Part shown: one piece after another, positions 1-63,688 of the stretch | How positions within the stretch are numbered: the first letter of the stretch is position 1 | Layout of the letters: every line of letters starts with the position of its first letter | Origin: Candidatus Gottesmanbacteria bacterium | GTDB taxonomy: Bacteria; Patescibacteriota; Microgenomatia; UBA10105; UBA927 | Length of the DNA: 63,688 nucleotides | NCBI GenBank assembly: GCA_023245355.1 | Contig: JAHFKN010000007.1 | Location: 1-63,688 of the forward strand | Reading direction: 5' to 3' | Notes under the pieces: model-generated | What the model was told of the DNA's origin: nothing | What the model saw: only the letters and a program-made list of their open reading frames with translations | The model's database searches: none | Position numbers and translations under genes: made by a program

Positions 1-1
1 G

Positions 2-73
2 CTCCCCCGGTAGGATTCGAACCTACAACCTTCTTCTTAACAGGAAGCCGCGCTACCATTGCGCCACAGGGGA
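2..73 (-). tRNA. tRNA-Asn (anticodon GTT)
   Basis: The reverse complement folds into a 72-nt cloverleaf: acceptor TCCCCTG/CGGGGGA, D stem GCGC/GCGC, anticodon loop CT-GTT-AA, T arm GTAGG-TTCGAAT-CCTAC, discriminator G. There is a G27.A43 mismatch. Any CCA end would run off the window edge. Confidence 0.95.
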
Positions 74-191
74 ATGTTAAGAACGAGAGTATTATACCAT
101 GATTTTCGGCTTGGTTACCTTGTTATCCGTCGTACATGCCTGTTATGTCATTGGAGCGTATACTGACGACAGAGCATTGTATTTATCCGTT

Positions 192-989
192 ATGTTTACC
201 CAGCCTGTTTTTTATGCCCTGCTTGCGACCATATTTACCTGGGGGGTGACTGCCGTGGGAGCTGCGGGAGTATTCGTCTTCCGGCAGGCCAACCAGAAAG
301 TGCTCGACGGCATGCTGGGATTCACGGCCGGCGTCATGATTGCAGCAAGCTTTTGGTCTCTGCTCGCGCCTTCTATCGCATTATCCCAACATGCAGGTAT
401 TCTTCCGTGGATCCCGCCGCTTATCGGGTTTTTGTCCGGAGGGGCATTTTTGTGGATAGTCGATAAGGCGCTGCCGCACCTGCATCTGTATGCGCCTGCC
501 TCACAAAAAGAGGGGGTAAAAACCCGCTGGCATAAAACCATGCTGCTGTTTCTGGCCATCACCCTTCATAATATTCCGGAGGGTCTGGCGATAGGCGTGG
601 CATTCGGGGCAGCTTCGCTTGCAACATCTGGTGCGACACTGGCAAACGCCATAGCGCTAGCTATCGGCATCGGGATACAGAATTTCCCCGAAGGGTTTGC
701 CGTGTCCATGCCGTTTCGGCGTGAGGGTATGAGCAGGCTCAAAAGTTTCCTGTACGGTCAGGCATCGGCGTTGGTCGAACCCATAGCTGCAGTTATCGGG
801 GCTGCAGGGGTGCTGTATATGCAGGGGTTGTTGCCGTATGCGCTTGCGTTTGCGGCCGGGGCCATGATTTACGTGTCTGTCGAAGAAATTATCCCGGAAT
901 CCCAGGCACACGGAACGGATAGCGCAACCATCGGAGCCATGATCGGTTTTGCCATCATGATGACGCTGGATGTCGCGTTTGGGGTGTAA
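192..989 (+). CDS. zupT: ZIP family (ZupT/GufA) divalent metal transporter
   Basis: Motifs LHNIPEGLAIGVAFG and IGIQNFPEGFAVS, with about 8 hydrophobic segments. The ORF is open from 99; the start at 192 (MFTQPV) was chosen by typical family length. Confidence 0.88.
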   Translation: MFTQPVFYALLATIFTWGVTAVGAAGVFVFRQANQKVLDGMLGFTAGVMIAASFWSLLAPSIALSQHAGILPWIPPLIGFLSGGAFLWIVDKALPHLHLYAPASQKEGVKTRWHKTMLLFLAITLHNIPEGLAIGVAFGAASLATSGATLANAIALAIGIGIQNFPEGFAVSMPFRREGMSRLKSFLYGQASALVEPIAAVIGAAGVLYMQGLLPYALAFAAGAMIYVSVEEIIPESQAHGTDSATIGAMIGFAIMMTLDVAFGV

Positions 990-1026
990 GTATCGCGGCT
1001 ATGATATATACTTTTATGTACGCGCT

Positions 1027-1332
1027 ATGAGTAAGAATCCTCTCATCAATGCATTTGCCGCCGCTTGCTATATTGTGCTGATTGCTTCCGTGATGTTTTG
1101 GGGCACCAAAATGGCTCCGAAATCCGATACGTTTCTGGCACCTATTGCCGTGATCTCACTCTTCACGCTGTCTGCCGCTGTCATGGGATATCTGTTTTGC
1201 TACACGCCGCTTATGATGTATTTTGATGGCAAGAAAAAACAGGCGGTCACGCTGTTTCTTCAGACGGTTTTGGTGTTCGGCGTATTTACGGCGGTTGCCC
1301 TCGGGCTTTTGTTTTCCGGCGCACGGATATAA
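1027..1332 (+). CDS. Small hypothetical membrane protein (3 predicted TM segments)
   Basis: ORF MSKNPLINAFAA... has three hydrophobic stretches and follows the ZIP gene on the same strand. The start is trimmed from the track's 970, which overlaps the ZIP gene. Confidence 0.7.
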   Translation: MSKNPLINAFAAACYIVLIASVMFWGTKMAPKSDTFLAPIAVISLFTLSAAVMGYLFCYTPLMMYFDGKKKQAVTLFLQTVLVFGVFTAVALGLLFSGARI

Positions 1333-1432
1333 GTATGACTTCCCATAACGTCAATCAGGTATTGTGTTGTTGTACCTCTCATCTTCCTGGGGAGGGTATG
1401 TCATAACGGTGTAACGAAAGCAGCATAAAGAC

Positions 1433-1459
1433 AGAGCCTCCCTATCGGGAGGTTTTTTT
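1433..1459 (+). terminator. Intrinsic terminator (possibly regulated)
   Basis: CCTCCC-TATC-GGGAGG hairpin followed by 7 T. Confidence 0.8.
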
Positions 1460-1491
1460 GTGGTTTCCTGAAAGGAGGTGAGTTGCTATAT

Positions 1492-1725
1492 ATGTCACTA
1501 CAAGATGAGATAGAGCAGGCGGCAGATCAATACGGAGGCGTGGGGACAGCAAATAACAAAGAAAAAAGCGCCGTGCGTGCGATATTGGAGCCGGTATTCG
1601 GTCAGCGGTCAAACACGCGGCTTAGGACGCTTCGCGACGGATTGTGGGCACGAAGCAGGCGCGAAGGGGACAGATATTCGGATCTGGCAGAGATGCTGGA
1701 TACGTTAATCCGGAGAAAGAAATAG
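1492..1725 (+). CDS. Small hypothetical protein (77 aa)
   Basis: Strong SD AAAGGAGGTGA at 1471-1481, 10 nt before ATG 1492. The product is charged and probably helical, with no recognised motif. Confidence 0.7.
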   Translation: MSLQDEIEQAADQYGGVGTANNKEKSAVRAILEPVFGQRSNTRLRTLRDGLWARSRREGDRYSDLAEMLDTLIRRKK

Positions 1726-1735
1726 CGCAGGCGGG

Positions 1736-2182
1736 TTAAACCCACCGCCTCGTTTTCTTTTTGTATGATTTGTACGATGTACCGAACGCTTTCGTCAGCA
1801 TGCTTTCTTCATATGGGATGAAGAACGTGTTGACGAAAGCGAGGAAGATAATGGGGCCGACAAACGCCAGCACGTTGGCAAACAGCAAAACAGTGCCGAC
1901 AGAAATCATGAGAAATCCTAAATAAATGGGATTCCTGCTGTAACGGTACGGTCCGTGCATGACGAGTTTGGATGGCTTGTGCCGCGGATGCAGCGTCGTT
2001 TTGTGTTTCCTGAGGAGTTTTATGGCCCACAGGACGATGCCGATTCCCAACGTAATCAGGATAATGCCCAAAAAACTGATGGTGACATCGGTAAACTGAA
2101 TTGCCGGAAATGCCGTGCTGACCAGATACGAAAGCGCAATGGCGATAATAAGAAGAACAGGGGGTGAAATATACATATACAT
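1736..2182 (-). CDS. Isoprenylcysteine carboxyl methyltransferase / PEMT family membrane methyltransferase
   Basis: Motifs LVMHGPYRYSRNPIYLG and EE-x2-L-x3-FG-x2-Y-x2-Y-x5-RW. The start is uncertain (2194/2182/2176). Confidence 0.85.
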   Translation of the reverse strand: MYMYISPPVLLIIAIALSYLVSTAFPAIQFTDVTISFLGIILITLGIGIVLWAIKLLRKHKTTLHPRHKPSKLVMHGPYRYSRNPIYLGFLMISVGTVLLFANVLAFVGPIIFLAFVNTFFIPYEESMLTKAFGTSYKSYKKKTRRWV

Positions 2183-2248
2183 ACATGATGACATATCAGG
2201 CTCTTGTCACTCAAGACAGCAAAAGTTCGGTATAATGAGTATGAATTC

Positions 2249-3412
2249 ATGAAAAAGAAGCGTGCCGTCCGCGTAGATTTTCTGTTCCTTCTTTGGATCA
2301 GCGTCATTGCCGCTATTTCCTTTTTTGCCGTGCAGCAGGTGCGGCGCCTTGTCGGTGTGTTGCCGAAGGAGAACTTCAGACAAAAAGTTACCGGGAGTAT
2401 TTCGCGGCAGGGCGATTGGTTTATACGAAACCAAACTCCGGCCGGGGATTTTGTCTATGAGCGATATGCTGCAACCGGAGAAATAAAAGAGGGAAACAGT
2501 ATCGTGCGGCAGGCGGGAGCGCTGTATGGATTGGCACAGCTGTATGCGTATACCAAAAACCCCGAAACGAAAACGACATTAGAAAAAGGGTTTGATTATT
2601 TCCGGGGACTGACGGCTACACCGAGTGCGAGTGCCAATGTCATAACGCATAACGGACAAACCCTCACCAATACGACAGCGCTTCTGGTATTGGGGCTTGT
2701 GGAATATCTGGAAGCAGACAGCCGGAATAAGACGACGGAAAATCTGGAATACCTGGTGCGGCTTTCCAACTACTTAGCTTCCACACAGACTTCAACCGGC
2801 GCGTATATCAACGAGTACGTGCCCAAGCCCGTAGAATCCGATTACAACAACGGGGAAACCATGTATGCACTGATCCGGAGTTACAACGTGACACAAAAGC
2901 AGGAGTATCTCCTGTCCGTCAAACGCATGGCGTCGTATGCCATGGAGTATTACGGCCCGCAGGGATTTAATTCTTCATTTTTCAGCTGGGGTATGGCGGG
3001 ATTTTCCTACTTATACGCAGCAGAGCCGGATGAAAAATATTGGATTTTTTTGAAGCAGTATGCGGATAAATATATGACGAGCCGCGGAGTCGTCTACGAG
3101 CAGTTTCTCAATCACACATCCGAAACGGCCATAACGCCCGGTGCATCCGTGTTCCTCGAAGGAGTAAATCACATCGCCTGGGTGGCAAAAGACAAGGATC
3201 CGGTCTTATACCGCACGCTCAAACGTCATGTAGAGCGCGTATTGGATTTTTTGCTTACGTATGAACTTGACGGCCCTTACGGCAAATATGCATCCGGCAA
3301 GGATATGGTGCGGGGCGCCATTTGTTCACAGAAAGAATGCGAAACAACGCGGATTGATTTTCTGCAGCACAATATCTCCGCCATTCTGCTTTACGTTAAG
3401 TTTTTGATATAG
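2249..3412 (+). CDS. Membrane-anchored hypothetical protein, probable (alpha/alpha) toroid fold
   Basis: N-terminal KKKR plus a TM helix. Motifs GDFVYE..., VRQAGALYGL, NGETMYAL and RIDFLQHNISA resemble six-hairpin glycosidase / prenyltransferase-like toroid proteins (from memory of the family). Confidence 0.6.
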   Translation: MKKKRAVRVDFLFLLWISVIAAISFFAVQQVRRLVGVLPKENFRQKVTGSISRQGDWFIRNQTPAGDFVYERYAATGEIKEGNSIVRQAGALYGLAQLYAYTKNPETKTTLEKGFDYFRGLTATPSASANVITHNGQTLTNTTALLVLGLVEYLEADSRNKTTENLEYLVRLSNYLASTQTSTGAYINEYVPKPVESDYNNGETMYALIRSYNVTQKQEYLLSVKRMASYAMEYYGPQGFNSSFFSWGMAGFSYLYAAEPDEKYWIFLKQYADKYMTSRGVVYEQFLNHTSETAITPGASVFLEGVNHIAWVAKDKDPVLYRTLKRHVERVLDFLLTYELDGPYGKYASGKDMVRGAICSQKECETTRIDFLQHNISAILLYVKFLI

Positions 3413-3927
3413 TCGAGCGCTTCGACAGTAGGCTGCGAGGTGAGTAGTATTTCCGCTTCCTCGTATGATTTCCACCCGTAGGAAAAAAATTCCGTACGGA
3501 GTGATGCATCTTTCGGGTGAAATGAATCCCGGTCAAACGGAAGAAGATGCCAGAAATCATAATGCCACTCACACACCTGCGTTTCCGGATGCTCGATTTT
3601 TGTGAGTGTGATGAGCGCCGGCGCGGGGACAAAAGAAGGCGTAAGGAATATGCCCCATTCTTCCTGCGCTTCCCGGATGACGGTATCGAGCGGCGTTTCT
3701 CGCTGATCCATGTGTCCGCCGTTAAACAGCCAGAGGCCGGATTTTTTGTGATGACCGATAAATACCTGCTGAGCATCGGGGTCGAATGCCGCAAAATAGA
3801 CACACAGGTGTGACAGGGCATTTTCGCTCCGTGTGAGACGCCCTTCGTTCAGGCGCGCGAGAAATTTACGCTTCACGGTACCCGTTCCTCCGGCATTGTT
3901 GATGAGGGTAGTCAGATGGTGTTTCAT
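3391..3927 (-). CDS. NUDIX hydrolase
   Basis: Nudix box GGHMDQRETPLDTVIREAQEEWG. ATG 3927 lies 1 nt after the stop of the upstream glycosyltransferase, so the longer start in the track is rejected. Confidence 0.85.
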   Translation of the reverse strand: MKHHLTTLINNAGGTGTVKRKFLARLNEGRLTRSENALSHLCVYFAAFDPDAQQVFIGHHKKSGLWLFNGGHMDQRETPLDTVIREAQEEWGIFLTPSFVPAPALITLTKIEHPETQVCEWHYDFWHLLPFDRDSFHPKDASLRTEFFSYGWKSYEEAEILLTSQPTVEALDYIKNLT

Positions 3928-3928
3928 A

Positions 3929-5587
3929 TTAGTTGCATCCCAATACGGGAGAACAGACGTGTTGCCGCTTATACAGGGTGATTGTCGGGTGGTCAAAGAC
4001 GGTAAGCGTTTCTTCCGCATCATCGTCGGGTATCGTAAATGCCCCGAGACGCGGATAGGATGAAAATTCCGCAACCTTGGTAAACCCGAGCGCGCCGCTC
4101 GTTAGGGATTTGTAAAATGCCGATGCGTTCGGATACCGGTCTTGCTGACGCAGGATGGTATTTTTTACTTTCGGGCTTTCGAGCAGAATATAGTCGGATT
4201 GGGCAAGGGCTTTGTAAAGATTATCCGTTTTTGTTTGTCCGTCCGGAAGCGTATACATGTTAACTGTCACAATCCGGTATCCGCGGTTTTTGAGTTCCGG
4301 CCGGGAAAACCGCACGATGCCGTTCCATTCTTCCGTCAACAATACGGATCCGGATGGGACGTTTTTGCCAATCCAGTCCGCTGCGCGAAGCGATGTGTGC
4401 GAAGAAGCGTACACGGGAAAAAACATGCTCCCATACAGAAGTTGTGATAGTGTCGCGGCAATAAGGATGATTCTCCCTGCGCGGATTTTTTGTATATCCC
4501 AAAGAAGCTTGGCTGCAAACAACGCAAAAAACGGCATGAGGGGGGAGGCGTAGCGTGTAAATTTAAGATACGTACATGCAAGGAACACGATAAATCCGAC
4601 ACTCCAGAGTGCTGCAATCACCGGCAGCATGGTCCGGGATTTGCGGTGCAGTAAAAATCCCAGAATTCCGATTGTTCCGAAAGCGGCGAGCGGACCGAAT
4701 GCATACAAAAGATTTTTTACCCACCAGAATCCGTTCGTGTCCTGAAACTGCATCGTCCAGTCCATGAGGAGGCGTCCGGATACGACTGCTGCCAGATACT
4801 GCGACCGGTCGATATATCCGGGCCAATCAATAAACGAATAGGGGGAGGCGACAAAAAACGACGCAACGCACGCGATAGACCATAGTGCTGCCGCCCGTAT
4901 GACAGATGCCGTCCGTTTCGTGGTAAGGAGTATCGCAATTCCCGGTATAGGAAGAAACATGTACGACGTGTTTTTGGTAGCAAGCAGTAATCCTGATGTA
5001 ATCCCCATCCAGGAGAGCGCAAATACGTCCGGCTTTTTGATATACCGGATGGTTGCCGTAAGCAGGATAAGCAAAAGAAATATGAGTATGCTTTCCGTGG
5101 TGTAAAAACGGGCAAGCTGGGCGGACATCGGAGTCACGGCAAACAGAAAGGCAGCGATCAGTCCGGTTTCCTTTTTCCATAATTGTTTCCCGATGATATA
5201 GAGAAGAGGAACGGACACTGCGGACAGCAGCGCGGACATATACCGGCCGACGACGGTCATTCCCTCCGGTGTCGTTGCCCAACGGGAAGCATTGGGCAAC
5301 AACGATACGCCGAGAGATACAAGTTTGAGAAGATACACGGACAGTCCGTTATAGTCATGAAATCCTGGGGAGAGATGCGAGAAAAATCTGACAGCCATCG
5401 CTCCGTTGACGATCAGCGCTTCATCAGGGTGGAGTCTGCCGCCCAAATCCCAGTTAAGGTTTGTAAACCGCAGCAGCGCGCCGGCGACAGTTATCGTAAG
5501 TAAAACCCAATGCGTTTTGAAGCATCGTATCACAGGAGAAAGTATAGCATGGAGAAAATAGTGCGGGGCAGGTGGGTTCGCGGGCAA
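3929..5587 (-). CDS. GT-C fold glycosyltransferase (PMT/ArnT-like, GT39/83)
   Basis: Motif LRFTNLNW...HPDE in the first loop, GR-x2-SAL and ATK motifs, many TM segments, and a C-terminal soluble domain ending FDHPTI. Confidence 0.85.
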   Translation of the reverse strand: MPANPPAPHYFLHAILSPVIRCFKTHWVLLTITVAGALLRFTNLNWDLGGRLHPDEALIVNGAMAVRFFSHLSPGFHDYNGLSVYLLKLVSLGVSLLPNASRWATTPEGMTVVGRYMSALLSAVSVPLLYIIGKQLWKKETGLIAAFLFAVTPMSAQLARFYTTESILIFLLLILLTATIRYIKKPDVFALSWMGITSGLLLATKNTSYMFLPIPGIAILLTTKRTASVIRAAALWSIACVASFFVASPYSFIDWPGYIDRSQYLAAVVSGRLLMDWTMQFQDTNGFWWVKNLLYAFGPLAAFGTIGILGFLLHRKSRTMLPVIAALWSVGFIVFLACTYLKFTRYASPLMPFFALFAAKLLWDIQKIRAGRIILIAATLSQLLYGSMFFPVYASSHTSLRAADWIGKNVPSGSVLLTEEWNGIVRFSRPELKNRGYRIVTVNMYTLPDGQTKTDNLYKALAQSDYILLESPKVKNTILRQQDRYPNASAFYKSLTSGALGFTKVAEFSSYPRLGAFTIPDDDAEETLTVFDHPTITLYKRQHVCSPVLGCN

Positions 5588-5593
5588 AGAAAG

Positions 5594-6016
5594 TTAAATT
5601 TTTATCCGGTACCGTTTGACGTTCAACCTTCCGGATTTGAGTGATGTTTCGACAAGCAGCGTTGCGTTTTGGATGCCTCTGTGCGGCGTACATACGCCGT
5701 GGCTGCAGGTTCCGAAATATAAATCGCGCGTATCCGTGGCTGACCCTAACGGGACGAGAGAACCGACGGCGCCCTGTTCAATTCCGTTTGCCGTATACGA
5801 GAGCGTGTAGGTGATTTTTGAAACGGATCCCAAATTCACGAACGTGACGATGACGCTGTTTGTATTGCGGGAAAGTTTCGCTTTGGAATACCCGCTTGTG
5901 ACCGTACCTGATCCTTTGGATACAGCCGTCCGCACCCTGGCTTTTGCCGCAAATACCTGCTGCGGGGTAAAGACGAGAGACGTAACGACAAGAAGAAAAG
6001 CGACAAGGAGTTTCAT
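5594..6016 (-). CDS. Secreted hypothetical protein with FGTCSxGVC motif
   Basis: Signal peptide (MKLLVAFLLVV...VFA) and a Cys pair in YFGTCSHGVCTPH. TATAAT lies 6 nt upstream of the ATG. Confidence 0.75.
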   Translation of the reverse strand: MKLLVAFLLVVTSLVFTPQQVFAAKARVRTAVSKGSGTVTSGYSKAKLSRNTNSVIVTFVNLGSVSKITYTLSYTANGIEQGAVGSLVPLGSATDTRDLYFGTCSHGVCTPHRGIQNATLLVETSLKSGRLNVKRYRIKI

Positions 6017-6059
6017 AAGAAGATTATAGCAAGAATGATGCCCTCATGATACACTCGAC

Positions 6060-6698
6060 ATGATGAAAAAACCGTTTGTATTTATCCTTATAGGCGGATT
6101 GATTATCGGTGGCATCGGGGCCGGGGCATATTTGTATTTTTCCAACTCAGCGCGTTCGGCAAAACCCGGGGGAGTTGCCGGAAAAGCAGAAACGACGCCG
6201 ACACCGACGCCCAAATTGGTTTTGTGGGACGATCCGGCCGGGTTTACCATGCAGTACCCCGAAGGACTGACACTCAACAAACACGAAGAAGACACATTAA
6301 ATTATGCGCATGTGGAATTGACCGATGCCGCGCATCCGGGAGGGTTGATCATATGGGTAAAAGATATCCCGGCAGGGGTAGCCGATACGGCATCCTGGGG
6401 AAAGAAAGCGGCTACACCGTCGTCGGCAATATCCTTTGACACCATGCTGGGTAGCCAGTCTGCGCAGAAAATTCTCGTGTCCGGTCCCGGTAAAACGGTG
6501 ACCGTCGGCGTGATATATGACGGCGTGTTGTGGTATGTCGAATCCAAGCTGACGGATGAGCAGTATTGGCAGTCGGTATTTGATACGATTGTGCAGTCGT
6601 TTACCTTTAAGCCCGTTACCCCCCAGGCGGGAAACGGTAACCAGGCAGGCGGGGGCGCCAGTACGGGCGTAACCGAAGAAGAGGAAGTCCTCGAATAA
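6060..6698 (+). CDS. Membrane-anchored exported protein, PsbP/Mog1-like domain
   Basis: N-terminal TM, TPTPTP linker, then a domain starting GFTMQYP (F-x-F-x-YP start typical of PsbP-like folds) and ending IVQSFTF. Acidic C-terminal tail. Confidence 0.65.
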   Translation: MMKKPFVFILIGGLIIGGIGAGAYLYFSNSARSAKPGGVAGKAETTPTPTPKLVLWDDPAGFTMQYPEGLTLNKHEEDTLNYAHVELTDAAHPGGLIIWVKDIPAGVADTASWGKKAATPSSAISFDTMLGSQSAQKILVSGPGKTVTVGVIYDGVLWYVESKLTDEQYWQSVFDTIVQSFTFKPVTPQAGNGNQAGGGASTGVTEEEEVLE

Positions 6699-6730
6699 CG
6701 CGTTTCCGGTTTGGTTCCAGCCCCATAATA

Positions 6731-6739
6731 TGATATACT
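6731..6739 (+). promoter_or_regulatory. Extended -10 promoter for the RRM gene
   Basis: TG-A-TATACT at 6731-6739 implies a leader of about 110 nt before ATG 6858. Confidence 0.5.
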
Positions 6740-6857
6740 CCTCGTTGTCCTGGGAACAAAGTGGTGACAACGTCCAGTTCTCTGAGAATCCTCGTTGATT
6801 TCTCTTAGGCAAAACATGGGTGTCTCCTTCAAGACCTAAGGGGAAAGGAATTCTAAT

Positions 6858-7124
6858 ATGGCTATCAATTTGTTCGTGGGGAATTTACCCTACAACATGA
6901 CCAATGACGACTTGGCGCAAACATTTGCACAAGCCGGCACAGTCGTGTCTGCAAAAGTCATTTCTGACAAATATTCCGGCCGCTCACGCGGTTTTGGATT
7001 TGTGGAGATGTCTTCTGATGAAGAGAGCAAGAAAGCGATCGAGATGTTCAATGGTAAGGATGTGAACGGAAGACCGCTCGTTGTCAACGAAGCTCGTCCT
7101 CGTGAAGAGCGCCCGAGACAGTAA
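6858..7124 (+). CDS. RRM-domain RNA-binding protein (Rbp family)
   Basis: RNP2 LFVGNL and RNP1 RGFGFVEM motifs, C-terminal VVNEARPR, and an upstream SD-like GAAAGGA. Confidence 0.95.
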   Translation: MAINLFVGNLPYNMTNDDLAQTFAQAGTVVSAKVISDKYSGRSRGFGFVEMSSDEESKKAIEMFNGKDVNGRPLVVNEARPREERPRQ

Positions 7125-7141
7125 CGAAATTAAGAGTATAA

Positions 7142-7173
7142 ACCAAAAGCCCCGCGAATGCGGGGTTTTTGGT
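7142..7173. terminator. Intrinsic terminator, potentially bidirectional
   Basis: ACCAAAAGCCCCGC-GAAT-GCGGGGTTTTTGGT forms a 14-bp stem with one G-T pair, directly after the RRM gene. Confidence 0.85.
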
Positions 7174-7201
7174 ATGAAAATATTGATGTAATATCAGAAG
7201 T

Positions 7202-8959
7202 ATGAAGGCGGGTCAGTATTTATTGGAGTTCATTGCTAAGCAGTGGGCAATATTCGTTCTCCTTGGTATCGGGATAATTACCTATATCAATATATTACCC
7301 AACGGATTTGTTTGGGATGACTACGTTGATATCGTCAATAATCCGGATGCGAAGCAAATTCACCTGGAGACACTCTTCCAGCGCAACGCGGTAAATAACG
7401 GCTTATTTTACCGGCCATTCGCATTGTTGTATACCAGCTTATTGCAATCATCATTTCAAGATGGGGCGTTTTGGTATCACCTGTCTCAGGTAGGTATTCA
7501 TTTGGTTAATACGGTGCTTGTGTATTTTCTTTTTACTAGGTTTCTAAAACGCCTGTCGGCGTTGATTCTTTCAGTAATTTTTCTTGTACATCCTATTCAG
7601 GTCGAATCAGTTGCATTTGCAGCTTCGTTTGTAGGGCCGCTTTCGTTTCTCTTCGGTATTCTGGCCGTGCATTTTTCCTATATGAATAGTAAACGATTTT
7701 TTAACATAGTCGGGTGTTCGTTACTCCTGCTTGGGTCGATGTTCGTAAAGGAACAGGGTGTATTGTTTGTTCCAATAGTTATATTCAATGTATTAGTCTT
7801 TTCGGAAAATAATACCAAGCGTTTCTACATATTTATTGGTTGTCTTATCAGTTTTTTGATATATGGATATTTTCGTTTATTCATAGGCCAAACAGGATTT
7901 ATAAATACCCGGGCGGGTGTTGTCCCGATCGCCCTTCTTGATATTGATCAACGTCTTCTAAACGTTCCTGAGGTTGTATGGTATTACTTCCGGACATTTC
8001 TGTTTCCTTATTGGCTAGCTATTGATCAACAGTGGGTGGTATCAAAAATTACGTTTTGGCAATTCTGGTTTCCACTTATCATCGTGTGCTTTATATTTGG
8101 ATTGTTTCTTTGGAGCGCGCGCACACTTCTTCATCAAGATAAAAGACGGTTTAAGGTGTTTGTTTTTTTCTTTGTCTGGTTTGTCATCACCTTAGCTTTT
8201 CATCTACCGGTGATTCCCTCAGATATGACGGTTGCAGATAGATTTTTTTACCTGCCTATAGTCGGGTTGTTGGGCATGATAGGGGTATATTTAGAGCATG
8301 TAAATTCAATTTTTAGACGCAACGTATATGTGCGTCGTTTTTTATTGATGGGGAGTGCGATAATGCTAATATTGTTGATAACAAGAACTGTTCATAGAAA
8401 TAGCAATTGGGTTGACGAACGGGCATTGTATGAGCACGATCTGTCAATATATGACAGCTTTAATATCGAGAATAATCTTGGAAACATATATCTTTCGGAT
8501 GGCAGGTATAAGGACGCACTAGCCCGATTCCAACAATCTTACGCACTATTTCCGACAGAGTTAAATTCTTTCAATGTCGGATACGCGTACGATCTTCAAA
8601 GAAGGCCTGAAGAAGCCGTTCAGCATTATGAGAAAAGTCTAACGTATAAAAAATATCCGGATAAAAATAATGCGGTTATTCGTCAAATGGCAATGGAGAA
8701 GCTGATACGCCTGTATTTAATAGAAAAAAAATACGCTCGTGCTCAGGAAATACTGAAGAGGAACCCAAGCGATCTTTCAATCAATGGGCAGCTTTGGCAA
8801 TATTTTGCTATTAGTGAATACAATTTGGGAAATACGGATGAAGCATACGCCGCGCTAGAGAAGTCAAAAAAATATTTATCTTCTACCGATGCGTCAAGTG
8901 ATTATCTTTATTCACTTATGCAGCAAGGTGAACAAATAACCCTCATTCGATCCAAATAA
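7202..8959 (+). CDS. TMTC-like GT-C glycosyltransferase with C-terminal TPR repeats
   Basis: NGFVWDD, FYRP, HP(I)QVESV and ADRFFYLP motifs typical of TMTC/DUF1736 proteins, followed by TPR-like segments (NNLGNIY...A...F). Confidence 0.85.
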   Translation: MKAGQYLLEFIAKQWAIFVLLGIGIITYINILPNGFVWDDYVDIVNNPDAKQIHLETLFQRNAVNNGLFYRPFALLYTSLLQSSFQDGAFWYHLSQVGIHLVNTVLVYFLFTRFLKRLSALILSVIFLVHPIQVESVAFAASFVGPLSFLFGILAVHFSYMNSKRFFNIVGCSLLLLGSMFVKEQGVLFVPIVIFNVLVFSENNTKRFYIFIGCLISFLIYGYFRLFIGQTGFINTRAGVVPIALLDIDQRLLNVPEVVWYYFRTFLFPYWLAIDQQWVVSKITFWQFWFPLIIVCFIFGLFLWSARTLLHQDKRRFKVFVFFFVWFVITLAFHLPVIPSDMTVADRFFYLPIVGLLGMIGVYLEHVNSIFRRNVYVRRFLLMGSAIMLILLITRTVHRNSNWVDERALYEHDLSIYDSFNIENNLGNIYLSDGRYKDALARFQQSYALFPTELNSFNVGYAYDLQRRPEEAVQHYEKSLTYKKYPDKNNAVIRQMAMEKLIRLYLIEKKYARAQEILKRNPSDLSINGQLWQYFAISEYNLGNTDEAYAALEKSKKYLSSTDASSDYLYSLMQQGEQITLIRSK

Positions 8960-9051
8960 TGCATGACACGCCGGAGCGGATCGTATAACACCACTTACCT
9001 TTGGATTGGTGTAGCCCTAATAATTTGTCTCCCCGGCGGCTTTTTGCTACC

Positions 9052-9534
9052 ATGTCGCTACCTATGTTTCAGAGCCCCACGTTCGGCGAACTAGAACTCC
9101 TCGAAGTCCGGACGCGTATTATTGATTTTCTCGCCACGGATCCGGGTTCCGTATATCAGATAGTCGTGGGGACGGATTCCCAGCCACATAACGGATCAGG
9201 TGTGGATTTCGTAACCGCGATTGTCGTGCACCGGAAAGGACACGGCGGCATATATTTTTGGCAGCGTACGGTGAATAAAAAAACATATGCGCTGCGTCAG
9301 CGGATGTATGAAGAGGCGACGATGTCGCTTATCATGGCAGAAGAAGTCGTGACATTGCTTCATCAGGACGGTATTACCAAATATGATGTGGAAATTCATG
9401 TGGATATCGGTGCATTCGGTCCGACACGCGAGATGATATCCGAAATAACGGGTATGATACGCGGAAGCGGGTTTACGGTGAAAATGAAACCCGAAAGTTA
9501 CGCGGCCAGCAAAGTTGCAGACAGGTATACATAA
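9052..9534 (+). CDS. RNase H-like YkuK (DUF458) family protein
   Basis: Motifs IVVGTDSQ, FVTAIVVHRKGHGG, EIHVDIG and KPESYAASKVADR. The start could be 9052 or 9064. Confidence 0.88.
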   Translation: MSLPMFQSPTFGELELLEVRTRIIDFLATDPGSVYQIVVGTDSQPHNGSGVDFVTAIVVHRKGHGGIYFWQRTVNKKTYALRQRMYEEATMSLIMAEEVVTLLHQDGITKYDVEIHVDIGAFGPTREMISEITGMIRGSGFTVKMKPESYAASKVADRYT

Positions 9535-9567
9535 TGTACGTACGGTAAAGGAGGTGAATTAACCAAA

Positions 9568-10041
9568 ATGAATAAAGTGTTAATAGGGATCATGGTTGTT
9601 GTAGTAGGAGGGATTGCGGGATGGTATTTTTTCCGCAGCGGAGTCAAAGCCCCCGGCATGCAGATCGGGACAGAAAATATAACACCGGCCGCCGGCTCCT
9701 CAGGAGGAAATGTTACCATCAGTGAGGAATCGACGGGAGCGGGATCAGAAAAAGGCGGGATAACCGGGGAAGTCGTCGTGACATATACGGATTCCGGATA
9801 TCAGCCGAACCAAGTCACGGTAAAAAAGGGAACCAAAGTGACGTTTCTAAACGACAGCACCGGCAGCATGTGGACGGCATCGGGAGTTCATCCGACGCAT
9901 CAGCTGCTTCCCGGGTTTGATCAGCTTAAAAGTGTCGTAAAAGGCGGGAAGTATGAGTATACGTTCGTAAAAGTCGGTACATGGAAATATCATAATCATG
10001 TAAAGCCGACGGACGGCGGAATTGTTACCGTCACGGAATAA
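9568..10041 (+). CDS. Membrane-anchored cupredoxin-fold protein
   Basis: N-terminal TM, then YxPxxVTVKKGTKVTFLN...HPTH...YTF...GTWKYHNH. SD AAAGGAGGTGA upstream. Confidence 0.85.
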   Translation: MNKVLIGIMVVVVGGIAGWYFFRSGVKAPGMQIGTENITPAAGSSGGNVTISEESTGAGSEKGGITGEVVVTYTDSGYQPNQVTVKKGTKVTFLNDSTGSMWTASGVHPTHQLLPGFDQLKSVVKGGKYEYTFVKVGTWKYHNHVKPTDGGIVTVTE

Positions 10042-10064
10042 CAAAAGACATAATACCTAGGTAT

Positions 10065-10095
10065 ACAAAAACCCTCATATCATGAGGGTTTTTGT
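10065..10095. terminator. Bidirectional intrinsic terminator between convergent genes
   Basis: Perfect 14-bp inverted repeat ACAAAAACCCTCAT-ATC-ATGAGGGTTTTTGT. Confidence 0.9.
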
Positions 10096-10096
10096 T

Positions 10097-12592
10097 TTAG
10101 GGTGTGGGAATAGGGGTGGGGGTTTGTGTCGGTATGGGCGCGCAGCGGCCGCCGGCAGGTTCGGTACCGGTGATAAAGTATTCTACTTTTCCGAAATAGC
10201 AGGGTAGCGAAACGATCGTCGTGGGTTTGGGCGGAACTTCATCCGTTCTGTCTTTGAGAAGTTCTACCATGATGTCGTGCCAAATGGGAGCGGCTCCGGT
10301 GATTCCGGACGTAAGATACGGATTCATGGGCGAATTATCGTTGTTGCCTACCCATACGACTGCGGCAAACGACGGCGTATATCCGGCAGTCCAATTATCG
10401 CGTTTATCATTGGTTGTCCCTGTTTTTACCGCGACGGTTTTTCCCGGGATGACCAGTGCGGAATTCGGGCCGAATGCAGATTGCCGGGCCGTGTTGTCGG
10501 AAAGAATGTTGGACATGATCCATGCCACTTCGGGCTTTAAGGCAGAAAATGATTTGCTGGGGCGATGATCCTCCATGATTTTCCCCGTGTAATCCGTGAT
10601 CTGAAGGATCGGACGTAAATCCTGCCGCTGGCCCATGTTGGCCAGCGTCCCGTACACTTTTGCCATCTCCAGCATGGTGACGTCGGCGCCTCCGAGGGTG
10701 AGGGATAGGCCGTAGCGGCTCGGGTCGTTCCCCCATGAGTCTATGCCCATCTGTTTTGCTTTTTCCATCATTGTCGGAAGTCCGATGGCCGCCAGTGTTT
10801 TGACTGCCGGGATATTGTAGGAATTGGCGAGCGCATACCGGAGCGGTACCGGGCCGTGAAATTTGCCGTCGTAATTTACCGGAGCGTATGGGGGGCTTCC
10901 GGCACTTTCATACACGATGGGCGCATCATTGATGATCGTTGCTGCATTCATACCGGCTTCCATCGCGGCTGCATAGGTGACTACTTTGATGGCTGACCCC
11001 GGTTGTTGCAGGGCTGTGGTGACATTTACGTTTCCGTCATGGGCAGAGTCGAAATAGTCGCGGCTTCCGACCATTGCCAGAATATCTCCGCTTCTCGGGT
11101 TCGTTATGACCGCCGCTCCGTTGCCGACCTGCAGATTTGTCAGTTGGTCTATGTGGGCCTTTACAATCTCTTCCGCTTTTTCCTGAATGGAAAGATCCAG
11201 TGACGTGATGACCCTGAGTCCGCCGCGCTCGACCAGACGGGAACCGTACGTTTTTTCCAGTAAATCTTTAATATACATCACAAAGTGCGGCGCTCTGATA
11301 CCGATTCTGGGTTGCGCGAATGCAAGAGGCGCTCTGAATGCCTGTTCTTTTTGTTCGGCGGTAATATAGCCGTCCGTCTGCATACGTTCCAATACTTCAT
11401 GCTGCCGGACGATCGCTTTTTCCGGATGGCTTCCGAACGGGGAATATTCGCTGGGTGCGGCCGGCAGCCCGGCAAGTAACGCTGCTTCTGCCAGCGTGAG
11501 TTTTGTGACGGGTTTACGGAAATAGGTCTGGGCGGCGGCCTCGATGCCCCAGGCGGTACCTCCGTAGGGAACCTGGTTTAAGTACATCTCAAAAATCTGA
11601 TCTTTTGCAAACAGCCGTTCCGCCCAAAACGCCAGAATAATTTCTTTGGTTTTCCGGACAATGCTGACCTCGGGAGTCAACAGCGCTGATTTGATAAGTT
11701 GCTGGGTGATTGTCGATCCGCCCTGGATTTGTTTGTGAATGGCGATTTCGGAAAGCGCGCGTATGATACCGCGTACGGAAAATCCCGGGTGACGATAGAA
11801 CTCCCGGTCTTCAATGGCGATCGTTGCCTGTTTGACGATGAGCGGGATATCCTCCAGTTTTACCGGCGTCCTGTTTTGGTCTACGTAGATTTCATACAGA
11901 AGCTGCCCGTTCCGGTCAAGAATTTTCGTACTTACTTCCAGGTCGCGTTGCGTGAGGAGCTGGGGATTGGGAAGGGATTTGAGAAACAGCCATGCGTTAT
12001 ACGGGATAAAAATAAATCCGATTGTGAGTATGACACCGACGATAAAAGACTGCATCTGTGCGGCTTTGGTGCCGGCAGCAGCAGGGGCCGGGACTGCGCG
12101 CGGGCGTTTCGGCAGGGAAGGCATATGTATGGAGGGTGCTGTGACGGATATGTTGGGAAGCGTCAGTTTCGGGAGTTTGATAACAGGAAGGCGGATGTGT
12201 GGCAGTGATATGTGCGGCATGTTCCACCGGGGCAACCGGATGACAGGAATCCGTATCGCGCTTACCGATGTGATAAATGCACTCATCCGTTTGTCCGCCC
12301 ATGCAAGAAATAATTTGGGGGAAATGCCGTGTGTCCGTTTCGGGCGCCCGGGTTTGCGGACTACCGCCGGTTTGTTTTGGCTTTCGGGAATCCGGCGCCT
12401 CATTGAGCGGGATATGTGTACGACCGCATTTCGCGTGTATTGCGTGAGTTTTGAACCGATCCATATGGCACTCGTCACGATTGCGCGGAGTGCGTTACCG
12501 ATAGCAATAAGTGAAAGGATAATGAATAAAACGAATTGGGTGATGGGGGAAAGAAGGGGTTTTTCTGATGATGTGGGGCTGCGGCGCGTCAT
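10097..12592 (-). CDS. Class A penicillin-binding protein (transglycosylase + transpeptidase) with long N-terminal extension
   Basis: GT51 motifs EDREFY-H-G, GGSTITQQL, YLNQVPYG; transpeptidase motifs SAIK (SxxK), SYN (SxN), KTG. Confidence 0.95.
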   Translation of the reverse strand: MTRRSPTSSEKPLLSPITQFVLFIILSLIAIGNALRAIVTSAIWIGSKLTQYTRNAVVHISRSMRRRIPESQNKPAVVRKPGRPKRTHGISPKLFLAWADKRMSAFITSVSAIRIPVIRLPRWNMPHISLPHIRLPVIKLPKLTLPNISVTAPSIHMPSLPKRPRAVPAPAAAGTKAAQMQSFIVGVILTIGFIFIPYNAWLFLKSLPNPQLLTQRDLEVSTKILDRNGQLLYEIYVDQNRTPVKLEDIPLIVKQATIAIEDREFYRHPGFSVRGIIRALSEIAIHKQIQGGSTITQQLIKSALLTPEVSIVRKTKEIILAFWAERLFAKDQIFEMYLNQVPYGGTAWGIEAAAQTYFRKPVTKLTLAEAALLAGLPAAPSEYSPFGSHPEKAIVRQHEVLERMQTDGYITAEQKEQAFRAPLAFAQPRIGIRAPHFVMYIKDLLEKTYGSRLVERGGLRVITSLDLSIQEKAEEIVKAHIDQLTNLQVGNGAAVITNPRSGDILAMVGSRDYFDSAHDGNVNVTTALQQPGSAIKVVTYAAAMEAGMNAATIINDAPIVYESAGSPPYAPVNYDGKFHGPVPLRYALANSYNIPAVKTLAAIGLPTMMEKAKQMGIDSWGNDPSRYGLSLTLGGADVTMLEMAKVYGTLANMGQRQDLRPILQITDYTGKIMEDHRPSKSFSALKPEVAWIMSNILSDNTARQSAFGPNSALVIPGKTVAVKTGTTNDKRDNWTAGYTPSFAAVVWVGNNDNSPMNPYLTSGITGAAPIWHDIMVELLKDRTDEVPPKPTTIVSLPCYFGKVEYFITGTEPAGGRCAPIPTQTPTPIPTP

Positions 12593-12636
12593 AGCGCCAT
12601 TTTTTATATCACGTCTATAGGTCCTTCGACAAGAGG

Positions 12637-14865
12637 CTATTTAACGATAACGGATTTTCCCTCAGGATGCGTGCAGTCCAGGCACCAGCGTGTGATGCCG
12701 TCCCACGCGATGTCATGATCCTGCATTTCGATATTTTCTGTCTGATCGGGAGCGGCAAGATCGCCGGTTGCTTTGTCTATTGCGACCGATTGCCGAGAAC
12801 TCGAACTTCTCGCAACCGTTCCTTTGATGATGTATTCAAACCGTGTAGGACATCCCAATGCTTCATCCGGTTGGCTTCCGGCAGTTTCCTGACCCGGTTG
12901 GTTCGGAGGTAATAATCCGTTTGTCGTACAGACGCGGGTTCCGACTACTCCGTCGGGCTGTTTGGGCCACACGTCCGGTTTTCCCTCCAGAACATGACGG
13001 ATAATTTTGTTCCAGATGGGGGCAGCTCCTGTGACTCCGGAAACAAGCGCATTGTTCATCGGAGAATTGTCATTGTTTCCTACCCATGTTGCGATCAGGA
13101 ATTGCGGCGTATACCCGATGGTCCAGTTATCCCGTAAATCGTTGGTCGTTCCTGTTTTGACGGAAACGGCGTGCCCGGGGACGACGAGCGCGGAACTGGG
13201 ACCGAATGCTTCCATCCGCGCATTGTTATCCAGCAGAATATGCGAGATAAGAAATGCGGTTTCCGGACTTATAACACGGGTGCCGGTGAGCAACAGCTGC
13301 GACGGGATGTCTTTTCCGAGGTTCGGATCTTTGTATTCATCCAGCACCGTGCCGTTTTTGTCGACGACTTTGAGAATGCTCACCAGATCGTGGCGGATTC
13401 CTGCATTGGCAAATACCGAAAATGCTTCTGCCATATCCGTCATGCGGACTTCTCCGCCGCCCAATGTCAGAGAAAGTCCGTATTGGCTCGGATCTTTTAA
13501 GGTGTCGAGTCCGAATGCGGATGCAGAAGCGACCATGTCACGAACCGTGTTTAAGTACAGCATTTTGACCGCCGGAATATTGAGGGAATTTCCGAGTGCA
13601 AACCGGAGTTGTACCGGGCCCCGGAATTTTCCGTCGTAGTTTCTGGGACAATAGGCCGCCTGTCCTGCGACGTTCGTAAAGCAGGTCGGAATATCCAGAA
13701 ACATCGTGGCAGGGGTTACGATATGTTTTTCAATGCCGATGGCATAGTTGATCGGCTTGATGGAAGATCCGGGCTGCCGGAGTGCCGTCGTGACATTAAA
13801 CGATCCTGACGGGGTGGCAAAATAATCCACGGATCCGACCATCGCAAGAATTTCTCCGGTAGACGGCTTCGTGACCAGTGCCGCGCCGTTTCCTACCCGT
13901 ACATTTTTGAGCTTCGCTACTTCAGCGGCAACGGTCGCCTGGGTATAGTTCTGAAGGTCCAGGTCCAGCGTCGTGGTAACCTTGAGACCGCCGCGTTCAA
14001 CCAAACCTTCGCCGTATTTTTCAACGAGAAGTTCCTTGACATACATGACAAAATGCGGCGCCTGGATGCCTGTTTCCTGTTTGTATTCGATCGGTTCCTT
14101 GGCTGCTTGTTCCGCCTGCTCTTTGGTGATATAGCCGTCATCCGTCATGCGGCGGAGCACTTCCAGCTGCCGTTCTTTGGCAAGTTCCGGATGCGCGCCG
14201 TACGGAGAGTAGAGCGTCGGTGCCTGCGGCAGGCCGGCAAGAATCGCCGCCTCTGCCAGCGTCACGTCGTTTATCGGTTTCCCGAAATATTTTTCGGCAG
14301 CTGTCTCTATTCCCCACGCGGTTCCCCCGTAGGGAACGGTATTTAAATACAGCTCCAGTATTTTATCTTTCGAATACAGTAATTCGACGGTCGGAGCGAG
14401 AACGAATTCTTTGATTTTCCGGGTAAGGGTACGTTCCGGTGTGAGTAAAGCGGACTTGACCAGCTGCTGGGTGATTGTCGATCCCCCCTGGAGTTTTTTG
14501 TTCAGTATTGATGCATACAGCGCGCGTACGATGCCGCCGACCGGATTGATTCCTGAATGTTTATAGAAATTTTTATCTTCTATGGCAATGGTAGCGTCGC
14601 GGACGACTTTGGGTATGTCGGAAAGCGGTACGGGTGAACGGTTTTGACCGACAAAAATGTCAAAAAGCAGCGTGCCGTTGCGGTCGTATATTTTGGTTGC
14701 TATCGGCACGTCATATCTTCCTAATTTGGCAGGGGAGGGCAGGTCGCGAAGGATGAGCCAGTAAAACGTACCGATAATAAGGGCGGGGAACAGCCAGAAC
14801 ATGAGTTTGCGTCTGGCAGTGAGCCATTTCACAATCCGCTTGGGTTGCAATCTAGGAATCGCCAT
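12637..14865 (-). CDS. Class A penicillin-binding protein (PBP1A family)
   Basis: GT51 motifs EDKNFY-H-G, GGSTITQQL, YLNTVPYG; SSIK, SLN, KTG. TATAAT lies 6 nt before the ATG. Confidence 0.95.
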   Translation of the reverse strand: MAIPRLQPKRIVKWLTARRKLMFWLFPALIIGTFYWLILRDLPSPAKLGRYDVPIATKIYDRNGTLLFDIFVGQNRSPVPLSDIPKVVRDATIAIEDKNFYKHSGINPVGGIVRALYASILNKKLQGGSTITQQLVKSALLTPERTLTRKIKEFVLAPTVELLYSKDKILELYLNTVPYGGTAWGIETAAEKYFGKPINDVTLAEAAILAGLPQAPTLYSPYGAHPELAKERQLEVLRRMTDDGYITKEQAEQAAKEPIEYKQETGIQAPHFVMYVKELLVEKYGEGLVERGGLKVTTTLDLDLQNYTQATVAAEVAKLKNVRVGNGAALVTKPSTGEILAMVGSVDYFATPSGSFNVTTALRQPGSSIKPINYAIGIEKHIVTPATMFLDIPTCFTNVAGQAAYCPRNYDGKFRGPVQLRFALGNSLNIPAVKMLYLNTVRDMVASASAFGLDTLKDPSQYGLSLTLGGGEVRMTDMAEAFSVFANAGIRHDLVSILKVVDKNGTVLDEYKDPNLGKDIPSQLLLTGTRVISPETAFLISHILLDNNARMEAFGPSSALVVPGHAVSVKTGTTNDLRDNWTIGYTPQFLIATWVGNNDNSPMNNALVSGVTGAAPIWNKIIRHVLEGKPDVWPKQPDGVVGTRVCTTNGLLPPNQPGQETAGSQPDEALGCPTRFEYIIKGTVARSSSSRQSVAIDKATGDLAAPDQTENIEMQDHDIAWDGITRWCLDCTHPEGKSVIVK

Positions 14866-14905
14866 GGGGACATTATATAATAATGTAGTACGGAGGTACC
14901 AACCT

Positions 14906-15517
14906 ATGTTTATTCTTCCCGAGTTGCCTTACGCATATAACGCCCTGGAACCATATATTGATGAGCGTACCATGCAGATTCATCATGATAAGCATCACGC
15001 CGCATACGTAAAAAATTTAAACGACGCGCTTTCGGGTCAGGAAGCGCTTCTTGCATTGCCCGCGGAAACACTTATCGCCGACCTTTCAAAAGTGCCGGAA
15101 TCTATCCGCATAAAAGTAAGAAATAATGCCGGCGGGCACGTCAACCACACGATGTTTTGGGAAAGCATGACACGGCAGTCAGACCGCAAAAGCGCTCCGT
15201 CGGGAGCATTGGCAGAAGCGATCAATGCGGCATTCGGTTCATTTATAACGTTTCAGGAAAAATTTGCTGCTGCGGGAATGGGGCGGTTCGGCAGCGGGTG
15301 GGTATGGCTGAACGCAGAAAAAGGGACGTTGACCATATCGGATACTGCCAATCAGGATAATCCGGTCATGGAAGGCGGAAAGCCGATTTTAGGGCTGGAC
15401 GTATGGGAGCATGCGTATTACCTCAAATATCAGAATCTCCGCGCTGAGTACATTACCCAGTGGTGGAACGTCGTGTCATGGGCAGTAGTTGAAAAACGCT
15501 ACGCGGCATTTCTGTAA
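14906..15517 (+). CDS. sodA: Superoxide dismutase, probably Mn-type
   Basis: HHDKHH, NNAGGHVNH, FGSGW, NQD and DVWEHAYY motifs. GGH and NQD are Mn-type signatures. SD GGAGGT precedes ATG 14906. Confidence 0.95.
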   Translation: MFILPELPYAYNALEPYIDERTMQIHHDKHHAAYVKNLNDALSGQEALLALPAETLIADLSKVPESIRIKVRNNAGGHVNHTMFWESMTRQSDRKSAPSGALAEAINAAFGSFITFQEKFAAAGMGRFGSGWVWLNAEKGTLTISDTANQDNPVMEGGKPILGLDVWEHAYYLKYQNLRAEYITQWWNVVSWAVVEKRYAAFL

Positions 15518-15526
15518 CAATCATGT

Positions 15527-16264
15527 ATGCGACTCCCTAACCCCTACGCGCTCCGGCAGGAAGTTACGCGTGAATCTCTGGTGTTTGCTGCCAGTCAGCG
15601 CCCCGGAAATTCTCCTGCACAGGAAGACTATTTCATGAATTTTAATGATGAATGTTTCGTGCTCGCCGACGGCAGTAACCGCTTACCTCATGGTGATGCC
15701 GCATCGCGTTTGGCCAGCGAAACGGCAATTTGGGCATATAAACATATCCGTCAGCACCGGTATTATTGGCTGGACAAAAAATTATTTATGAAACGCATTT
15801 TCCGTTCGACAAATTTATCCGTGTGGCAGAAACGCCGGGATCACGGATTTGAAGAAGGACTGGAAACTACGCTCACGGTCGTCATGATCGGCGCGAAAAC
15901 GTACTGGTTAGGATATGCTGGAGATACGTATGCATGGCTCCAAAGCGGGAGCAATATCAAAAAACTTACCCGTGATGCAGCTCCGTTTGAAACAGACAAA
16001 CATATCATGTTGGGCAGCAAGCGGCTGGGATTGGTTCCTGAATATATCACCGGTTCGATGTCGGAGGGAGATGTGCTGCTGCTTACATCAGCCGGGTGCG
16101 GAAATTATCTTACGCCTTCGGATATCCAGACCGGTATAGGGTTGGCGGGAAACAGTGCTGCAGATGCCGTTTCTGCGGTTGAGTCGATATTACAAAGTGC
16201 AGAGGTGAACGGTTCGACGGAAAATATGACGGCCGTGATCATCAAACGTGTTGCGGCATCGTAG
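15527..16264 (+). CDS. PP2C/PPM-family phosphatase-like protein (degenerate active site)
   Basis: QED, VLADG and GDT(YAW) motifs are present. The C-terminal SDG and DN motifs read SAG and EN. Confidence 0.7.
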   Translation: MRLPNPYALRQEVTRESLVFAASQRPGNSPAQEDYFMNFNDECFVLADGSNRLPHGDAASRLASETAIWAYKHIRQHRYYWLDKKLFMKRIFRSTNLSVWQKRRDHGFEEGLETTLTVVMIGAKTYWLGYAGDTYAWLQSGSNIKKLTRDAAPFETDKHIMLGSKRLGLVPEYITGSMSEGDVLLLTSAGCGNYLTPSDIQTGIGLAGNSAADAVSAVESILQSAEVNGSTENMTAVIIKRVAAS

Positions 16265-16292
16265 TGCACACTATATACTGCATATATACGAT

Positions 16293-17777
16293 ATGCCTGC
16301 CGACTTTTTCTCCGATATCAGTAATCAGCAAACGCCTCCGCAATACCGGTACTTCGATGGTTCCACATGGAAACCGGGCAGCAGCGGGAAAACCGCAGAT
16401 GTTATCTCACCCATTGACGGCAGTGTAGTGGGAACAACACCTATTCTGACGCAGGAGGAAATTGACGGCGTTATGGCAGCCGCCTCAGCAGCGCAAAGCG
16501 CATGGGAATTGACTCCGCTAAACAAACGCGTCGGGGTTGTTCATCTGGCTGCCGATTGGATCAGGCATTATCTGGATTATCTGGTAGCTTTATTGGTCCG
16601 CGAAGTAGGAAAGTCCGCAGAGGAGGCGAAGTCGGAAATTATCCGTACGGCAGATCTGATCGATTATTTTGCCGATGAGGTACAGTCCATACAGGGCATG
16701 ACGCTCGACAGTGATAATTTTCCGGGTTTTGAAAAAGGAAGAATCGCCATGATTGAACGGGTGGCATACGGCACGGTTCTTGCGATTGCCCCGTTTAATT
16801 ATCCGGTGAATTTAACTGCCAGTAAAATTGCGCCGGCGTTACTTATGGGAAACAGCGTTGTGGTAAAGCCTCCGACGCAGGGCGGGATATCGGCATTACA
16901 TCTTGTGCGTATTTTTCAAAAAGCAGGCGTACCTGCCGGGGTGATTTCGACCGTCACGGGAAACGGAGAGATCATCGGTGATTATGTCGTATCGCACCCC
17001 GCGGTCTCCATGGTCGCATTTACGGGAAACTCGGATACCGGAGTGGCGATAGCCGGAAAGGCAGCCATGAAGCCGCTGCTGTTTGAATGCGGCGGGAATA
17101 ACCCGGTTGTGGTCATGCCTGACGCGGATTTACAAGTTGCAGCCCGCGAAATCATAAAAGGGGCGTTTGCCTACAGCGGACAGCGGTGTACCGGTATCAA
17201 ATACGTGCTGACGACTCCCGCTATCCGGGAACAACTTGTGACACTTGTGTTAAAAACCATACCGGAAATGGTACATCCCGGAGATCCGAGGAGCCCGGAA
17301 ACTAAGCTCGTGGGCCCCGTAATTTCGGAGGCGGCCGCAAAGAAGATCGAAGAAGCCATACAAACCTCCGTGAAAAACGGTGCGAAGTGTGTCTTGGGCG
17401 GAAAGCGGGACAAGGCGATGATAGAACCGACCGTACTGACGGGCGTTATCCCCTCAATGCCCATTATTGCCAAGGAGACATTCGGACCGGTTGTTTCATT
17501 TGTTGATGTCGCATCGTTTGATGAGGCGGTTGCGATTATTAACCGGTCGTCGTACGGGCTGCAGGCGAGCGTGTTTACGAAAGATGAAGGATCAGGATTA
17601 GTATTCGGAAAAAAGCTAAACGTAGGAACGGTTCAGATAAACGGAAGTCCGCAGCGGGGTCCTGATCATTTTCCGTTTTTAGGCGTCAAGCGTTCCGGTG
17701 TGGGTGTCCAGGGCGTGCGGTACAGCCTGGAAGCGATGAGTAGGCTGCGCCCGATTGTCCTCAATAAGCCTCAGTAA
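16293..17777 (+). CDS. gapN: Non-phosphorylating NADP-dependent glyceraldehyde-3-phosphate dehydrogenase (ALDH superfamily)
   Basis: PFNYPVNL, VVKPPTQG, FTGNS, ECGG, catalytic YSGQRCT, EETFGP-like KETFGP, and the GapN-type tail RGPDHFPFLGVKRSGVGVQG. Confidence 0.85.
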   Translation: MPADFFSDISNQQTPPQYRYFDGSTWKPGSSGKTADVISPIDGSVVGTTPILTQEEIDGVMAAASAAQSAWELTPLNKRVGVVHLAADWIRHYLDYLVALLVREVGKSAEEAKSEIIRTADLIDYFADEVQSIQGMTLDSDNFPGFEKGRIAMIERVAYGTVLAIAPFNYPVNLTASKIAPALLMGNSVVVKPPTQGGISALHLVRIFQKAGVPAGVISTVTGNGEIIGDYVVSHPAVSMVAFTGNSDTGVAIAGKAAMKPLLFECGGNNPVVVMPDADLQVAAREIIKGAFAYSGQRCTGIKYVLTTPAIREQLVTLVLKTIPEMVHPGDPRSPETKLVGPVISEAAAKKIEEAIQTSVKNGAKCVLGGKRDKAMIEPTVLTGVIPSMPIIAKETFGPVVSFVDVASFDEAVAIINRSSYGLQASVFTKDEGSGLVFGKKLNVGTVQINGSPQRGPDHFPFLGVKRSGVGVQGVRYSLEAMSRLRPIVLNKPQ

Positions 17778-17870
17778 GTTTTTTTGTGGTATTCCGCACA
17801 TATGCAGGTGCGCGACTTGACAAGTGAACGTGCCGTACTGTTTACTGGATAAAGAAGGAAGGATATCCCT

Positions 17871-19307
17871 ATGGTAAAAAAGACATCATCTTCTAAGCGT
17901 AATATGCTTTCCGTGGTCTCATTTATCACACTCCTGGTGATACTCGTTTCCGTATTTGTACTGAGCGGGAGTTTTTCCGATCTTATTACGACCATTACCA
18001 AATCAAAAGCCTCGCAGGCAAACCCGAAAATTACGCAGTCATTCGGTGATGCATTTAAAGACGGCAGTATCAACGCGGAGAAATGGATAGTTACCAAATC
18101 AGACGGAGTATCCGTGACGGAAACGACTACTGACAACCTGCGGTTTGATATTCCGGCAGGAGCGGTGAATGCCAAAGCCAGAGGCGGCACAATGACATTT
18201 AAAGAAGTGCTTAAGGATAACGGGGATTTCCGGGCGATGGCAGTAGTATACCGGCCGATTGTCACGGGTGACGGTATGGGGATTACGGGTATACGTTTTT
18301 CCTCAAAAGGTGAAGATGACGATGAAGCCGCAGTTGTCCGTTGGCAGGTGAACGGTACGAACAGCAAAGCGGTATTTTTTGTAAATGGTGCCGACGGTAC
18401 ACGGATGGAAACCGATCGGGCAAATATAACCGGAAATATCGCCATATTGCGGCTTGAACGGATAAACAAGAAATACCGTGCATTTTACAAACTCGGAAAG
18501 GATTTCAGCGGAGATACGGATTGGATAGCGCTCGGTTTTGAGACAAACGCTACGCTCGGAAACGAAGGAAGAATTTCGATATTTACTCATAACGGCGGCG
18601 TAAAAGACAAATTTCCGAAAGTTGTCGGACGATTTGATGAATTCCATCTGGGTTGGGAAGGTAAACCCGCAGCCGGCATATCGTTTTCTGATGCCTTCGC
18701 AAACGGAACGTTGGGAAAGAACTGGAAAGTATATAAAACGGACGGCGCGCAGGTATATGAAAACGCAAATGATAACCTGATCATGTCGCTGACAAGCGGC
18801 GCGCTGAACGGAAAGCCGCGGCATGCGCAGATCGTCCGTACCTTACCGGTAGTGCCGGAAGACAAAAACTTCGTGTTGAATACAACCCTGTTTAAACCGA
18901 CCGTGGTCGGGGAAGGAAGCGGGTTGTCAGGATTAGCGTTTGTCTCAACGGGGAATGTGGACGATGAGGCGGCCCAGATACGCTGGGTTGTGTCCGGAAC
19001 GACAGTGAGCAAACTCGTATTTCTCGTCCGCGCACCGGACGGGTCACTGGCAGAACAGACGGGCGTCAACCTCGATGCGAAAGTAAAAGGGCTTACGCTG
19101 AGGCTCCTGCGAAACGGGAATAAGTATGCGGCGTTTTACCGGATCGGAGATTCGGACGCAGACTTTATCAAAATAGGAACCGACACCAGCAGCAATTTCG
19201 GTGCGGCCGGTCATGTCATGCTGATGGTAAATAATATCGGGGCCGGTGGGAAATTCCCCAGAGTTGTCGGCCGGTTCGACGACGTTTCCGGAAGCGTGAG
19301 TAAGTAA
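17871..19307 (+). CDS. Membrane-anchored exported protein with two tandem concanavalin-A-like beta-sandwich repeats
   Basis: N-terminal TM plus two ~210-aa homologous halves: SFGDAF/SFSDAF, DDEAAVVRW/DDEAAQIRW, LRLERINKKYRAFY/LRLLRNGNKYAAFY, FPKVVGRFD/FPRVVGRFD. Confidence 0.75.
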   Translation: MVKKTSSSKRNMLSVVSFITLLVILVSVFVLSGSFSDLITTITKSKASQANPKITQSFGDAFKDGSINAEKWIVTKSDGVSVTETTTDNLRFDIPAGAVNAKARGGTMTFKEVLKDNGDFRAMAVVYRPIVTGDGMGITGIRFSSKGEDDDEAAVVRWQVNGTNSKAVFFVNGADGTRMETDRANITGNIAILRLERINKKYRAFYKLGKDFSGDTDWIALGFETNATLGNEGRISIFTHNGGVKDKFPKVVGRFDEFHLGWEGKPAAGISFSDAFANGTLGKNWKVYKTDGAQVYENANDNLIMSLTSGALNGKPRHAQIVRTLPVVPEDKNFVLNTTLFKPTVVGEGSGLSGLAFVSTGNVDDEAAQIRWVVSGTTVSKLVFLVRAPDGSLAEQTGVNLDAKVKGLTLRLLRNGNKYAAFYRIGDSDADFIKIGTDTSSNFGAAGHVMLMVNNIGAGGKFPRVVGRFDDVSGSVSK

Positions 19308-19323
19308 GAAGCTGTGTGGGGAG

Positions 19324-19902
19324 TTATGTCAGGTGGTGACGCCGGACGAATTTAATCTGATCGCCCGTATACCCGAGCGTTTCCAAGAAGGCCTGGATAT
19401 CTGCTTTTGATTTTCCCTCAGCCGTCATTTTTTGGGTAAATGTGTAGATCCATTCCGTGACTTCAAAAGGCTGGAGAATCCATTTCATTGTTTGTTTGGC
19501 AAAATAATCCGGGCGTACCCGGGAATGCGGCTTGTAAAACAGTGTAGCTGTTGTAATTCCCGAAGGTTTAAACTCCCGTAAGTACGATGAAGCGCGTTTG
19601 AGTGTCGTACCAGTGTCAGCGATGTCGTCGACGAGCAGTACGCGCTTACCGGCGATACTTGCTGATAAACCCTCGGTGATATGAACCTCTCCCTGCTGTT
19701 GTATATCAGTATAACTCTGGATGGTGATTGAACAAATCGGAATGCGCATAAAGTCTGAAAGCAGGTGTCCGAATGTGAGTCCTCCCCGCCCGATGGCGAC
19801 AATCGTGTCAAAGGGTTTGTCATGCGCAAGGATGGTTGCGGCAATTTTTTGCGTGAGGATGTGGTAGTCTTTCCAGGTTACCGGAAGGTATTGGATCCGC
19901 AT
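19324..19902 (-). CDS. Type I phosphoribosyltransferase (purine/xanthine PRT-like)
   Basis: IVAIGRGGL and the PRPP-binding motif VLLVDDIADTGTTL. Start trimmed to MRIQYL (19902). Confidence 0.9.
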   Translation of the reverse strand: MRIQYLPVTWKDYHILTQKIAATILAHDKPFDTIVAIGRGGLTFGHLLSDFMRIPICSITIQSYTDIQQQGEVHITEGLSASIAGKRVLLVDDIADTGTTLKRASSYLREFKPSGITTATLFYKPHSRVRPDYFAKQTMKWILQPFEVTEWIYTFTQKMTAEGKSKADIQAFLETLGYTGDQIKFVRRHHLT

Positions 19903-20011
19903 ACGATAGTATGTGCAGCGAGGCAGTATTTTGTCAACCCTAGGGACTGTCTTAGCGGGGCGGACGGATTGTATCCCTTGACTCATGCACTTCGGAATCT
20001 ATAATAGCTGT

Positions 20012-20626
20012 ATGGATCAGAGTAAGAAGACGCCGCGCCTTAACTATTCCAGTGTGGCCATATCCGGTCGCCCCGGGGCGGGCAGGAGTACGCTTCTTAA
20101 GAATCTTCGCCCATGTCTGGAATCATTCGGATGGGAATTTTTTTCCGGAGGGGATTGGTCCAGAAAATTTTCCATAGAGCAGGGGAAGCACGACCCCCAA
20201 GACCCCAAGCATCATTTAGCGACGGATTACGGCGATGATGTGGATTATCAGATAGATCAGGCGTTGCGTGAAAAAATATCTCACCCGGAGACCCATATGG
20301 CCGTGGAAAGCTGGATTGCCGGATGGAACGCCCGCGGGCTTACGCATGTTCTGAAAGTACTGCTTATGTGTGATGACGCGCTCAGGATTGACCGCATTGT
20401 CAACCGCGATGACGCAACCGTCGAAGATGCGAAAGAACATCTGCGCACCCGGGAGGAAGCAAATATCGGGAAGTGGAAGCGCCTGTACGGGGTAGATGAT
20501 TTTTGGGATCCGAAATATTATGACCTGGTTATAAACACCTATTCACACGGTCCCAGTCAGACGCTGGAATTGGTATTGCAGGCACTGGGGTATTACAAGC
20601 TCAACGGTCAGCCGAAGAGTGAGTAA
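20012..20626 (+). CDS. cmk: Cytidylate kinase, archaeal/AAA_17 type
   Basis: ISGRPGAGRST P-loop, FFSGGD, ESWIAG, RIVNRD, YDLVINT. TATAAT lies 6 nt before ATG 20012. Confidence 0.75.
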   Translation: MDQSKKTPRLNYSSVAISGRPGAGRSTLLKNLRPCLESFGWEFFSGGDWSRKFSIEQGKHDPQDPKHHLATDYGDDVDYQIDQALREKISHPETHMAVESWIAGWNARGLTHVLKVLLMCDDALRIDRIVNRDDATVEDAKEHLRTREEANIGKWKRLYGVDDFWDPKYYDLVINTYSHGPSQTLELVLQALGYYKLNGQPKSE

Positions 20627-20729
20627 GACAATATTTTCCGAGAGTATATTTGATACCCGTTTTTCATTATTTCCATTGTTGGTACGCGAAATACCCGATT
20701 GTTAAATATTAACATCCTGTGACTAAATC

Positions 20730-21305
20730 ATGATTCCGACTGCGGCAAAAATCCGGGAGCTCTGGAAGGCAAATGCATTACCTGTGTACAAGCAAAATCA
20801 TTGTATGTTGGTAGCCCGTCTTGCCATATGGTTCGGACGGAAATTCACGGAACAGTACCCGGATATCGGTATAGATGTCCCGTTATTGGAGGCGGCCGCG
20901 TTACTCCATGATATAGATAAAGCAGCACCCAAAAATCCAAACGAACGCCACCCTGACGCAGCAGTGAGAATTCTCCGGGAAAACGGACTGGGTGAGATTT
21001 CCGACCTGGTCAGAACACACTCTCTTCATGCCATACTCGATCAAAGTACTGCACCGCAGACGCTGGAACAGAAGCTTTTGTATTTGTCGGATAAAATGGT
21101 GAAGCACTCCATTATTACTGTGGACGAACGGTTTGCATTGTGGAGGCGTGAGAAGTTGCCGGAACGTGCGCTCAAAGAGCTGGATGCGGCATACCCGAAA
21201 GTGAAAGCCCTGGAAAAAGAAATCTGTTCACGTATTCATATAGAAACCGGCAAGGTCGCGGAATTTGCCAATGCTGCGGAAACGAGTACAATGATGCTAC
21301 CGTAA
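20730..21305 (+). CDS. HD-domain metal-dependent phosphohydrolase
   Basis: H(CMLV)...AALLHDIDK...H...H...YLSDK motif set. Confidence 0.88.
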   Translation: MIPTAAKIRELWKANALPVYKQNHCMLVARLAIWFGRKFTEQYPDIGIDVPLLEAAALLHDIDKAAPKNPNERHPDAAVRILRENGLGEISDLVRTHSLHAILDQSTAPQTLEQKLLYLSDKMVKHSIITVDERFALWRREKLPERALKELDAAYPKVKALEKEICSRIHIETGKVAEFANAAETSTMMLP

Positions 21306-21317
21306 AAGGAGGGGAGT

Positions 21318-21884
21318 ATGAAAAAATTGTTCGGAATGCTATGTGCCGGTCTGGTTTTGTTGGGAGTACAGTCGGTGACGCAGGACTTGCGTGTATTTGC
21401 GGCTGCACCCGCCAAAGCAGGGGTAGTATCGGCGATTGCAACCCCCACACCCACGCCAAAGCCGACACCTGTCGAATATCTGCTGCCGTTTCCGGGAATT
21501 CTTCCGACGCATCCGCTCTATATATTCAAGAGTCTCCGCGACAGAATTATTGAATTGCTGATTACCGATCCGGTCAGCAAAGCGGAATTTTATATCCTGC
21601 AGGCAGACAAAAAACTGAATATGGGTATCACGCTTATCTCTTTGGGGAAAGCAGCCGATGCCCGTGTAGCGTTTGCCAACGCCCTTTCTTCCCGTACGCA
21701 GGCAATTGTGCTCCTTGAGGAACACATAAAGTCCGGCAATTCCGTGCCGGGATATCTTATGGAGAAGCTCACGCTTTCTCTTATAAAGCACCGCGAAGTT
21801 CTGGTAGGCGCGGGGGAAGCAGCAGAACAGATCGAAGCATTGCGCGTCCGTGTTCAGAAACTTACGGGATCGGTAGTCAATTAA
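21318..21884 (+). CDS. Secreted hypothetical protein, DUF5667-like
   Basis: SD AGGAGG, signal peptide, TPTP linker, and YLLPFPGILPTHPLYIFKSLRDRI motif. Confidence 0.75.
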   Translation: MKKLFGMLCAGLVLLGVQSVTQDLRVFAAAPAKAGVVSAIATPTPTPKPTPVEYLLPFPGILPTHPLYIFKSLRDRIIELLITDPVSKAEFYILQADKKLNMGITLISLGKAADARVAFANALSSRTQAIVLLEEHIKSGNSVPGYLMEKLTLSLIKHREVLVGAGEAAEQIEALRVRVQKLTGSVVN

Positions 21885-22085
21885 AAACCGTATTCATAAC
21901 AGCGGATTAAGCGGCTTCGTCTGCTCCGGAGAGGGTACAGAGGGAACACACAGAAACTGCTCATCGTGTCTCCGGCGGGAGAAAACTGACGGTGTACGTA
22001 CAGATTTTCACCGTACTTTTCCCTCATAAAACATTTCACGAGGCTAGGTTCATAAATTGGAACGTTTTGATATAGAAATTGCCAG

Positions 22086-22114
22086 TTGACTCACCACCGT
22101 TAGTGCTTTAGGAT
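22086..22114 (+). promoter_or_regulatory. Sigma70-type promoter of the nrdR-nrdJ-pduO operon
   Basis: TTGACT (22086-91), 17-nt spacer, TAGGAT (22109-14). Confidence 0.65.
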
Positions 22115-22122
22115 TTTTGAGC

Positions 22123-22168
22123 ACACCAAATATAGTGTTTTTTGATTTCACGACACTACATGCCTAAA
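22123..22168 (+). promoter_or_regulatory. NrdR box (strong, 22123-22138) plus a degenerate second box (22153-22168)
   Basis: ACACCAAATATAGTGT matches the consensus acaCwAtATaTwGtgt at 14 of 16 positions and sits at the predicted start site. The second copy ACACTACATG... starts 30 nt later and matches only the left half. Confidence 0.8.
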
Positions 22169-22182
22169 CGGAAGAGTCTACG

Positions 22183-22638
22183 ATGAAATGTCCATATTGC
22201 ACAAACACTGATACAGAGGTAATAGAGACGAGGGATAGTGAAGATCTTGCAGTAACCAGACGGCGAAGGGGCTGCAGTAAGTGTGCAAAACGGTTTACGA
22301 CATACGAACGGATAGAGACGGTTCCGCTAACCGTGATAAAAAAAGATAAGCGCAGAGAGCCATTTGACAGGGAAAAGCTGGAGCGGGGGATTTGGCGGGC
22401 AAGCGGAAAGACCACAATCAAAGGAGACGACGTCAGAAGAATTGTCGACGAGGTTGAGCGGGAGCTCATCGGAGGAAACAGCACGGAATTACCAAGTAAG
22501 AAAATAGGAGAGTTGGTAGCAAAACGGCTTAAGAAACTGGACAAGATTGCATATATTCGGTTTGCGAGCGTATTTAAACAATTTGTCGATATAGACGAAT
22601 TCGAAGGAGAGTTAAAAAAACTTATTAAAAAGAAATAA
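22183..22638 (+). CDS. nrdR: Transcriptional repressor NrdR
   Basis: MKCPYC...DSE...RRRRGCSKCAKRFTTYE zinc ribbon, ATP cone, and AYIRFASVFK. Confidence 0.97.
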   Translation: MKCPYCTNTDTEVIETRDSEDLAVTRRRRGCSKCAKRFTTYERIETVPLTVIKKDKRREPFDREKLERGIWRASGKTTIKGDDVRRIVDEVERELIGGNSTELPSKKIGELVAKRLKKLDKIAYIRFASVFKQFVDIDEFEGELKKLIKKK

Positions 22639-22640
22639 TT

Positions 22641-25091
22641 ATGGACACAAACCTTACCGGTATCCGAAAAACAGTATTTGCTGACCGCTATGCGCGGAAA
22701 GACGAGCAGGGCGCAGCTATCGAGCAGACACCCGAGGAGATGTGGAGACGGGTGGCGGGGGCAGTCGCACTGATGGAGAAAAAAGAAAACCGCGCACTAT
22801 GGGAAGAAAAGTTTTATGATGCCATGCGCGATTTTGTGCTGGTTCCGGGCGGACGGATTCTCTCGGGAGCGGGCACCGGGTATAAGGTAACCTTCTATAA
22901 TTGTTTTGTTATTCCGAGTCCGCATGATTCGCGCGGAGGCATTTTAAATACACTGTCGCAAATGGTGGAAATTATGTCCCGCGGCGGCGGGGTCGGTATC
23001 AACCTTTCCTCTTTGCGTCCGCGGGGCGCGCGCGTTCAGAAAGTAAACGGATTTTCTTCCGGTCCATGCAATTGGGCGGAGCTCTTTTCCGTCGCAACCA
23101 AAGACATTATCCAGCAGGGCGGCAGCCGCAGGGGAGCGCTCATGCTGATGTTGTGGGACTGGCATCCTGACATAGAAGAGTTTATTACCGTGAAGCAGGA
23201 TCTGCACCGTATTAACGGGGCTAACCTTTCCGTATGTGTTTCCGATGCGTTTATGGCAGCCGTCAAAAACGATGAGGACTGGGATCTTAAATTCCCTGAT
23301 CCGCACGATCCGGACTACGACACGAAATGGGACGGCTATTTGCCGAACTGGATTGCATTAGGGAAAAAACCCGTGGTTCAAAAAACAGTAAAAGCCAGGG
23401 TGCTGTGGGATCTTATCGCGACAGCAGCGTGGAAAAGCGCTGAACCCGGAGTGGTATTCATGGAGAGATACAACAAGCAGTTTAATAATTCGTATTTCGA
23501 ATACATCAATTGTGTAAATCCCTGCGGAGAAGAGGGATTGCCGAATTGGGGTGTGTGTAATTTAACATCGATAAATCTGGCAGCGCTCGTCAATGAAAAG
23601 GGTGAAATGGATTACGCCCGGCTTGCAGAAGTAGCCAAAATCGGCGTCCGGTTCCAGGATGACATCATCGACGCGGATTTTTATGTTTTTGATCAGATCA
23701 AGGAAGTGCAGCTTCACGGGGAACGACGGATTGGCCTGGGCACGATGGGACTCGGGGACGCACTGATAAAAATGAAGCTCCGTTACGGATCAGAGGAAAG
23801 TCTGGCAGTCATCGATAAAATTTACCGGACCGTCCGGGATGCAGCGTACGAATCTTCCGTTGATCTTGCCAAAGAAAAAGGGGCATTTCCGAAGATAAAT
23901 AAGACCAAACATCTGGAGGCATATTTCATCAAAAAATTGCCGGAAACCATCCGGAAAAAGATGAAGCGCTACGGAGTGAGGAATTCCATGATATTGCAGC
24001 AGGCTCCTACCGGATCCACGTCGCTGATGGCCGGCGTATCCAGCGGAATAGAACCGGTGTATGAATTTGAATTTATACGGCGTGACCGGCTGGGGGAACA
24101 TATTCTCCGCCATCCGCTGTATGAAGCATGGTTTCAGGGGTTTACCGCAGAGCACGGTAAGGAACCGACGAGGACAGAGCGGCCGGAATATTTTGTGTCC
24201 GCAAATGATTTGTCTCCTGAAGATCACGTACGCGTACAGGCGGCTATTCAGCAGTATGTCGATGCGTCCATCAGTAAAACAGTAAACGCTCCGAAGACGC
24301 ACACAGTTGATGACGTAAAACGTCTGTATACGCTCGCGTATGAATTGGGCTGCAAGGGGATTGCATACATGCGGGAAGGAAGCCGCGAAGGCGTGCTGAC
24401 CCGGAAAGAAGAGGAACCGAAAAAAGAAGAAATAAAGCAGGTGGCAACACCCCTAATGAGCGCTGAGGTGAAACCCCGGCCCGCGGTGGTTCACGGATCT
24501 ACCTACCAGGTAGAAACGCCTATGGGGCAGGCATATATTACGATAAACACAAACGGCGGAGAGCAGCCGCTTGAGATGTTTGTGAATGTCGGAAAGGCCG
24601 GGAGTGATGTGACGGCAATGGCGGAAGCCCTGGGGAGACTTATCTCTCTGGTACTTCGGGTCGCATCTCCGATTTCTCCGATGGAACGCGCACACCGCGT
24701 TGCAAGCGAACTGATCGGTATCGGAGGAGCCAGGAGTTTGGGATTCGGGGAAAACCGTGTCAGGAGTTTGCCGGATGCAGTAGCGAAAGTGATTGACCGG
24801 CATTTCGGATTTTTTGCAAAACACCGGGTGGATGCGCCGATTGCCGCTACACCCCCGGCAAACGGTCATACCGCTAACGCAAACGGCAACGGACATGCAC
24901 CGGCGGTCGTTGCAACGCCTGCTCCGAATGTAGAACCTGCGGATAAACCGATGACCGTACCGGCTACCCAGATGTTACTCACCGAACGCCGCATGGTAAC
25001 CGTAGATTTGTGTCCGAGTTGCGGTGAGGGGAGTCTGGTTTTTGAGGAATCCTGCAAGAAATGCTACTCATGCGGGTACTCGGAATGTTAA
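22641..25091 (+). CDS. nrdJ: Class II adenosylcobalamin-dependent ribonucleotide reductase with C-terminal TSCPD / Zn-ribbon domain
   Basis: PGGRIL, NCFVI, GGGVG, RRGA, NPCGE, CNLTSIN, APTGS, DASISKTVN, and a C-terminal CPSCG...CYSCGYSEC. No intein visible. Confidence 0.93.
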   Translation: MDTNLTGIRKTVFADRYARKDEQGAAIEQTPEEMWRRVAGAVALMEKKENRALWEEKFYDAMRDFVLVPGGRILSGAGTGYKVTFYNCFVIPSPHDSRGGILNTLSQMVEIMSRGGGVGINLSSLRPRGARVQKVNGFSSGPCNWAELFSVATKDIIQQGGSRRGALMLMLWDWHPDIEEFITVKQDLHRINGANLSVCVSDAFMAAVKNDEDWDLKFPDPHDPDYDTKWDGYLPNWIALGKKPVVQKTVKARVLWDLIATAAWKSAEPGVVFMERYNKQFNNSYFEYINCVNPCGEEGLPNWGVCNLTSINLAALVNEKGEMDYARLAEVAKIGVRFQDDIIDADFYVFDQIKEVQLHGERRIGLGTMGLGDALIKMKLRYGSEESLAVIDKIYRTVRDAAYESSVDLAKEKGAFPKINKTKHLEAYFIKKLPETIRKKMKRYGVRNSMILQQAPTGSTSLMAGVSSGIEPVYEFEFIRRDRLGEHILRHPLYEAWFQGFTAEHGKEPTRTERPEYFVSANDLSPEDHVRVQAAIQQYVDASISKTVNAPKTHTVDDVKRLYTLAYELGCKGIAYMREGSREGVLTRKEEEPKKEEIKQVATPLMSAEVKPRPAVVHGSTYQVETPMGQAYITINTNGGEQPLEMFVNVGKAGSDVTAMAEALGRLISLVLRVASPISPMERAHRVASELIGIGGARSLGFGENRVRSLPDAVAKVIDRHFGFFAKHRVDAPIAATPPANGHTANANGNGHAPAVVATPAPNVEPADKPMTVPATQMLLTERRMVTVDLCPSCGEGSLVFEESCKKCYSCGYSEC

Positions 25092-25100
25092 TATAGCTAC

Positions 25101-25667
25101 ATGCCAATCTACACCAAAACAGGCGACACCGGCACGACATCCCTGTTCGGGGGTAAGCGGGTATTAAAGTGCGAAGAACTTGTCGATGTGTACGGTTCCA
25201 TAGACGAACTGAATTCGTGGATAGGGAAAGTCGCAAGCGACATCGAGTCACCCGACGTACACGTGTTTCTTGCTGCTATTCAGTCTGATTTATTTTCAAT
25301 CGGAAGTCATCTGGCAGGATGGGTTACCGGGCTTCATGAACTGCCCAAGCGTGTCAAAGAAATGGAAGAACGGATAGATATTTTAGACGATAAATTGCCG
25401 AAGCTTTCCAATTTTATCCTCCCCGGAGGAACCAGACTTGCCTCTGATATCCATTTGGCCAGAGCAGTATGCCGCAGAGTTGAACGGCAGACCGTAGCGT
25501 TGGGTCAGAAACAGAAGATCGACACGAGGATTTTCGTGTATCTGAACCGCCTGTCCGATCTGCTGTTTATGCTGGCACGGTTTATCAATCATGAAGCCGG
25601 AATTGTAGAAGTGACATGGTCAGGTATTGACCGGAACGCTCACAAAGAGTACAAAGAGACGAAGTAA
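25101..25667 (+). CDS. pduO: PduO-type ATP:cob(I)alamin adenosyltransferase
   Basis: IYTKTGDTGTTSL, YGSIDELNS, FILPGG, ARAVCRRVER, YLNRLSDLLF. Confidence 0.95.
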   Translation: MPIYTKTGDTGTTSLFGGKRVLKCEELVDVYGSIDELNSWIGKVASDIESPDVHVFLAAIQSDLFSIGSHLAGWVTGLHELPKRVKEMEERIDILDDKLPKLSNFILPGGTRLASDIHLARAVCRRVERQTVALGQKQKIDTRIFVYLNRLSDLLFMLARFINHEAGIVEVTWSGIDRNAHKEYKETK

Positions 25668-25757
25668 GGACACGAGGAACGCTGTGGAACTCAGCGACTG
25701 TGCCGCAACGGTAAAGTCCGGAACTCCCCCTTACAGTATCCCGAGCAGGAGGATTTT

Positions 25758-27779
25758 ATGGAGAAACCATCTCCGACATACGATATTGCTTCACGCTACG
25801 CGCACACCATGCGCGAAGATACGGAAAAAACCGACCGGTTCTACGACCGCATGGCGCTTCGCGGTATTGCGGTATTACGGGACAGCCGGGAGGAAGATCA
25901 GCCGGTTTGGCGCGGGGATCACAGTTATAATTCCGATGCAGCGACGTATTCCCTCATGCATTTTATAGAGCCGGAAGTTGCCCGTGAGCACCCCGACTGG
26001 ACACAAGTGCAGATTCATGCGGATGCAATCGACCGTTTTCAAAAGCGCCTCGCACAGGATTTATCGTATGAGCGCGGAGAAATTGCCCACGAAGAGTCAG
26101 TTGTCCGCTGGCGGCCGGTTGAAACAAAAAACGGGATTGAACTTGCTACCGAGTACGGAGATACGATGGTGACATTGCAGGAATTGTGGGAGCACACAAA
26201 AGAATACGCGGCATTTGCAGGAAACCCCGCGGCGTATAACAGTCAGGAGCATGAGGCCCAGCTCCGGATGCAGGAGACACTCATTAACGGAACATCACAC
26301 GGGTTTGTGAGTGTATTGTCTCATCCTGACGGCGTGCGATATGTACAGATCTGGCAAACGTCCGATGCAGGAGATGTCATATCGCAGCATGTGGATTTAT
26401 ATGCAGCCACGGGCCGGGATTTTACTCCGGAAGAAGCAAAAGATCTTATTTACCATCTGTCGGATTTTCACGCCAGCAATGCTGACGCTGAGAAACAACA
26501 GCACAAAAATTCCTATGCGCATTTTTTTTGGCGTGAGGGATCCGTGAATGCCGAGGACGTGCGGACGATCGCGATTGCGCAGTCAGTATACAGCAGTGAC
26601 CGGGTGTATGAGCGGGAGACGGTTTCGGTGTCGCGCCGGAGAAAGGATTCCGGGGTTGTCGTGAATGATATCGGAAACGGTATGCGGCAGGCAGGACGGT
26701 TTCTGGCAGTTGAGATAGAGGAAAAAATCCGCGCAATCGGGAGTATAGCCAGCAGGCCGGAGATAAAACGCAGTACCAAACCTGCAGCAGCTGCAGGGAA
26801 AGAAAAACGCAGTGTTCCCGTCAGGGTGCAGGTGCTTCCGGTGTCTGAAAAAAGCCGCGCGAATGAAACGCACAGCGAATCCGTATCATCGGCACATACC
26901 GGTAAAGAAGGGCTAAAATCCGCGATGGCTGAATGGTGGATTTCCAAAACAATGCTGGCATATGCCGGCCGGGTGCCGGCAGCGCCCAATGCCATACTGT
27001 ACTGGTTTACCCGGATTGCGGAAAGCAAAACGAACGTCCAAATCCCGGAAAAAATGTTTATGCCGGAGCCGCACGGTAAGCCCGGTGTTGCACCTGAACA
27101 CAAGGCGCTTTTGAAACGCCGTGAAGCAAAGAACGCTCCGGATGCCTGGAATGCGTTTATTGATAGGATTAAAAAATCGGTAGGATTGCGCGCACCGTTC
27201 CTGCGCCGGGAGCGTTTCCCCGAAAGAGCCAATAAAAAGGAGTATGGAAACGATGCAAAACGCTTTGTCGTCCCGAAACCGGGTGAGACACGCCCCGAAA
27301 TATCACTCATAGCCGTGTACTATGCGGCAGCAACCCTCTTATCCCGGTTTTTTACGCAGCCGGAGTTACCCCGCTCACCAAAGCTGCCCAAAGAGATCGT
27401 GCGCGTCAGAATCCGGCAGGAAGCTAAGGGTGAACCGGAGCGCGCGAGTGCCGTATCGTTAGGACGCCTTATGTTTGCCATCGTCGTGTGGTGGATGTAC
27501 GGCGTTTCACCGGAAGCAGTGCCGGCAAAAACAGTGTCAGGCGGCCGTGCGTCAAAAGAAACGAATAAGAAACCGGAAGAGACAGAAGAAACAAACCCGT
27601 CAGAGAACCCCGTGTGGATTCTGCTTTCCATTATCTGGCAGCTTGCCATGATCCGGGAATCGGCTTTGTCTGGGTCTCAGGTGCCGGCAGCAAATCAGCA
27701 AACGAGTAGCCGCCCCAAACGAAAACGGAAACATGCAGCATTGCCACAGCATGGCATCATATTCGCCTTTGCTTCATGA
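25758..27779 (+). CDS. Large hypothetical protein (673 aa)
   Basis: Long ORF with SD AGGAGG. Globular-looking N-terminal half, low-complexity basic middle, two or three hydrophobic C-terminal segments. No recognised motif. Confidence 0.75.
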   Translation: MEKPSPTYDIASRYAHTMREDTEKTDRFYDRMALRGIAVLRDSREEDQPVWRGDHSYNSDAATYSLMHFIEPEVAREHPDWTQVQIHADAIDRFQKRLAQDLSYERGEIAHEESVVRWRPVETKNGIELATEYGDTMVTLQELWEHTKEYAAFAGNPAAYNSQEHEAQLRMQETLINGTSHGFVSVLSHPDGVRYVQIWQTSDAGDVISQHVDLYAATGRDFTPEEAKDLIYHLSDFHASNADAEKQQHKNSYAHFFWREGSVNAEDVRTIAIAQSVYSSDRVYERETVSVSRRRKDSGVVVNDIGNGMRQAGRFLAVEIEEKIRAIGSIASRPEIKRSTKPAAAAGKEKRSVPVRVQVLPVSEKSRANETHSESVSSAHTGKEGLKSAMAEWWISKTMLAYAGRVPAAPNAILYWFTRIAESKTNVQIPEKMFMPEPHGKPGVAPEHKALLKRREAKNAPDAWNAFIDRIKKSVGLRAPFLRRERFPERANKKEYGNDAKRFVVPKPGETRPEISLIAVYYAAATLLSRFFTQPELPRSPKLPKEIVRVRIRQEAKGEPERASAVSLGRLMFAIVVWWMYGVSPEAVPAKTVSGGRASKETNKKPEETEETNPSENPVWILLSIIWQLAMIRESALSGSQVPAANQQTSSRPKRKRKHAALPQHGIIFAFAS

Positions 27780-27792
27780 TAGAATGAATTAT

Positions 27793-28239
27793 ATGGATAC
27801 CCTGCCTAGTACATCACCATCTCAAGGTGTTCCCAATACCCCGGGAAGCGGCTTTGTGCCGGTTGCAGGAAGCATGGCAAAAGAAGTAGCGCCCATTACA
27901 ACTACCACCGCAGAAATTCCTACGGTAACGGAAGCCGGAAAAGAAACAGAGCTTTCTCCCGAGGTTGTCAAAGCAGGAGTAAAAATGAGTGCCGATTCCG
28001 TTGTGCTCCCCAAAATTGTTCAGCAGATGGGTGTGCATGTGGTAGGACCTCAGGCGCCGGTATCAGCAGAAGCAGCTGCGATTTCGCTTCCTCTTTCCGA
28101 CGAACAGATCGCCAAGGGACTTCACCAGAGTATCCTGACGTCGTGGCGGTGGCTTTCCGAGTGGTGCAAACGACAGCTGCTGCAGGCGCATCTTACGATA
28201 AAATCCATGCATGGAAAAACAGTGCGGACGCACGAATAG
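27793..28239 (+). CDS. Hypothetical protein with conserved-looking C-terminal helix (SWRWLSEWCKRQL)
   Basis: ORF between the orphan gene and the VirD4-like ATPase. The start was chosen because TG-A-TAGAAT lies 7 nt before ATG 27793. Confidence 0.7.
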   Translation: MDTLPSTSPSQGVPNTPGSGFVPVAGSMAKEVAPITTTTAEIPTVTEAGKETELSPEVVKAGVKMSADSVVLPKIVQQMGVHVVGPQAPVSAEAAAISLPLSDEQIAKGLHQSILTSWRWLSEWCKRQLLQAHLTIKSMHGKTVRTHE

Positions 28240-28251
28240 CGTAGTACGATT

Positions 28252-30600
28252 ATGCCGATAGAATTTGCTGATATCACATATCAACTGGAAGTGCTGGGTG
28301 TGGCACTTATCATCCTGACGTTTTGTCTCATAGGCCTTGCGGTATTAGGATACGCGCTGTTTATTTTATGGAAATACCGGGACAGGGAAAAACGTTCCAT
28401 GGAATATACCCTGATCCAGGTTGCTACCCCCCGGGACAACGAAACCAAGATTGATGCTGCAGAACAGATGTTCGCCAGTCTTCATGCGATGCATCATGGC
28501 GGATTCTGGTCGTTTCTCAAGCCGCAGGACCATATATCGTTTGAAATTGTCGCAAAGCGGGAAGATATACGGTTTTACATCGCGGCCCCCAAACGCTTTA
28601 TCGATTTAATCGAAAAGCAAATTCACGGCTCATACCCGGGCGCGGATCTTAAGATCGTGGATGAATACAATATTTTCAGTGAAAACGGTAAAGTAGCATT
28701 CGCAGCTCTTACCCCGAAAAATTCCGATTATCTGCCGATCCGTATTTTCCGCGATCTTCCGATAGATCCGCTGTCGTCACTTACGTCCGTGTTGGCAAAA
28801 ATGTCGGAAGGGGAAGGAGCGGCAATCCAGATTCTCGTCCAGCCGGCAGGCAGCAAGTGGGCCGGTTTGGGCCGCTCATATATTTCCAGGACGAAAAAAA
28901 ATGAGGCAAATCCCGAAAAAGCGAGTTTTAAAGTCGATTCCAAAACACTCGAATCGATAGAACAGAAAGTTTCCAAACCCGGATTTAACACGGTCATCCG
29001 GCTCGTGGTAAATTCCACAAGCAAAGAAGCCGCGGACGCGCATTTGGAGAATCTTATCACGTCGTTTCATCAGTTTACGTCCGATCATAATTACTTTTCC
29101 AAAGTAAAACATCCGATGCGGAAGTTTTTCATGATCGATTTTATTTACCGGTATTTTCCGATGGTAAACCTGCCGTTTTTTAAACAATACGGGGTGTTAA
29201 ACAGTGATGAACTGGCGACCATTTACCATCTGCCGAATAAGTCCATAGAGACGCCGCACGTCTTTTGGCTCAATGCAAAACGCGCGCCCGCACCTATGCA
29301 GATTGCCTCCAGCGGACAGTTTATCGGTATATCCAGATACCGCGGCATGGACCGGCCGATTTATATCGGCGATGATGACCGGCGGCGGCATTTATACGTG
29401 ATCGGAAAAACCGGTACCGGAAAATCACAACTTCTGGAAGAGTTGGTAATCCAGGACATAAAGGCCGGAAAAGGACTTGCCGTTGTCGATCCGCACGGAG
29501 ATCTGATCGACGGAATTTTAAACAGGATACCACCTGAACGTGCTGAAGACGTGATTTATTTTGATCCGTCAGATACCGAACGGCCGATGGGTCTTAACAT
29601 GCTGGAAGCGGAAACCGAAGAACAAAAACATTTTGTCGTCACCAGCATCGTCGGACTTATGTACAAGCTGTACGACCCCCAGAAAACCGGTATTATCGGA
29701 CCCCGGTTTGAACATGCCGTCAGAAACGCCATGCTGACGGTTATGTCGGAGCCGGGCAGTACGTTTATCGAAGTGGTCCGTATTTTGACGGACAGTAATT
29801 TTGTTCAGGAGTTACTGCCGAAAGTGCAGGATCCCATCATCAGGAGATACTGGACGGATCAGATTGCGCAGACTGCGGATTTTCACAAATCGGAAGTACT
29901 GGATTATATCGTGTCTAAATTCGGCCGGTTCGTTACCAACAAGCTGATGCGTAACATCATCGGACAATCGCAGTCGAGTTTTAACTTCCGCAAAGTCATG
30001 GACGAAGGAAAAATTCTTCTGGTTAATTTGTCCAAAGGAAAACTGGGAGAAGAAAACAGTAATTTCTTGGGATTAATTCTGGTTCCGAGAATATTGATCG
30101 CCGCCATGAGCAGGCAGGATATACCGGAAGATAAACGGCGCGATTTTTATCTGTACGTCGATGAATTCCAGAATTTTGCGACTCCGGATTTTGCGCAGAT
30201 TCTTTCTGAAGCCCGGAAATATCGGCTGAGTCTTACTGTCGCCAACCAATTTATCGGACAGATGGAAGAAGAGGTGAAAAACGCGGTATTCGGAAACGTC
30301 GGAACGCTGATTACGTTCCGCGTGGGGGTAACCGATGCCAATTATCTGCAGCATGAATATCAGCCCACGTTTAATGAAATTGACCTTATCAATATCGATA
30401 AGTACAATGCGTATGTCAAAACGATCGTACACAACGAACCGGTGAAACCGTTCAGTATTGATTTATCCAAAGATATGAGTATCGTAAAGTCGGAACAGAA
30501 CAGGGAAGTTGCCAAAGCAATCATCCAATTATCCCGGCTCAAGTACGGTCAGGCCCGTGAATTGATAGAGGCGGAAATTCAGGAACGTGCTCGGTTATAA
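28252..30600 (+). CDS. VirD4/TraD/TrwB-like (HerA/FtsK superfamily) membrane-anchored ATPase
   Basis: N-terminal TM, DRRRHLYVIGKTGTGKS Walker A, DPHGD, LYVDEFQNF Walker B, EARKYRL-x3-ANQ, GNVGTLITFRVG. Confidence 0.9.
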   Translation: MPIEFADITYQLEVLGVALIILTFCLIGLAVLGYALFILWKYRDREKRSMEYTLIQVATPRDNETKIDAAEQMFASLHAMHHGGFWSFLKPQDHISFEIVAKREDIRFYIAAPKRFIDLIEKQIHGSYPGADLKIVDEYNIFSENGKVAFAALTPKNSDYLPIRIFRDLPIDPLSSLTSVLAKMSEGEGAAIQILVQPAGSKWAGLGRSYISRTKKNEANPEKASFKVDSKTLESIEQKVSKPGFNTVIRLVVNSTSKEAADAHLENLITSFHQFTSDHNYFSKVKHPMRKFFMIDFIYRYFPMVNLPFFKQYGVLNSDELATIYHLPNKSIETPHVFWLNAKRAPAPMQIASSGQFIGISRYRGMDRPIYIGDDDRRRHLYVIGKTGTGKSQLLEELVIQDIKAGKGLAVVDPHGDLIDGILNRIPPERAEDVIYFDPSDTERPMGLNMLEAETEEQKHFVVTSIVGLMYKLYDPQKTGIIGPRFEHAVRNAMLTVMSEPGSTFIEVVRILTDSNFVQELLPKVQDPIIRRYWTDQIAQTADFHKSEVLDYIVSKFGRFVTNKLMRNIIGQSQSSFNFRKVMDEGKILLVNLSKGKLGEENSNFLGLILVPRILIAAMSRQDIPEDKRRDFYLYVDEFQNFATPDFAQILSEARKYRLSLTVANQFIGQMEEEVKNAVFGNVGTLITFRVGVTDANYLQHEYQPTFNEIDLINIDKYNAYVKTIVHNEPVKPFSIDLSKDMSIVKSEQNREVAKAIIQLSRLKYGQARELIEAEIQERARL

Positions 30601-30679
30601 TCTTCCGGTAACTCCTCTCTTTACAACACAAAAAAAACATGTAATGCTCTGTAAATATTCTTTATAATTACTAGTCTCT

Positions 30680-32077
30680 ATGAGTGAACAGACAGCAGAA
30701 AGCGGCCCCGATAAAAAGCATAACGTCATCGTATACATATTTAACATGTCGGAGGATGTCTGGCCGTTTATTTCGGCCATGTCCGATCCCAACGCGAGAA
30801 GCGCAGAAATAGTGGAGAACGGATATTTGGGAGATGTGCGGCTGTTCCAGTTTGCCGGGGAAGACAGCGAGGTACTTTACATCACCCCGCAGGGAGTAAG
30901 CCAGGAGTTTTTACAGTATTATCAGTCGCTGTTCGGACAGAAAAAACTGACCGTGCTCACGACCGCCCAGCACAGCGGCGTTATCTGTGAAGATATTCTG
31001 CATGATCCCTCGATCATGAATGCGCTGGTTGAAGCGGCGAATTCCTCGAAAAAACTTACCGTAACAAGTTACGCCGTAAGCCAGCAATTTCTTCATCTTG
31101 TGCGTGCGCTCCGGGAAAAGGGATTAACCATCGCGACTCCCGAAGCGCCGGATGAGGAAGACGGGTGGACCGTCAATTTTTTCGGAAGCAAATCCGGCAT
31201 CCGGCAGTTGGCCCAGCAAAGCACGAACGAAGAACCGGATTTTAAGATGGCCGACGGTGTCATCTGTTTCGGTATTGAGGACGCGTCAAAAATTGCAGCA
31301 ATCCGGTATGTCAAAGAGCAGGGCGTCGTCATTAAAACAAACAAGGGTCATTCCGGAATGGGAGTCGAGATATTTGAGCCGGGTGATTTACCGGGTGAAT
31401 ACCACGCGTGCCAGGCCAAGATATATGCGCTGCTGGAAAAAGATGCCTATTGGCAGAAGTTTCCGATCATTATCGAAAAGCTCATCCAGGTCAGCAGTAC
31501 GATTGCCGGAGGGAATCCGAATGTGGAGTTTAAAATAAGCAGAAACGGGAGAATTGATTTCCTGTATCACTGCGGCGTACTGGTGACCAAGGACGGACAG
31601 TTTCACGGGATAGAAATCGGCAATGATATTATGCCGGAGCGGGTAGCGGCTCAGATCAAGGATACCGGGTTTTATATTGCCGAGCGGTTCGCCGCAGCCG
31701 GTTACCGGGGATATTTTGACGTGGATTACGTCGCAGGGAGAAACGGTGAAATTTATGTCGCGGAATCAAATGTCAGAAGTACCGGAGGAACATTCGTCTA
31801 TACGACTGCCGTTGCACTGTTCGGAGAAAATTTTATGTTTGATACGTATCTGTTTTCAAATAACGGATACATGATCACACACTTGAAACGCCAGACATTT
31901 GCGAGTATACGCGACAGACTGGCTCCTATTCTTTTTGATAAAAAGACGAAAGAAGGACTCATTATCACATCGGAAAATCTTCTGCGCATGCAGAAACTGT
32001 CGTTTATCATTTTTGCAAAAAATAAAAAGCGCTCCTATGAGATAGAAGCCCGCATGGAAGAACTTCTTCACACCTGA
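30680..32077 (+). CDS. ATP-grasp fold protein of unknown function
   Basis: VIKTNKGHSGMGV, IIEKLI, and GYRGYFDVDY...YVAESNVRSTG (E-x-N) motifs. Confidence 0.75.
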   Translation: MSEQTAESGPDKKHNVIVYIFNMSEDVWPFISAMSDPNARSAEIVENGYLGDVRLFQFAGEDSEVLYITPQGVSQEFLQYYQSLFGQKKLTVLTTAQHSGVICEDILHDPSIMNALVEAANSSKKLTVTSYAVSQQFLHLVRALREKGLTIATPEAPDEEDGWTVNFFGSKSGIRQLAQQSTNEEPDFKMADGVICFGIEDASKIAAIRYVKEQGVVIKTNKGHSGMGVEIFEPGDLPGEYHACQAKIYALLEKDAYWQKFPIIIEKLIQVSSTIAGGNPNVEFKISRNGRIDFLYHCGVLVTKDGQFHGIEIGNDIMPERVAAQIKDTGFYIAERFAAAGYRGYFDVDYVAGRNGEIYVAESNVRSTGGTFVYTTAVALFGENFMFDTYLFSNNGYMITHLKRQTFASIRDRLAPILFDKKTKEGLIITSENLLRMQKLSFIIFAKNKKRSYEIEARMEELLHT

Positions 32078-32128
32078 GTTTGGATTACCAAATTACCCTG
32101 TTTTGCAGTAAAATAAGCAGTATATTCC

Positions 32129-32200
32129 GGGGCCGTAGTTCATTGGTAGAACGCGATCCTTATAAGATCGATGCACTTGGTCCGATTCCAAGCGGCCCCA
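32129..32200 (+). tRNA. tRNA-Ile with anticodon UAU
   Basis: Cloverleaf: acceptor GGGGCCG/CGGCCCC, D stem GTTC/GAAC, anticodon stem CGATC/GATCG with loop CT-TAT-AA, T arm CTTGG-TCCGATT-CCAAG, discriminator A. CCA is not encoded. Confidence 0.92.
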
Positions 32201-32201
32201 C

Positions 32202-32738
32202 ATGGAATTAGTCGTATTGGTTGATGAGCATAATACTCCGATAGGAACAGCGGATAAAGATACCGTTCATACGACGGATACGCCGCTTCACCGGGCGTTT
32301 TCTTTATTTTTGTTCAACTCCCGTAACCAGATATTGCTCACCAAACGGGCAAACGCGAAAAAAACATTTCCCGGAGTCTGGACCAATACCGTATGCGGCC
32401 ATCTTGCACCTGAGGAAACGCCGGTAGAAGCAGCGACCAGACGGTTATCAGAAGAACTGCATATCCGCGGCGTAAAGATAGCTGACTTTTCGCCGTACCG
32501 GTATCGTTTTGCAGATAAAAACGGCATTGTAGAAAACGAAATTTGTCCTATCGTCATCGGATATTTTGACGGAGATCCCGTGCCTGATCCGAAAGAAGTA
32601 GACGATTGGAAATGGGTGATCTGGGAGGAATTTATACAGGATATCAGGACACATCCGTCTCCGTACTCCCCCTGGTGCAGGGAAGAGGCGGAAATCGTCA
32701 GGACGAAACTTCTACGGAAAGATCAGGAAACGCGTTGA
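32202..32738 (+). CDS. idi: Isopentenyl-diphosphate delta-isomerase, type 1
   Basis: LHRAFS, WTNTVCGH, RLSEEL, FSPYRYR, ENEICP, EVDDWKW, YSPW. Confidence 0.93.
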   Translation: MELVVLVDEHNTPIGTADKDTVHTTDTPLHRAFSLFLFNSRNQILLTKRANAKKTFPGVWTNTVCGHLAPEETPVEAATRRLSEELHIRGVKIADFSPYRYRFADKNGIVENEICPIVIGYFDGDPVPDPKEVDDWKWVIWEEFIQDIRTHPSPYSPWCREEAEIVRTKLLRKDQETR

Positions 32739-33771
32739 TGGTTTTCCAGTCCTGCGTGGCCCCGCGGAAGTATGCATAGGCACCGATATAGGCGGCATTA
32801 TCCGTGCATAATTCTATCCTAGGCACATGAACCGACGGGGGATGATCCAGTGTTTTGAGCCGGCTTTTGATTTTTTCCCGGAGACGCATGTTTGCCGATA
32901 CCCCTCCGGAAAGAAGAACGGACCGTGCTCCGAATGTTTCCGCCGCTCTGAGTGTTTTTTTTACCAACACATCGGTGATGGTTTCCTGAACCTCGTATGA
33001 TAATTCCGCAATGGAACGTGTGTTGAATCCGTTTGTATCCTTAAGCTTAGTGACTTCGCGGAGAATTGCGGTTTTGAGTCCGCTGAATGAGAAATCATAG
33101 AGATGATCTTTTCCGAGCATCGGCCGCGGTAATATATTGGTAAATTGCGATATACCTCCTGAGTGTGTTGCCGCCGCGTCCTGGATTGCCAGCCCGCCGC
33201 CGTGACCAAATCCCAGTAAACGCGCCGTTTTGTCGAAACATTCCCCGGCGGCATCATCGAGCGTGCCGCCTAACCAGGTGAGATTGCGTTCGGATTCCAT
33301 CCGGTATAGTTCCGTATGTCCGCCGCTGACTACAAGTGACACTGCCGGGAACCGGATTGCGGCAGACGTCTCCGCATCCGGTTTACCGGATATGAAGTTT
33401 GCATACATGTGAGCCAACACGTGATTGACGGGTATGATTGGTTTGTGGGTTACGAGCGCCAATGTTTTTGCCGTCTCGACGCCGATAAGAAGCGAACCGA
33501 TCAGTCCGGGGCCGACGGTAATGGCTATGGCGTCAATGTGCCGCAGGATGAGTTCCTGCATTGATCCGCTTCCGAGCGGCCGGAGCGCTTCGGTGATGAC
33601 AGGGAGCGCATATTCCAGCTGCATACGCGCAGCCACTTCAGGGACGATGCCGCCGTATGTTTCGTGCATTGTTTTGGATGTGGCTACCGTGCTGCTTACG
33701 ATATGTACGCCGTTATCTACCACAGCGGCTGCCGTTTCATCACAGGAAGTCTCTATCGCGAGTATGCGCAT
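32698..33771 (-). CDS. tsaD: tRNA N6-adenosine threonylcarbamoyltransferase TsaD
   Basis: ILAIETSCDETAAA, GGIVPEVAAR, VNHVLAH, VSGGHT, DDAAGECFDK, FSFSGLKT, GGVSAN, CTDNA. Confidence 0.96.
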   Translation of the reverse strand: MRILAIETSCDETAAAVVDNGVHIVSSTVATSKTMHETYGGIVPEVAARMQLEYALPVITEALRPLGSGSMQELILRHIDAIAITVGPGLIGSLLIGVETAKTLALVTHKPIIPVNHVLAHMYANFISGKPDAETSAAIRFPAVSLVVSGGHTELYRMESERNLTWLGGTLDDAAGECFDKTARLLGFGHGGGLAIQDAAATHSGGISQFTNILPRPMLGKDHLYDFSFSGLKTAILREVTKLKDTNGFNTRSIAELSYEVQETITDVLVKKTLRAAETFGARSVLLSGGVSANMRLREKIKSRLKTLDHPPSVHVPRIELCTDNAAYIGAYAYFRGATQDWKTINAFPDLSVEVSS

Positions 33772-33783
33772 GGTCCTCCTATT

Positions 33784-34200
33784 TTACTCGAGGTCCAGAA
33801 GTTTGGCGAGTTGAGAGGTGGAAGGGGTATGGACTTTGGGGATGATAACAATCTCTGCATTGATGCGTGCAGCATGGGCACGCTTTTTGGCTTCCATAGT
33901 GTCACCTTGCGTTATGGCTATCACAGTAGGATGTACGTCCGTCACAAGCGCCGCATACTCAGCGTCGGTTTTAAGAGGAAGAAGCGGGATGACTTCATCG
34001 ACAACCGAGAGGGATTCGAGCATGGCCCGGCGCTGCGCCTGGGTGTGGATAGGACGCGTGGTCCCTTTCATCCTGCGGACGTTTTCATCGGATTCGAGCG
34101 CCACAACTAAATGGTCGCCGAGTTTTTTGGCCTCGGTGAGAAATTGAATATGCCCGAAATGCAGTAAATCAAAGCAGCCGCCGACAAGTACTTTTTTCAT
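33784..34200 (-). CDS. Cytidylyltransferase-like nucleotidyltransferase (RibL FAD synthase / TagD-like)
   Basis: GGCFDLLHFGH (HxGH), LGDHLVV, RP...VDEV and STS motifs. Confidence 0.85.
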   Translation of the reverse strand: MKKVLVGGCFDLLHFGHIQFLTEAKKLGDHLVVALESDENVRRMKGTTRPIHTQAQRRAMLESLSVVDEVIPLLPLKTDAEYAALVTDVHPTVIAITQGDTMEAKKRAHAARINAEIVIIPKVHTPSTSQLAKLLDLE

Positions 34201-34204
34201 AGAT

Positions 34205-35620
34205 TCATTGCGCCGCCGGGCTCCGCAGATACACAGCCTGCCATGGCCGGAAGTTGGATGTGAATGTCGTGTCCTGCAGGACTTCGTTCCCGCGGGTCAC
34301 ACGGTAGGCAAATGACGCTTTTGCTCCCCAGGCTGCCCAATCTACTTGTTTAACGACTCCCGGGGCAAGCGTCGGATCATCCTGGTACAGTGGAGGCGGC
34401 GGGGGAGTTTCGCCCCAGACGACATGTTTACTGATTTCACTGCTTCTGCCGTCATGCGCGCCGTAGAGTTCAAACGTCAGGGTCATGTTTTTTGTGTCTG
34501 TTTTGGTTTGGATTAAAATGTGCGCGGGCGTGTCGTTTTTAATTTTTAAGTCGACACTGGGCGAAAACACAGTTGCATCAAGTCCCGGTTTGAACCCGCC
34601 CTCTTCATAGTAATGGACCCGGTATGCGTGCGCGTGGCGTTCTGCTATCGGCAGTCCGGCATTAAGTGCCGCACGGAATAAGGTAGAACTTACCTGACAC
34701 ACGCCGCCACCGTCACCTAAGACGGTTCTGCCCTCTTTAATGATATATGCAGACTGGTATCCTGTGGCTGCCGAAATGTCTCCTAACGCGTCATTAAACG
34801 AAAGCGTTTCTCCCGGGGGAATGAGCACCCCGTTGAGGCGGGAGGCTGCAAGAGCGACGTTATGAATTCTTCCCGGTATGGATCCCTGGAATTCCGAATA
34901 GCCGCGGCCGATTAACTCTTTGATGCCGAATGAATTGGCTTTTTGTGTAGTTGCCGACGGATTCACCGTATAGACAGGGATTGTGATCACAATATGGTAT
35001 ACCGGTGCATGCGGCAGGGCTTTTACCGCCTCGTCAAACCGCGCAAGTGCTTCCTGCTGGTGTACCGCGCGTCCGTCCCGGGAAGCACGGAACGCAGTGA
35101 CACGGCCGTTTTCAAACTGGAACAGCGCATCCTGCACGGGCACGTCTATGCGGGCAGCAAAATCGGTAATCACGTCACGGACCTGGTCTGATTTCCACCG
35201 GAAATACGGAGTGATATGCACGGTTCCGCGGAAAAACTTGGTCGTTATGTCACGCAGCCAATTACCGCTCCGTCCCATGGCGTACGCCTGTGTAGCAGAA
35301 AGGGTGGCATCGTATCCCAAATCCAGATTCGAACCGGAAATGGTGGCGATTTCATTTTCAAATTTAAACTCAAATACCGAGGAAGCAAACGGGATATTTT
35401 GGTTTTTCCAATAGTCTTCGACTTCTTGGGGTGTTTTGCCGCCGAACGGAATGCCGTCGATTACGATATTCGGATATACTTTGCCGTCATAATAGGCATC
35501 GTATGCGGAAAGTCCGATGAACCCGGTAAGTATCAGCAATATGCCTCCGATGGTAAACGCCCGCAGCAGTGAAAGGATCGATGTTGTGTCAGATGATCTT
35601 ACGGGGGGATTGTGACTCAT
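34205..35620 (-). CDS. VanW family protein with YoaR-like peptidoglycan-binding region
   Basis: N-terminal TM, YxGKVYPNIVIDG, RIHNVALA, SFND-x2-G, GGGVCQVSSTLF, DAT, DLKIKND. The track start at 35632 overlaps a TACAAT, so 35620 was chosen. Confidence 0.9.
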   Translation of the reverse strand: MSHNPPVRSSDTTSILSLLRAFTIGGILLILTGFIGLSAYDAYYDGKVYPNIVIDGIPFGGKTPQEVEDYWKNQNIPFASSVFEFKFENEIATISGSNLDLGYDATLSATQAYAMGRSGNWLRDITTKFFRGTVHITPYFRWKSDQVRDVITDFAARIDVPVQDALFQFENGRVTAFRASRDGRAVHQQEALARFDEAVKALPHAPVYHIVITIPVYTVNPSATTQKANSFGIKELIGRGYSEFQGSIPGRIHNVALAASRLNGVLIPPGETLSFNDALGDISAATGYQSAYIIKEGRTVLGDGGGVCQVSSTLFRAALNAGLPIAERHAHAYRVHYYEEGGFKPGLDATVFSPSVDLKIKNDTPAHILIQTKTDTKNMTLTFELYGAHDGRSSEISKHVVWGETPPPPPLYQDDPTLAPGVVKQVDWAAWGAKASFAYRVTRGNEVLQDTTFTSNFRPWQAVYLRSPAAQ

Positions 35621-35648
35621 GTTATGATACATTGTACCCTACATTACT

Positions 35649-37262
35649 ATGGATCCAAAAGACCCACAGACACCGGAGACTCCTGCTGCCCCTGCCCGGG
35701 GGATCGGCATTGGGGAGTCAGTATTTCAGGCGCCGCCCGCCGCACAGAGTTCCGAACCGGTTAACGCGCCTGCTATAGATACTGCCGCAACCGTAGCCCC
35801 CCCCGCGGCTCCCGACACGATTGTCGTGCCGCCCACGGATGCTGCGGCGCCTGCAGTTCCCTCTCCGTCGGCTGCCCCCAATCCGTTTATCCCGAACATT
35901 CAGGTACCGGACAGCGGTGATACGAAGCCTGCATCAGGAGCAAAGCCGTTTGTCAGGATTATTCTTATTCTGGTTGTCCTGTTGGCGCTTGGCGCGCTGG
36001 GCATCTTTGTGTGGGGAAAAATGAGCGGCGGGGCCGCAAAAAAATCGCAGGAAGTAACCATAAATTATTGGGGGCTGTGGGAAAACGATGCGGTGACCAG
36101 GCAATTCATTGCCGATTTTGAAACGACTCACCCCAAGATAAAGGTGCAGTATACTCAGCAGTCGCCGAAACAGTACCGTGAGCGGTTGCAGTCAGCCATC
36201 AACAGAGGGGAAGGGCCGGATGTGTTTCGGTTTCATAATACCTGGATTCCGATGCTTCGGAATCAGCTTGCGCTTGTGCCGCCGACGGTTATGACGGCGT
36301 CTGAATTCAGCACGACGTTTTTTCCGGTATCGAGTAATGAATTGGTTTCCGGGACATCCATATTCGGACTTCCGCTCATGATTGACGGTCTGGGTTTGTA
36401 TATAAACGATGCGTTGTTTGCAACTGCCGGCGTGAGCGAGCCGGCCACCTGGACGGATGTCATCAATCTTATTCCGAAGCTGACCGTGAAAAACGGTACG
36501 GCAATCGTAACCTCTGCCATAGCACTCGGTACGACAAACAACGTCGAACATTTCAGCGACATATTGGGACTTATGTTTCTCCAGAACGGCGCGCCGATTT
36601 CTAATCCGGTCGGGAAAGAAGCCGAGGGAACCCTGATCTTTTACCGGAAATTCGCCGATACGTCCGATCCGCTGTATACCTGGAGCGAAGGGATGGACAA
36701 TTCGGTTTCCGCGTTTGCAAACGGCAGGGTCGCGATGATTCTCGCCCCCTCGTGGCGCGCCCATGATATCGCGCAGATAAGTCCAAAACTTCGGTTTCAT
36801 ATTGTTCCGGTGCCTCAGCTTCAGGGGAATGCCGTCGCCTGGTCGTCCTACTGGGTAGAGGGTGTGTCTGCCCGAAGTAAAAATCTCGATGCAGCGTGGA
36901 CGTTTGTCAAATACATGACGAGCAAGGAAGGAGCGACCAAACTGTATACGGAAGCCTCCAAAACCCGGATGTTCGGTGAGCCGTATGCGCGCGTGGAACT
37001 TGCCAATACCGTTACCGATGATCCGTACGTCGGGGCCTACGTAAAGCAGGCGGTATATGCGCGCTCATTTCCGCTGGCTTCACGAACGTATGATAATGGT
37101 TTGAACGACAAGCTGATCCAGTATGCGACGGACGCAGTCAACGGCATGGTAAACGGAGGTTCCCCGACGCAGGTGCTCACTACCATGTCCTCCGGATTTC
37201 GGCAGGTGCTATCATCGTATGGCATGAGTACAAGCGGATCAGAAATCACTCCTACCCCATAA
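35649..37262 (+). CDS. Membrane-anchored sugar ABC-type substrate-binding protein with Pro/Ala-rich N-terminal extension
   Basis: TM at about aa 103-122, then INYWGLWE, GEGPDVF, FANGRVAMI and AWTFVKYM, typical of SBP_bac_1/8. No permease or ATPase gene adjacent. Confidence 0.85.
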   Translation: MDPKDPQTPETPAAPARGIGIGESVFQAPPAAQSSEPVNAPAIDTAATVAPPAAPDTIVVPPTDAAAPAVPSPSAAPNPFIPNIQVPDSGDTKPASGAKPFVRIILILVVLLALGALGIFVWGKMSGGAAKKSQEVTINYWGLWENDAVTRQFIADFETTHPKIKVQYTQQSPKQYRERLQSAINRGEGPDVFRFHNTWIPMLRNQLALVPPTVMTASEFSTTFFPVSSNELVSGTSIFGLPLMIDGLGLYINDALFATAGVSEPATWTDVINLIPKLTVKNGTAIVTSAIALGTTNNVEHFSDILGLMFLQNGAPISNPVGKEAEGTLIFYRKFADTSDPLYTWSEGMDNSVSAFANGRVAMILAPSWRAHDIAQISPKLRFHIVPVPQLQGNAVAWSSYWVEGVSARSKNLDAAWTFVKYMTSKEGATKLYTEASKTRMFGEPYARVELANTVTDDPYVGAYVKQAVYARSFPLASRTYDNGLNDKLIQYATDAVNGMVNGGSPTQVLTTMSSGFRQVLSSYGMSTSGSEITPTP

Positions 37263-37272
37263 TGCATCAGGA

Positions 37273-38175
37273 ATGAATGTATCGCGCACCCAAAAAGTAA
37301 TCGCAACAGTCGCATACGCAGATGTGTTTACCTACCCGTTAACCAGGGATGAAATCAGCTACTGGGCAATAGGAGGCATGAGCCGTATGCCCGCTCCGGG
37401 CAGATCTGTAGAGACAACGGAGTATAACGGCACGGAGTATGTCCACTTGCCCGGACGGGGAAGAGCCGTGTGGCAGCGGGTGAAAAAGAAAGCGATTGCC
37501 GCACACAAATGGCACCGCATCTACCACGTCATGAATCATTTCCGTTTTATTCCGACGCTGCTGCTGGTTGGTGTCACCGGAGGACTGGCCGTCGATAACG
37601 CGAAAGAAGAAGACGATATCGACGTATTTTTTATTTCCCGGAAGCACACGGTATGGGTGACGCGGATGATAGTTACTCTGGTAGCCGAAGGACTCGGAAT
37701 CCGCCGCCGCCCAAACGACGGTTCGGTTGCCGACAAGATATGTCTTAACATGTTCATGTCGGAAGATGCGCTTGAGTTGCCGGAGAACGAACATGACTTG
37801 TTTGCCGCCCATGAGGTGCTGCAGATGGTTCCGCTCTGGCAGCGGGAAGGGGTGTACCGTAAATTCCTGTCTGCGAACCGCTGGGTGAATTATTTTTTGC
37901 CCCGGGCATTCCGTGAGCGCATGAGTGTGGCTGACCAGGTCTCCTCGGTGCCAGCCGGTTTTCTGATTCCGCTTGTTGTCGTGTGCCGCTTGCTGGAACC
38001 TCTGGCAAAATATGTACAGCTATGGTATATGAATAGGAGACGGACTAATGAAATAATTAGAGCCGGTATGATCCGGTTTCATCCTCGTGATGCGCGCCTG
38101 TGGGTTCGGGAAAAGTTCGAGAGCAGATTGAAGCTGCGGCATATACCCCTTGACAAGTTTTTTTATCACCGATAA
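37273..38175 (+). CDS. Pol-beta-superfamily nucleotidyltransferase-like protein
   Basis: GVTGGLA-x8-DDIDVFFI (hG[GS]...DxD) and CLNMF motifs. Confidence 0.7.
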   Translation: MNVSRTQKVIATVAYADVFTYPLTRDEISYWAIGGMSRMPAPGRSVETTEYNGTEYVHLPGRGRAVWQRVKKKAIAAHKWHRIYHVMNHFRFIPTLLLVGVTGGLAVDNAKEEDDIDVFFISRKHTVWVTRMIVTLVAEGLGIRRRPNDGSVADKICLNMFMSEDALELPENEHDLFAAHEVLQMVPLWQREGVYRKFLSANRWVNYFLPRAFRERMSVADQVSSVPAGFLIPLVVVCRLLEPLAKYVQLWYMNRRRTNEIIRAGMIRFHPRDARLWVREKFESRLKLRHIPLDKFFYHR

Positions 38176-38178
38176 AAT
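38150..38178 (+). promoter_or_regulatory. Sigma70 promoter of groES-groEL
   Basis: TTGACA (38150-55), 17-nt spacer, TAAAAT (38173-78), inside the 3' end of the upstream CDS. Confidence 0.85.
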
Positions 38179-38203
38179 AGCACTCACTTCTAAAGACTGC
38201 TAG
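38177..38203 (+). promoter_or_regulatory. CIRCE element (HrcA operator)
   Basis: ATAGCACTC-N9-GACTGCTAG versus consensus TTAGCACTC-N9-GAGTGCTAA (3 mismatches), directly upstream of groES. Confidence 0.88.
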
Positions 38204-38255
38204 TTTTTTAGCAAAATCATATAGTAGTCGCATTTATAAAAAAAAGGAGGTAGTT

Positions 38256-40231
<1,976 letters not shown>

Positions 40232-40254
40232 TAGACTAAAAAAGTAGTAACCGT

Positions 40255-40279
40255 AAAGCCCCTCGAAAGAGGGGCTTTT
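40255..40279 (+). terminator. Intrinsic terminator after groEL
   Basis: AAAGCCCCTC-GAAA-GAGGGGCTTTT. Confidence 0.85.
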
Positions 40280-40300
40280 GGTATACTAGCTCCAAGAACT

Positions 40301-40936
40301 ATGTCTTTCGATCTCACGCAAGCTACCATAGCTACTTACAATAAGACTGCCAAAGAATATATTCTCAAAGTGCAAAAATACGCACCGGTTCCGGAGCGGG
40401 AAAAGTTTATGTCACTCGTAACACCGGGAGGAAACATACTGGATGCCGGGTGCGGGTCGGGGAGGGACGCGAATTACTTCGCATCCAAAGGGTTTGCCGT
40501 TACCGGCATTGATCTTTCCGATACGCTTCTTTCGTACGCCAAAGACACCGCGCTTCCCAATGCCCGTTTCCTGAACATGGATTTACGTGCGATAAAACTT
40601 GATGAATCGTTTGACGGTATCTGGGCATCTGCGTCGCTGCTTCACTTGAAGCGCGGGGAAGTATTGCCGGTGCTAAAGAAGTTTCACCATATGCTCACAC
40701 CGGGAGGCGTACTGTTCTTGCTCATGAAAGAAGGAACCGGGGAAAAGCTTGTTATCAGCGGCACGATAGAAGGGGATACGAGATTTTTTACGTATTACAC
40801 GTCAGAGGAACTCCGCGCGCTTTTGGAAGCCGCCGGATTTATTGTGACGGATATGTACACCTGGGATCAGAAAGACCGCCATGCTGAGAGGCCACCGGAA
40901 GTATGGATTTCTACTTTTGCCACAACAGGAACATAA
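40301..40936 (+). CDS. Class I SAM-dependent methyltransferase
   Basis: ILDAGCGSGRD, GIDLS, FDGIWASASLLH, LTPGG. Confidence 0.92.
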   Translation: MSFDLTQATIATYNKTAKEYILKVQKYAPVPEREKFMSLVTPGGNILDAGCGSGRDANYFASKGFAVTGIDLSDTLLSYAKDTALPNARFLNMDLRAIKLDESFDGIWASASLLHLKRGEVLPVLKKFHHMLTPGGVLFLLMKEGTGEKLVISGTIEGDTRFFTYYTSEELRALLEAAGFIVTDMYTWDQKDRHAERPPEVWISTFATTGT

Positions 40937-41411
40937 TGACTGCCAGCATCAGCCAGAAAAACAGAAATAGCTTCAGGTTGGTTGACCAGTTCAATCCCCG
41001 TATATGAACGTCCGATAACGGATACAGTATGCGGGTAGCAAAATCTCCTTCGTGGGTAGGGATATCGATGAGAATATGCGATATATAACTTATCGATAGC
41101 ACAAGCCATTGATGGGGAAAAAATACAAACATACACATAGAAAAAAACGCGGCCCCATACAGCGTATGCGTTGATCTGTACGCGGCCATATCCCATGTAC
41201 CGGCGAATTTATTGGAACGCAGGAGATATGCGTACGTTTGGGCAAATGTATGTTCCGGCACGCGGGTTGCCTCGATAAATTTAATGGAATAAAACGGTAT
41301 AATACCCATAAGATCCGGTGCTATTGCGGCCGCTGCCGCTGCGAGAAGATCCGGTGAGCCCATGCTTTTGGCTATGGCAACACCGCTTAGGGCGTGGTAC
41401 AAAACATCCAT
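40911..41411 (-). CDS. Membrane protein, YdjM-like putative metal-dependent hydrolase
   Basis: MDVLYH, APDL, YRSTHTL, SHILIDIPTH and ILYPL motifs. Confidence 0.72.
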   Translation of the reverse strand: MDVLYHALSGVAIAKSMGSPDLLAAAAAAIAPDLMGIIPFYSIKFIEATRVPEHTFAQTYAYLLRSNKFAGTWDMAAYRSTHTLYGAAFFSMCMFVFFPHQWLVLSISYISHILIDIPTHEGDFATRILYPLSDVHIRGLNWSTNLKLFLFFWLMLAVIMFLLWQK

Positions 41412-41414
41412 AGT

Positions 41415-42302
41415 ATGATTCAATCTACCTTAGAAGAGATTATTACTCAAGACAACCTGGTACATCAGGGGATATTCGCGCAGCCCGAAAAGCAGGGGAG
41501 CAAGGCGCTGCTCTGGGTGCACGGCCTGACAGGAAAGTTTTATGGTGACGTGCTGCTTATGAATATGTTGGCCGGTGCGTGTGTGACATCGGGATTGGGA
41601 TTTGCGTCATTTAACACCCGGGGTCACGATATGATCGCAAACATAAGCACGGTTGATACAAACGACCCTTCAGGGTTCGGGCATAAAACGATCGGCGCAG
41701 GGTACGAAAAATTCGAAGAATGTATTTTCGATATCGATGCTGCCGTCACGTTTCTCGTGAATAAGGGATTTTCACAAGTCATTGTCGCGGGTCATAGCAG
41801 CGGGGCCAATAAGGTTGCCTATTACGCGGCAGAAAAAAATGACGATACCAGGGTTTCCGGCGTGGTACTCGCAGGTCCGATGTCAGACAGACTCTCGCCG
41901 CAAAATGATAAAGAAGAGTACGAAAAAAATATAACAATGTTGAAAATGCTCCGTGATGAAGGAAAAGGAGACGCGCTTCTTACAAAAGCCAACTGGTTCC
42001 CGGCGACGGCAGACAGAACCTGGAGTTTAATTGCGCCGAATACGCCGGAAGATGTATTTAATTATGGAGATGCATCTCATGTGCTTTCTGTTGTATCCGG
42101 CATCCGTGCGCCATTACTCGTCATTTTTTCCGGCAAGGATGAATATGCCGACCGGCCGATAGCGGATATCAAACAAGTGTTTGATGCGCATGTTTCGAAC
42201 AAAAACTACCGGAGCATTATTATTCCTGACACGACTCACGGATATGAAAGAAAAGAAAAAGAATTTGTATCCGAAGTTGTGACATGGGCAGCATCCCTGT
42301 AA
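41415..42302 (+). CDS. Alpha/beta hydrolase (DUF1749-like)
   Basis: WVHGLTG, NTRGH, nucleophile elbow GHSSG, Asp in GKDE, His in TTHGY. Confidence 0.85.
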   Translation: MIQSTLEEIITQDNLVHQGIFAQPEKQGSKALLWVHGLTGKFYGDVLLMNMLAGACVTSGLGFASFNTRGHDMIANISTVDTNDPSGFGHKTIGAGYEKFEECIFDIDAAVTFLVNKGFSQVIVAGHSSGANKVAYYAAEKNDDTRVSGVVLAGPMSDRLSPQNDKEEYEKNITMLKMLRDEGKGDALLTKANWFPATADRTWSLIAPNTPEDVFNYGDASHVLSVVSGIRAPLLVIFSGKDEYADRPIADIKQVFDAHVSNKNYRSIIIPDTTHGYERKEKEFVSEVVTWAASL

Positions 42303-42304
42303 CT

Positions 42305-43123
42305 ATGACGTACAAAACACTTCACTTACGCATCGCAAATCCGAAAGGATTATATCTTGCAACGGAAATAGATAAACCGGATACGGACGGATTGTGTCCG
42401 GTTGTTTATATTTTTCACGGATTTACGGGATACAAAGAGGGAGCGGACCTTGTTGATTTGGCACATAGCCTCGCAGAGCAGGGTATTGTCGCCGTGCGGT
42501 TTAACGCATCGGGATTCGGGGACAGCGAAGGTACGCTATCGGGAGATTACCGCTTCAGCAATCATAGGAAAGATGCGGAAAGCATTTATGCGTATGTATC
42601 TACGTTGCCGTACGTCGATACATCAAGAATCGGAGTATATGGTCACAGTATGGGGGGAAAACTTGCCGTATTGTTTTGCTATGACCATGCAGACGTGCAA
42701 GCACTGTGCGCGGTTTCCGCGCCGGTAGAATTTTCCGGAACGATGTACGGCAAGATAGAGGAAGAATGGAAAAAGAAACGGTATTTTGAGAAAGTAAGCA
42801 GCAGAGACGGAAAAAAGATCCGCGTGCCGTATGAGTACCGTGTCGATGCGGACGCACAAAAGCATGACGTTCTGGAAGCGGCCCGGCATGTGGCAACCCC
42901 GCACGCACTCATCATGGCGGGTTCACTCGATACGGAAGTCCCCTGGCAGGAAACGCAGAAGATTTATGATGCGCTTAACTGCCCAAAAACGTGGCGTCTC
43001 TTAAAGAATATCGATCACCAGTATAAGCGGAATCCGCTGTTACTCCCTGTGGTTCATGAGCCGGTTATCGCCTTTTTCGGGAAGTATTTATTACAGCGTG
43101 AGAGCAGGGAACGAAAGCGGTAA
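42305..43123 (+). CDS. Alpha/beta hydrolase (esterase/peptidase S9-like)
   Basis: FHGFTG, FNASGFGDSEG, GHSMGG, GSLDTEVP, IDH. Confidence 0.88.
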   Translation: MTYKTLHLRIANPKGLYLATEIDKPDTDGLCPVVYIFHGFTGYKEGADLVDLAHSLAEQGIVAVRFNASGFGDSEGTLSGDYRFSNHRKDAESIYAYVSTLPYVDTSRIGVYGHSMGGKLAVLFCYDHADVQALCAVSAPVEFSGTMYGKIEEEWKKKRYFEKVSSRDGKKIRVPYEYRVDADAQKHDVLEAARHVATPHALIMAGSLDTEVPWQETQKIYDALNCPKTWRLLKNIDHQYKRNPLLLPVVHEPVIAFFGKYLLQRESRERKR

Positions 43124-43756
43124 TTGCTGCTGAGAAAGTTCCCGGGGCTGGTATTTTTTGATTCCCGGAAGTACTTCCATAGGATTTATCGCCGCGCCGT
43201 TTTGACGGATTTCCAGATGCAGATGGTTTCCCGTTGCCCAGCCGGTAGCGCCGACCGTACCGATTTCGGTATCTTTCGAGACGATTTGTCCGATGACAAC
43301 TTCCGCCCGGGTAAGATGGGCGTAGATTGAGCTCATGCCGTCTTTATGTTCCACGATGACGTGCCGGCCATAGCCGTCCCGCAGTGTTTCGACCAATATG
43401 ACTTTTCCCTCGGTGACGGGATAAATCGGTGTGCCGGCAGGGTTGGTAAGATCCAGCCCCGGATGTCCGCCTGAAAAATATTGGGATATGCCGAACGCGG
43501 CCAGAGGCCAGCGGAATTGCGAGGGAACAACGATAGCATTGACGGTTGTCGTTTGTGTGTCGAGGTATACCTCAGCCGAGGCAAAGCCGGCCTGCGTTTG
43601 CGGCACGATCACAGCGCCGAAAAAGGCTAATCCAATAAGGGGAACACCGATTAACTCCTGAACGGAGCGGTGTTCAATATGGTCCCGTACCCAGCGGCTC
43701 AGACGGTTACTGCCGTGGTATGGCCGTGTAAGCCAAATTAAGGCTGTTTTTACCAT
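43091..43756 (-). CDS. M23 family metallo-endopeptidase with N-terminal TM anchor
   Basis: HPGLD (HxxxD), GTPIYPV, GYGRHV, YAHL, TGNHLHLE (HxH). Confidence 0.92.
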   Translation of the reverse strand: MVKTALIWLTRPYHGSNRLSRWVRDHIEHRSVQELIGVPLIGLAFFGAVIVPQTQAGFASAEVYLDTQTTTVNAIVVPSQFRWPLAAFGISQYFSGGHPGLDLTNPAGTPIYPVTEGKVILVETLRDGYGRHVIVEHKDGMSSIYAHLTRAEVVIGQIVSKDTEIGTVGATGWATGNHLHLEIRQNGAAINPMEVLPGIKKYQPRELSQQQLPLSFPALTL

Positions 43757-43768
43757 ATGAAAGAGACT

Positions 43769-43792
43769 AAAAAACCACTCCCGAAAGAGTGG
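43769..43792 (-). terminator. Terminator-like hairpin in the 5' leader of the M23 gene
   Basis: Minus strand CCACTC-TTTCGG-GAGTGG followed by 6 T, ending 12 nt before the M23 ATG. Confidence 0.5.
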
Positions 43793-43806
43793 CTCAATAG
43801 GCCGCT

Positions 43807-43835
43807 ATTGTAGCGTAAAAACGCTCCAAAGTCAA
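43807..43835 (-). promoter_or_regulatory. Sigma70-type promoter for the M23 gene
   Basis: Minus strand TTGACT (43835-30), 17-nt spacer, TACAAT (43812-07). Confidence 0.65.
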
Positions 43836-43897
43836 ATACGCGGGAAGGGGTGACGTTGCCGAAACTCGCCTCGGTATGGTATGATCGAACTCAATTT

Positions 43898-44779
43898 ATG
43901 AAGCGTAAATTTGGCTTTCTTATCATCTTCGTTATCGTTACCCTCATTATTTTCGGAGCTGTGAAATTATTGGGATCCCGGGCGCCGAAAGAAGGCGAAC
44001 TGAGAGTCGACGCAACCCCCACCGTGAGCGTATTTTTGGATAATAAACATATCGGCAGAACGCCTCTCAAAGAAAAAATAACTGCAGGTGAGTACACAAT
44101 CCGGCTGGTGGCAGAATCCACAACCGGTGAATTTGCACCGTGGCAGGCAAAAATTTCGGTAGGGCCGAATTTATTAACCTACGTAAACGCCGTGCTTTCC
44201 GAGTCGGAGCTTTCGTCAGCCGTTGACGTATTGTGGCTGGAAAAGAGCGTTGCCGGCAAACCGGAGCTTTCCATTATTACCAATCCTGACGGCGCATCGG
44301 TCGTACTGGATGACGTCACCAAAGGAATCACGCCGCTGACCGTTTCCGATCTGGCTGCCGGAGATCATAATCTGACCGTTACGTCACCCGGGTTTCTTAC
44401 ACGTACGATGAAAGTGAAGCTTACTGCAGGATACAAGCTTATTTCCAGCATGAAATTAGCGTTGTCTGCCGGGGGAGTTCCAGCGGCTGAAGCAACGCCG
44501 GCTGCTACCACGCCGACTACGCCGTCGCCGTCGCTTAAACCAGGCTCAACAGCCACCTCGTCAGCAACCCCGCAGAAACCATACGTCGTGATAAAGGATA
44601 CGCCGACAGGATTCCTGCGCGTACGGATGGAGCCTTCCACGGCCGCCACGGAAGCGGGACGCGTCAATCCCGGAGAAAAGTATCACCTGTTTAATCAGCA
44701 GACCGGGTGGTATCAGATTTCTCATGACGGAACGAATAAAGGCTGGATTTCCGCACAATACGCAGACAAGGTAGAGTAA
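43898..44779 (+). CDS. PEGA-domain protein with C-terminal SH3b domain
   Basis: N-terminal TM, two PEGA repeats (VFLDNKHIGRTP, VVLDDVTKGITP), Thr/Pro linker, then LRVRMEPS...GWYQI...GWIS (SH3_3). Confidence 0.88.
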   Translation: MKRKFGFLIIFVIVTLIIFGAVKLLGSRAPKEGELRVDATPTVSVFLDNKHIGRTPLKEKITAGEYTIRLVAESTTGEFAPWQAKISVGPNLLTYVNAVLSESELSSAVDVLWLEKSVAGKPELSIITNPDGASVVLDDVTKGITPLTVSDLAAGDHNLTVTSPGFLTRTMKVKLTAGYKLISSMKLALSAGGVPAAEATPAATTPTTPSPSLKPGSTATSSATPQKPYVVIKDTPTGFLRVRMEPSTAATEAGRVNPGEKYHLFNQQTGWYQISHDGTNKGWISAQYADKVE

Positions 44780-44825
44780 TAAATATACGCTCCGTTTTCG
44801 GCATCACCCCTGGTATGATGGAATC

Positions 44826-45350
44826 ATGAATACTCCCGCACACCCTCATGACTCTATCGCGCCGGTATGTACGGTAGATATATGTATTACCCACGATCAT
44901 GATGTTCTGATGTTTAAACGTAGCGACACAAAAAAAGTTTTCCCCGGCTGGTTAGCACTTCCGGGCGGTCATATCGAAGAAGGTGAAAATCCCCTGACGG
45001 CAGCAATCCGCGAAGTACAGGAAGAAGTCGGAGTTACCCTAACGCCGGAGGAGATACAGCTCAAGTTTGTCGCGATGCATCATCATACGGACCGAAACGA
45101 GCTTTTTATCGTGTTCGGATTTCTTGCCGCGCTGGCAAAGAAGCCGGAGCGCATCAATTCAAATAGTGAGGGACACGCCTCATGGATGAAGTCGGCTACG
45201 GTACTTCGGATGGATACGGTATTTCCGCCGGTGAAGTATTATCTGCCCCACGTGCTCGGTAACAAACCGGGTATCATCTACAATTACAGCATCTGGAATG
45301 ATTCAACACTGGTCCGGGTAGTCAGCGAACAGACGGACAGTAATTCCTGA
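44826..45350 (+). CDS. NUDIX hydrolase (MutT-like)
   Basis: Nudix box GGHIEEGENPLTAAIREVQEEVG. TG-G-TATGAT lies 6 nt before the ATG. Confidence 0.9.
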   Translation: MNTPAHPHDSIAPVCTVDICITHDHDVLMFKRSDTKKVFPGWLALPGGHIEEGENPLTAAIREVQEEVGVTLTPEEIQLKFVAMHHHTDRNELFIVFGFLAALAKKPERINSNSEGHASWMKSATVLRMDTVFPPVKYYLPHVLGNKPGIIYNYSIWNDSTLVRVVSEQTDSNS

Positions 45351-45358
45351 CGGGATTA

Positions 45359-46297
45359 TTAGCCCCCGATTCCGTAGATGACAAACAGCGTGGATCCCAC
45401 CCATAAAATGACGGTAGTCAGGAGCGGGAGGTCAGTAGTCAGTACCTGTTCCGGGGATTCTCCTTTGCCGTGATAGATAAGCTGCATATACCGCATAATG
45501 CCGTACAGGACAAACGGAATCGTCATCATCATCCATTTGCGGTCAGGAATGCCGATCACGAAATCGCTGTAATTTTTAAATATCAGCCCTTGGGTAATGG
45601 GACGTTCCAGAAACGTGAAGTAGGTATAGGAAATGAATGTGCTGGTAGCAAACATCGACGTATATGCGTCCAGTAATTTTTCCGAATAGTGAGACAGCGC
45701 CGCCCGCGTATCTTTCGGTGATGCGTCGCCTGACCCCTGGATAAGGGTCAGTTCGGCCCGCCGTTTTCCGATGGCCAGGAATAACGCAAGCGAGAGAGCG
45801 GCAAGGGCGAGCCAGATGGAGATGTGATATCCGCTTGCTGCTTCTCCGGCATAGACGCGTAGTACGTAGCCTGCCGTAATGGCAATGATATCGACGACGG
45901 ATATATGTTTTAACACGATGGAGTACGAATATTGAAGCAGGATAAATATGAGCGAAAGGATAAAAAACGATTGGCCGATAAGCTGAGCTAAACCCAAACC
46001 TAATACCAGAAGCAGCAATGAAACCAGCAGCGCGGTTTTTATAGGAAGCTTGCCGCTTGCCACCGGACGGAATTTTTTGAACGGGTGGCGCCGGTCTGCC
46101 GGTGCATCCAGTACGTCATTTAAAATATAGTTGGACGATGAGAGGAAGCAAAATGAGATAAATCCTATAATGGTGTCGGTCAGCAGGGGAACGTAGAATA
46201 GCTGTCCGGTAAAAAATATCGTAGTAAACAGCGCTAAGTTTTTTAGCCACTGTCGTGGTCTCGCTGCTTTGAGAATTGCGTAAAGAAGCTGACCCAT
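45359..46297 (-). CDS. UbiA-family polyprenyl-phosphate phosphoribosyltransferase (DPPR-synthase-like)
   Basis: RPRQWLKN, YILNDVLD-x2-ADRRHP-x-KKFRPVASG, KRRAEL and GESPEQVL motifs. Confidence 0.85.
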   Translation of the reverse strand: MGQLLYAILKAARPRQWLKNLALFTTIFFTGQLFYVPLLTDTIIGFISFCFLSSSNYILNDVLDAPADRRHPFKKFRPVASGKLPIKTALLVSLLLLVLGLGLAQLIGQSFFILSLIFILLQYSYSIVLKHISVVDIIAITAGYVLRVYAGEAASGYHISIWLALAALSLALFLAIGKRRAELTLIQGSGDASPKDTRAALSHYSEKLLDAYTSMFATSTFISYTYFTFLERPITQGLIFKNYSDFVIGIPDRKWMMMTIPFVLYGIMRYMQLIYHGKGESPEQVLTTDLPLLTTVILWVGSTLFVIYGIGG

Positions 46298-47328
46298 ACG
46301 AGAAACATGGTCAATGCAACAGCCACAGCGACAAACGTAAATACTTTAAGCTGGCTCGTGACTGTGAGCGAGACCAGCCCCAGTATAGCCGAGACTCCCC
46401 AGTAAAACAAGGCGATCCGGGGTTTACTCCATCCCAAATCCAGCAGCCGGTGATGCAGGTGTCCGCGGTCTGCCCAGACGGGGGATTTTCTCATGCCGAT
46501 CCGCCGGATAAGGGTAGCTACCGCATCAAGCATCGGAATGCCCAATACCAATAGCGCCGTGCCTAATTTTGCAAATGACAGAATACCCAACAAGGCGAGA
46601 AAAAATCCGGCAAGTGTCTTTCCTCCATAGCCTGGCATAATCTTCTGGGGATAAAAATTCCACGGCAGAAATCCCAGGAATGCTCCCGTAATGATAAACG
46701 CGAGTATGGTAACCCAAATCTGATTTGCGTCGAGCAGGCTATACCGGAGTGACAGCAATCCCAATACAAACGCCGAAATGGCAACATATCCGGGCATCTG
46801 GCCGTCTACGCCTGCGGACCACCCGATAATATTCATCGTCCATACGATCCAAAGTACGGCCAGTAGTTGCGGGAGACCGATAACGACGGGTAACGATCCG
46901 ATTGTCAGAGTAACGTTCCAGGCGTTGAGCGGCAAGACACCTCCCGTGAGCGGATTGGTGATGAAAGGAATGGAGCTTCCGGTTGCGACTACAATGATTG
47001 CTACGATAATGTTTGTTATCAGGCGGACATAGGGACTTACGTCGCGCTTGTCGTCGAGCAACCCGACAGCTGTCAGAATGATACTGCCCGCGATGATGCC
47101 GACAATCTGTGTGGTCATCGGCAATGCCGTGACCATCATCGCCGTAATACCTAAAAATAATGCCAGCCCCCCGGCGCGCGGAATAATTCCTTTGTGTGTA
47201 TGTGCAGGGTGATACCGGTGTTTAGGATCGTCTACCAGCCCGAAGCGTTTGGCAAAAATAATAACCAACGGGGTAAGCCCGAGGGTCAGCAAAACGGTTA
47301 TAAATAATAATGGAAGGAATTGAATCAT
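46243..47328 (-). CDS. MraY/WecA family (GT4-type) polyprenyl-phosphate N-acetylhexosamine-1-P transferase
   Basis: LVDDP, PRAGG, GLLDD, GVDG, NFYPQKIMPG, DRGHLHHRL. Start trimmed to MIQFLP (47328), which overlaps the upstream stop. Confidence 0.9.
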   Translation of the reverse strand: MIQFLPLLFITVLLTLGLTPLVIIFAKRFGLVDDPKHRYHPAHTHKGIIPRAGGLALFLGITAMMVTALPMTTQIVGIIAGSIILTAVGLLDDKRDVSPYVRLITNIIVAIIVVATGSSIPFITNPLTGGVLPLNAWNVTLTIGSLPVVIGLPQLLAVLWIVWTMNIIGWSAGVDGQMPGYVAISAFVLGLLSLRYSLLDANQIWVTILAFIITGAFLGFLPWNFYPQKIMPGYGGKTLAGFFLALLGILSFAKLGTALLVLGIPMLDAVATLIRRIGMRKSPVWADRGHLHHRLLDLGWSKPRIALFYWGVSAILGLVSLTVTSQLKVFTFVAVAVALTMFLVWVSFFTQFSKQRDHDSG

Positions 47329-47717
47329 TAGCTTATCAGCGTAACAATGCGTATCACCATAAAGCCGCTTAATATTGAAATAAGGATGGACGTAAGAAGC
47401 AGCACCCGTGCAAACATCGGATGATTGTCTGCAAACCGCACGACAGCCGTTAGATTGACTAAATAGATGACGACGGCAGAAACGAGCGGGAGAAACAAAA
47501 ACCATGGGGAAGCAAGCCGCTCATCCCCCCAGGGTTTGCTGTACCAGAGCGGAACCTGAGGAGGAAGACTTCTCCAATACCATGCGATAACGGCACTTCC
47601 TATCAGGAATTGAGAAACGACGGCGTTTGTCGCCCATCTGTATTCCCATGTTGTGCGGGCGGAGCCGATTCCCTGAAACAGGCGCTGTGATAACGGCACG
47701 TATGGCGCGATTTTCAT
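47328..47717 (-). CDS. Membrane protein, DUF1648-like
   Basis: LPPQVPLWYS-x-PWG motif and three TM segments. Confidence 0.75.
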   Translation of the reverse strand: MKIAPYVPLSQRLFQGIGSARTTWEYRWATNAVVSQFLIGSAVIAWYWRSLPPQVPLWYSKPWGDERLASPWFLFLPLVSAVVIYLVNLTAVVRFADNHPMFARVLLLTSILISILSGFMVIRIVTLIS

Positions 47718-49042
47718 AGGGGCATGCGATACACGATCTCATACGTCGTATCGGGGTAGATAAGAATTGCCCGCATCGGATATTCAGGATAATCACGGAT
47801 CATTCTTGAGGGGGTGATAAGCGCATCTCCGATATACCACGGAAACACATTGTTTCTGGGGTTGTACAGATAGACACGCGTTTTGTCTTTGGCATAATAG
47901 AGGGTTTCCAGATAAATGATCGGGTCGGCCGCCAGGAATATGTCATCGGGTTTTGCGATAACATTTATCTGATCGAATGAATTGCGGATAGGAGCCTTTG
48001 TGTGTTGCGGCGGATACCACCAGTTGAACCACAGGACACCGACTAAAAATACGCCGGCGACCACTTTTTGGAGAACCGTATTTTTTATGGCAAAAATGGC
48101 CGCAGTCACGATGAGCACCTCCGCAACCGTTGCGGGGATAAGATACCGGTTTACAAAAAGCGGGGTGATAAATGATATGGCAATGACCGCAGCAAGGGGG
48201 ATGGCGCCGAACAGAATAAATAATGCCGTCCGCTTTCTGTGTTGTTTGTCCGTAAGCGCTACAAGAGCACTAAGCAGCAGGCCGAAAGAAAGATAGGCCG
48301 TGTATTTCCACCCGTACCACGGGGTTCCCTCATATCCTACAAACATATTTCCCAATACGGATTTGATCAGTTGCCAATCGACGGGATAATACCATGATGT
48401 ACGCATGCGGCCCGCTTCGATGCCGATTTTGATAAGCCATGGGATTATAAGAAGCACTATGATGCCAAACGCTCTGATTCCCCGGTCTGTCCGCAAAAAG
48501 TGCAGCAGTGATGTAAGCGCCGTCCGTTTTGTCCAGAGCCAGTGAAGTCCGAGTACGCCGATAAACGGGAGAATGTAGACGTGGGTATAAAACCCCAGCA
48601 CGGAAGCTAGGATGAACCACTTCCATTTTTGTGACGCATAAGAAATCAGCATCACGGTCGCAAAACATATATACCATCCGTAGGTGCGCACCTCGAATGC
48701 ATAATAGAGCAGCATGGGATTAAGGAAGAAAAACAGAGGCAGGTACCAGGACAGCCAGTGTTTTTTGTACAGGGTGTGCCCCCACTCGATGATAAGCGCT
48801 GTGGCGATCAGGAATCCTATGAGGGACAGACTTCGTGCCGCCACTTCACTTGTCCCGAACAGTTTTATCCAGAAATGCAGCATGGTGTAGTAGACCGGGG
48901 GTTCAAATCCTAACCTCGTGATGATGAATCCGAGTGATTGTTGGGCTGCGAGGATAGAAAACGCTTCATCCCGCCATAAACTTTGCACAAAATACAATAG
49001 CGGCGTATGAGTGAGTAGCAGATTGAGCATACCGTACTCCAA
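47714..49042 (-). CDS. GT-C fold glycosyltransferase (PMT/ArnT-like)
   Basis: SLWRDEAFS, EPPVYY, RSLS, YAFEVRTY, NRY motifs and many TM segments. Confidence 0.87.
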   Translation of the reverse strand: MEYGMLNLLLTHTPLLYFVQSLWRDEAFSILAAQQSLGFIITRLGFEPPVYYTMLHFWIKLFGTSEVAARSLSLIGFLIATALIIEWGHTLYKKHWLSWYLPLFFFLNPMLLYYAFEVRTYGWYICFATVMLISYASQKWKWFILASVLGFYTHVYILPFIGVLGLHWLWTKRTALTSLLHFLRTDRGIRAFGIIVLLIIPWLIKIGIEAGRMRTSWYYPVDWQLIKSVLGNMFVGYEGTPWYGWKYTAYLSFGLLLSALVALTDKQHRKRTALFILFGAIPLAAVIAISFITPLFVNRYLIPATVAEVLIVTAAIFAIKNTVLQKVVAGVFLVGVLWFNWWYPPQHTKAPIRNSFDQINVIAKPDDIFLAADPIIYLETLYYAKDKTRVYLYNPRNNVFPWYIGDALITPSRMIRDYPEYPMRAILIYPDTTYEIVYRMPL

Positions 49043-50524
49043 TTATATCTTTTCCGTTACCCGATATTCCAGTCGCTTTCCCAGCATAAGCCTGGTGTGG
49101 GCATCAAGCCCGGGTAATGCGGAAAGAAAAAACGAAATAATAGGTAATGTGAGCCACTGCAGATACAGAAGCGGTAATTTCCATTTGGGATATGCTTTCG
49201 GTGGCGGCGGCTTAATACGCCAGTCTATGACAAAGACGATAATAAGAAAAATGGTTGAAAGTGTCAGAATACCGGATGATATCTGCGCGAGATTGTGACC
49301 TAATACCGTACGGGCGAAACTCGGGTTTATAAGCGGCGGCACCGTACTTCCGAGTGTCAGTATGAACCAATTTGTCGGCCAGAGGAGATGATGTTCCAAC
49401 AGTGATGCAAGCCGTCTGGTGCGGTCTGACAGTTTGATTTCCGTATGCAGAAATGTTTCCCTGATGACATAGGGAATATCCGATACCCCCCACGCCCACC
49501 GTTTCGATTGTTCATATTGATTGACAATCGTATTGAAAAAACCGTGGCTTTCGGCCGCATCGACTAAAATAGGCAGAAAAATCGGCTGTACGGATACGTG
49601 TTCTCCGCGGGCAAAATACACGGTGAAAAACATGTGATAGTCTTCCGGAATTACATCAACCGCCCAGTAGCCGACCGATGCCGCCGTCTGAAAAGAAAGC
49701 GAATATGTCGAAAAGTTAATGAGCCGTGATTGCTGGGAAAGGAATGCCAGATTCCACATGCTGTTTAATGTATTGAGAAACCGGTTCGGCAGCGGAATAC
49801 GCCAGATATTGTTATAAAACATAATGCTTCCCTGGTAGAAATGATCGTGGCGGTGCGGGTCGCTTAGGAACTGGTAGGCGAGCGCGGAAAAATATTTGGG
49901 ATGAGGAAGCGCATCCGCGTCACAGGAGGTGACGGTGGTCCAGGCAACCGGAATATGTTTTTCCTTAAGAAGTATTGCGGCCTTACGGGCTGCCCAGGCC
50001 ATATTGGATGATTTGCCGGCAATTTCTCCCGTCACCAACGTATGGCGGGTAATCAGAAAGTGACCGAATATGCTTCCGAACTCTTTCTTTAAAAGGGTAC
50101 CGGTTTCAGTACTGTTGGGGTCTTTGGTTTCCGTCGCCAGCACGATAATGATGCGTTCCCGCGGATAATCCTGATGGGCCAGATTTTCGAGCGTTCTGCG
50201 AAGTATGTGAATAGGTTCCTGAAATTCCGGAATAATAATGACATGCCACAGATCATTAAAATGCGGGAGATTCCGTGCCTGTTCAAGCCAGTTGACTGCT
50301 GTGTGTGCGGTAAACATGACGAATGACCGCATCGCAAAAATGACCAGGGAGACGGACTTATAAAACCAATATACGTCGAACGTGATGATGAGGTATGCGA
50401 CCAGCGCCGGATGCCAGAAGGAGAGCCAAAGCGGCAGTGTGATGATAAACCACGAAAGAGCCGGAATAGCGATTTCGAAAAAACGCTGCGTTTTGTTGGG
50501 GTAACGCAAAAATATTTGGCGCAT
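49043..50524 (-). CDS. Glycosyltransferase family 2, membrane-bound processive type
   Basis: IIIPEFQE, GKSSN, DAD, EDYH and QSKRW (QxxRW) motifs with flanking TMs. Confidence 0.88.
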   Translation of the reverse strand: MRQIFLRYPNKTQRFFEIAIPALSWFIITLPLWLSFWHPALVAYLIITFDVYWFYKSVSLVIFAMRSFVMFTAHTAVNWLEQARNLPHFNDLWHVIIIPEFQEPIHILRRTLENLAHQDYPRERIIIVLATETKDPNSTETGTLLKKEFGSIFGHFLITRHTLVTGEIAGKSSNMAWAARKAAILLKEKHIPVAWTTVTSCDADALPHPKYFSALAYQFLSDPHRHDHFYQGSIMFYNNIWRIPLPNRFLNTLNSMWNLAFLSQQSRLINFSTYSLSFQTAASVGYWAVDVIPEDYHMFFTVYFARGEHVSVQPIFLPILVDAAESHGFFNTIVNQYEQSKRWAWGVSDIPYVIRETFLHTEIKLSDRTRRLASLLEHHLLWPTNWFILTLGSTVPPLINPSFARTVLGHNLAQISSGILTLSTIFLIIVFVIDWRIKPPPPKAYPKWKLPLLYLQWLTLPIISFFLSALPGLDAHTRLMLGKRLEYRVTEKI

Positions 50525-50555
50525 AGAATCAAGCTAAATTATACCACGCGCTCTG

Positions 50556-51335
50556 TCAGATCGAAAATAATGCCCTCGCGTTTTCGGTCGTGGCTTTCAT
50601 GATATCGGCAACCGGTATATTGCGGAGTTTTGCAATATGATCGGCAATTAACGGGATATATTTGGGTTCGTTACGGTCTCCGCGGTGCGGCACGGGAGTA
50701 AGGTACGGCGCATCCGTTTCCAGAAGCAGCATGGAAAGCGGGATATGGGGGACGATCGTCATAAGCTGTTTGGAGTAGGTCACGTTTCCGTCGACACCCA
50801 TGTATAGTCCCAACTCCTGTGCCAGCCGCAGATCCTGCAGTCCTCCGGAAAAACAATGCAGGACGCCGCGGGGAGGTTGGGGCAACCGTGCGATGACCGA
50901 AAACATATCCTCAAACGCATCACGGCAATGGATGATGACCGGTTTGTCATACGTACGTGCAAGGGTAAGCTGATCTTCAAACAGCCGTTGCTGTACATCT
51001 TTCCGGCCGGCGGCTATTTCTCCTTTGTATTCGTGATAATCCAGACCGCATTCGCCGACGGCGACAATATATTTTTTGTTTTCTTCGTCTTTAAGCAGTG
51101 TTTCTATGTACGATACGTCGGGGTTGTGCGGAGCTTCATACGGGTGGAATCCGACTGCGGCAAATACGACTCCTTCATGCTGACGGGCCAACAGTACGGC
51201 AGTCCGGCTGGAATTGTGATCGACTCCCGGCACGACGAACTGTCTGACTCCCGCTTTTTTGGCGTTGCCGATAACCATTGCGCGGTCGGAGTCATAGTCC
51301 GCAAAATTTAATTGGACGTGTGTGTCGATGTACAT
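50556..51335 (-). CDS. tatD: TatD family DNase
   Basis: IDTHVQL, VGFHP, VGECGLDY, IIHCR, VLHCF, LETDAP. Start trimmed to 51335, 1 nt after the metG stop. Confidence 0.93.
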   Translation of the reverse strand: MYIDTHVQLNFADYDSDRAMVIGNAKKAGVRQFVVPGVDHNSSRTAVLLARQHEGVVFAAVGFHPYEAPHNPDVSYIETLLKDEENKKYIVAVGECGLDYHEYKGEIAAGRKDVQQRLFEDQLTLARTYDKPVIIHCRDAFEDMFSVIARLPQPPRGVLHCFSGGLQDLRLAQELGLYMGVDGNVTYSKQLMTIVPHIPLSMLLLETDAPYLTPVPHRGDRNEPKYIPLIADHIAKLRNIPVADIMKATTENARALFSI

Positions 51336-51336
51336 A

Positions 51337-52782
51337 CTATGTGAGGCGGGGGAATAACGGTGCGCCTGCCATAATCGTTGATCCGGAAAATTGTTCACAA
51401 ATGACTGTTCCCGTGTGCGGAAGGAATAGTTGTATCAATACGCTTATTTCCTGAATCGGACCGATGAAAAAGTTTATAGATGCTGTGAGTTCCTCGCCCT
51501 TTTTTTCCCAGGGTTTTTTTTCATTTACCGCAATATCGAGTGTTTTTATTTTCCCCCACAGATAGGTTAACGCCTCATTAAATTCGAACGCTTCAATATG
51601 GTGTTTGTACTCCGGATTATCTTTCAGATAATCCTGAAACGAACGGGGGGCGGGAATTGTCAGCATCGGAGCTACCGATGCAAGTTTGGCAATCCGGGCG
51701 ACAAGATTTCCCAGTCCGTTTGCCAAGTCCGCATTATAGAGTTCTTTAAATCTGCGTTCCGAAAAATCTCCGTCGGCAGAGGCGGGGATTTCGCGCAGAA
51801 AATAGTACCGTAACGGATCGGCACCGTATTTGTTTATAAGTTCCAGAGGATCGATGACATTTCCCAGCGTTTTACTCATCTTTTGTCCGTTTACCGTAAA
51901 GTAACCGTGTACAAACAATGCTTTCGGCGGTTGTAGCCCGGCAGAGAGCAAAAATGCAGGCCAGTATACCGCATGGAAACGGCTGATACCTTTGCCGATG
52001 ACATGGACGTCTGCGGGCCACCATTTTTTGTACGTTTGTTCATCCCATCCGAATCCGATACCGGACTGGTAAATGTTGAGCGCGTCGAACCATACATACA
52101 TACGCTGTGACGGATCATTCGGCACGGGAACTCCCCAGTTTTTGGCCCGTTCGTTACTCCGGGAAATACTGATATCCCGAAGCGGCTGTTTTAGAAACGA
52201 AAGCACTTCGTTTTTGCGGGTGTCAGGCGTAATTGCCAGCGTGTCTGTCGTTATCAGGTCAATAAGTTGCTGCTGATATTTGGACAGCCGGAAAAAATAA
52301 TTCTCTTCTTTGACCGTTTCCAGTTTTTTTCCGGGATGCTCAAAACATTCACCCTGTTCATTGAGTTCTTCCGGCTCGTAAAATGTTTCGCACCCGACAC
52401 AGTAGAGCCCTTCATATGATTTTTTGTAGATATCCCCGGCTTTGTTGCAGCGCTCCCATAGATTCTGACTGGAGGGGAAGTGATGAAGCGTATCGCTCCC
52501 TTTTTGCCAGATATCGAACTGGCAGCCCAGGGATTTGGTCAGTTCGAAAAATTTCGTATTATTCGTATCGATGAACTGCTGTACCGGTTGTCCGGCCTTT
52601 TCTGCGGCCTGCACGTTTTTGAGCGCATTCTCATCTCCGCCCGAAAGCAGCAGCGTATCTTCCCCGAGTAGGCGGTGGTATCGGGCGATGACGTCTCCCT
52701 GGACGAATTCCAATGCATGCCCGATATGCGGCGCCGCATTGACATAAGGAATAGCGCAGGTAATATAGAATTTTTTATTCAT
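51337..52782 (-). CDS. metG: Methionyl-tRNA synthetase (short form without C-terminal tRNA-binding domain)
   Basis: YVNAAPHIGH, GLYCVGCE, YVWFDAL, GKGISRFH, KMSKT, LANGLGNL. Confidence 0.96.
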   Translation of the reverse strand: MNKKFYITCAIPYVNAAPHIGHALEFVQGDVIARYHRLLGEDTLLLSGGDENALKNVQAAEKAGQPVQQFIDTNNTKFFELTKSLGCQFDIWQKGSDTLHHFPSSQNLWERCNKAGDIYKKSYEGLYCVGCETFYEPEELNEQGECFEHPGKKLETVKEENYFFRLSKYQQQLIDLITTDTLAITPDTRKNEVLSFLKQPLRDISISRSNERAKNWGVPVPNDPSQRMYVWFDALNIYQSGIGFGWDEQTYKKWWPADVHVIGKGISRFHAVYWPAFLLSAGLQPPKALFVHGYFTVNGQKMSKTLGNVIDPLELINKYGADPLRYYFLREIPASADGDFSERRFKELYNADLANGLGNLVARIAKLASVAPMLTIPAPRSFQDYLKDNPEYKHHIEAFEFNEALTYLWGKIKTLDIAVNEKKPWEKKGEELTASINFFIGPIQEISVLIQLFLPHTGTVICEQFSGSTIMAGAPLFPRLT

Positions 52783-52801
52783 AGTATGTATTTTACTACA
52801 C

Positions 52802-53125
52802 TTACGGCTGTTCCTGGTCTTTCCAGAGATACTCGAGCGCGATTATGCTGGCAAGCAGTAATACCGCGTAGAGCGGCTGCCGTAATCCGAGCAGCCGGAG
52901 GATAAAATATATCGTGATTCCCGCGCTGATGAGCAGTGCATGGCGCGCATGCTGCAGGAAATACAACAGAAGTGATGTTGCGGCTATGATAAAAAGCAGG
53001 AAAAATCCGGTCAGAGAAATTAAGGAATCGGGAGGAACGATATTGACGTACGCCGCTATTCCGATAAGTCCGGTCAGTCCGGTAAACAGGACAAACGGAT
53101 TGCGTGGTACTTTGCGCCTCTCCAT
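52802..53125 (-). CDS. Small membrane protein (4 TM), hypothetical
   Basis: Four hydrophobic segments; co-oriented with metG. Confidence 0.7.
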   Translation of the reverse strand: MERRKVPRNPFVLFTGLTGLIGIAAYVNIVPPDSLISLTGFFLLFIIAATSLLLYFLQHARHALLISAGITIYFILRLLGLRQPLYAVLLLASIIALEYLWKDQEQP

Positions 53126-53171
53126 ATATATTGATTGTAGGTGAGTTTATGAGCATGCTACAATGGGGCAC

Positions 53172-54203
53172 GTGAGTCCTGACTTCCTTATCCTCATTAT
53201 TGTCGTGATTGCCGGATTTGCGGTATTGGGATTTCTGGTCAAAAAGGAACTTACGAAACTTACGGAAAAGAAAGATGATTCCACGCTCACTGAATGGCTT
53301 AAATCCATGCAGGTATCCATAGAAAACACCAATAGGGTGTTAAATGAAGCAATGCGCGGACAGACGACGGACGTAAGCCGTCTGCTTCAGGCAAATACCA
53401 AGCAGCTTAATGAACGTCTGGATACTGCGGCCCGGGTCATAGGGGATCTGAAGCAGAATCTGGGAGAAATGTCGGAAGTGGGTAAAGGGATCCGCAGTCT
53501 ACAGGAGTTTCTGCAGTCGCCGAAGCTCCGGGGAAATATCGGCGAGCAGGTCATGCAGGATATGATCGGTCAGGCATTCCCGAAAAATTCGTTTCACCTG
53601 CAATATCAGTTCAAAAGCGGGGTGAAAGTAGATGCGGTGTTAAAAACAGACGCAGGGCTCCTGTGTGTGGATTCCAAATTTCCCATGGAAAATTTCACCA
53701 AAATGCATAAGGGCGAAACGGAAGTTATCCGTGCAGCGGCGAAACGGGATTTTTTCGCGGATGTCAAAAAACACGTTTCGGATATCAGCAAAAAATATAT
53801 TCTGCCGGAAGAAGGTACGATGGATTTTGCCCTGATGTATATACCCAGTGAGGGTGTGTATTACGAAATTGCAAATATGGAAGATCTTATGGGTTACGCG
53901 CGGAAACTACGCGTGTATCCCGTATCGCCCAATACCCTGTACGCGCATTTACAGGTGCTGCTGCTGTCGTTTCAGGGGAAAGATCTGGAGCAGAAATCGC
54001 GGCAGGTATTTCAGCTGCTGCGCGCTATCCAGAAAGATTACGGGAAAATAGAGGAAAATTTGGGGGTGTTGGGCAGACACGTTAACAATGCATATAACAC
54101 CATGAATACTGTGTCCGGGTCGTTTTCCCTGCTCGGGCAAAAATTGTCGCAAACGCAGATGCTCAGAGAAGAGGAAGAAGAATCAAAGGTGTTGCCCGAA
54201 TAA
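53172..54203 (+). CDS. rmuC: DNA recombination protein RmuC
   Basis: N-terminal TM and coiled coil, RGNIGE, VDSKFP, YILPEEGTMDFALMYIPSEGVY, VSPNTL. GTG start at 53172 is 7 nt after TG-C-TACAAT (track start 53163). Confidence 0.92.
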   Translation: MSPDFLILIIVVIAGFAVLGFLVKKELTKLTEKKDDSTLTEWLKSMQVSIENTNRVLNEAMRGQTTDVSRLLQANTKQLNERLDTAARVIGDLKQNLGEMSEVGKGIRSLQEFLQSPKLRGNIGEQVMQDMIGQAFPKNSFHLQYQFKSGVKVDAVLKTDAGLLCVDSKFPMENFTKMHKGETEVIRAAAKRDFFADVKKHVSDISKKYILPEEGTMDFALMYIPSEGVYYEIANMEDLMGYARKLRVYPVSPNTLYAHLQVLLLSFQGKDLEQKSRQVFQLLRAIQKDYGKIEENLGVLGRHVNNAYNTMNTVSGSFSLLGQKLSQTQMLREEEEESKVLPE

Positions 54204-54205
54204 TT

Positions 54206-54760
54206 ATGAAAAACGCGCTTATTCTTCATGGAACGGCAAACACCTCAGGCGGTAATTGGTTTCCCTGGCTGAAAAAGGAGTTGGAAAAAAGGGGATATTT
54301 AGTGTGGTCTCCTGATCTACCGAGGGCGGATGAGCCGGACGAAAAACGGTATCTTGATTTTATATTCGCAAACAAACAATGGGAGTTTAACCGGGAGACT
54401 GTCATCGTTGGTCATTCATCCGGAGGAGTGGCCGCGCTTAAATTATTGCAGCGGTTACCCGACGGTGTGGGTATAGACCGCTGCTTTACCGTCGGCGCTT
54501 TCACTAATACCCACGGGTGGGATGACATTGCCGGTTTGTTTACGACGCCGTTTGATTTTACTGAAATCAAAAACCATGCACGGAAATTTATCGTGTATCA
54601 CTCTGATGATGATCCGTATGTGCCATTGCGTGACGCAAAAGAATTGGAAAGCAAATTATCGGCAGAATTAGTTATGATGCCCGGGCAGGGGCATTTCAAT
54701 TTAGAAAAAGGCGAACAGTACCGGACTTTTCCTGAGCTTCTCGAAAAGATTATCCGGTAA
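54206..54760 (+). CDS. RBBP9/YdeN family alpha/beta hydrolase
   Basis: ILHG...NWFPWL, GHSSGG, HSDDDPYVP, GHF. Confidence 0.88.
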   Translation: MKNALILHGTANTSGGNWFPWLKKELEKRGYLVWSPDLPRADEPDEKRYLDFIFANKQWEFNRETVIVGHSSGGVAALKLLQRLPDGVGIDRCFTVGAFTNTHGWDDIAGLFTTPFDFTEIKNHARKFIVYHSDDDPYVPLRDAKELESKLSAELVMMPGQGHFNLEKGEQYRTFPELLEKIIR

Positions 54761-54778
54761 GATTATAATGACCCCACG

Positions 54779-57733
54779 ATGATCAAAGTCCCGGTTGCCG
54801 AGCGCAAGCTCAATAAGGAACAGCAGGAAGCAGTAACATACGGTGATGGACCGCTTCTGATTATTGCCGGTGCCGGAACCGGAAAGACTACCGTTGTCAC
54901 CGAGCGGATCAAACACATGATCAGTTCCGGAAGAGCGCTGCCTTCCCAAATCCTTGCACTGACGTTTACGGAAAAAGCCGCACGTGAGATGGAAGAACGG
55001 GTGGACGTCATTATGCCCTACGGGGTGACAGAAATGTGGATCTCGACGTTTCACAGATTCTGCGACCGGCTCCTGCGGCAGGAGGCGATTCATATCGGGC
55101 TCAATCCGTCGTATACACTGATGACCGACACGGACGCTACCATGCTGTTTCGGGCACACCTGTTCCATTTCCCGCTGGAATATTTCCGTCCGTTGGGAAA
55201 CCCGACGAAGTTTATAGGGGGGATACTGCAGCATTTTTCCCGCCTTCAGGATGAGGATGTGACGCCTGATCAGTACGTCGCATGGGTCAAGGCCCGGGAG
55301 GGAACACACAGTGACGAAGCGGGGATATTGGAACAGCAGAAATATACGGAGTTAGCACTTGCCTATAAAGCGTATCAGGAATTGAAGACAAAAGAGGGGC
55401 TCATGGATTTCGGGGATCTTATCACCCAAACGCTTTCACTGTTTAGGAAGCGGAAGAATATCCTGTCGTTTTATCAGCAGCAGTTTACCTACATATTGGT
55501 AGATGAATTTCAGGACACGAATATTGCCCAAAATGAATTGATCAGGCTTCTTGCTGGAACCCGGGAAAATATTACGGCTGTTTGCGATGATGACCAGAGT
55601 ATATATAAATTCCGGGGTGCGGCGGTTTCCAACGTGTTGTCATTCCGGAAGCATTTCCGGAATGCAAAACTTATCGTACTGACCCAAAATTACCGTTCCT
55701 CGCAGGCAATCCTCGATGCGTCATACCAGCTGATCCAGCACAATAACCCCGATAGATTAGAGGTAAAAGAGCATATCGACAAAAAACTGATTGCAAAGCG
55801 CGGTGTTGCGGGAGTCTGGCCGAAATTGTTGTATACGGACAGAGTGGAAAACGAAGCGGACGCGGTCGCCAAAGAAATCCGGCAGTTGCGGGAGAAGGAA
55901 ACCGTTGGCGGGAAGAAACCGGAGTGGAAGGATTTTGCGATCTTAGTCAGAGCCAATAATCACGCCGAACCGTTTGTCCGGGCGCTTATGCGCCATGACA
56001 TACCGTATCAATTCTTAGGACCCGGACAGCTGTTCCGCCAGCCGGAGATAAAAGACCTGATTGCATACCTTGAGGTGCTGCATAATTTCGAAAATACCGT
56101 TGCGGTATTCCGGGTGCTTTCCATGGAGTATTTTGCACTCAGCGCCAGGGACATTGCGGCCATAACTATATTTGCACGGAAGCAAAATCTATCACTGTTT
56201 GAAGCGTGTGAAGTCATAGCGGGGGAACGGGTAATTGACGGTGTCACGGTGCCTGTTTTGCAGGAAGCGACCGTTACGATGGTGACGGCGCTTATTAAAA
56301 TGTTTCACAAACATTTGGGACTGGTGACGAAAGAAAGTGCCGGCCAGCTGCTATTTTATTTTTTGTCCGATACGGGAATGATGAAAAATATCCTGGATTA
56401 CAGTGCGCCGATCGACGAAAAAAAGGCAAACAATATTTCAAAATTTTTCAGCAAGCTCAAAACATACGAAACGGATCACGCGGATGCAAGTGTGACGGCG
56501 GTTCTGGACTGGATTGTGTTATCCATGGAACTCGGTGAATCACCGCTCGCCAACGACAATGACTGGATGACAAATAATGCGGTAAATATATTGTCCGTGC
56601 ACGGATCCAAGGGTCTCGAGTTTCCCGTCGTGTTTCTTGTCAATCTCGTCGGCGCCCGGTTTCCCACAATCGAGCGCAAAGAAACCATACCAATCCCTGA
56701 TGAGCTGATAAAAGAAGAGCTGCCCGAAGGGGATTATCACCTCGAAGAAGAGCGCAGGCTTTGTTACGTCGGCATGACGCGCGCAAAAGATTATTTGTAT
56801 ATCACGGGTGCGAACTATTACGGAGAAGGGAAGCGGGAGAAAAAATTATCCCCGTTTGTATACGAAGTCATCGGAGAAAAAGGAATCGTGCCGCCCTCCG
56901 AGCAGCCCAAACAAATGTCCCTTCTGGACTGGAAAAAGGATACTGAAACTGTTCATAGTGACTCCGACGCAGGACATCAGCCGCTTCAGATTGCCTATCT
57001 TTCCTATTCGCAGATAGAAACGTTCAGGCTGTGTCCGCTGCACTATAAACTGAAGTACCTGCTTAATATCCCGACGCCGCCGTCGGCATCGCTTTCATTC
57101 GGTACGAGCATGCATGACGCACTGCATGATTTTTATGCACTGCATGCAGCGGGGGAACCCGTCACTAAAAAACAGCTTTTATCGTTGCTAACCACCCGCT
57201 GGCGGAAAGAAGGGTATGAAAACAAGCGGTACGAAACGGATATGAAAAAGCGCGGCGAGAAATACCTTTCGGAGTATTTCGATAAGGAATTTGATCCGCA
57301 TACGGTGATTGCGACGCTGGAACAGCCGTTTACCGTACCGGTGACTCATGACGGAAAAACATTGAAAATCGGGGGGAAAATAGACAGGATTGATCTTCGT
57401 CCTGACGGAGCCATTGAAATCATTGATTACAAAACAGGCAGGATGCCCAGTAAGCGCGAGGTAGATGCAAATTTACAGCTGTCCATGTATGCACTGGCTG
57501 CGAGTGAAATACCCGCCGTTCCGTTCGGAAAAAAGGCCGCGGATATCACGCTGTCGCTGTACTTTTTTGACACGCAGACAAAAATTTCCACCACCCGTTC
57601 CGCGGATCAGTTGGCAAAAGAAAAAATAACCATCATTGATATCGCAAGACAAATTGAGCAATCCGATTTCCGCTGTTCCGGCAATATGCTGTGTTCGGAT
57701 TGTGAATACAAACTTTTTTGCGGGATTTCCTGA
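54779..57733 (+). CDS. UvrD/PcrA-like SF1A helicase fused to C-terminal RecB-family PD-(D/E)xK nuclease
   Basis: AGAGTGKT, VDEFQD, DDDQSIYKFRGA, NYRS, SVHGSKGLEF, EERRLCYVGMTRA. Nuclease part: LSYSQI...CPLHY...GKIDRID...IIDYKTG...QL-x-MY...CSDCEYKLFC. Confidence 0.93.
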   Translation: MIKVPVAERKLNKEQQEAVTYGDGPLLIIAGAGTGKTTVVTERIKHMISSGRALPSQILALTFTEKAAREMEERVDVIMPYGVTEMWISTFHRFCDRLLRQEAIHIGLNPSYTLMTDTDATMLFRAHLFHFPLEYFRPLGNPTKFIGGILQHFSRLQDEDVTPDQYVAWVKAREGTHSDEAGILEQQKYTELALAYKAYQELKTKEGLMDFGDLITQTLSLFRKRKNILSFYQQQFTYILVDEFQDTNIAQNELIRLLAGTRENITAVCDDDQSIYKFRGAAVSNVLSFRKHFRNAKLIVLTQNYRSSQAILDASYQLIQHNNPDRLEVKEHIDKKLIAKRGVAGVWPKLLYTDRVENEADAVAKEIRQLREKETVGGKKPEWKDFAILVRANNHAEPFVRALMRHDIPYQFLGPGQLFRQPEIKDLIAYLEVLHNFENTVAVFRVLSMEYFALSARDIAAITIFARKQNLSLFEACEVIAGERVIDGVTVPVLQEATVTMVTALIKMFHKHLGLVTKESAGQLLFYFLSDTGMMKNILDYSAPIDEKKANNISKFFSKLKTYETDHADASVTAVLDWIVLSMELGESPLANDNDWMTNNAVNILSVHGSKGLEFPVVFLVNLVGARFPTIERKETIPIPDELIKEELPEGDYHLEEERRLCYVGMTRAKDYLYITGANYYGEGKREKKLSPFVYEVIGEKGIVPPSEQPKQMSLLDWKKDTETVHSDSDAGHQPLQIAYLSYSQIETFRLCPLHYKLKYLLNIPTPPSASLSFGTSMHDALHDFYALHAAGEPVTKKQLLSLLTTRWRKEGYENKRYETDMKKRGEKYLSEYFDKEFDPHTVIATLEQPFTVPVTHDGKTLKIGGKIDRIDLRPDGAIEIIDYKTGRMPSKREVDANLQLSMYALAASEIPAVPFGKKAADITLSLYFFDTQTKISTTRSADQLAKEKITIIDIARQIEQSDFRCSGNMLCSDCEYKLFCGIS

Positions 57734-57748
57734 TAATCGCACGGGGAG

Positions 57749-58576
57749 TTACGGCGTCATCGGATAATACAGTGTTTCTCCTCCGAACCCTTCCTTGAAT
57801 TTAGTAAAGCCTTTCCATTCATGATTTTTATCGGGGTGCCGCTCGTCCCATACGCCGACAAAATCAAGCGCTTTGCATCCTAAGTGTTTGGATTCTTTCA
57901 GTGCTTCCCATACCAAAAGCGTCGGGGCAAACAGTTTTTTACCTTTAGGAAGTGCGCCGGCAATCCAATAGTATGCGATATTACTCCAGCAAATCAGCAT
58001 GATTCCTCCGACTAGTTGTTTGTCCGCCGTGTACGCGAGCAAGACGGCTTTTTTTGTGTCCGGTAACGCAACCCAGAGTTTTTGAGCGCCTGCCGTGGTT
58101 ATAAAGCCCAAAAAACCGGCGGAGCGGTTTTTAAGACGGATCAGGGCATCAATATTTTTTGATACCGAAACGGTAACTCCGTTTTTCTGCGCGCGGCGGA
58201 CGGCTCTGCGCTTGGCCTCACTCAGCCTGGAAAATATTTCGTTCTCTTCGCCTCGTACATCCACGCGGATCGTTTTGGTCGGGATAAACGGATCCCTGTT
58301 CAACGCAATATGACGGGGTACGGTTTTACACCATCGCGCAAGATCCTGTTGTCGTACACGACTGTCAGGTTCTATGGCAAGTCTTCGTACGTGATACCGG
58401 TCAAGAATCGGAACGAGTTTTTTGACGGCGGGAAGGCGGGTAACCCGTTGAATTTTGGCAATCCCTCCGATGATCGGGAAGGGTTTAATGAATATATGGC
58501 ACCCGTCGAGTGTTTCTACCACCCATCCGAGCGAGCGGATATATGAAGCGTAGAGCGCTGATTGTTGGATTTCCAT
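57749..58576 (-). CDS. FemABX/MurM-like peptidoglycan bridge aminoacyltransferase (GNAT fold)
   Basis: EAKRRAVRRAQKNGV, FAPTLLVWEA, LDFVGV, GFTKFKEGFGG. Start trimmed to MEIQQS (58576). Confidence 0.8.
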   Translation of the reverse strand: MEIQQSALYASYIRSLGWVVETLDGCHIFIKPFPIIGGIAKIQRVTRLPAVKKLVPILDRYHVRRLAIEPDSRVRQQDLARWCKTVPRHIALNRDPFIPTKTIRVDVRGEENEIFSRLSEAKRRAVRRAQKNGVTVSVSKNIDALIRLKNRSAGFLGFITTAGAQKLWVALPDTKKAVLLAYTADKQLVGGIMLICWSNIAYYWIAGALPKGKKLFAPTLLVWEALKESKHLGCKALDFVGVWDERHPDKNHEWKGFTKFKEGFGGETLYYPMTP

Positions 58577-58583
58577 GTAAATG

Positions 58584-59573
58584 TCAGCCCCGGGTTTTCT
58601 GTTTGAGGATGGTCCACCGTATCGAGTCGGCAATGGTATATAGTTTATACGGCAGTGGCCGGATAACGAGATCATAGGAGCCGGAAAATTCCACCATGCG
58701 CGGGTTGAATCCCTGTTTAAACCGGTGGAATCCGAACCACGGATCGTGCGGATCAGGGTTTGGCCCCATCGCGCCCCACAGGTCGAATGATTCGTATCCG
58801 TGTGCTTTTCCCCACAATGCGATTTCCCACAGTAACAGGGTAGGCGCCATGACTTCCCGATGATCCCGGCTGGAGGTGCCGTAGGGATAGTACAGCGTTT
58901 TACCCAACGCAAATATAATCCAGGCAGCCAGTGTTTTTCCTTCGAAGCTGGCGGTAAACAGATGTGCCATACCCCTTTTTTTCATGATAGTCCACATGGT
59001 CTGATGATAGCGGGCGTTGTGCGCATAAAATCCCTGACGGCCGGTTGTTTCTTCGTTGAGCCGCAGGTATTCAGAAAACGCCTGATCGGAATTATCTTCT
59101 TTTACTTCGACGTGATGTTTTTGGGCGACCCGCAGGTTATACCGGGTTTTCGGATGCATGGAAGCAAGGAGTGTTTCTTCTGATTTGGTAAGATCCAGAA
59201 TAAACGTATATCTGGTAAAAAGCGGGCGGTGCGACGGGATAAGCGGGAGCGTTTTATCCAGCGCATGCTTGCCTGCTACGACATCCGGTTCAAGTTGGAT
59301 TGCCACTGCGTTTTTTTGGCGACCGAGTTTCATAAGGAGCGAAATCATGGCGCGGGTGGGCTTGGGTCCCTTAGGGAAATACCCGACAGTCCACGGGGTA
59401 TACGGAATACGGTGAAAGGTAATCTGCCAATTGTGCAGGCGGGCAACATCAATCCCCATGGCGGAACGGAATTGCCCCCATTCCCATGTCTGCATCGGGT
59501 GTGTAATGCCGGCATTTTGGGTGTCTTTTCCGGTTTCGGAGGGTTTTTGGGTTGTTATGCCGACCTGTTGCAT
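58584..59573 (-). CDS. FemABX family lipid II:aminoacyl transferase
   Basis: HPMQTWEWGQFR, YFPKGP, KTRYNLRVAQKHHV, YYPYG, FDLWG, GFHRFKQGF. Confidence 0.9.
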   Translation of the reverse strand: MQQVGITTQKPSETGKDTQNAGITHPMQTWEWGQFRSAMGIDVARLHNWQITFHRIPYTPWTVGYFPKGPKPTRAMISLLMKLGRQKNAVAIQLEPDVVAGKHALDKTLPLIPSHRPLFTRYTFILDLTKSEETLLASMHPKTRYNLRVAQKHHVEVKEDNSDQAFSEYLRLNEETTGRQGFYAHNARYHQTMWTIMKKRGMAHLFTASFEGKTLAAWIIFALGKTLYYPYGTSSRDHREVMAPTLLLWEIALWGKAHGYESFDLWGAMGPNPDPHDPWFGFHRFKQGFNPRMVEFSGSYDLVIRPLPYKLYTIADSIRWTILKQKTRG

Positions 59574-59617
59574 ACTGGTATTATCGCGCTTTTATAGGTG
59601 TGGTACAATATCGTGCG

Positions 59618-59812
59618 ATGAAGCAAAAACGGACAGTTCGGTCAGATACTCCGATACACTGGTTGCCTATAGATAGCCGTTTTATCAATCCTCTTTTTTC
59701 CTTCGGTCACGTGCGTGGCATTGCAAAAGTTTTCCTGACAATCGAGATGACACTTGCGGCAGGTGTGGTGACGGGGACGCTGCTTCTTGTGGTGCTTCGC
59801 CTCGCGTCCTAA
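59618..59812 (+). CDS. Small putative membrane protein (64 aa)
   Basis: TG-G-TACAAT lies 8 nt before ATG 59618. Single C-terminal hydrophobic helix. The ORF fills the gap between the fem gene and pcrA. Confidence 0.5.
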   Translation: MKQKRTVRSDTPIHWLPIDSRFINPLFSFGHVRGIAKVFLTIEMTLAAGVVTGTLLLVVLRLAS

Positions 59813-61653
59813 AGCAGCATATCGTCTTCCCGGAATCCCCGGTTTGCGTCAAGCGATACCTGTAAATCCAGAGCTGACTCGGGAATATCCGCGATAAACC
59901 GCGATATCATGTTTTGCGTTCTGGTCCCGAAGAAAAGCCGCCGGTTGGCATATGTAAGGTATAATTTTTCTTTCGCGCGGGTGATTCCTACATAACAAAG
60001 CCGGCGTTCTTCTTCTATTTCATCTTTTTCCATAAGGGAGCGGCTGTGCGGAAATATGCCTTCTTCCATGCCGACGATGGCAACGACGGGAAATTCCAGA
60101 CCTTTGGCAGCATGCAGCGTCATTAATGTGACGGCCTGACGGGCTCCCGGCGTTTCCTTTACCTTTTTGGGAATATATTCCTGTTCGACAAGGGCTACGT
60201 TTTCCAGAAATTCCGACAGCACGGGAAATTCTGTTGCCACAGAGCGCAATTCCTTGATATTTTCGAGCCGGTAGGCTTCTTCCTCCACGTTGGCATCATA
60301 GAGTTCCAGGTATCCGGTTGCTTCAATGGTTGTATCCAGCAGTTCGAGTGTGGAAAGGGCGATAAGCGTGGTATCTTTGGCGATGCGGTCTGCAAATGAG
60401 AGAAATTTTGCCAGCCTGCCTTTTCCCAGTTTTTCTATCCTGTTATAGGAAACGGTATCTTTCGGATTGGAAAGAATCCTAAGATATGCAAGTACGTCTT
60501 TGATTTCTTTCCGTTCATAAAACCGCGTGCCTCCGACTAACGTATACGGGACGCCGGCGTGAAGGAACGCCTCTTCCAGTACCCGGGATTGTGCGTTGGT
60601 CCGGTACAAGACGGCAAAATCGGAAAACGGCTTGCCGGACTGCAGAATCATATGAATGAGAAATGTCGCCTCGTCCTGTTCATTCCTCGCTTCATACAGC
60701 GTGATATGATCACCGCCTTTTTTGTCGGTCCAGAGCTTGAGGATAGGGTGTGACGTGTTTTTGGAAATCACGCCGTATGCCGCGTTTAATATCATCTGCG
60801 TCGAACGGTAGTTTTGCTCCAGGTTAAATACGGCAACATCAGGAAAATCCGAACGGAAATTCGTGATGTTCCGGAAATCCGCCCCGCGCCACCGGTAGAT
60901 CGATTGCGACGCGTCGCCTACCACGCAAATATTACGCCATCTGGCACTCAGCTGTTTGGTCAGCACGTACTGCGCTTTATTGGTATCCTGGTATTCGTCA
61001 ACGAGAATATAGTGATATTTTTCCTGGTATTTACCCAGTACATCAGGATTCCGGGAAAACAACTGCACGGTTTTCATCAGCAGGTCGTCGAAATCAAGCG
61101 CTTCATTTTCGAGCAGCAGTTTCTGATATCCCAGGTATACCCGCGCGACTGTTTCCTGAAAATTACCGCGGGCAATGTTGGGGTATTCGAGCGCCGGAAT
61201 CAGTTCGTTTTTGGCCTGCGAGATTGTGGCAAGAACCGCTCTCGGGTTGTAATTTTTCACCGAGATATCAAATTTTTTCATCACGTCTTTTATGGCGTCA
61301 ATCTGGTCGGAGTCATCATAAATGACGAAATTTTGCGGTACGTTGATATGTTTGCCGTCAATCCGTAAGATTTTGGCGCACAGCGAATGAAACGTACCGG
61401 CATACGGCAACTCTTTGGTATGTATAATGGCACGGATCCGCTCTTTCATGGCACTGGCGGCTTTGTTGGTGAATGTGACCATCAGGATGTTATGGGGATC
61501 AGCTTTCTGTTGCTCGATCAGATATGCGACCCGGTAGGTGAGTACGCGTGTTTTGCCGCTGCCGGCTCCGGCCAGAATCAGCACAGGGCCGTCCGTATGG
61601 ACGACTGCCTTTTGCTGATCGGGGTTTAAATCATTGAGGAGCCCTGAGATCAT
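59809..61653 (-). CDS. pcrA: ATP-dependent DNA helicase PcrA/UvrD (compact)
   Basis: AGAGSGKT, VTFTNKAA, TFHS, VDEYQDTN, VGDASQSIYRWRGAD, LEQNYRS, LYRTNAQS, TLHAAKGLEF, EERRLCYVGITRA. Confidence 0.95.
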   Translation of the reverse strand: MISGLLNDLNPDQQKAVVHTDGPVLILAGAGSGKTRVLTYRVAYLIEQQKADPHNILMVTFTNKAASAMKERIRAIIHTKELPYAGTFHSLCAKILRIDGKHINVPQNFVIYDDSDQIDAIKDVMKKFDISVKNYNPRAVLATISQAKNELIPALEYPNIARGNFQETVARVYLGYQKLLLENEALDFDDLLMKTVQLFSRNPDVLGKYQEKYHYILVDEYQDTNKAQYVLTKQLSARWRNICVVGDASQSIYRWRGADFRNITNFRSDFPDVAVFNLEQNYRSTQMILNAAYGVISKNTSHPILKLWTDKKGGDHITLYEARNEQDEATFLIHMILQSGKPFSDFAVLYRTNAQSRVLEEAFLHAGVPYTLVGGTRFYERKEIKDVLAYLRILSNPKDTVSYNRIEKLGKGRLAKFLSFADRIAKDTTLIALSTLELLDTTIEATGYLELYDANVEEEAYRLENIKELRSVATEFPVLSEFLENVALVEQEYIPKKVKETPGARQAVTLMTLHAAKGLEFPVVAIVGMEEGIFPHSRSLMEKDEIEEERRLCYVGITRAKEKLYLTYANRRLFFGTRTQNMISRFIADIPESALDLQVSLDANRGFREDDMLL

Positions 61654-61671
61654 AGACTATAATAGTAGCAT

Positions 61672-62346
61672 ATGAAAAAGCTTTTCATTTTGGGGAACTG
61701 GAAGTCAAATAAAACAATGGAAGAAGCGCGGGTGTGGGAGCAGAGTTTTATGCCTGACATTGCCGGTAGAACGCAGGATATTACTATCATAGTGTGTCCG
61801 GCTTTCCATCATCTGACGCTATTTGCAAACCATAAGGGACGGTATGCATTGGGAATTCAGGATATTTCTCCGTACGAGTCCGGTGCATTTACCGGAGCAA
61901 TTTCGGCAGCAATGGTGAAAGATATGGTGACATACACCATGATCGGTCATTCGGAACGCCGCAAATATTTCGGGGAAACGGATGAGCTCGTTTCGGAAAA
62001 AGTGAAACGTGCTCTGGACGCTGGTATCCGGCCGATCGTATGCGTGTCGGAGCCCGTTCAAGCAGAGCGGCTGCATGCATTGGTTCCCGCATTCAGCGAA
62101 TCCGGTCTCATACTCTACGAACCCCTGTTTGCCATCGGGTCGGGCACCTCGGATTCGCCGGAAAATGCCAACAAGACCGCCGGATTTATACACGATATTG
62201 TTCCCGTCCCGATTCTTTACGGAGGAAGCGTCACGCACGAGAATGTACAGGGGTTCGTCCGTGAAGAATACCTTTCCGGCGTCGGCGTCGGAGGTGCAAG
62301 TTTAGATCCGAAGAAATTTCAGGCACTTATCAGTGCGGTAGTGTAA
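61672..62346 (+). CDS. tpiA: Triosephosphate isomerase
   Basis: GNWKSN, IGHSERR, YEPLFAIG, LYGGSV, VGGASL. Confidence 0.95.
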   Translation: MKKLFILGNWKSNKTMEEARVWEQSFMPDIAGRTQDITIIVCPAFHHLTLFANHKGRYALGIQDISPYESGAFTGAISAAMVKDMVTYTMIGHSERRKYFGETDELVSEKVKRALDAGIRPIVCVSEPVQAERLHALVPAFSESGLILYEPLFAIGSGTSDSPENANKTAGFIHDIVPVPILYGGSVTHENVQGFVREEYLSGVGVGGASLDPKKFQALISAVV

Positions 62347-62367
62347 TATTCTCTGACAGATACCCAT

Positions 62368-63396
62368 ATGGAACCGCGGACCCGGCATGTAGATATACCA
62401 AAGATGCATCTTGTCGTCCTCCTGTTCGGAGTATTGTTGCTGTTGTTTGTGGTTTCCAAAGCAATATTGTTTTCCGCGCGGTTTATGCGAACGACAGGAA
62501 TCACTCCTACAACCCTGGTCCGGTTAATTTTTGACAACGGTGCGGATTTACATCCCATTGACGGAAGAGTAAATATGCTCCTTCTGGGTATTCCGGGAGG
62601 GGATCATGAAGGCACGGATTTAACCGATACGATTTTGGTTCTTTCATTTCATGAAAAAAATAAAACGCTGTCCATGATATCGCTTCCCCGCGATATCTGG
62701 TCCGATACGTTAAAAGATAAAGTAAACAGTGCATATCATTACGGTGAGTTGAAGAAAAAGGGGGGAGGACTGATTTTGTCCAAAGCAGTCGTTTCCGACA
62801 TGATCGGATTACCGATTCAGTATGCGCTCGTTCTGGATTTTTCCGGCTTCCGTAAAGTTATTGATTTGGTAGGGGGCATAGAGGTGAATATCCCGAAAAG
62901 TTTTACGGATCCGGAATTTCCGATACCGGGCAAAGAAAATGATGAGTGCTCGGGGGATCCGGAGTTCAGGTGCAGGTATGAGCCGCTGCATTTTGAGGCC
63001 GGGCCGCTCGTTATGAACGGAGATTTGGCACTTAAATATGTCAGAAGCAGGCATGCCGAGGGAGATGAAGGAAGTGATTTTGCCAGAGGGCGACGTCAAC
63101 AGGAAGTGCTATTGGCGCTTAAATCAAAACTCATGTCAAAAGATATTTACCTCAATCCCGGAGAATTGGAGAAATTGTACGGAGCGTTCGATGAGGCGAC
63201 TGATATGGATATGAATATCGGCGAGTTGTTGACTGTGGGAAAAATGTTTATGCAAACGCCGAAAGAGCGTACGCAGCGTATATCTCTGGAAGATAAACTG
63301 TATACGCCCCCGAGTTCATTGTACGGCCGGTATGTATTGTTGCCGGAGGAAAGTTTTGAAGCAATCCACGCATTCGTCAAATCTTCATTGAAATAA
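62368..63396 (+). CDS. LCP (LytR-CpsA-Psr) family glycopolymer transferase
   Basis: LLLGI...TDTILV...SLPRD...KVNSAY...IDLVGGIEV...ALKYVRSRH...DFARGRRQQ. Confidence 0.93.
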   Translation: MEPRTRHVDIPKMHLVVLLFGVLLLLFVVSKAILFSARFMRTTGITPTTLVRLIFDNGADLHPIDGRVNMLLLGIPGGDHEGTDLTDTILVLSFHEKNKTLSMISLPRDIWSDTLKDKVNSAYHYGELKKKGGGLILSKAVVSDMIGLPIQYALVLDFSGFRKVIDLVGGIEVNIPKSFTDPEFPIPGKENDECSGDPEFRCRYEPLHFEAGPLVMNGDLALKYVRSRHAEGDEGSDFARGRRQQEVLLALKSKLMSKDIYLNPGELEKLYGAFDEATDMDMNIGELLTVGKMFMQTPKERTQRISLEDKLYTPPSSLYGRYVLLPEESFEAIHAFVKSSLK

Positions 63397-63456
63397 GCTG
63401 CTTTTTTGTTTGATCTCCTGTCAGTGATACCTATCCCAGGAGAAATGCCCGCAGAT

Positions 63457-63688
63457 TTAAAACACCAACCCCAGAAGCAGAAGCAGGATGCCTCCGGCGA
63501 CAACACTTGCTCCCAGGACACTCGGAACACCGGCGACCGGTACTTTCGGCGTCGGATTGACGGCAATAGGAGCCGGTGTGGCAGTGGCTCCCGGAGCTGA
63601 GGTCGGACCGGTTGATACCCTACATGCGTCGCTTGATATCCAGACATTGTTGTTGTCCCGTACCTGACAGGAGAAGCTGTAGGCACCG
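63457..63688 (-). CDS. 3' end of a surface protein with Thr/Pro linker and PVAG + hydrophobic C-terminal anchor (partial, not in the ORF track)
   Basis: Open minus-strand frame from 63687: GAYSFSCQVRDNNNVWISSDACRVSTGPTSAPGATATPAPIAVNPTPKVPVAGVPSVLGASVVAGGILLLLLGLVF*, with TAA at 63459-63457. The start lies beyond the window. Confidence 0.8.
   Translation of the reverse strand, partial: GAYSFSCQVRDNNNVWISSDACRVSTGPTSAPGATATPAPIAVNPTPKVPVAGVPSVLGASVVAGGILLLLLGLVF

What the first reader, a model, noticed from the sequence alone, without database searches (positions are those of the whole stretch)
1334..1725. Possible three-state attenuator / riboswitch-like leader controlling an unknown 77-aa ORF
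Seen in sequence: segment A (CCTCTC, 1375-80) can pair with B (GGGAGG, 1390-95). B can instead pair perfectly with C (CCTCCC, 1437-42). C otherwise pairs with D (GGGAGG, 1447-52) to form a terminator with 7 T. A-B sits inside an outer helix TATGAC(1334-39)/GTCATA(1400-05). Only 11 nt separate the T-run from a strong SD (AAAGGAGGTGA), too little for a new promoter, so the ORF at 1492 appears to need read-through. C could also sequester the SD. Established: this anti-antiterminator/antiterminator/terminator layout is the classic riboswitch expression platform. Inference: an unrecognised aptamer or protein-binding leader. It lies just downstream of a ZIP metal transporter and shares only fragments (GGGGAG, GTCATAAC, AGAC) with the Mn-sensing yybP-ykoY motif, not its structure.
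Basis: partly seen in the sequence, partly recalled or inferred. Interest (0 to 1): 0.62.

Follow-up and report, generated by a model that had tools for sequence, protein, structure and literature searches.

The report
Cysteine-sensing leader-peptide transcription attenuator
The hairpins are real. The sensor is most likely a ribosome reading a 23-codon mini-gene with three cysteine codons in a row, not a riboswitch. This is a known type of amino-acid switch, found here in an ultra-small (CPR) bacterium that lacks cysteine synthase, in front of a gene of unknown function.

Summary

- **Conservation.** All 16 distinct leaders in front of homologs of the 77-aa gene keep this uORF. The triple Cys (TGT x3) is invariant, indels before it are in frame, and the stop comes 10 codons after it (9 in one). 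A terminator follows 41-51 nt later.
- **Pairing.** Among all leaders found, the terminator stem has five different sequences, and B is complementary to C in each.
- **Modelling.** A ribosome stalled at the Cys codons leaves B free to pair with C (antiterminator). A ribosome at the stop codon covers B, so C:D terminates.
- **Link to cysteine.** The same design precedes cysteine synthase/CBS-family genes and PIG-L deacetylases in other Microgenomates families.

This is therefore a trp-type ribosome-mediated attenuator that reads Cys-tRNA charging. It is a new member of a known kind.

Its target is an orphan four-helix protein, and no genome of the genus has a cysK/cysM match. No expression data could be obtained.

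The parts
1027..1332 (+). Upstream 101-aa membrane-protein gene. Its stop (TAA 1330-1332) lies 2 nt before the uORF start. It is a conserved neighbour of the 77-aa gene.
   Evidence: ORF list. Only weak DUF7942 and DUF1129 hits. It is 66% identical to the 101-aa gene that follows the 77-aa homolog in L043. Where this gene is upstream, the gap from its stop to the uORF ATG is 2-4 nt.
1335..1406 (+). Leader-peptide uORF of 23 codons, MTSHNVNQVLCCCTSHLPGEGMS*, with no SD of its own.
   Evidence: Sequence. The ATG is invariant. The distance from ATG to the first Cys codon is 24, 27, 30 or 33 nt, so indels are in frame. The stop is TAA, TAG or TGA at a fixed distance, in all 16 orthologous leaders.
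1365..1373 (+). Three consecutive Cys codons (TGT TGT TGT), the proposed sensing codons.
   Evidence: Invariant in all 16 leaders, and always TGT, although long ORFs of the genome use TGT and TGC 1317:1338. The genome has a single tRNA-Cys(GCA), so TGT is read by wobble.
1334..1339 (+). 5' strand of the outer helix P0 (TATGAC). It covers the uORF start codon.
   Evidence: Pairs with 1400-1405. 87.5% of cells are paired over 16 sequences, and two pairs show compensatory changes.
1400..1405 (+). 3' strand of the outer helix P0 (GTCATA). It covers the last sense codon and part of the stop codon.
   Evidence: One example: the stop UGA in L040 pairs with UCA before its AUG, where the other leaders have UAG paired with CUA.
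1375..1380 (+). Segment A (CCTCTC), directly 3' of the Cys codons. It can pair with B. It would be covered by a ribosome stalled at the Cys codons.
   Evidence: The A:B helix is 86% paired against 49-57% in slid controls for the whole structure, but has no compensatory change on both sides. The ACCUC motif directly after the Cys codons is kept even in leaders of other families.
1388..1396 (+). Segment B (TGGGGAGGG), the antiterminator strand. It lies 8-16 nt before the stop codon, inside the footprint of a terminating ribosome.
   Evidence: B:C duplex of -13.5 to -15 kcal/mol. B is complementary to the cognate C in all five terminator stem types.
1437..1442 (+). Segment C (CCTCCC), the 5' arm of the terminator. 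It pairs alternatively with B.
1447..1452 (+). Segment D (GGGAGG), the 3' arm of the terminator.
   Evidence: The C:D helix is 95% paired, with three covarying pairs.
1453..1459 (+). U-run (seven T) of the intrinsic terminator.
   Evidence: This is one of only 29 strong hairpin+T6 motifs in the genome.
1471..1481 (+). Shine-Dalgarno site AAAGGAGGTGA of the 77-aa gene, starting 11 nt after the U-run.
   Evidence: Conserved in the orthologs.
1492..1725 (+). The regulated gene: a 77-aa orphan protein with four predicted helices and no Cys residue.
   Evidence: No Pfam or NCBIfam hit. About 10 clusters in 5.8 billion proteins and 3 clusters among 1.8 billion representatives. AlphaFold2 pLDDT 81, four helices. 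No fold match in the PDB.
1730..1762 (.). Imperfect hairpin plus T-rich tail between the 77-aa gene and the convergent PEMT/ICMT gene. Probably the end of the transcription unit.
   Evidence: Sequence. The scan lists the hairpin on the minus strand. The convergent gene at 1736-2194 matches PF04191.

Best explanation
This is a ribosome-mediated (trp-type) transcription attenuator that senses charged tRNA-Cys.

**How transcription and translation reach it.** Transcription enters from the upstream ZIP and membrane-protein genes. Ribosomes finishing the membrane-protein gene (stop 1330-32) restart 2 nt later on a 23-codon leader ORF (1335-1406).

**When Cys-tRNA is plentiful.** The ribosome runs to the stop codon at 1404. 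Its footprint covers segment B (1388-96). C then pairs with D, and RNA polymerase terminates at the U-run (1453-59).

**When Cys-tRNA is scarce.** The ribosome stalls on the three wobble-read UGU codons (1365-73). It covers A (1375-80) but not B. B pairs with C as soon as C is made, the terminator cannot form, and transcription continues into the 77-aa gene.

**Shown here.** The uORF is conserved and keeps its frame. The Cys codons are invariant. The spacing from the Cys codons to the stop is fixed. B:C complementarity holds in five stem types. The same design precedes cysteine-pathway genes in related families.

**Inferred.**
- that the uORF is translated;
- that ribosomes stall when cysteine is short;
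- that the hairpin terminates transcription in this organism;
- that A:B acts as a pause hairpin or anti-antiterminator;
- what the 77-aa protein does. It is probably part of a cysteine-shortage response together with the 101-aa membrane protein.
For: **1. The uORF behaves like a translated ORF.**
- The ATG and the triple TGT are invariant in 16 distinct leaders.
- Distances from ATG to the first Cys codon are 24, 27, 30 and 33 nt.
- The distance from the last Cys codon to the stop is 30 nt in 15 leaders and 27 nt in one.
- Three different stop codons are used.

**2. The leader travels with the 77-aa gene, not with the upstream gene.**
- It is present in G009, L041, L043, L044 and L045, which have no membrane gene upstream.
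- In G009, L041, L043 and L044 a sigma-70-like promoter sits just before the uORF.
- It persists in front of distant homologs, which match the family profile only at E about 3e-12.

**3. B matches its own C in every stem type.**
- Five stem types occur: CCUCCC, CCCCG(C/U), GUCCCC, CUCCCA and GCUCCC.
- Per sequence, P ranges from below 0.0003 to 0.037 against genome windows.
- A permutation test of cognate against swapped partners gives p = 0.016.

**4. State modelling on 23 leaders.** In the transcript cut just before D, the fraction of the C arm paired to B is:

| Ribosome position | Fraction paired |
|---|---|
| stalled at the Cys codons | 0.98 |
| at the stop codon | 0.08 |

With a ribosome at the stop codon, C:D forms to 0.95.

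**5. Sister leaders found with a covariance model.** They precede:
- six CysK/CBS-family genes (PF00291; TIGR01136 at 345.9 bits against a cut-off of 344.15);
- three PIG-L deacetylases;
- one RidA fusion.

**6. Codon choice.** There is a single tRNA-Cys(GCA), so UGU is read by wobble. All Cys codons in the 16 leaders are UGU, although the genome uses the two codons equally.

**7. Uniqueness in this genome.** It is the only CCC-uORF followed by a terminator in the genome.
Against:
- The regulated gene has no known link to cysteine.
- The uORF has no SD. Its translation rests on restart after the upstream stop, or on a start at or near the 5' end in sister loci.
- At equilibrium without a ribosome, B:C is already favoured (0.76 on average, and fully in the window's own leader). 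The anti-antiterminator role of A is therefore weak, and untranslated RNA might read through.
- Fixed-column covariation for B:C is no better than shuffles, because the pairing register shifts between stem types.
- A:B has no change on both sides.
- The single-sequence fold is not exceptional (z = -1.33).
- Canonical terminators are rare in this genome: 5 of 572 ends of long ORFs. How well intrinsic termination works here is therefore untested.
- All sequences come from one class, and many from one genus, so they are not independent.
Confidence: 0.8

Rival explanations
1. Riboswitch or protein-binding leader. The region from 1334 to about 1405 folds into an aptamer or protein-binding site whose occupancy decides between B:C and C:D. 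The short ORF is incidental.
For: - The outer helix P0 closes a domain that contains A:B.
- UGUUGUUGUACCUC is conserved at the nucleotide level, including synonymous positions. That could mark a binding site.
Against: - No Rfam family reaches its threshold.
- The 5' half of the supposed domain varies in sequence but always keeps the reading frame, with in-frame indels and no stops.
- The stop codon changes identity but not position.
- The invariant element is exactly three Cys codons, and sister leaders precede cysteine synthase-family genes.
- In several sister loci the promoter leaves no room for RNA 5' of the start codon.
Confidence: 0.04
2. Ordinary operon terminator. C:D simply ends the ZIP and membrane-protein transcript, the 77-aa gene is expressed on its own, and the uORF and B are chance features.
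For: - In the window the hairpin lies 105 nt after the end of the upstream gene.
- A/T-rich stretches that loosely resemble a -10 element occur after the uORF stop.
Against: - The uORF and terminator are kept in loci with no upstream gene.
- Only 11 nt separate the U-run from the SD, and no promoter-like site was found in 1-3000.
- A start site upstream of C would give an RNA that carries the terminator but not B.
- B:C complementarity follows five different stem sequences.
Confidence: 0.04
3. Nascent-peptide or chemical sensor. The Cys-Cys-Cys peptide, and not tRNA charging, stalls the ribosome in response to a metal, an oxidant or a thiol-reactive compound, and this gives the same antitermination.
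For: - The window's genus has no cysteine synthase-family match, so there is no biosynthetic pathway to feed back on.
- In the window, a metal transporter gene is in the same transcription unit.
- The C-terminal GEGMS is fairly well conserved.
Against: - The conserved C-terminal residues coincide with B and P0 and change together with their RNA partners (G005 and L040).
- The N-terminal residues are not conserved.
- Sister leaders precede cysteine synthase-family genes, as expected for sensing of cysteine supply.
- ZIP is not a conserved neighbour.
Confidence: 0.06
4. Translational attenuation of the mycobacterial type. The hairpin and U-run do not terminate. Instead, stalled ribosomes change RNA pairing that masks the SD of the 77-aa gene.
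For: - In type-1 leaders, C (CCUCCC) is complementary to the SD GGAGG.
- Canonical terminators are rare at gene ends in this genome.
- A translational mechanism has been proven for poly-Cys short ORFs in mycobacteria (bioRxiv 10.1101/834739).
Against: - Five leaders have C = CCCCG(C/U), which cannot pair with GGAGG.
- Every leader keeps a G+C-rich 6-7 bp stem followed at once by 6-8 U.
- The distance from the U-run to the SD ranges from about 4 to more than 100 nt, so no fixed masking helix exists.
Confidence: 0.05

Closest known systems
Classical leader-peptide transcription attenuators of enterobacterial amino-acid operons (trpL, hisL, leuL, thrL, pheL, ilv leaders)
   Same: - A short translated leader ORF with tandem codons for the sensed amino acid.
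- Four segments with mutually exclusive 1:2, 2:3 and 3:4 pairings.
- An intrinsic terminator just before the regulated gene.
- A ribosome stalled at the regulatory codons frees segment 2, and a ribosome at the stop codon covers it.
   Different: - The sensed amino acid is cysteine.
- The uORF has no SD. It is coupled to the stop of an upstream gene, or it starts at or near the 5' end of the mRNA in sister loci.
- The switch sits inside an operon.
- The regulated gene is an orphan, not a biosynthetic gene.
- A:B is no stronger than B:C.
- The organism is a CPR bacterium.
uORFC-8-2 motif upstream of cysS in Rhodobacterales (RNA Biol 2021, PMC8632094)
   Same: A predicted ribosome-mediated attenuator with tandem Cys codons in a uORF and an intrinsic terminator. 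It rests on comparative analysis only.
   Different: - It has two Cys codons, mostly UGC, at positions 14-15 inside the first stem.
- It is found only before cysS and only in alpha-proteobacteria.
- No model of it was available, so homology could not be tested.
Mycobacterial polycysteine leaderless short ORFs, the 'Cys ribulon' (Canestrari et al., bioRxiv 10.1101/834739), and the earlier actinobacterial Cys leader peptides without terminators (BMC Microbiol 2005, PMC1262725)
   Same: - Runs of Cys codons in a very short ORF without an SD act as the cysteine sensor through ribosome stalling.
- Several unrelated operons share the device.
- Sister loci here look leaderless, as those do.
   Different: - The mycobacterial elements work at the level of translation, by unmasking the ribosome-binding site, and have no terminator.
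- Here a canonical hairpin plus U-run follows every uORF.
- Pairing of C with the SD is not conserved here.
Rfam Phe_leader (RF01859), the only near-hit in Rfam
   Same: The general layout of leader, nested hairpins and a CCUCCC/GGGAGG terminator.
   Different: The score is 27.4 bits against a cut-off of 55. The alignment is confident only over the terminator, and the uORF has no run of Phe codons.

Membership tests
Ribosome-mediated (leader-peptide) transcription attenuator | A short ORF upstream of the regulated gene that is translated | tested here: inconclusive
   Comparative signs of translation are strong: an invariant ATG, in-frame indels, no internal stops, and three stop-codon types at a fixed position in 16 leaders. 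No ribosome or peptide data could be obtained.
Ribosome-mediated (leader-peptide) transcription attenuator | Tandem codons for the sensed amino acid inside the leader ORF | tested here: met
   TGT TGT TGT at 1365-1373. Invariant in all 16 orthologous leaders, and at least three consecutive Cys codons in 11 sister leaders.
Ribosome-mediated (leader-peptide) transcription attenuator | An intrinsic terminator between the leader ORF and the regulated gene | tested here: met
   A 6-bp G+C stem, 4-nt loop and seven U at 1437-1459. Present in every leader, 41-51 nt after the uORF stop.
Ribosome-mediated (leader-peptide) transcription attenuator | An antiterminator strand that overlaps the 3' part of the leader ORF and competes for the terminator's 5' arm | tested here: met
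   B:C duplexes of -10 to -17 kcal/mol in all leaders, and cognate matching in five stem types. Under modelled ribosome footprints, pairing is 0.98 when stalled and 0.08 at the stop codon.
Ribosome-mediated (leader-peptide) transcription attenuator | The regulated genes belong to the metabolism of the sensed amino acid | tested here: inconclusive
   Not met in the window, where the gene is an orphan 77-aa protein. Met for sister leaders, which precede six CysK/CBS-family genes.
Ribosome-mediated (leader-peptide) transcription attenuator | Read-through rises when the charged tRNA is scarce | not testable with these tools
   This needs expression data or an assay.
Rfam Phe_leader (RF01859) | Covariance-model score at or above the gathering threshold of 55 bits | tested here: not met
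   27.4 bits, E = 0.034. The posterior probability is high only over the terminator.
Any Rfam riboswitch, including yybP-ykoY | A match to a curated aptamer model | tested here: not met
   No riboswitch family matches in 900-1900, even at E up to 10. At gathering thresholds the only riboswitch hit in the window is AdoCbl-II at 25664-25734.
Mycobacterial polycysteine leaderless short-ORF attenuators | The short ORF starts at the 5' end of the mRNA (leaderless) | tested here: not met
   In the window the uORF follows an upstream gene by 2 nt. Sister loci have a -10-like hexamer 6-8 nt before the start codon, but no transcription start was mapped.
Mycobacterial polycysteine leaderless short-ORF attenuators | Control by masking the downstream ribosome-binding site, without a terminator | tested here: not met
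   A terminator is present in every leader. Complementarity between C and the SD is absent in the five CCCCG(C/U) leaders.

The most novel reading that the evidence does not exclude
The 77-aa four-helix protein and its constant neighbour, the 101-aa membrane protein, form a so far unknown cysteine-shortage response. It could serve cysteine or thiol acquisition or sparing.

The genus that carries it has no cysK/cysM match and so presumably must import cysteine. The attenuator sits between the two partner genes and is translationally coupled to the first. Cys-tRNA charging would therefore set the ratio of the two proteins.

A further twist is possible. B (GGAGG-like) and C (CCUCC-like) resemble the Shine-Dalgarno and anti-Shine-Dalgarno sequences. 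The 16S rRNA tail of a terminating ribosome might therefore help to hold B.
Probability: 0.25. Interest if true: 0.6.

Novelty: new member of a known kind. Interest (0 to 1): 0.45.

Why it matters
- **Gene regulation in CPR bacteria.** Little is known about how these bacteria regulate genes, and my literature searches found no attenuator reported in them. Here a clear regulatory device recurs across several Microgenomates families.
- **A functional clue for orphan genes.** The device flags the genes it controls as responsive to cysteine supply. That gives the first clue to two orphan genes, the 77-aa protein and the 101-aa membrane protein, in a genus with no cysK/cysM match.
- **A variation on the classical design.** A trp-type attenuator can apparently run without a Shine-Dalgarno site, either from a start codon placed 6-8 nt after a -10-like element or by restarting after an upstream gene.
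- **Annotation.** Such leaders should be annotated as leader-peptide attenuators, not as riboswitch candidates.

Tried and rejected
- **Rfam.** A scan at gathering thresholds and at E up to 10 found no family. Phe_leader was rejected as a terminator-driven sub-threshold hit.
- **Single-sequence folding.** It does not differ from shuffles.
- **RNAalifold.** On MAFFT alignments it gave only weak consensus helices.
- **Fixed-register covariation for B:C.** It was no better than shuffles because the register shifts between stem types. I replaced it with duplex-energy tests.
- **Function of the 77-aa protein.** Nothing came from Pfam, NCBIfam, a 5.8-billion-protein search, a profile search of 1.8 billion representatives, an AlphaFold2 model or Foldseek against the PDB.
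- **Phylum-wide search.** The covariance model found nothing outside the class at E <= 2e-4.
- **Nearest genera with cysK/CBS genes.** Those genes carry no Cys uORF.
- **Other poly-Cys uORFs in the same genome.** None has a terminator.
- **ZIP or manganese link.** Rejected, because ZIP is not a conserved neighbour.
- **Promoter between the uORF and the 77-aa gene.** No consensus match was found. A start site upstream of C would lack B in any case.

Full report
**Observation.**
- TATGAC 1334-39 and GTCATA 1400-05
- A, CCTCTC 1375-80
- B, GGGAGG 1390-95
- C, CCTCCC 1437-42
- D, GGGAGG 1447-52
- seven T at 1453-59
- SD AAAGGAGGTGA 1471-81
- ATG 1492 and stop 1723-25

The consensus scan lists C:D plus the T-run as a terminator. 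On this one sequence the fold as a whole is not better than shuffles (z = -1.33). The case therefore rests on comparison with related sequences.

**What was missed.**
A and B lie inside an ORF that runs from ATG 1335 to TAA 1404-06. It reads MTSHNVNQVLCCCTSHLPGEGMS*, with three consecutive Cys codons (TGT TGT TGT, 1365-73). Its ATG follows the stop codon (1330-32) of the upstream 101-aa membrane-protein gene by 2 nt.

**Organism.**
The window is contig 8 of a 1.27-Mb, 12-contig genome. Relatives assigned to the same genus by the genome search carry record titles naming Candidatus Gottesmanbacteria, which belongs to the Patescibacteria/Microgenomates group.

**Orthologous leaders.**
- Homologs of the 77-aa protein are rare: about 10 clusters in 5.8 billion proteins and 3 clusters among 1.8 billion representatives.
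- I collected the DNA upstream of all of them: 13 distinct leaders in the genus and 3 in front of distant homologs.

All 16 have the same anatomy:

| Feature | Finding |
|---|---|
| Start codon | invariant ATG |
| Codons before the Cys run | 8-11 variable codons; ATG to first Cys = 24, 27, 30 or 33 nt, so every indel is in frame |
| Cys run | invariant TGT TGT TGT |
| Last Cys codon to stop | 10 codons (9 in one leader) |
| Stop codon | TAA, TAG or TGA at a fixed position |
| Terminator | hairpin plus 6-8 U, 41-51 nt after the stop in the 13 genus leaders |
| Downstream | SD and the 77-aa gene |

- The genome uses TGT and TGC equally (1317:1338) and has a single tRNA-Cys(GCA). The invariant TGT is therefore the wobble-read codon.
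- In G009, L041, L043, L044 and L045 there is no membrane gene upstream.
- In G009, L041, L043 and L044 a sigma-70-like promoter (for example TTGTGC-17-TATACT or TTGAAT-17-TATACT) lies just before the uORF.
- The uORF and terminator therefore belong to the 77-aa gene, not to the end of the upstream operon.

**Alternative pairings.**
- Across all leaders the terminator stem has five different sequences: CCUCCC/GGGAGG, CCCCG(C/U)/(G/A)CGGGG, GUCCCC/GGGGAC, CUCCCA/UGGGAG and GCUCCC/GGGAGC.
- In each, the 3' part of the uORF holds a matching G-rich B segment.
- Against same-length windows of the genome, the B:C duplex has P from below 0.0003 to 0.037 per sequence.
- Cognate B:C pairs beat swapped pairs (permutation p = 0.016), and so do cognate A:B pairs (p = 0.02). 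These tests do not correct for relatedness.
- On a fixed alignment, P0 + A:B + C:D are 89% paired against 49-57% when the partners are slid. Compensatory changes occur in P0 and C:D but not in A:B.
- B:C in one fixed register is no better than shuffles, because the register shifts between stem types.
- C cannot pair with the SD in the five CCCCG(C/U) leaders, so SD masking is not a conserved feature.

**State modelling.**
I used standard ribosome footprints, from 12 nt before to 15 nt after the first P-site base, on 23 leaders. The first two rows use the transcript cut just before D.

| Modelled state | Result |
|---|---|
| Ribosome waiting at the Cys codons | C arm paired to B: 0.98 |
| Ribosome at the stop codon | C arm paired to B: 0.08 |
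| Full-length leader, ribosome at the stop codon | C:D formed: 0.95 |

The fixed 30-nt distance from the Cys run to the stop puts B at the 5' edge of the terminating ribosome.

There is one caveat. Without any ribosome, B:C is already favoured at equilibrium (0.76 on average, and fully in the window). The role of A as an anti-antiterminator is therefore the weakest part of the model, and any such role would have to be kinetic.

**Link to cysteine.**
- A covariance model built from the 16 leaders found further true members with a poly-Cys uORF and terminator: in another genome of the genus, in another genus of the family and in four other families of the class.
- It found none in 400 genomes sampled from the rest of the phylum.
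- Their downstream genes are six cysteine synthase/CBS-family PLP enzymes (PF00291; TIGR01136 at 345.9 bits against a cut-off of 344.15 for one), three PIG-L/LmbE-type deacetylases, one RidA fusion and one 484-aa protein without a Pfam match.
- Most of these uORFs start 6-8 nt after a -10-like hexamer, which suggests leaderless mRNAs. This is read from the sequence and was not mapped.
- In L043 the order is uORF, terminator, 77-aa homolog, 101-aa membrane protein (66% identical to the window's), then an inositol-monophosphatase-family gene. The 77-aa and 101-aa genes are thus partners in either order.

**Context in the window's genome.**
- It has no CysK/CysM or RidA homolog by tblastn.
- TIGR01136 hits none of the 18 genomes of the genus, but does hit other genera of the family.
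- It holds only this one CCC-uORF with a terminator.
- Strong hairpin+T6 motifs are rare: 29 in the genome, and 5 of 572 ends of long ORFs. A chance terminator here is therefore unlikely. How well intrinsic termination works in this organism is also untested.

**The regulated gene.**
The protein has 77 aa, no Cys residue in any homolog and four predicted helices (pLDDT 81). It has no PDB fold match (best E = 0.93) and no family assignment. Its function is unknown. Its regulation suggests a role when cysteine is short.

**Comparison with what is known.**
- It works like the classical trp, his, leu, thr and phe attenuators.
- Cys-codon versions have been predicted before cysS in Rhodobacterales (uORFC-8-2, PMC8632094).
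- Leader peptides with Cys runs but no terminators were noted in Actinobacteria (PMC1262725) and shown to act on translation in mycobacteria (bioRxiv 10.1101/834739).
- My literature searches found no report of such an element in CPR bacteria.
- Earlier unchecked notes of this scan describe similar Cys leaders in several phyla, including one before cysK in a CPR genome. My class-wide search found such cysK leaders independently.
- The verdict is a new member of a known kind.

**Limits.**
- No expression data are available.
- All sequences are from one class.
- Translation of the uORF, stalling and termination are inferred.

Noticed in passing
window 25664-25734 (+): AdoCbl-II (cobalamin) riboswitch aptamer above the Rfam gathering score (39.4 bits against 36.5).
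   Followed up: no
own genome, contig C5 about 72950-73320 (outside the window): A second leader-like unit. It runs TTGACA-18-TATAAT promoter, 22-codon uORF MRNQAQCHFMTLINLRTVGGVV*, an internal CCUCCGA/UCGGAGG hairpin, a CCCCGC/GCGGGG terminator with seven U, and then a 58-aa orphan ORF. It resembles the Cys leader but has only one Cys codon, and model R1 did not detect it.
   Followed up: partly
window 1-73 (-) and contig C9 204618-204690: tRNA-Asn(GUU) begins the window, and a second tRNA-Asn copy ends contig C9. The order tRNA-Asn, (membrane gene), Cys leader, 77-aa gene is syntenic in all relatives seen. The conserved TATAAT-like stretch next to the tRNA looks like the tRNA's own promoter on the other strand.
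   Followed up: no
L045 about 1381-1490, L043 about 1215-1310 and L041 (between terminator and SD): In three relatives, 100-136 nt have been inserted between the attenuator terminator and the SD. The inserts carry repeated small hairpins (CCCGC-N3-GCGGG three times in L045) or a duplicated ACTGTTGACGAA motif (L041). They may be small mobile or REP-like elements.
   Followed up: no
whole genome of the window and its genus: No cysteine synthase (TIGR01136) match in any of the 18 genomes of the genus, although other genera of the family have one. Hairpin-plus-T-run terminators are very rare at gene ends (5 of 572 long ORFs).
   Followed up: partly
L096 (G329), L053 (G013), L077 and L085: Cys-uORF attenuators also precede a 484-aa protein without any Pfam match and three PIG-L/LmbE-type deacetylases. 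That is the enzyme family of the mycothiol and bacillithiol deacetylases, which hints at a cysteine-containing small thiol pathway in Microgenomates. In L053 a GNAT acetyltransferase gene is the convergent neighbour.
   Followed up: partly
L078, L077, L055 and L086 (sister leaders): Leaders in front of cysK/CBS-family, PIG-L and RidA genes often carry one or more extra Cys codons near the uORF stop, for example ...GRYVC*. The window's type (...GEGMS*) lacks this.
   Followed up: no

Follow-up and report, generated by a model that had tools for sequence, protein, structure and literature searches.

A ribonucleotide reductase locus with predicted NrdR boxes and a cobalamin riboswitch in a Gottesmanbacteria genome lacking recognisable B12 synthesis genes

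The stretch of DNA analysed here (the window, 63,688 nt) comes from an ultra-small bacterium of the Gottesmanbacteria (CPR, class Microgenomatia), whose genome of 1,275,218 bp is 94.9% complete and distributed over 12 contigs. The locus comprises nrdR, nrdJ and pduO, three ORFs separated by gaps of 2 and 9 bp (Table 1). NrdR represses through tandem boxes, class II ribonucleotide reductases (RNR) require adenosylcobalamin and PduO adenosylates cob(I)alamin. A previous sequence-only reading of this DNA had described the same trio behind a promoter. The three genes are real, with family scores above the cut-offs, and the promoter was recovered in a consensus scan and is kept in about 20 relatives. 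The same reading had the operon end at pduO. While the nrdR-nrdJ-pduO part stands, this end does not: a cobalamin riboswitch comes next. The unit goes on past pduO because this riboswitch follows and marks a slot which, in some relatives, holds B12 uptake genes.

Table 1. Positions of the genes and of the identified or predicted regulatory elements of the locus in the window.
Feature	Position	Strand	Evidence and remarks
Conserved upstream element TTTGATATAGAA	22056..22067	+	In almost all loci of 20 relatives, equally far from the -35 hexamer
Sigma-70-like promoter, TTGACT-17 nt-TAGGAT	22086..22114	+	Consensus scan; both hexamers conserved in ~20 relatives; start site putative
NrdR box 1, degenerate, TCACCACCGTTAGTGC	22091..22106	+	Inside the -35/-10 spacer; 6/16 mismatches to consensus
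NrdR box 2, ACACCAAATATAGTGT	22123..22138	+	At the putative transcription start; 1 mismatch; conserved in relatives
Conserved leader element GATTTCACG	22144..22152	+	Kept in relatives; directly before the nrdR ATG in several
nrdR, Zn-ribbon + ATP-cone repressor, 151 aa	22183..22638	+	TIGR00244, 178.7 bits (cut-off 124.65); PF22811, PF03477
nrdJ, predicted class II adenosylcobalamin-dependent RNR, 816 aa	22641..25091	+	TIGR02504, 564.6 bits (cut-off 399.95)
pduO, predicted PduO-type ATP:cob(I)alamin adenosyltransferase, catalytic domain only, 188 aa	25101..25667	+	TIGR00636, PF01923
Class II cobalamin riboswitch aptamer, RF01689	25664..25734	+	39.4 bits (gathering score 36.5)
Hairpin, probable P13 expression platform	25738..25754	+	3' strand carries the Shine-Dalgarno AGGAGG (25747-25752); predicted by folding
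orf673, lineage-specific orphan, 673 aa	25758..27779	+	First gene behind the riboswitch

In NrdR, PF22811 covers residues 1-42 and is followed by PF03477 (residues 50-134); the zinc-ribbon cysteines C3, C6, C31 and C34 are present. The residues contacting DNA in the structure of S. coelicolor NrdR are D15, R17, R26-29 and R37 (PMC9110341). As in that protein, a zinc ribbon is joined to an ATP-cone, and R17, the RRRR motif (R26-R29) and R37 are kept, position 15 being Glu instead of Asp.

Box 2 is the best NrdR site of the genome, in agreement with the earlier claim of a box at the start site. It is the sole site within 1 mismatch of ACACWAWATWTWGTGT in the 1,275,218 bp, and shuffled controls yielded none. 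Its partner had been sought downstream, within a range of 22123-22168 suggested for EMSA. The corresponding half, 22153-22168, was rejected as a second box: it has 8 mismatches and lacks conservation, and in six relatives such a site would not fit. The conserved partner is box 1, whose right half (TAGTG) is kept in relatives exactly 32 bp upstream of box 2, leaving a 16-bp spacer. Boxes 1 and 2 form the only tandem pair genome-wide with summed mismatches ≤7. NrdR boxes are expected 15-16 bp apart (PMC12051234), and two 16-bp boxes, a 16-bp spacer and an overlap with the promoter, as seen here, are the features of an NrdR pair, box 1 being degenerate.

This degeneracy could be taken to mean that the palindrome serves another factor, or the promoter only, and that nrdR either acts at other sites or does not regulate. 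The conserved half of box 1 could indeed be retained for promoter reasons, and the further conserved motifs at 22056-22067 and 22144-22152 have no assigned factor. We nevertheless judge this explanation very improbable, because box 2 is unique in the genome and only one position off the NrdR consensus, the spacer is canonical (PMC12051234), the contact residues R17, R26-R29 and R37 are kept in NrdR (PMC9110341) and S. coelicolor nrdRJ offers a proven case of the same arrangement. In S. coelicolor, nrdR and a class II RNR gene share one transcript, downstream of a box pair (PMC9110341). Here also two 16-bp boxes overlap the promoter of nrdR and a class II RNR gene, and from this overlap the repressor would regulate itself. 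Streptomyces, however, has a class I RNR too and makes B12, whereas in the present genome NrdJ is the sole RNR found, B12 synthesis is missing, an adenosyltransferase is joined to the operon and box 1 keeps its right half only.

With the boxes taken as NrdR sites, a single promoter would drive nrdR-nrdJ-pduO, and NrdR, together with dATP and ATP, would assemble as a tetramer on the two boxes 16 bp apart. With box 1 inside the -35/-10 spacer and box 2 at the putative start site, the bound repressor would obstruct RNA polymerase and couple the synthesis of NrdR and NrdJ to the dNTP pool.

The closest solved relative of NrdJ is the class II enzyme of T. maritima (1XJE/1XJK). NrdJ residues C88, N293, C295, E297 and C306 align to T. 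maritima C134, N320, C322, E324 and C333, and this set covers the thiyl Cys, the redox Cys pair, the Asn and the Glu of class II NrdJ, all conserved. At the C-terminus lies a Cys-rich domain, with the tail CPSC...CKKCYSCGYSEC; a TSCPD domain is also present. By its catalytic residues and Cys-rich tail the protein resembles T. maritima NrdJ (1XJE) and the class II RNRs with a Cys-rich domain (PMC5704485), but it has, unlike the former, about 170 extra residues that include the TSCPD domain and a low-complexity linker. Inteins were observed in nrdJ of some relatives. A class I identity, raised by a TIGR02506 score just above the cut-off, was rejected given that no NrdB was found in the ~95% complete genome, the best solved relative is of class II and the tail is of the Cys-rich class II type. 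In the whole genome (~95% complete), a search for class I and class III enzymes gave a single PF02867 match, no NRDD (PF13597) and no NrdB (PF00268); NrdJ is therefore the only RNR found.

The sequence-only reading had left both the reductant and the uptake route unexplained. The former is partly resolved, since trxA-trxB are present (TrxA/TrxB are encoded at C9:3797-5057) and NrdJ ends in a Cys-rich domain, which most likely returns reducing equivalents to the enzyme. Loderer et al. found a Cys-rich-domain NrdJ to be inactive with thioredoxin or glutaredoxin systems (PMC5704485), so that TrxA/TrxB are only candidate donors.

PduO scored 194.8 bits against TIGR00636 (cut-off 108.45) over residues 4-173, and it matches solved PduO-type enzymes, including those of L. 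reuteri (3CI1) and human (2IDX), with E values from 1e-27 to 1e-38. Its N-terminal motif, YTKTGDTGTTS, includes KTGDTGTTS, which we take to be the ATP-binding motif. The linkage between nrdJ and pduO was surveyed in 61 Microgenomatia genomes, 54 of which have NrdJ. An adenosyltransferase was found in 53 of these 54, of the PduO type in 46 and of the CobA type in 7 (7 of the 8 genomes without PduO), and about 49 of the 53 genes adjoin nrdJ. The linkage is thus conserved across the class, with CobA-type enzymes replacing PduO in some lineages. This exchange at the same position is clear comparative evidence that the adenosyltransferase would serve NrdJ. PduO also occurs without a clear NrdJ in two genomes of the class (G053 and G059) and can therefore serve other ends elsewhere. 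Among the best 80 pduO loci across prokaryotes, nearly all CPR loci, recognised by title or synteny, have nrdJ upstream, and nrdR as well where the locus extends that far; no nrdJ was seen upstream in those titled Bacteroidota, Gemmatimonadota or Micrarchaeota.

The absence of corrin synthesis and BtuFCD genes, previously noted for the window, extends to the whole genome (~95% complete). No corrin methylase was detected, the lone TP_methylase match being RsmI, and no CobS for the synthesis of the nucleotide loop. Searches for other B12 enzymes revealed neither a B12-binding domain nor EutB nor a diol dehydratase, the last search having been run without a positive control. The search for importers, which covered FecCD/BtuC (PF01032), EcfT (PF02361), DUF6580 (PF20221) and DUF4430, was also negative in this ~95% of the genome: no BtuCDF, ECF or CbrT-like importer was found. 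These results support the earlier proposal that the cell scavenges cobalamin and adenosylates it just for DNA precursors: all the whole-genome checks suggested with that proposal turned out as it had predicted, NrdJ being the only recognisable B12 enzyme and no corrin pathway having been detected. Imported cobalamin would be converted by PduO to adenosylcobalamin for NrdJ, which would be both the only RNR and the only recognisable B12-dependent enzyme of the cell.

At 94.9% completeness and 12 contigs, each gene not found may sit in an assembly gap, and a draft gives no proof of absence. The missing 5% might hold a transporter, other B12 enzymes or another RNR, in which case the apparent auxotrophy would be an assembly artefact, as would the apparent want of an importer. 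We give this possibility very little weight: the pattern recurs in relatives, near-complete ones included (DUF6580 in 2 of 17 other genomes of the genus, EcfT in 5 of the 61 class genomes), 53 of the 54 NrdJ genomes have a linked or complementary adenosyltransferase, and the corrin pathway needs more than 20 genes, of which not one marker was found.

The riboswitch starts one base ahead of the pduO stop codon (25665-25667), and neither a terminator nor a consensus promoter was detected between the two. This aptamer, which was absent from the sequence-only reading, is the only cobalamin riboswitch in the genome. Compensatory double changes are observed in 9 of its 15 pairs among 14 sequences. 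It follows the adenosyltransferase gene in 20 of 20 relatives' loci, and in other Microgenomatia a riboswitch precedes pduO itself. As in other RF01689 riboswitches (AdoCbl-II, formerly AdoCbl-variant), the aptamer is compact, lacks a large P6 extension and has covarying stems; what sets it apart is that it lies inside an operon, ahead of the gene for a protein without known B12 link. After P1 comes a conserved hairpin that bears the ribosome binding site (RBS). Its stem shows compensatory changes among relatives (UCC/GGA, CCUU/AAGG, CCC/GGG) and its loop, CGAGCA, is conserved. This hairpin is probably the expression platform, and it recalls the L5-L13 kissing-loop platform (PMC9600662), a likeness that concerns the downstream RBS hairpin alone. 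Upon binding of cobalamin, the RBS of the next gene, here orf673, would most likely be hidden in the hairpin.

No match to orf673 was found in Pfam and NCBIfam. Homology searches gave 68 and 93 related proteins, none of them annotated; the family seems to be confined to the lineage, its one named member being Patescibacteria. The N-terminal domain has a confident predicted fold without PDB match, and the C-terminal half is predicted as isolated helices within basic disordered linkers; no B12-binding or transporter features were seen. In some relatives, the slot behind the riboswitch is occupied by DUF4430 (surface-anchored) and DUF6580, a CbrT-like membrane protein whose profile matches CbrT of ECF-CbrT (6FNP chain A, E 0.002). 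This organisation is reminiscent of the L. delbrueckii cluster nrdJ-cbrS-cbrT-pduO with ECF-CbrT (PMC5997447, PDB 6FNP), in which a B12 auxotroph groups its B12-dependent RNR and PduO adenosyltransferase with B12 uptake genes; these relatives have a distant CbrT homologue (DUF6580) in the same cluster. In contrast, neither a CbrT-like gene nor an ECF T component was found in the present genome, where an orphan protein fills the slot, and NrdR and riboswitch control are built in.

Could orf673 be the missing B12 acquisition or handling factor? Starvation would then open the riboswitch, and a membrane-associated protein would capture, import or hand over cobalamin, doing the job of DUF4430 and the CbrT-like protein in relatives. 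The gene is the first one behind the sole B12 riboswitch of a genome without known importer, and the 17 other genomes of the genus all keep it at this position, in synteny, although only 2 of them have DUF6580. Furthermore, in G026 and G041 the slot gene has its own riboswitch, besides the one before DUF4430/DUF6580. However, no signal peptide was found, hydrophobic stretches are weak, the helices of the model stand isolated and form no membrane bundle, and the best structural matches of the N-terminal domain are PAS-like at noise level (Z 4.8). Moreover, DUF6580 and orf673 coexist in G013 and G017, G031 lacks orf673, the slot proteins of G041 and G051 have no detectable homology to it, and ORF542 of G026 aligns to it at only 15% identity. 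We therefore hold such a role to be possible but rather doubtful. If it were confirmed, orf673 would be the founding member of a new protein class, restricted to the lineage, for acquiring or handling B12; through it, Gottesmanbacteria without BtuCDF, ECF-CbrT and DUF4430 would obtain cobalamin, perhaps straight from a host cell, for their only RNR.

Alternatively, the riboswitch might gate a B12-independent backup, in parallel with B12 riboswitches that repress B12-independent isozymes: with B12 short and NrdJ idle, orf673, orf168 and orf782 would bring in DNA or deoxynucleotides. These three genes overlap or lie 12 nt apart, and orf782 (VirD4/TraD-like ATPase) matches coupling-protein and DNA-translocase families and is located behind nrdJ-pduO throughout the class, in L082 immediately behind. 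Yet its orthologues (60-96% identity) are present in 60 of the 61 class genomes, including G045, G055 and G058, which lack NrdJ or PduO; orf782 thus resembles a core gene, and its place here would be due to a conserved order of genes. In addition, the expression platform would hide the RBS of the first gene only, and the riboswitch placed ahead of pduO in other Microgenomatia suits a control of B12 use better than a bypass. A backup route thus appears very unlikely to us.

The nrdR-nrdJ-pduO idea is not new, since both core parts have precedents, in Streptomyces nrdRJ and in Lactobacillus nrdJ-cbrS-cbrT-pduO. Taken as a whole, the data are best explained (probability of about 0.8) by a single deoxyribonucleotide-synthesis locus of a B12-auxotrophic cell, subject to two feedback loops, one in which the dNTP level would act via NrdR and one in which the B12 level would act via the riboswitch.

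CPR bacteria, which are uncultured, get by with minimal genomes and rely on other cells. In this one, all DNA-precursor synthesis would hang on one scavenged vitamin, and B12 supply could therefore set a hard limit on growth and be a lever for cultivation. Two control systems, both known, come together at the locus, namely NrdR and a B12 riboswitch, and the riboswitch directs the search for the missing step of B12 entry or handling to one small protein family.

The three open reading frames proposed in the sequence-only reading were borne out, with intervals of 2 nt between nrdR and nrdJ and of 9 nt between nrdJ and pduO, and in searches with curated family models each scored over its own cut-off (see table). 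That reading overlooked a class II cobalamin riboswitch, the only copy in the genome, whose 5' end lies one base ahead of the pduO stop codon.

Features of the nrdR-nrdJ-pduO locus and its surroundings
Feature	Position	Strand	Remarks
Cytidylate-kinase-like P-loop protein	19985-20626		upstream of nrdR
HD-domain protein, 191 aa	20730-21305		upstream of nrdR; position kept in nearly all fetched relatives
188-aa protein, no assigned family	21318-21884		upstream of nrdR; position kept in nearly all fetched relatives
Promoter-like TTGACT-17-TAGGAT	22086-22114	+	sole such site upstream of nrdR; kept in ~20 relatives
Predicted NrdR box 1	22091-22106
Predicted NrdR box 2	22123-22138
nrdR	22183-22638	+	TIGR00244, 178.7 bits (cut-off 124.65)
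nrdJ	22641-25091	+	TIGR02504, 564.6 bits (cut-off 399.95); extra TSCPD domain
pduO, PduO-type adenosyltransferase	25101-25667	+	TIGR00636, 194.8 bits (cut-off 108.45)
Class II cobalamin riboswitch	25664-25734	+	Rfam, 39.4 bits (gathering score 36.5)
Conserved hairpin after P1	25738-25754	+	contains Shine-Dalgarno AGGAGG, five bases ahead of ATG 25758
orf673	25758-27779	+	gene predicted to be under the riboswitch in this genome
Pro-rich small protein (orf168) and membrane-anchored VirD4/TraD-like ATPase (orf782, 782 aa)	27733-30600		after orf673
465-aa pre-ATP-grasp-domain protein	30680-32077		after the ATPase; syntenic in most relatives

Aligned with Thermotoga maritima NrdJ (1XJE/1XJK), the window protein keeps the thiyl C295, the redox pair C88/C306, N293 and E297. 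Its C-terminus is a Cys-rich stretch (CPSC...CKKCYSCGYSEC), and in class II enzymes a domain of this type mediates turnover (PMC5704485). NrdR has its four zinc cysteines as well as R17, R26-R29 and R37, the DNA contacts defined in the Streptomyces protein (PMC9110341), and many solved PduO-type enzymes match the window PduO. In six relatives (G004, G019, G035, G036, G042 and G043) nrdJ carries in-frame insertions of ~1-2 kb that resemble inteins and give open frames of 1034-1581 aa; the window nrdJ has none.

The range 22123-22168, proposed for an NrdR binding assay, was borne out in its first half only. The sequence ACACCAAATATAGTGT (box 2) is the sole site in the 1.275-Mb genome that differs from the NrdR consensus at no more than one position, and shuffled sequences gave none. 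The downstream half, 22153-22168, was rejected: it has 8 mismatches, is unconserved, and cannot exist in six relatives, where the start codon follows box 2 by 14-23 nt and leaves no space for it. The best partner of box 2 in relatives lies exactly 32 bp upstream; here this is box 1, with a conserved TAGTG half-site. Together they form the genome's sole tandem pair with at most 7 summed mismatches at 31-33 bp spacing, and a 16-bp spacer between NrdR boxes is the published norm (PMC12051234). Placed between the -35 and -10 elements (box 1) and at the inferred start site (box 2), the boxes most naturally suggest that NrdR would repress by occlusion. Two more motifs are conserved near the promoter (22056-22067 and 22144-22152).

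In order to evaluate B12 dependence, family searches were run on the whole genome (12 contigs, 94.9% complete, the window being contig 8). The single match to the ribonucleotide reductase (RNR) large subunit PF02867 was NrdJ, and neither a class III RNR (NRDD) nor the NrdB small subunit was detected. These searches also returned no B12-binding domain PF02310 and no EutB; the diol dehydratase large subunit was absent too, but control genomes were equally silent. As to synthesis and uptake, the only TP_methylase (the corrin methylase family) was RsmI, and no CobS, FecCD/BtuC permease, ECF T component, DUF6580 or DUF4430 was found. The proposal that cobalamin is scavenged just for NrdJ is thus supported by the genome: no second RNR, CobS or searched importer (btu or ECF-CbrT type) was detected. 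The reductant, previously left unexplained, is now partly accounted for by adjacent thioredoxin and thioredoxin reductase genes (C9:3797-5057, on another contig), but redoxin systems could not drive a Cys-rich-domain NrdJ in the work of Loderer et al. (PMC5704485).

Comparison with relatives ties the adenosyltransferase to NrdJ. Clear NrdJ is present in 54 of the 61 Microgenomatia genomes; 46 of these 54 have PduO and 7 of the remaining 8 a CobA-type enzyme, so that 53/54 carry an adenosyltransferase, whose gene adjoins nrdJ in ~49 of 53 cases. In one genome (G041) the CobA-type gene sits at the exact position of pduO in the window, and this swap of enzyme type at a fixed position strongly indicates that the adenosyltransferase works for NrdJ. 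Of the best 80 pduO loci across prokaryotes, those assigned to CPR by title or synteny nearly always show nrdJ upstream, preceded by nrdR where the locus extends far enough; none of those titled Bacteroidota, Gemmatimonadota, Micrarchaeota or Myxococcota has nrdJ there. Many near relatives of the locus carry the database label 'uncultured Gammaproteobacteria bacterium', a mislabelling revealed by their synteny with Gottesmanbacteria loci.

In each of the 20 loci fetched from relatives the riboswitch likewise comes after the adenosyltransferase gene, and 9 of its 15 predicted pairs show compensatory double changes in an alignment of 14 copies. Behind P1, the conserved hairpin that holds the Shine-Dalgarno sequence also shows compensating stem changes among relatives. 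The hairpin therefore suggests a putative off-switch at the level of translation, a type known from cobalamin riboswitches (PMC9600662), although no loop-loop contact was assignable. A consensus scan detected no terminator or consensus promoter between pduO and the riboswitch, so the latter probably lies within the operon transcript. A candidate promoter of its own inside pduO (TTGACC-17-TACAAA, 25627-25655) failed the same scan; hence the riboswitch is assumed to be transcribed by read-through from the promoter of the operon.

The gene behind the riboswitch, orf673, is thus predicted to be B12-regulated, and its homologues fill this slot in 17/17 other genomes of the genus. It belongs to a narrow family without known domain. 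No match was obtained in Pfam, NCBIfam or ESM Atlas, and searching 1.84 billion representatives with a profile returned just 93 proteins, all of the same build; a clustered collection gave 68 matches, and the only one with a named source, a hypothetical protein, came from a Patescibacteria bacterium. AlphaFold predicts, with confidence, an N-terminal domain of alpha/beta type (residues 55-290, pLDDT >90) and a C-terminal half of isolated helices within basic disordered linkers; no membrane bundle appears in the full-length model. Structural matches to the N-terminal domain did not rise above noise, the best being no better than E 0.05 with Foldseek against the PDB and Z 4.8 (PAS-like) with VIA-align over 48,161 chains. 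Neither sequence nor structure searches gave any sign of B12 binding or movement. Two slot proteins of relatives, ORF383 (G051) and ORF386 (G041), were considered as homologues and rejected, no homology being detected.

In four relatives (G017, G026, G031 and G041) the first genes after the riboswitch code for a DUF4430 protein with a signal anchor and a membrane protein of the DUF6580 family; in G026 and G041 a second riboswitch stands immediately 5' of the slot gene. Single sequences of both families and the DUF4430 profile had no match in the PDB; a match came only from the DUF6580 profile, which hit CbrT, the S component that binds B12 in ECF-CbrT (6FNP chain A, E 0.002; PMC5997447). DUF6580 occurs in 13/61 class genomes and 2/17 other genomes of the genus, EcfT in 5/61. 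Genomes with DUF6580 (G013, G017, G018, G021, G026, G027, G031, G041, G042 and others) mostly lack ECF T, both occurring only in G024. Hence the CbrT-like DUF6580 proteins may be solitary carriers acting together with the DUF4430 surface protein.

Further downstream, orf168 and then orf782 follow in every relative. Orthologues of orf782 (60-96% identity) are present in 60/61 class genomes, including ones without NrdJ; it was therefore rejected as a B12-specific component and is read as a core gene in conserved order, outside B12 metabolism. Two paralogues elsewhere in the genome (C9:114918-117086 and C4:111556-113142) share 35-36% identity with it, most class genomes have at least one, and no other conjugation genes were seen near orf782. 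The genes at 19985-21884 may be nucleotide-salvage genes tied to the RNR operon.

Both core halves of the arrangement are already known experimentally: in Streptomyces the nrdRJ operon regulates itself, and the B12 auxotroph L. delbrueckii has the cluster nrdJ-cbrS-cbrT-pduO (PMC5997447), which the DUF4430/DUF6580 genes of relatives parallel. Unlike these precedents, the present locus joins both arrangements in one unit and has a riboswitch inside the operon; it belongs to a CPR genome with NrdJ as the one RNR found, in which searches for FecCD/BtuC, ECF T and DUF6580 turned up no known importer. A limited literature coverage of CPR/Patescibacteria, cobalamin and nrdJ contained no such combination, which is weak evidence of novelty.

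In other Microgenomatia (loci L054, L081, L089, L098 and L059) the riboswitch separates nrdJ from pduO or flanks pduO on both sides, so that in those lineages B12 probably controls the adenosyltransferase itself. Such placement fits better with control of B12 use and uptake than with control of a bypass.

Follow-up and report, generated by a model that had tools for sequence, protein, structure and literature searches.

The window, by which we mean the whole stretch of 63,688 nucleotides that was analysed, carries on its forward strand a tRNA-Ile gene with the anticodon UAU (positions 32129 to 32200, 72 nt). According to ARAGORN and Rfam, its 3' end is the discriminator A73 and CCA is not encoded. 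ARAGORN called tRNA-Ile(tat) at 32129-32201, one of two tRNAs in the window, and the match to the Rfam model RF00005 (32129-32200) scored 63.6 bits (gathering score 29), and all of its pairs are canonical. Read from the 5' end, the acceptor stem (GGGGCCG/CGGCCCC) is joined by UA to the D arm (GUUC-AUUGGUA-GAAC), which is followed by a single G, the anticodon arm (CGAUC-CUUAUAA-GAUCG), the variable loop AUGCA, the T arm (CUUGG-UCCGAUU-CCAAG), the 3' strand of the acceptor stem and finally A73 at position 32200. The anticodon TAT lies at 32161-32163 (+) within the loop CUUAUAA (C32, U33, A37, A38), and the T loop UCCGAUU (32181-32187, +) has C at position 55, where U is near-universal. Compared with the elongator type of RF00005, the cloverleaf is therefore as expected and the U54-U55-C56 T loop is not, position 55 being C. 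Features resembling isoleucine identity are A73 and a D arm as in tRNA-Ile GAU. The initial annotation had described a perfect cloverleaf with the loop CU-UAU-AA, A73, C55 and the pair U15/A48, and every one of these features was recovered from the sequence, ARAGORN and Rfam. The UAU tRNA shares 75% identity with the GAU tRNA of its own genome and 83% with a congener's UAU tRNA that has the same T arm; judged from such comparisons, the UAU gene has long been a lineage of its own and is not a derivative of the GAU tRNA like the Bacillus subtilis suppressor discussed below.

Upstream of the tRNA lies a gene for a 465-aa protein with a PreATP-grasp domain (PF18604; 30680-32077, +), which is its conserved left neighbour and occupies the same position, with 52-89% identity, in the loci of ten relatives. 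Between the two genes a promoter-like site, TTACCA-18-TAAAAT (32085-32114, +; 9 of 12 matches), was found 15 nt 5' of the tRNA; the number of such sites in the promoter scan was not above that of shuffled controls, and the site is a candidate only. Downstream is idi (32202-32738, +), encoding a Nudix-type isopentenyl-diphosphate isomerase (PF00293) and syntenic in 11 relatives, and then tsaD (PF00814; 32698-33771, -), whose product acts in t6A37 synthesis. The latter gene is convergent with idi, overlaps its 3' end and is syntenic in nine relatives. The order PreATP-grasp, tRNA(UAU), idi and tsaD is kept across the genus and the family. As the initial annotation had pointed out, tsaD is two genes away from the tRNA, being the next gene after idi; the proximity is best regarded as conserved synteny, with no functional link in evidence. 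The ATG of idi lies 2 nt past A73, so the tRNA and idi are probably co-transcribed. No Shine-Dalgarno sequence was found at the idi start (window 32200-32204), and 3' processing of the tRNA would leave a nearly leaderless idi mRNA; the gap between tRNA and idi in the relatives ranges from 8 to about 650 nt.

In several congeners, partial duplicates of the 3' half of the UAU tRNA lie between the tRNA and idi (G008:C22:76472-76598, G005:C9:29582-29703, G011:C6:233227-233353, and G015:C1:174478-174748, the last with a duplicate of the 5' half as well). Their arrangement suggests insertions that target the UAU tRNA gene, and the window copy, which has no such duplicate, looks like an empty site. 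Two further observations concern the window at large. The same tRNA-Asn(GUU) was called at window positions 1-73 (-) and at the end of contig C9 (C9:204618-204690), and the window contig and contig C9 probably abut or overlap there. In addition, an AdoCbl-II (cobalamin) riboswitch aptamer (RF01689; 25664-25734, +; 39.4 bits, gathering score 36.5) lies directly 5' of a 673-aa ORF to which no function is assigned (25758-27779).

Two other assemblies of the same organism were compared with the window, one a 93-kb metagenome contig from ENA (ERZ27279942) and the other a 7.4-kb contig from Logan (SRR14366791), whose samples are possibly the same or related. Both were identical to the window across 211 nt, TAT included. 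Orthologues of the UAU tRNA were obtained from 13 relatives by BLAST with the tRNA and subsequent ARAGORN calls. Their stems show compensatory changes; for example, the pair that is G15:C48 in other congeners has changed to U15:A48 in the nearest one and in the window. These changes look like those of a functional, vertically inherited gene. The pair U15/A48 is thus ordinary covariation of G15/C48, by which it is ruled out as an adaptation for telling AUA from AUG. An assembly error behind TAT, with CAT as the true sequence, was named in the initial annotation as a refuting case and is very unlikely, since the two further assemblies are identical and at least 25 relatives have a UAU orthologue. 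That TAT is a sequencing or assembly error, or that the tRNA is a recently mutated or mobile-element copy without a general role, has next to no probability: the partial duplicates that flank the gene in some congeners are a sign of insertions at the site, but no duplicate stands beside the window copy, its sequence is identical in two other assemblies, TAT is kept in orthologues of several families with compensatory stem changes, and the chromosomal synteny around the gene is conserved.

The genome, that of an ultra-small (CPR) bacterium, amounts to 1,275,218 bases; the assembly has 12 contigs and a completeness of 94.9%, so that absences from it rest partly on relatives. ARAGORN found 50 tRNAs, and the isoleucine set consists of GAU (contig C10) and the UAU tRNA of the window. 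Only two CAU tRNAs are present, an initiator with a C1xA72 mismatch and an ordinary elongator, the methionine identity of the latter resting on count and orthology and not on an isotype-specific model. A lysidine-using bacterium needs three CAU tRNAs. The whole-genome tRNA search proposed in the initial annotation thus yielded no third CAU tRNA, and the accompanying search for tilS was likewise negative: the TilS N-terminal model TIGR02432 had no match in the genome, while the control gave matches in 14 of 14 reference genomes. Both U34 and C34 tRNAs are present for Lys, Glu and Gln.

Some other members of the tRNA set deserve a brief description. ARAGORN called a tRNA-Ser with the anticodon ACU (loop UUACUAA; C9:143135-143221) adjoining Ser-UGA, besides Ser-GCU. 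Apart from Arg-ACG, tRNAs with A34 are unusual among bacteria. In this genome Arg-GCG stands in place of Arg-ACG, and Ser-ACU is missing from the complete relative G032. A second gene resembling tRNA-His(GUG) (C4:9332-9404, -) lacks GG in its D loop (AAAAGUA), and its T loop (AGCAUUA) is aberrant as well; it may represent a pseudo-tRNA, a tRNA belonging to a mobile element or a regulatory mimic of a tRNA.

The absence of TilS extends to the relatives. Among 41 genomes of the class, covering genus, family, order and class (12 families, with 35 genomes at least 90% complete), none had TilS at the family cut-off of TIGR02432. A pattern search detected the UAU tRNA in 24 of the 41, the window's own genome counted, and with G032 the number rises to at least 25; the strict 38-nt UAU pattern undercounts, and all pattern counts are lower bounds. 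The remaining 17 genomes were negative by pattern, G032 being among them even though ARAGORN identified its UAU tRNA, and genomes with neither TilS nor the UAU tRNA are therefore not established, since the pattern misses real UAU tRNAs. No genome of the class set had two elongator-type CAU tRNAs in the pattern search. G032 is a complete genome in a single contig of 785,860 bp and has no TilS. Among its 46 tRNAs, those for isoleucine are GAU and UAU, and exactly two have the anticodon CAU. Because a complete genome has the same solution, the caveat of incompleteness is removed at the level of the class. The proposal of the initial annotation that TilS and tRNA-Ile2(CAU) were lost in this lineage thus holds up, with TilS in 0 of 41 class genomes, just two CAU tRNAs in the genome and AUA behaving as an isoleucine codon (see below).

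The distribution was then followed in an even sample of 201 genomes from the phylum. TilS scored above the cut-off in 84 genomes and below it in 117, and a tRNA-like UAU match was present in 61, a count that leaves out eight stemless chance matches (three genomes had only such matches). TilS and the UAU tRNA co-occurred in none of the 201 genomes (Fisher p = 6e-19); in one genome, a TilS fragment just under the cut-off (86.8 bits) was found together with a UAU tRNA. The mapping of UAU tRNA against tilS that had been suggested earlier therefore revealed mutual exclusion across the phylum. C32 and the UAU loop are kept in all 61 tRNA-like matches. The expectation that tRNA-Ile with UAU would be rare does not apply to this phylum, where 61 of the 117 TilS-less genomes have it, again a lower bound from the strict pattern. 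Read as a phyletic pattern, these counts indicate that some of the phylum has kept TilS and the remainder, to which the whole class of this genome belongs, has lost it; in TilS-less genomes the usual substitute is the UAU tRNA. Among named GTDB genomes, a scan that gives breadth and no frequencies returned at least 120 matches, and 117 of those listed were tRNA-Ile(tat) genes by ARAGORN. Judged by the titles of the matches listed, most came from CPR bacteria (Saccharibacteria, Parcubacteria, Woesebacteria, Levybacteria, Curtissbacteria, Shapirobacteria, Dojkabacteria and others), and Planctomycetota, Ignavibacteria, actinomycetes and others were also among them.

These distributions bear on the possibility that the UAU tRNA is only an accessory copy, the true decoder being tRNA-Ile2(CAU) together with TilS or another C34-modifying enzyme encoded in the unassembled 5% of the genome. 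The draft state of the assembly (94.9% complete, 12 contigs) leaves room for this explanation, some bacteria have tilS and a UAU tRNA together (PMC3575796), and UAU tRNA genes are found outside CPR as well, beyond the phylum covered by the TilS counts. Against it stand the lack of TilS above cut-off in all 41 class relatives (completeness is 90% or more in 35), the complete genome G032 with the same tRNA set, no tilS and no third CAU tRNA, the fact that no relative has two elongator-type CAU tRNAs, and the mutual exclusion of TilS and the UAU tRNA across 201 phylum genomes. We consider an accessory role highly improbable.

AUA is far from a marginal codon in this genome. In 931 long ORFs, ATA was used at 17.4 per 1000 codons and accounted for 25.5% of isoleucine codons, at about 50% G+C. 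The groEL gene (38579-40231, +), taken as a codon-usage witness, contains 6 ATA, 8 ATT and 24 ATC codons; the five ATA codons listed in the initial annotation (38639, 39728, 39800, 39935 and 40043) are all present, and a sixth lies at 39899. In 374 pairs of ORFs aligned with G032, ATA positions corresponded to I in 34%, V in 19% and L in 19%, the same profile as for ATT and ATC, and ATG positions corresponded to M in 26%. AUA is thus a common isoleucine codon that needs a dedicated decoder, and its heavy use, together with the alignment of ATA with I, V and L, points to the UAU tRNA as that decoder.

We therefore put at roughly 0.88 the probability that the UAU tRNA is the sole decoder of AUA, having replaced tRNA-Ile2(CAU) and a TilS that was lost class-wide. 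A tRNA with a ready-made UAU anticodon would stand in for tRNA-Ile2(CAU) and TilS. One type 2 IleRS, lacking the INS subdomain and with the ARD3 pocket Q900/R903/K904, would, by homology, charge the GAU and UAU tRNAs and reject CAU. U34, most likely unmodified, would pair with the A of AUA, and, by extension from the work on Mycoplasma mobile, misreading of AUG would be kept low by the elongator tRNA-Met(CAU) as a competitor, with ribosomal discrimination as a possible second factor. Matters of direct observation are the gene, its conserved sequence and gene order, the lack of both TilS and a third CAU tRNA, and the heavy use of ATA as an isoleucine codon, as well as the IleRS type and pocket described next.

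The single-copy IleRS (961 aa, genome contig C4:256805-259285) consists of tRNA-synt_1, Anticodon_1 and a C-terminal DUF5915 domain (PF19302), with no zinc-finger domain (PF06827). It scores about 647 bits to type 2/cytoplasmic structures compared with about 285 bits to type 1, and among the NCBIfam exception models it is closest to MupA and MupB. By these similarities it is classed as a eukaryote/archaeal-like type 2 enzyme. The DUF5915 match covers profile positions 88-176 only and begins 24 residues after Anticodon_1; with only the second half of the domain matched, the INS subdomain is missing from the enzyme. INS comprises about 80 residues inserted in ARD2, and its loss is recurrent in IleRS2 (Modrusan et al., PMC13752280), so its absence does not exclude membership of type 2. 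In the ARD3 motif REIQMLRKEKGC, which starts at residue 897, Q900/R903/K904 align with Q961/R964/K965 of PmIleRS2, the residues that read base 34 there (PMC13752280).

In yeast IleRS, Arg999 forms a hydrogen bond with the carbonyl of N34, as O6 of G (crystal structure) or I, and, by modelling, with O4 of U or pseudouridine; C34 offers no such carbonyl and is rejected (PMC11685878). By homology, we infer that the enzyme of this genome can charge tRNA-Ile(GAU) and tRNA-Ile(UAU) and exclude tRNA-Met(CAU). With the same yeast enzyme, charging of the UAU tRNA as an unmodified transcript was 40-fold below that of its pseudouridine-modified form (PMC11685878), and an unmodified U34 may consequently be a poor substrate unless the IleRS of this genome has adapted.

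An adapted IleRS was one of the solutions envisaged in the initial annotation, and the comparison across the phylum qualifies it. Type 2 IleRS occurs in 198 of the 201 genomes, with or without TilS, and is thereby ruled out as a marker of TilS-less lineages. Comparison of the N34 pocket in 8 TilS-positive and 8 TilS-negative enzymes, a small sample, revealed no consistent difference, and a single-residue switch in the pocket, of the kind represented by R865 in M. mobile, was seen in none of these 16. From this distribution, the type 2 enzyme is best viewed as a permissive background and not as the cause of TilS loss. Full-length DUF5915 matches, including the INS-bearing half, came from TilS-positive genomes in 37 of 40 cases among the 201 phylum genomes, and most TilS-negative genomes, the window's genome among them, kept the ARD3 half alone; this split may reflect phylogenetic inertia, or an IleRS C-terminus that co-evolves with the AUA decoder.

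The state of U34 was approached through enzymes of the known U34 pathways, namely MnmG, MnmA and Elp3 besides TilS. MnmG and Elp3 were found in none of 21 genomes, and MnmA was found neither in the genome nor in 19 of the 20 relatives searched, G031 alone having it. Because MnmG, MnmA, Elp3 and TilS are absent, U34 is probably unmodified, as in M. mobile. The alternative is that U34 is modified by an enzyme not yet tied to this role, either a pseudouridine synthase giving psi-A-psi or a new enzyme, in which case the modification itself would restrict pairing to A and improve charging. The 40-fold better charging of the psi-A-psi tRNA by the yeast type 2 enzyme (PMC11685878) favours such a modification; the heavy use of ATA, even in groEL, likewise argues for an efficient and accurate decoder, and a haloarchaeal mutant tRNA-Ile(UAU) is reported to gain a modified U34 (PMC3895270). 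However, the known pathways are absent, no candidate enzyme was identified, the lineage sheds tRNA modification enzymes generally, TruB included, and M. mobile copes with an unmodified UAU anticodon (PMC3575796). On balance we regard a modified U34 as the less likely state, with a probability of somewhat under one in three, and retain unmodified U34 in the proposed scheme.

Changes in the tRNA body had been offered in the initial annotation as another solution to AUA/AUG discrimination. Of the two unusual features that it had noted, C55 and U15/A48, neither turned out to be an adaptation of the UAU tRNA. The C55 T loop (UCC) is present in 5 of the 50 tRNAs, namely Ile(UAU), elongator Met, Thr-CGU, Thr-GGU and Thr-UGU (the other four at C9:39138-39210, C4:238058-238131, C10:69112-69186 and C10:75388-75461); the initiator tRNA of the genome has G55. 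TruB was found neither in the genome nor in 19 of 20 relatives, and the only positive genome, G032, has the UUC T loop in all of its 46 tRNAs. C55 recurs in UAU, CAU and GAU tRNAs throughout two TruB-less families and is absent in the other families of the class. By this co-distribution, C55 is a lineage trait linked, within this taxonomic order, to the loss of the pseudouridine-55 synthase TruB, and it seems that TruB was lost first and U55C substitutions followed. As an adaptation for AUA/AUG discrimination, C55 is ruled out, because it is common to tRNA-Met and three tRNA-Thr and follows the loss of TruB.

Several known systems resemble the one described here to different degrees. The canonical system of TilS and lysidine-bearing tRNA-Ile2(CAU) serves the same task, reading AUA as isoleucine and not AUG, and is present in 84 of the 201 phylum genomes, but neither this genome nor its class has either of the two parts that define it. 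Nine species from three clades that have no tilS and possess a tRNA-Ile(TAT) gene were reported by Taniguchi et al. (2013; PMC3575796), and for Bifidobacterium and Neorickettsia a eukaryote-type IleRS was noted (PMC3575796). By its gene content, our genome matches this Bifidobacterium/Neorickettsia subtype, with no tilS, a genomic tRNA-Ile(UAU) and a type 2 IleRS as the presumed charger. Unlike those cases, it belongs to another phylum and the trait is class-wide (TilS in 0 of 41 genomes); MnmG, MnmA, Elp3 and TruB are missing as well, the IleRS is without INS, and ATA makes up 25.5% of isoleucine codons at about 50% G+C. In M. mobile, too, TilS and tRNA-Ile2(CAU) have been lost and a UAU anticodon serves for AUA; its U34 is unmodified and its ribosome tells AUA from AUG (PMC3575796). 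Its IleRS, however, is of bacterial type 1 and owes its recognition of UAU to the replacement of Trp by Arg (R865) in the zinc-binding domain (PMC3575796), whereas the IleRS here is of type 2, with an ARD3 C-terminal domain and another mode of recognition.

The eukaryotic cytoplasmic tRNA-Ile(UAU) is likewise dedicated to AUA, and there a C-terminal Arg of IleRS (Arg999 in yeast, R903 here) reads the carbonyl of base 34 and excludes C34 (PMC11685878). The eukaryotic tRNA has pseudouridine at positions 34 and 36 (made by Pus1 in fission yeast, PMC11912914) and an intron in its gene, neither of which is evident here. In the B. subtilis suppressor of a tilS deletion, a G34U mutation of tRNA-Ile1, a U34 tRNA-Ile also replaces the lysidine system, and in that case experimentally (PMC3919564; PMC3575796); there the GAU tRNA itself was mutated in the laboratory, while the UAU gene here is a separate one. 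In a 2018 survey of 1093 bacteria, TilS was found in 98% and was called evolutionarily stable (PMC6063277), and a 2026 paper still terms UAU tRNA-Ile a rare case (PMC13752280). In the searchable literature we found no paper linking lysidine with Patescibacteria or candidate phyla, and nothing relevant that joins TilS with Patescibacteria, treats tRNA modification in Patescibacteria or concerns tRNAIle UAU in Saccharibacteria. The kind of mechanism is already known from a few bacteria, and its clade-wide distribution in CPR is apparently unpublished.

Since AUA is heavily used (17 per 1000) and is read by a U34 tRNA without TilS, MnmEG, MnmA, Elp3 or TruB, the class may hold an undescribed device for AUA/AUG discrimination, either a new anticodon-loop enzyme or a ribosomal or tRNA-body adaptation, common to the TilS-less majority of Patescibacteria; we offer this suggestion tentatively and think it rather doubtful. 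If true, a sizeable part of bacterial diversity would be able to do without lysidine. The finding also matters to genome annotation, since three CAU tRNAs are what pipelines look for, and to antibacterial ideas aimed at TilS. For the biology of the group, it provides a natural and phylogenetically broad system for asking how a U34 tRNA avoids AUG, how a type 2 IleRS handles U34 and how far the loss of tRNA modification can go.
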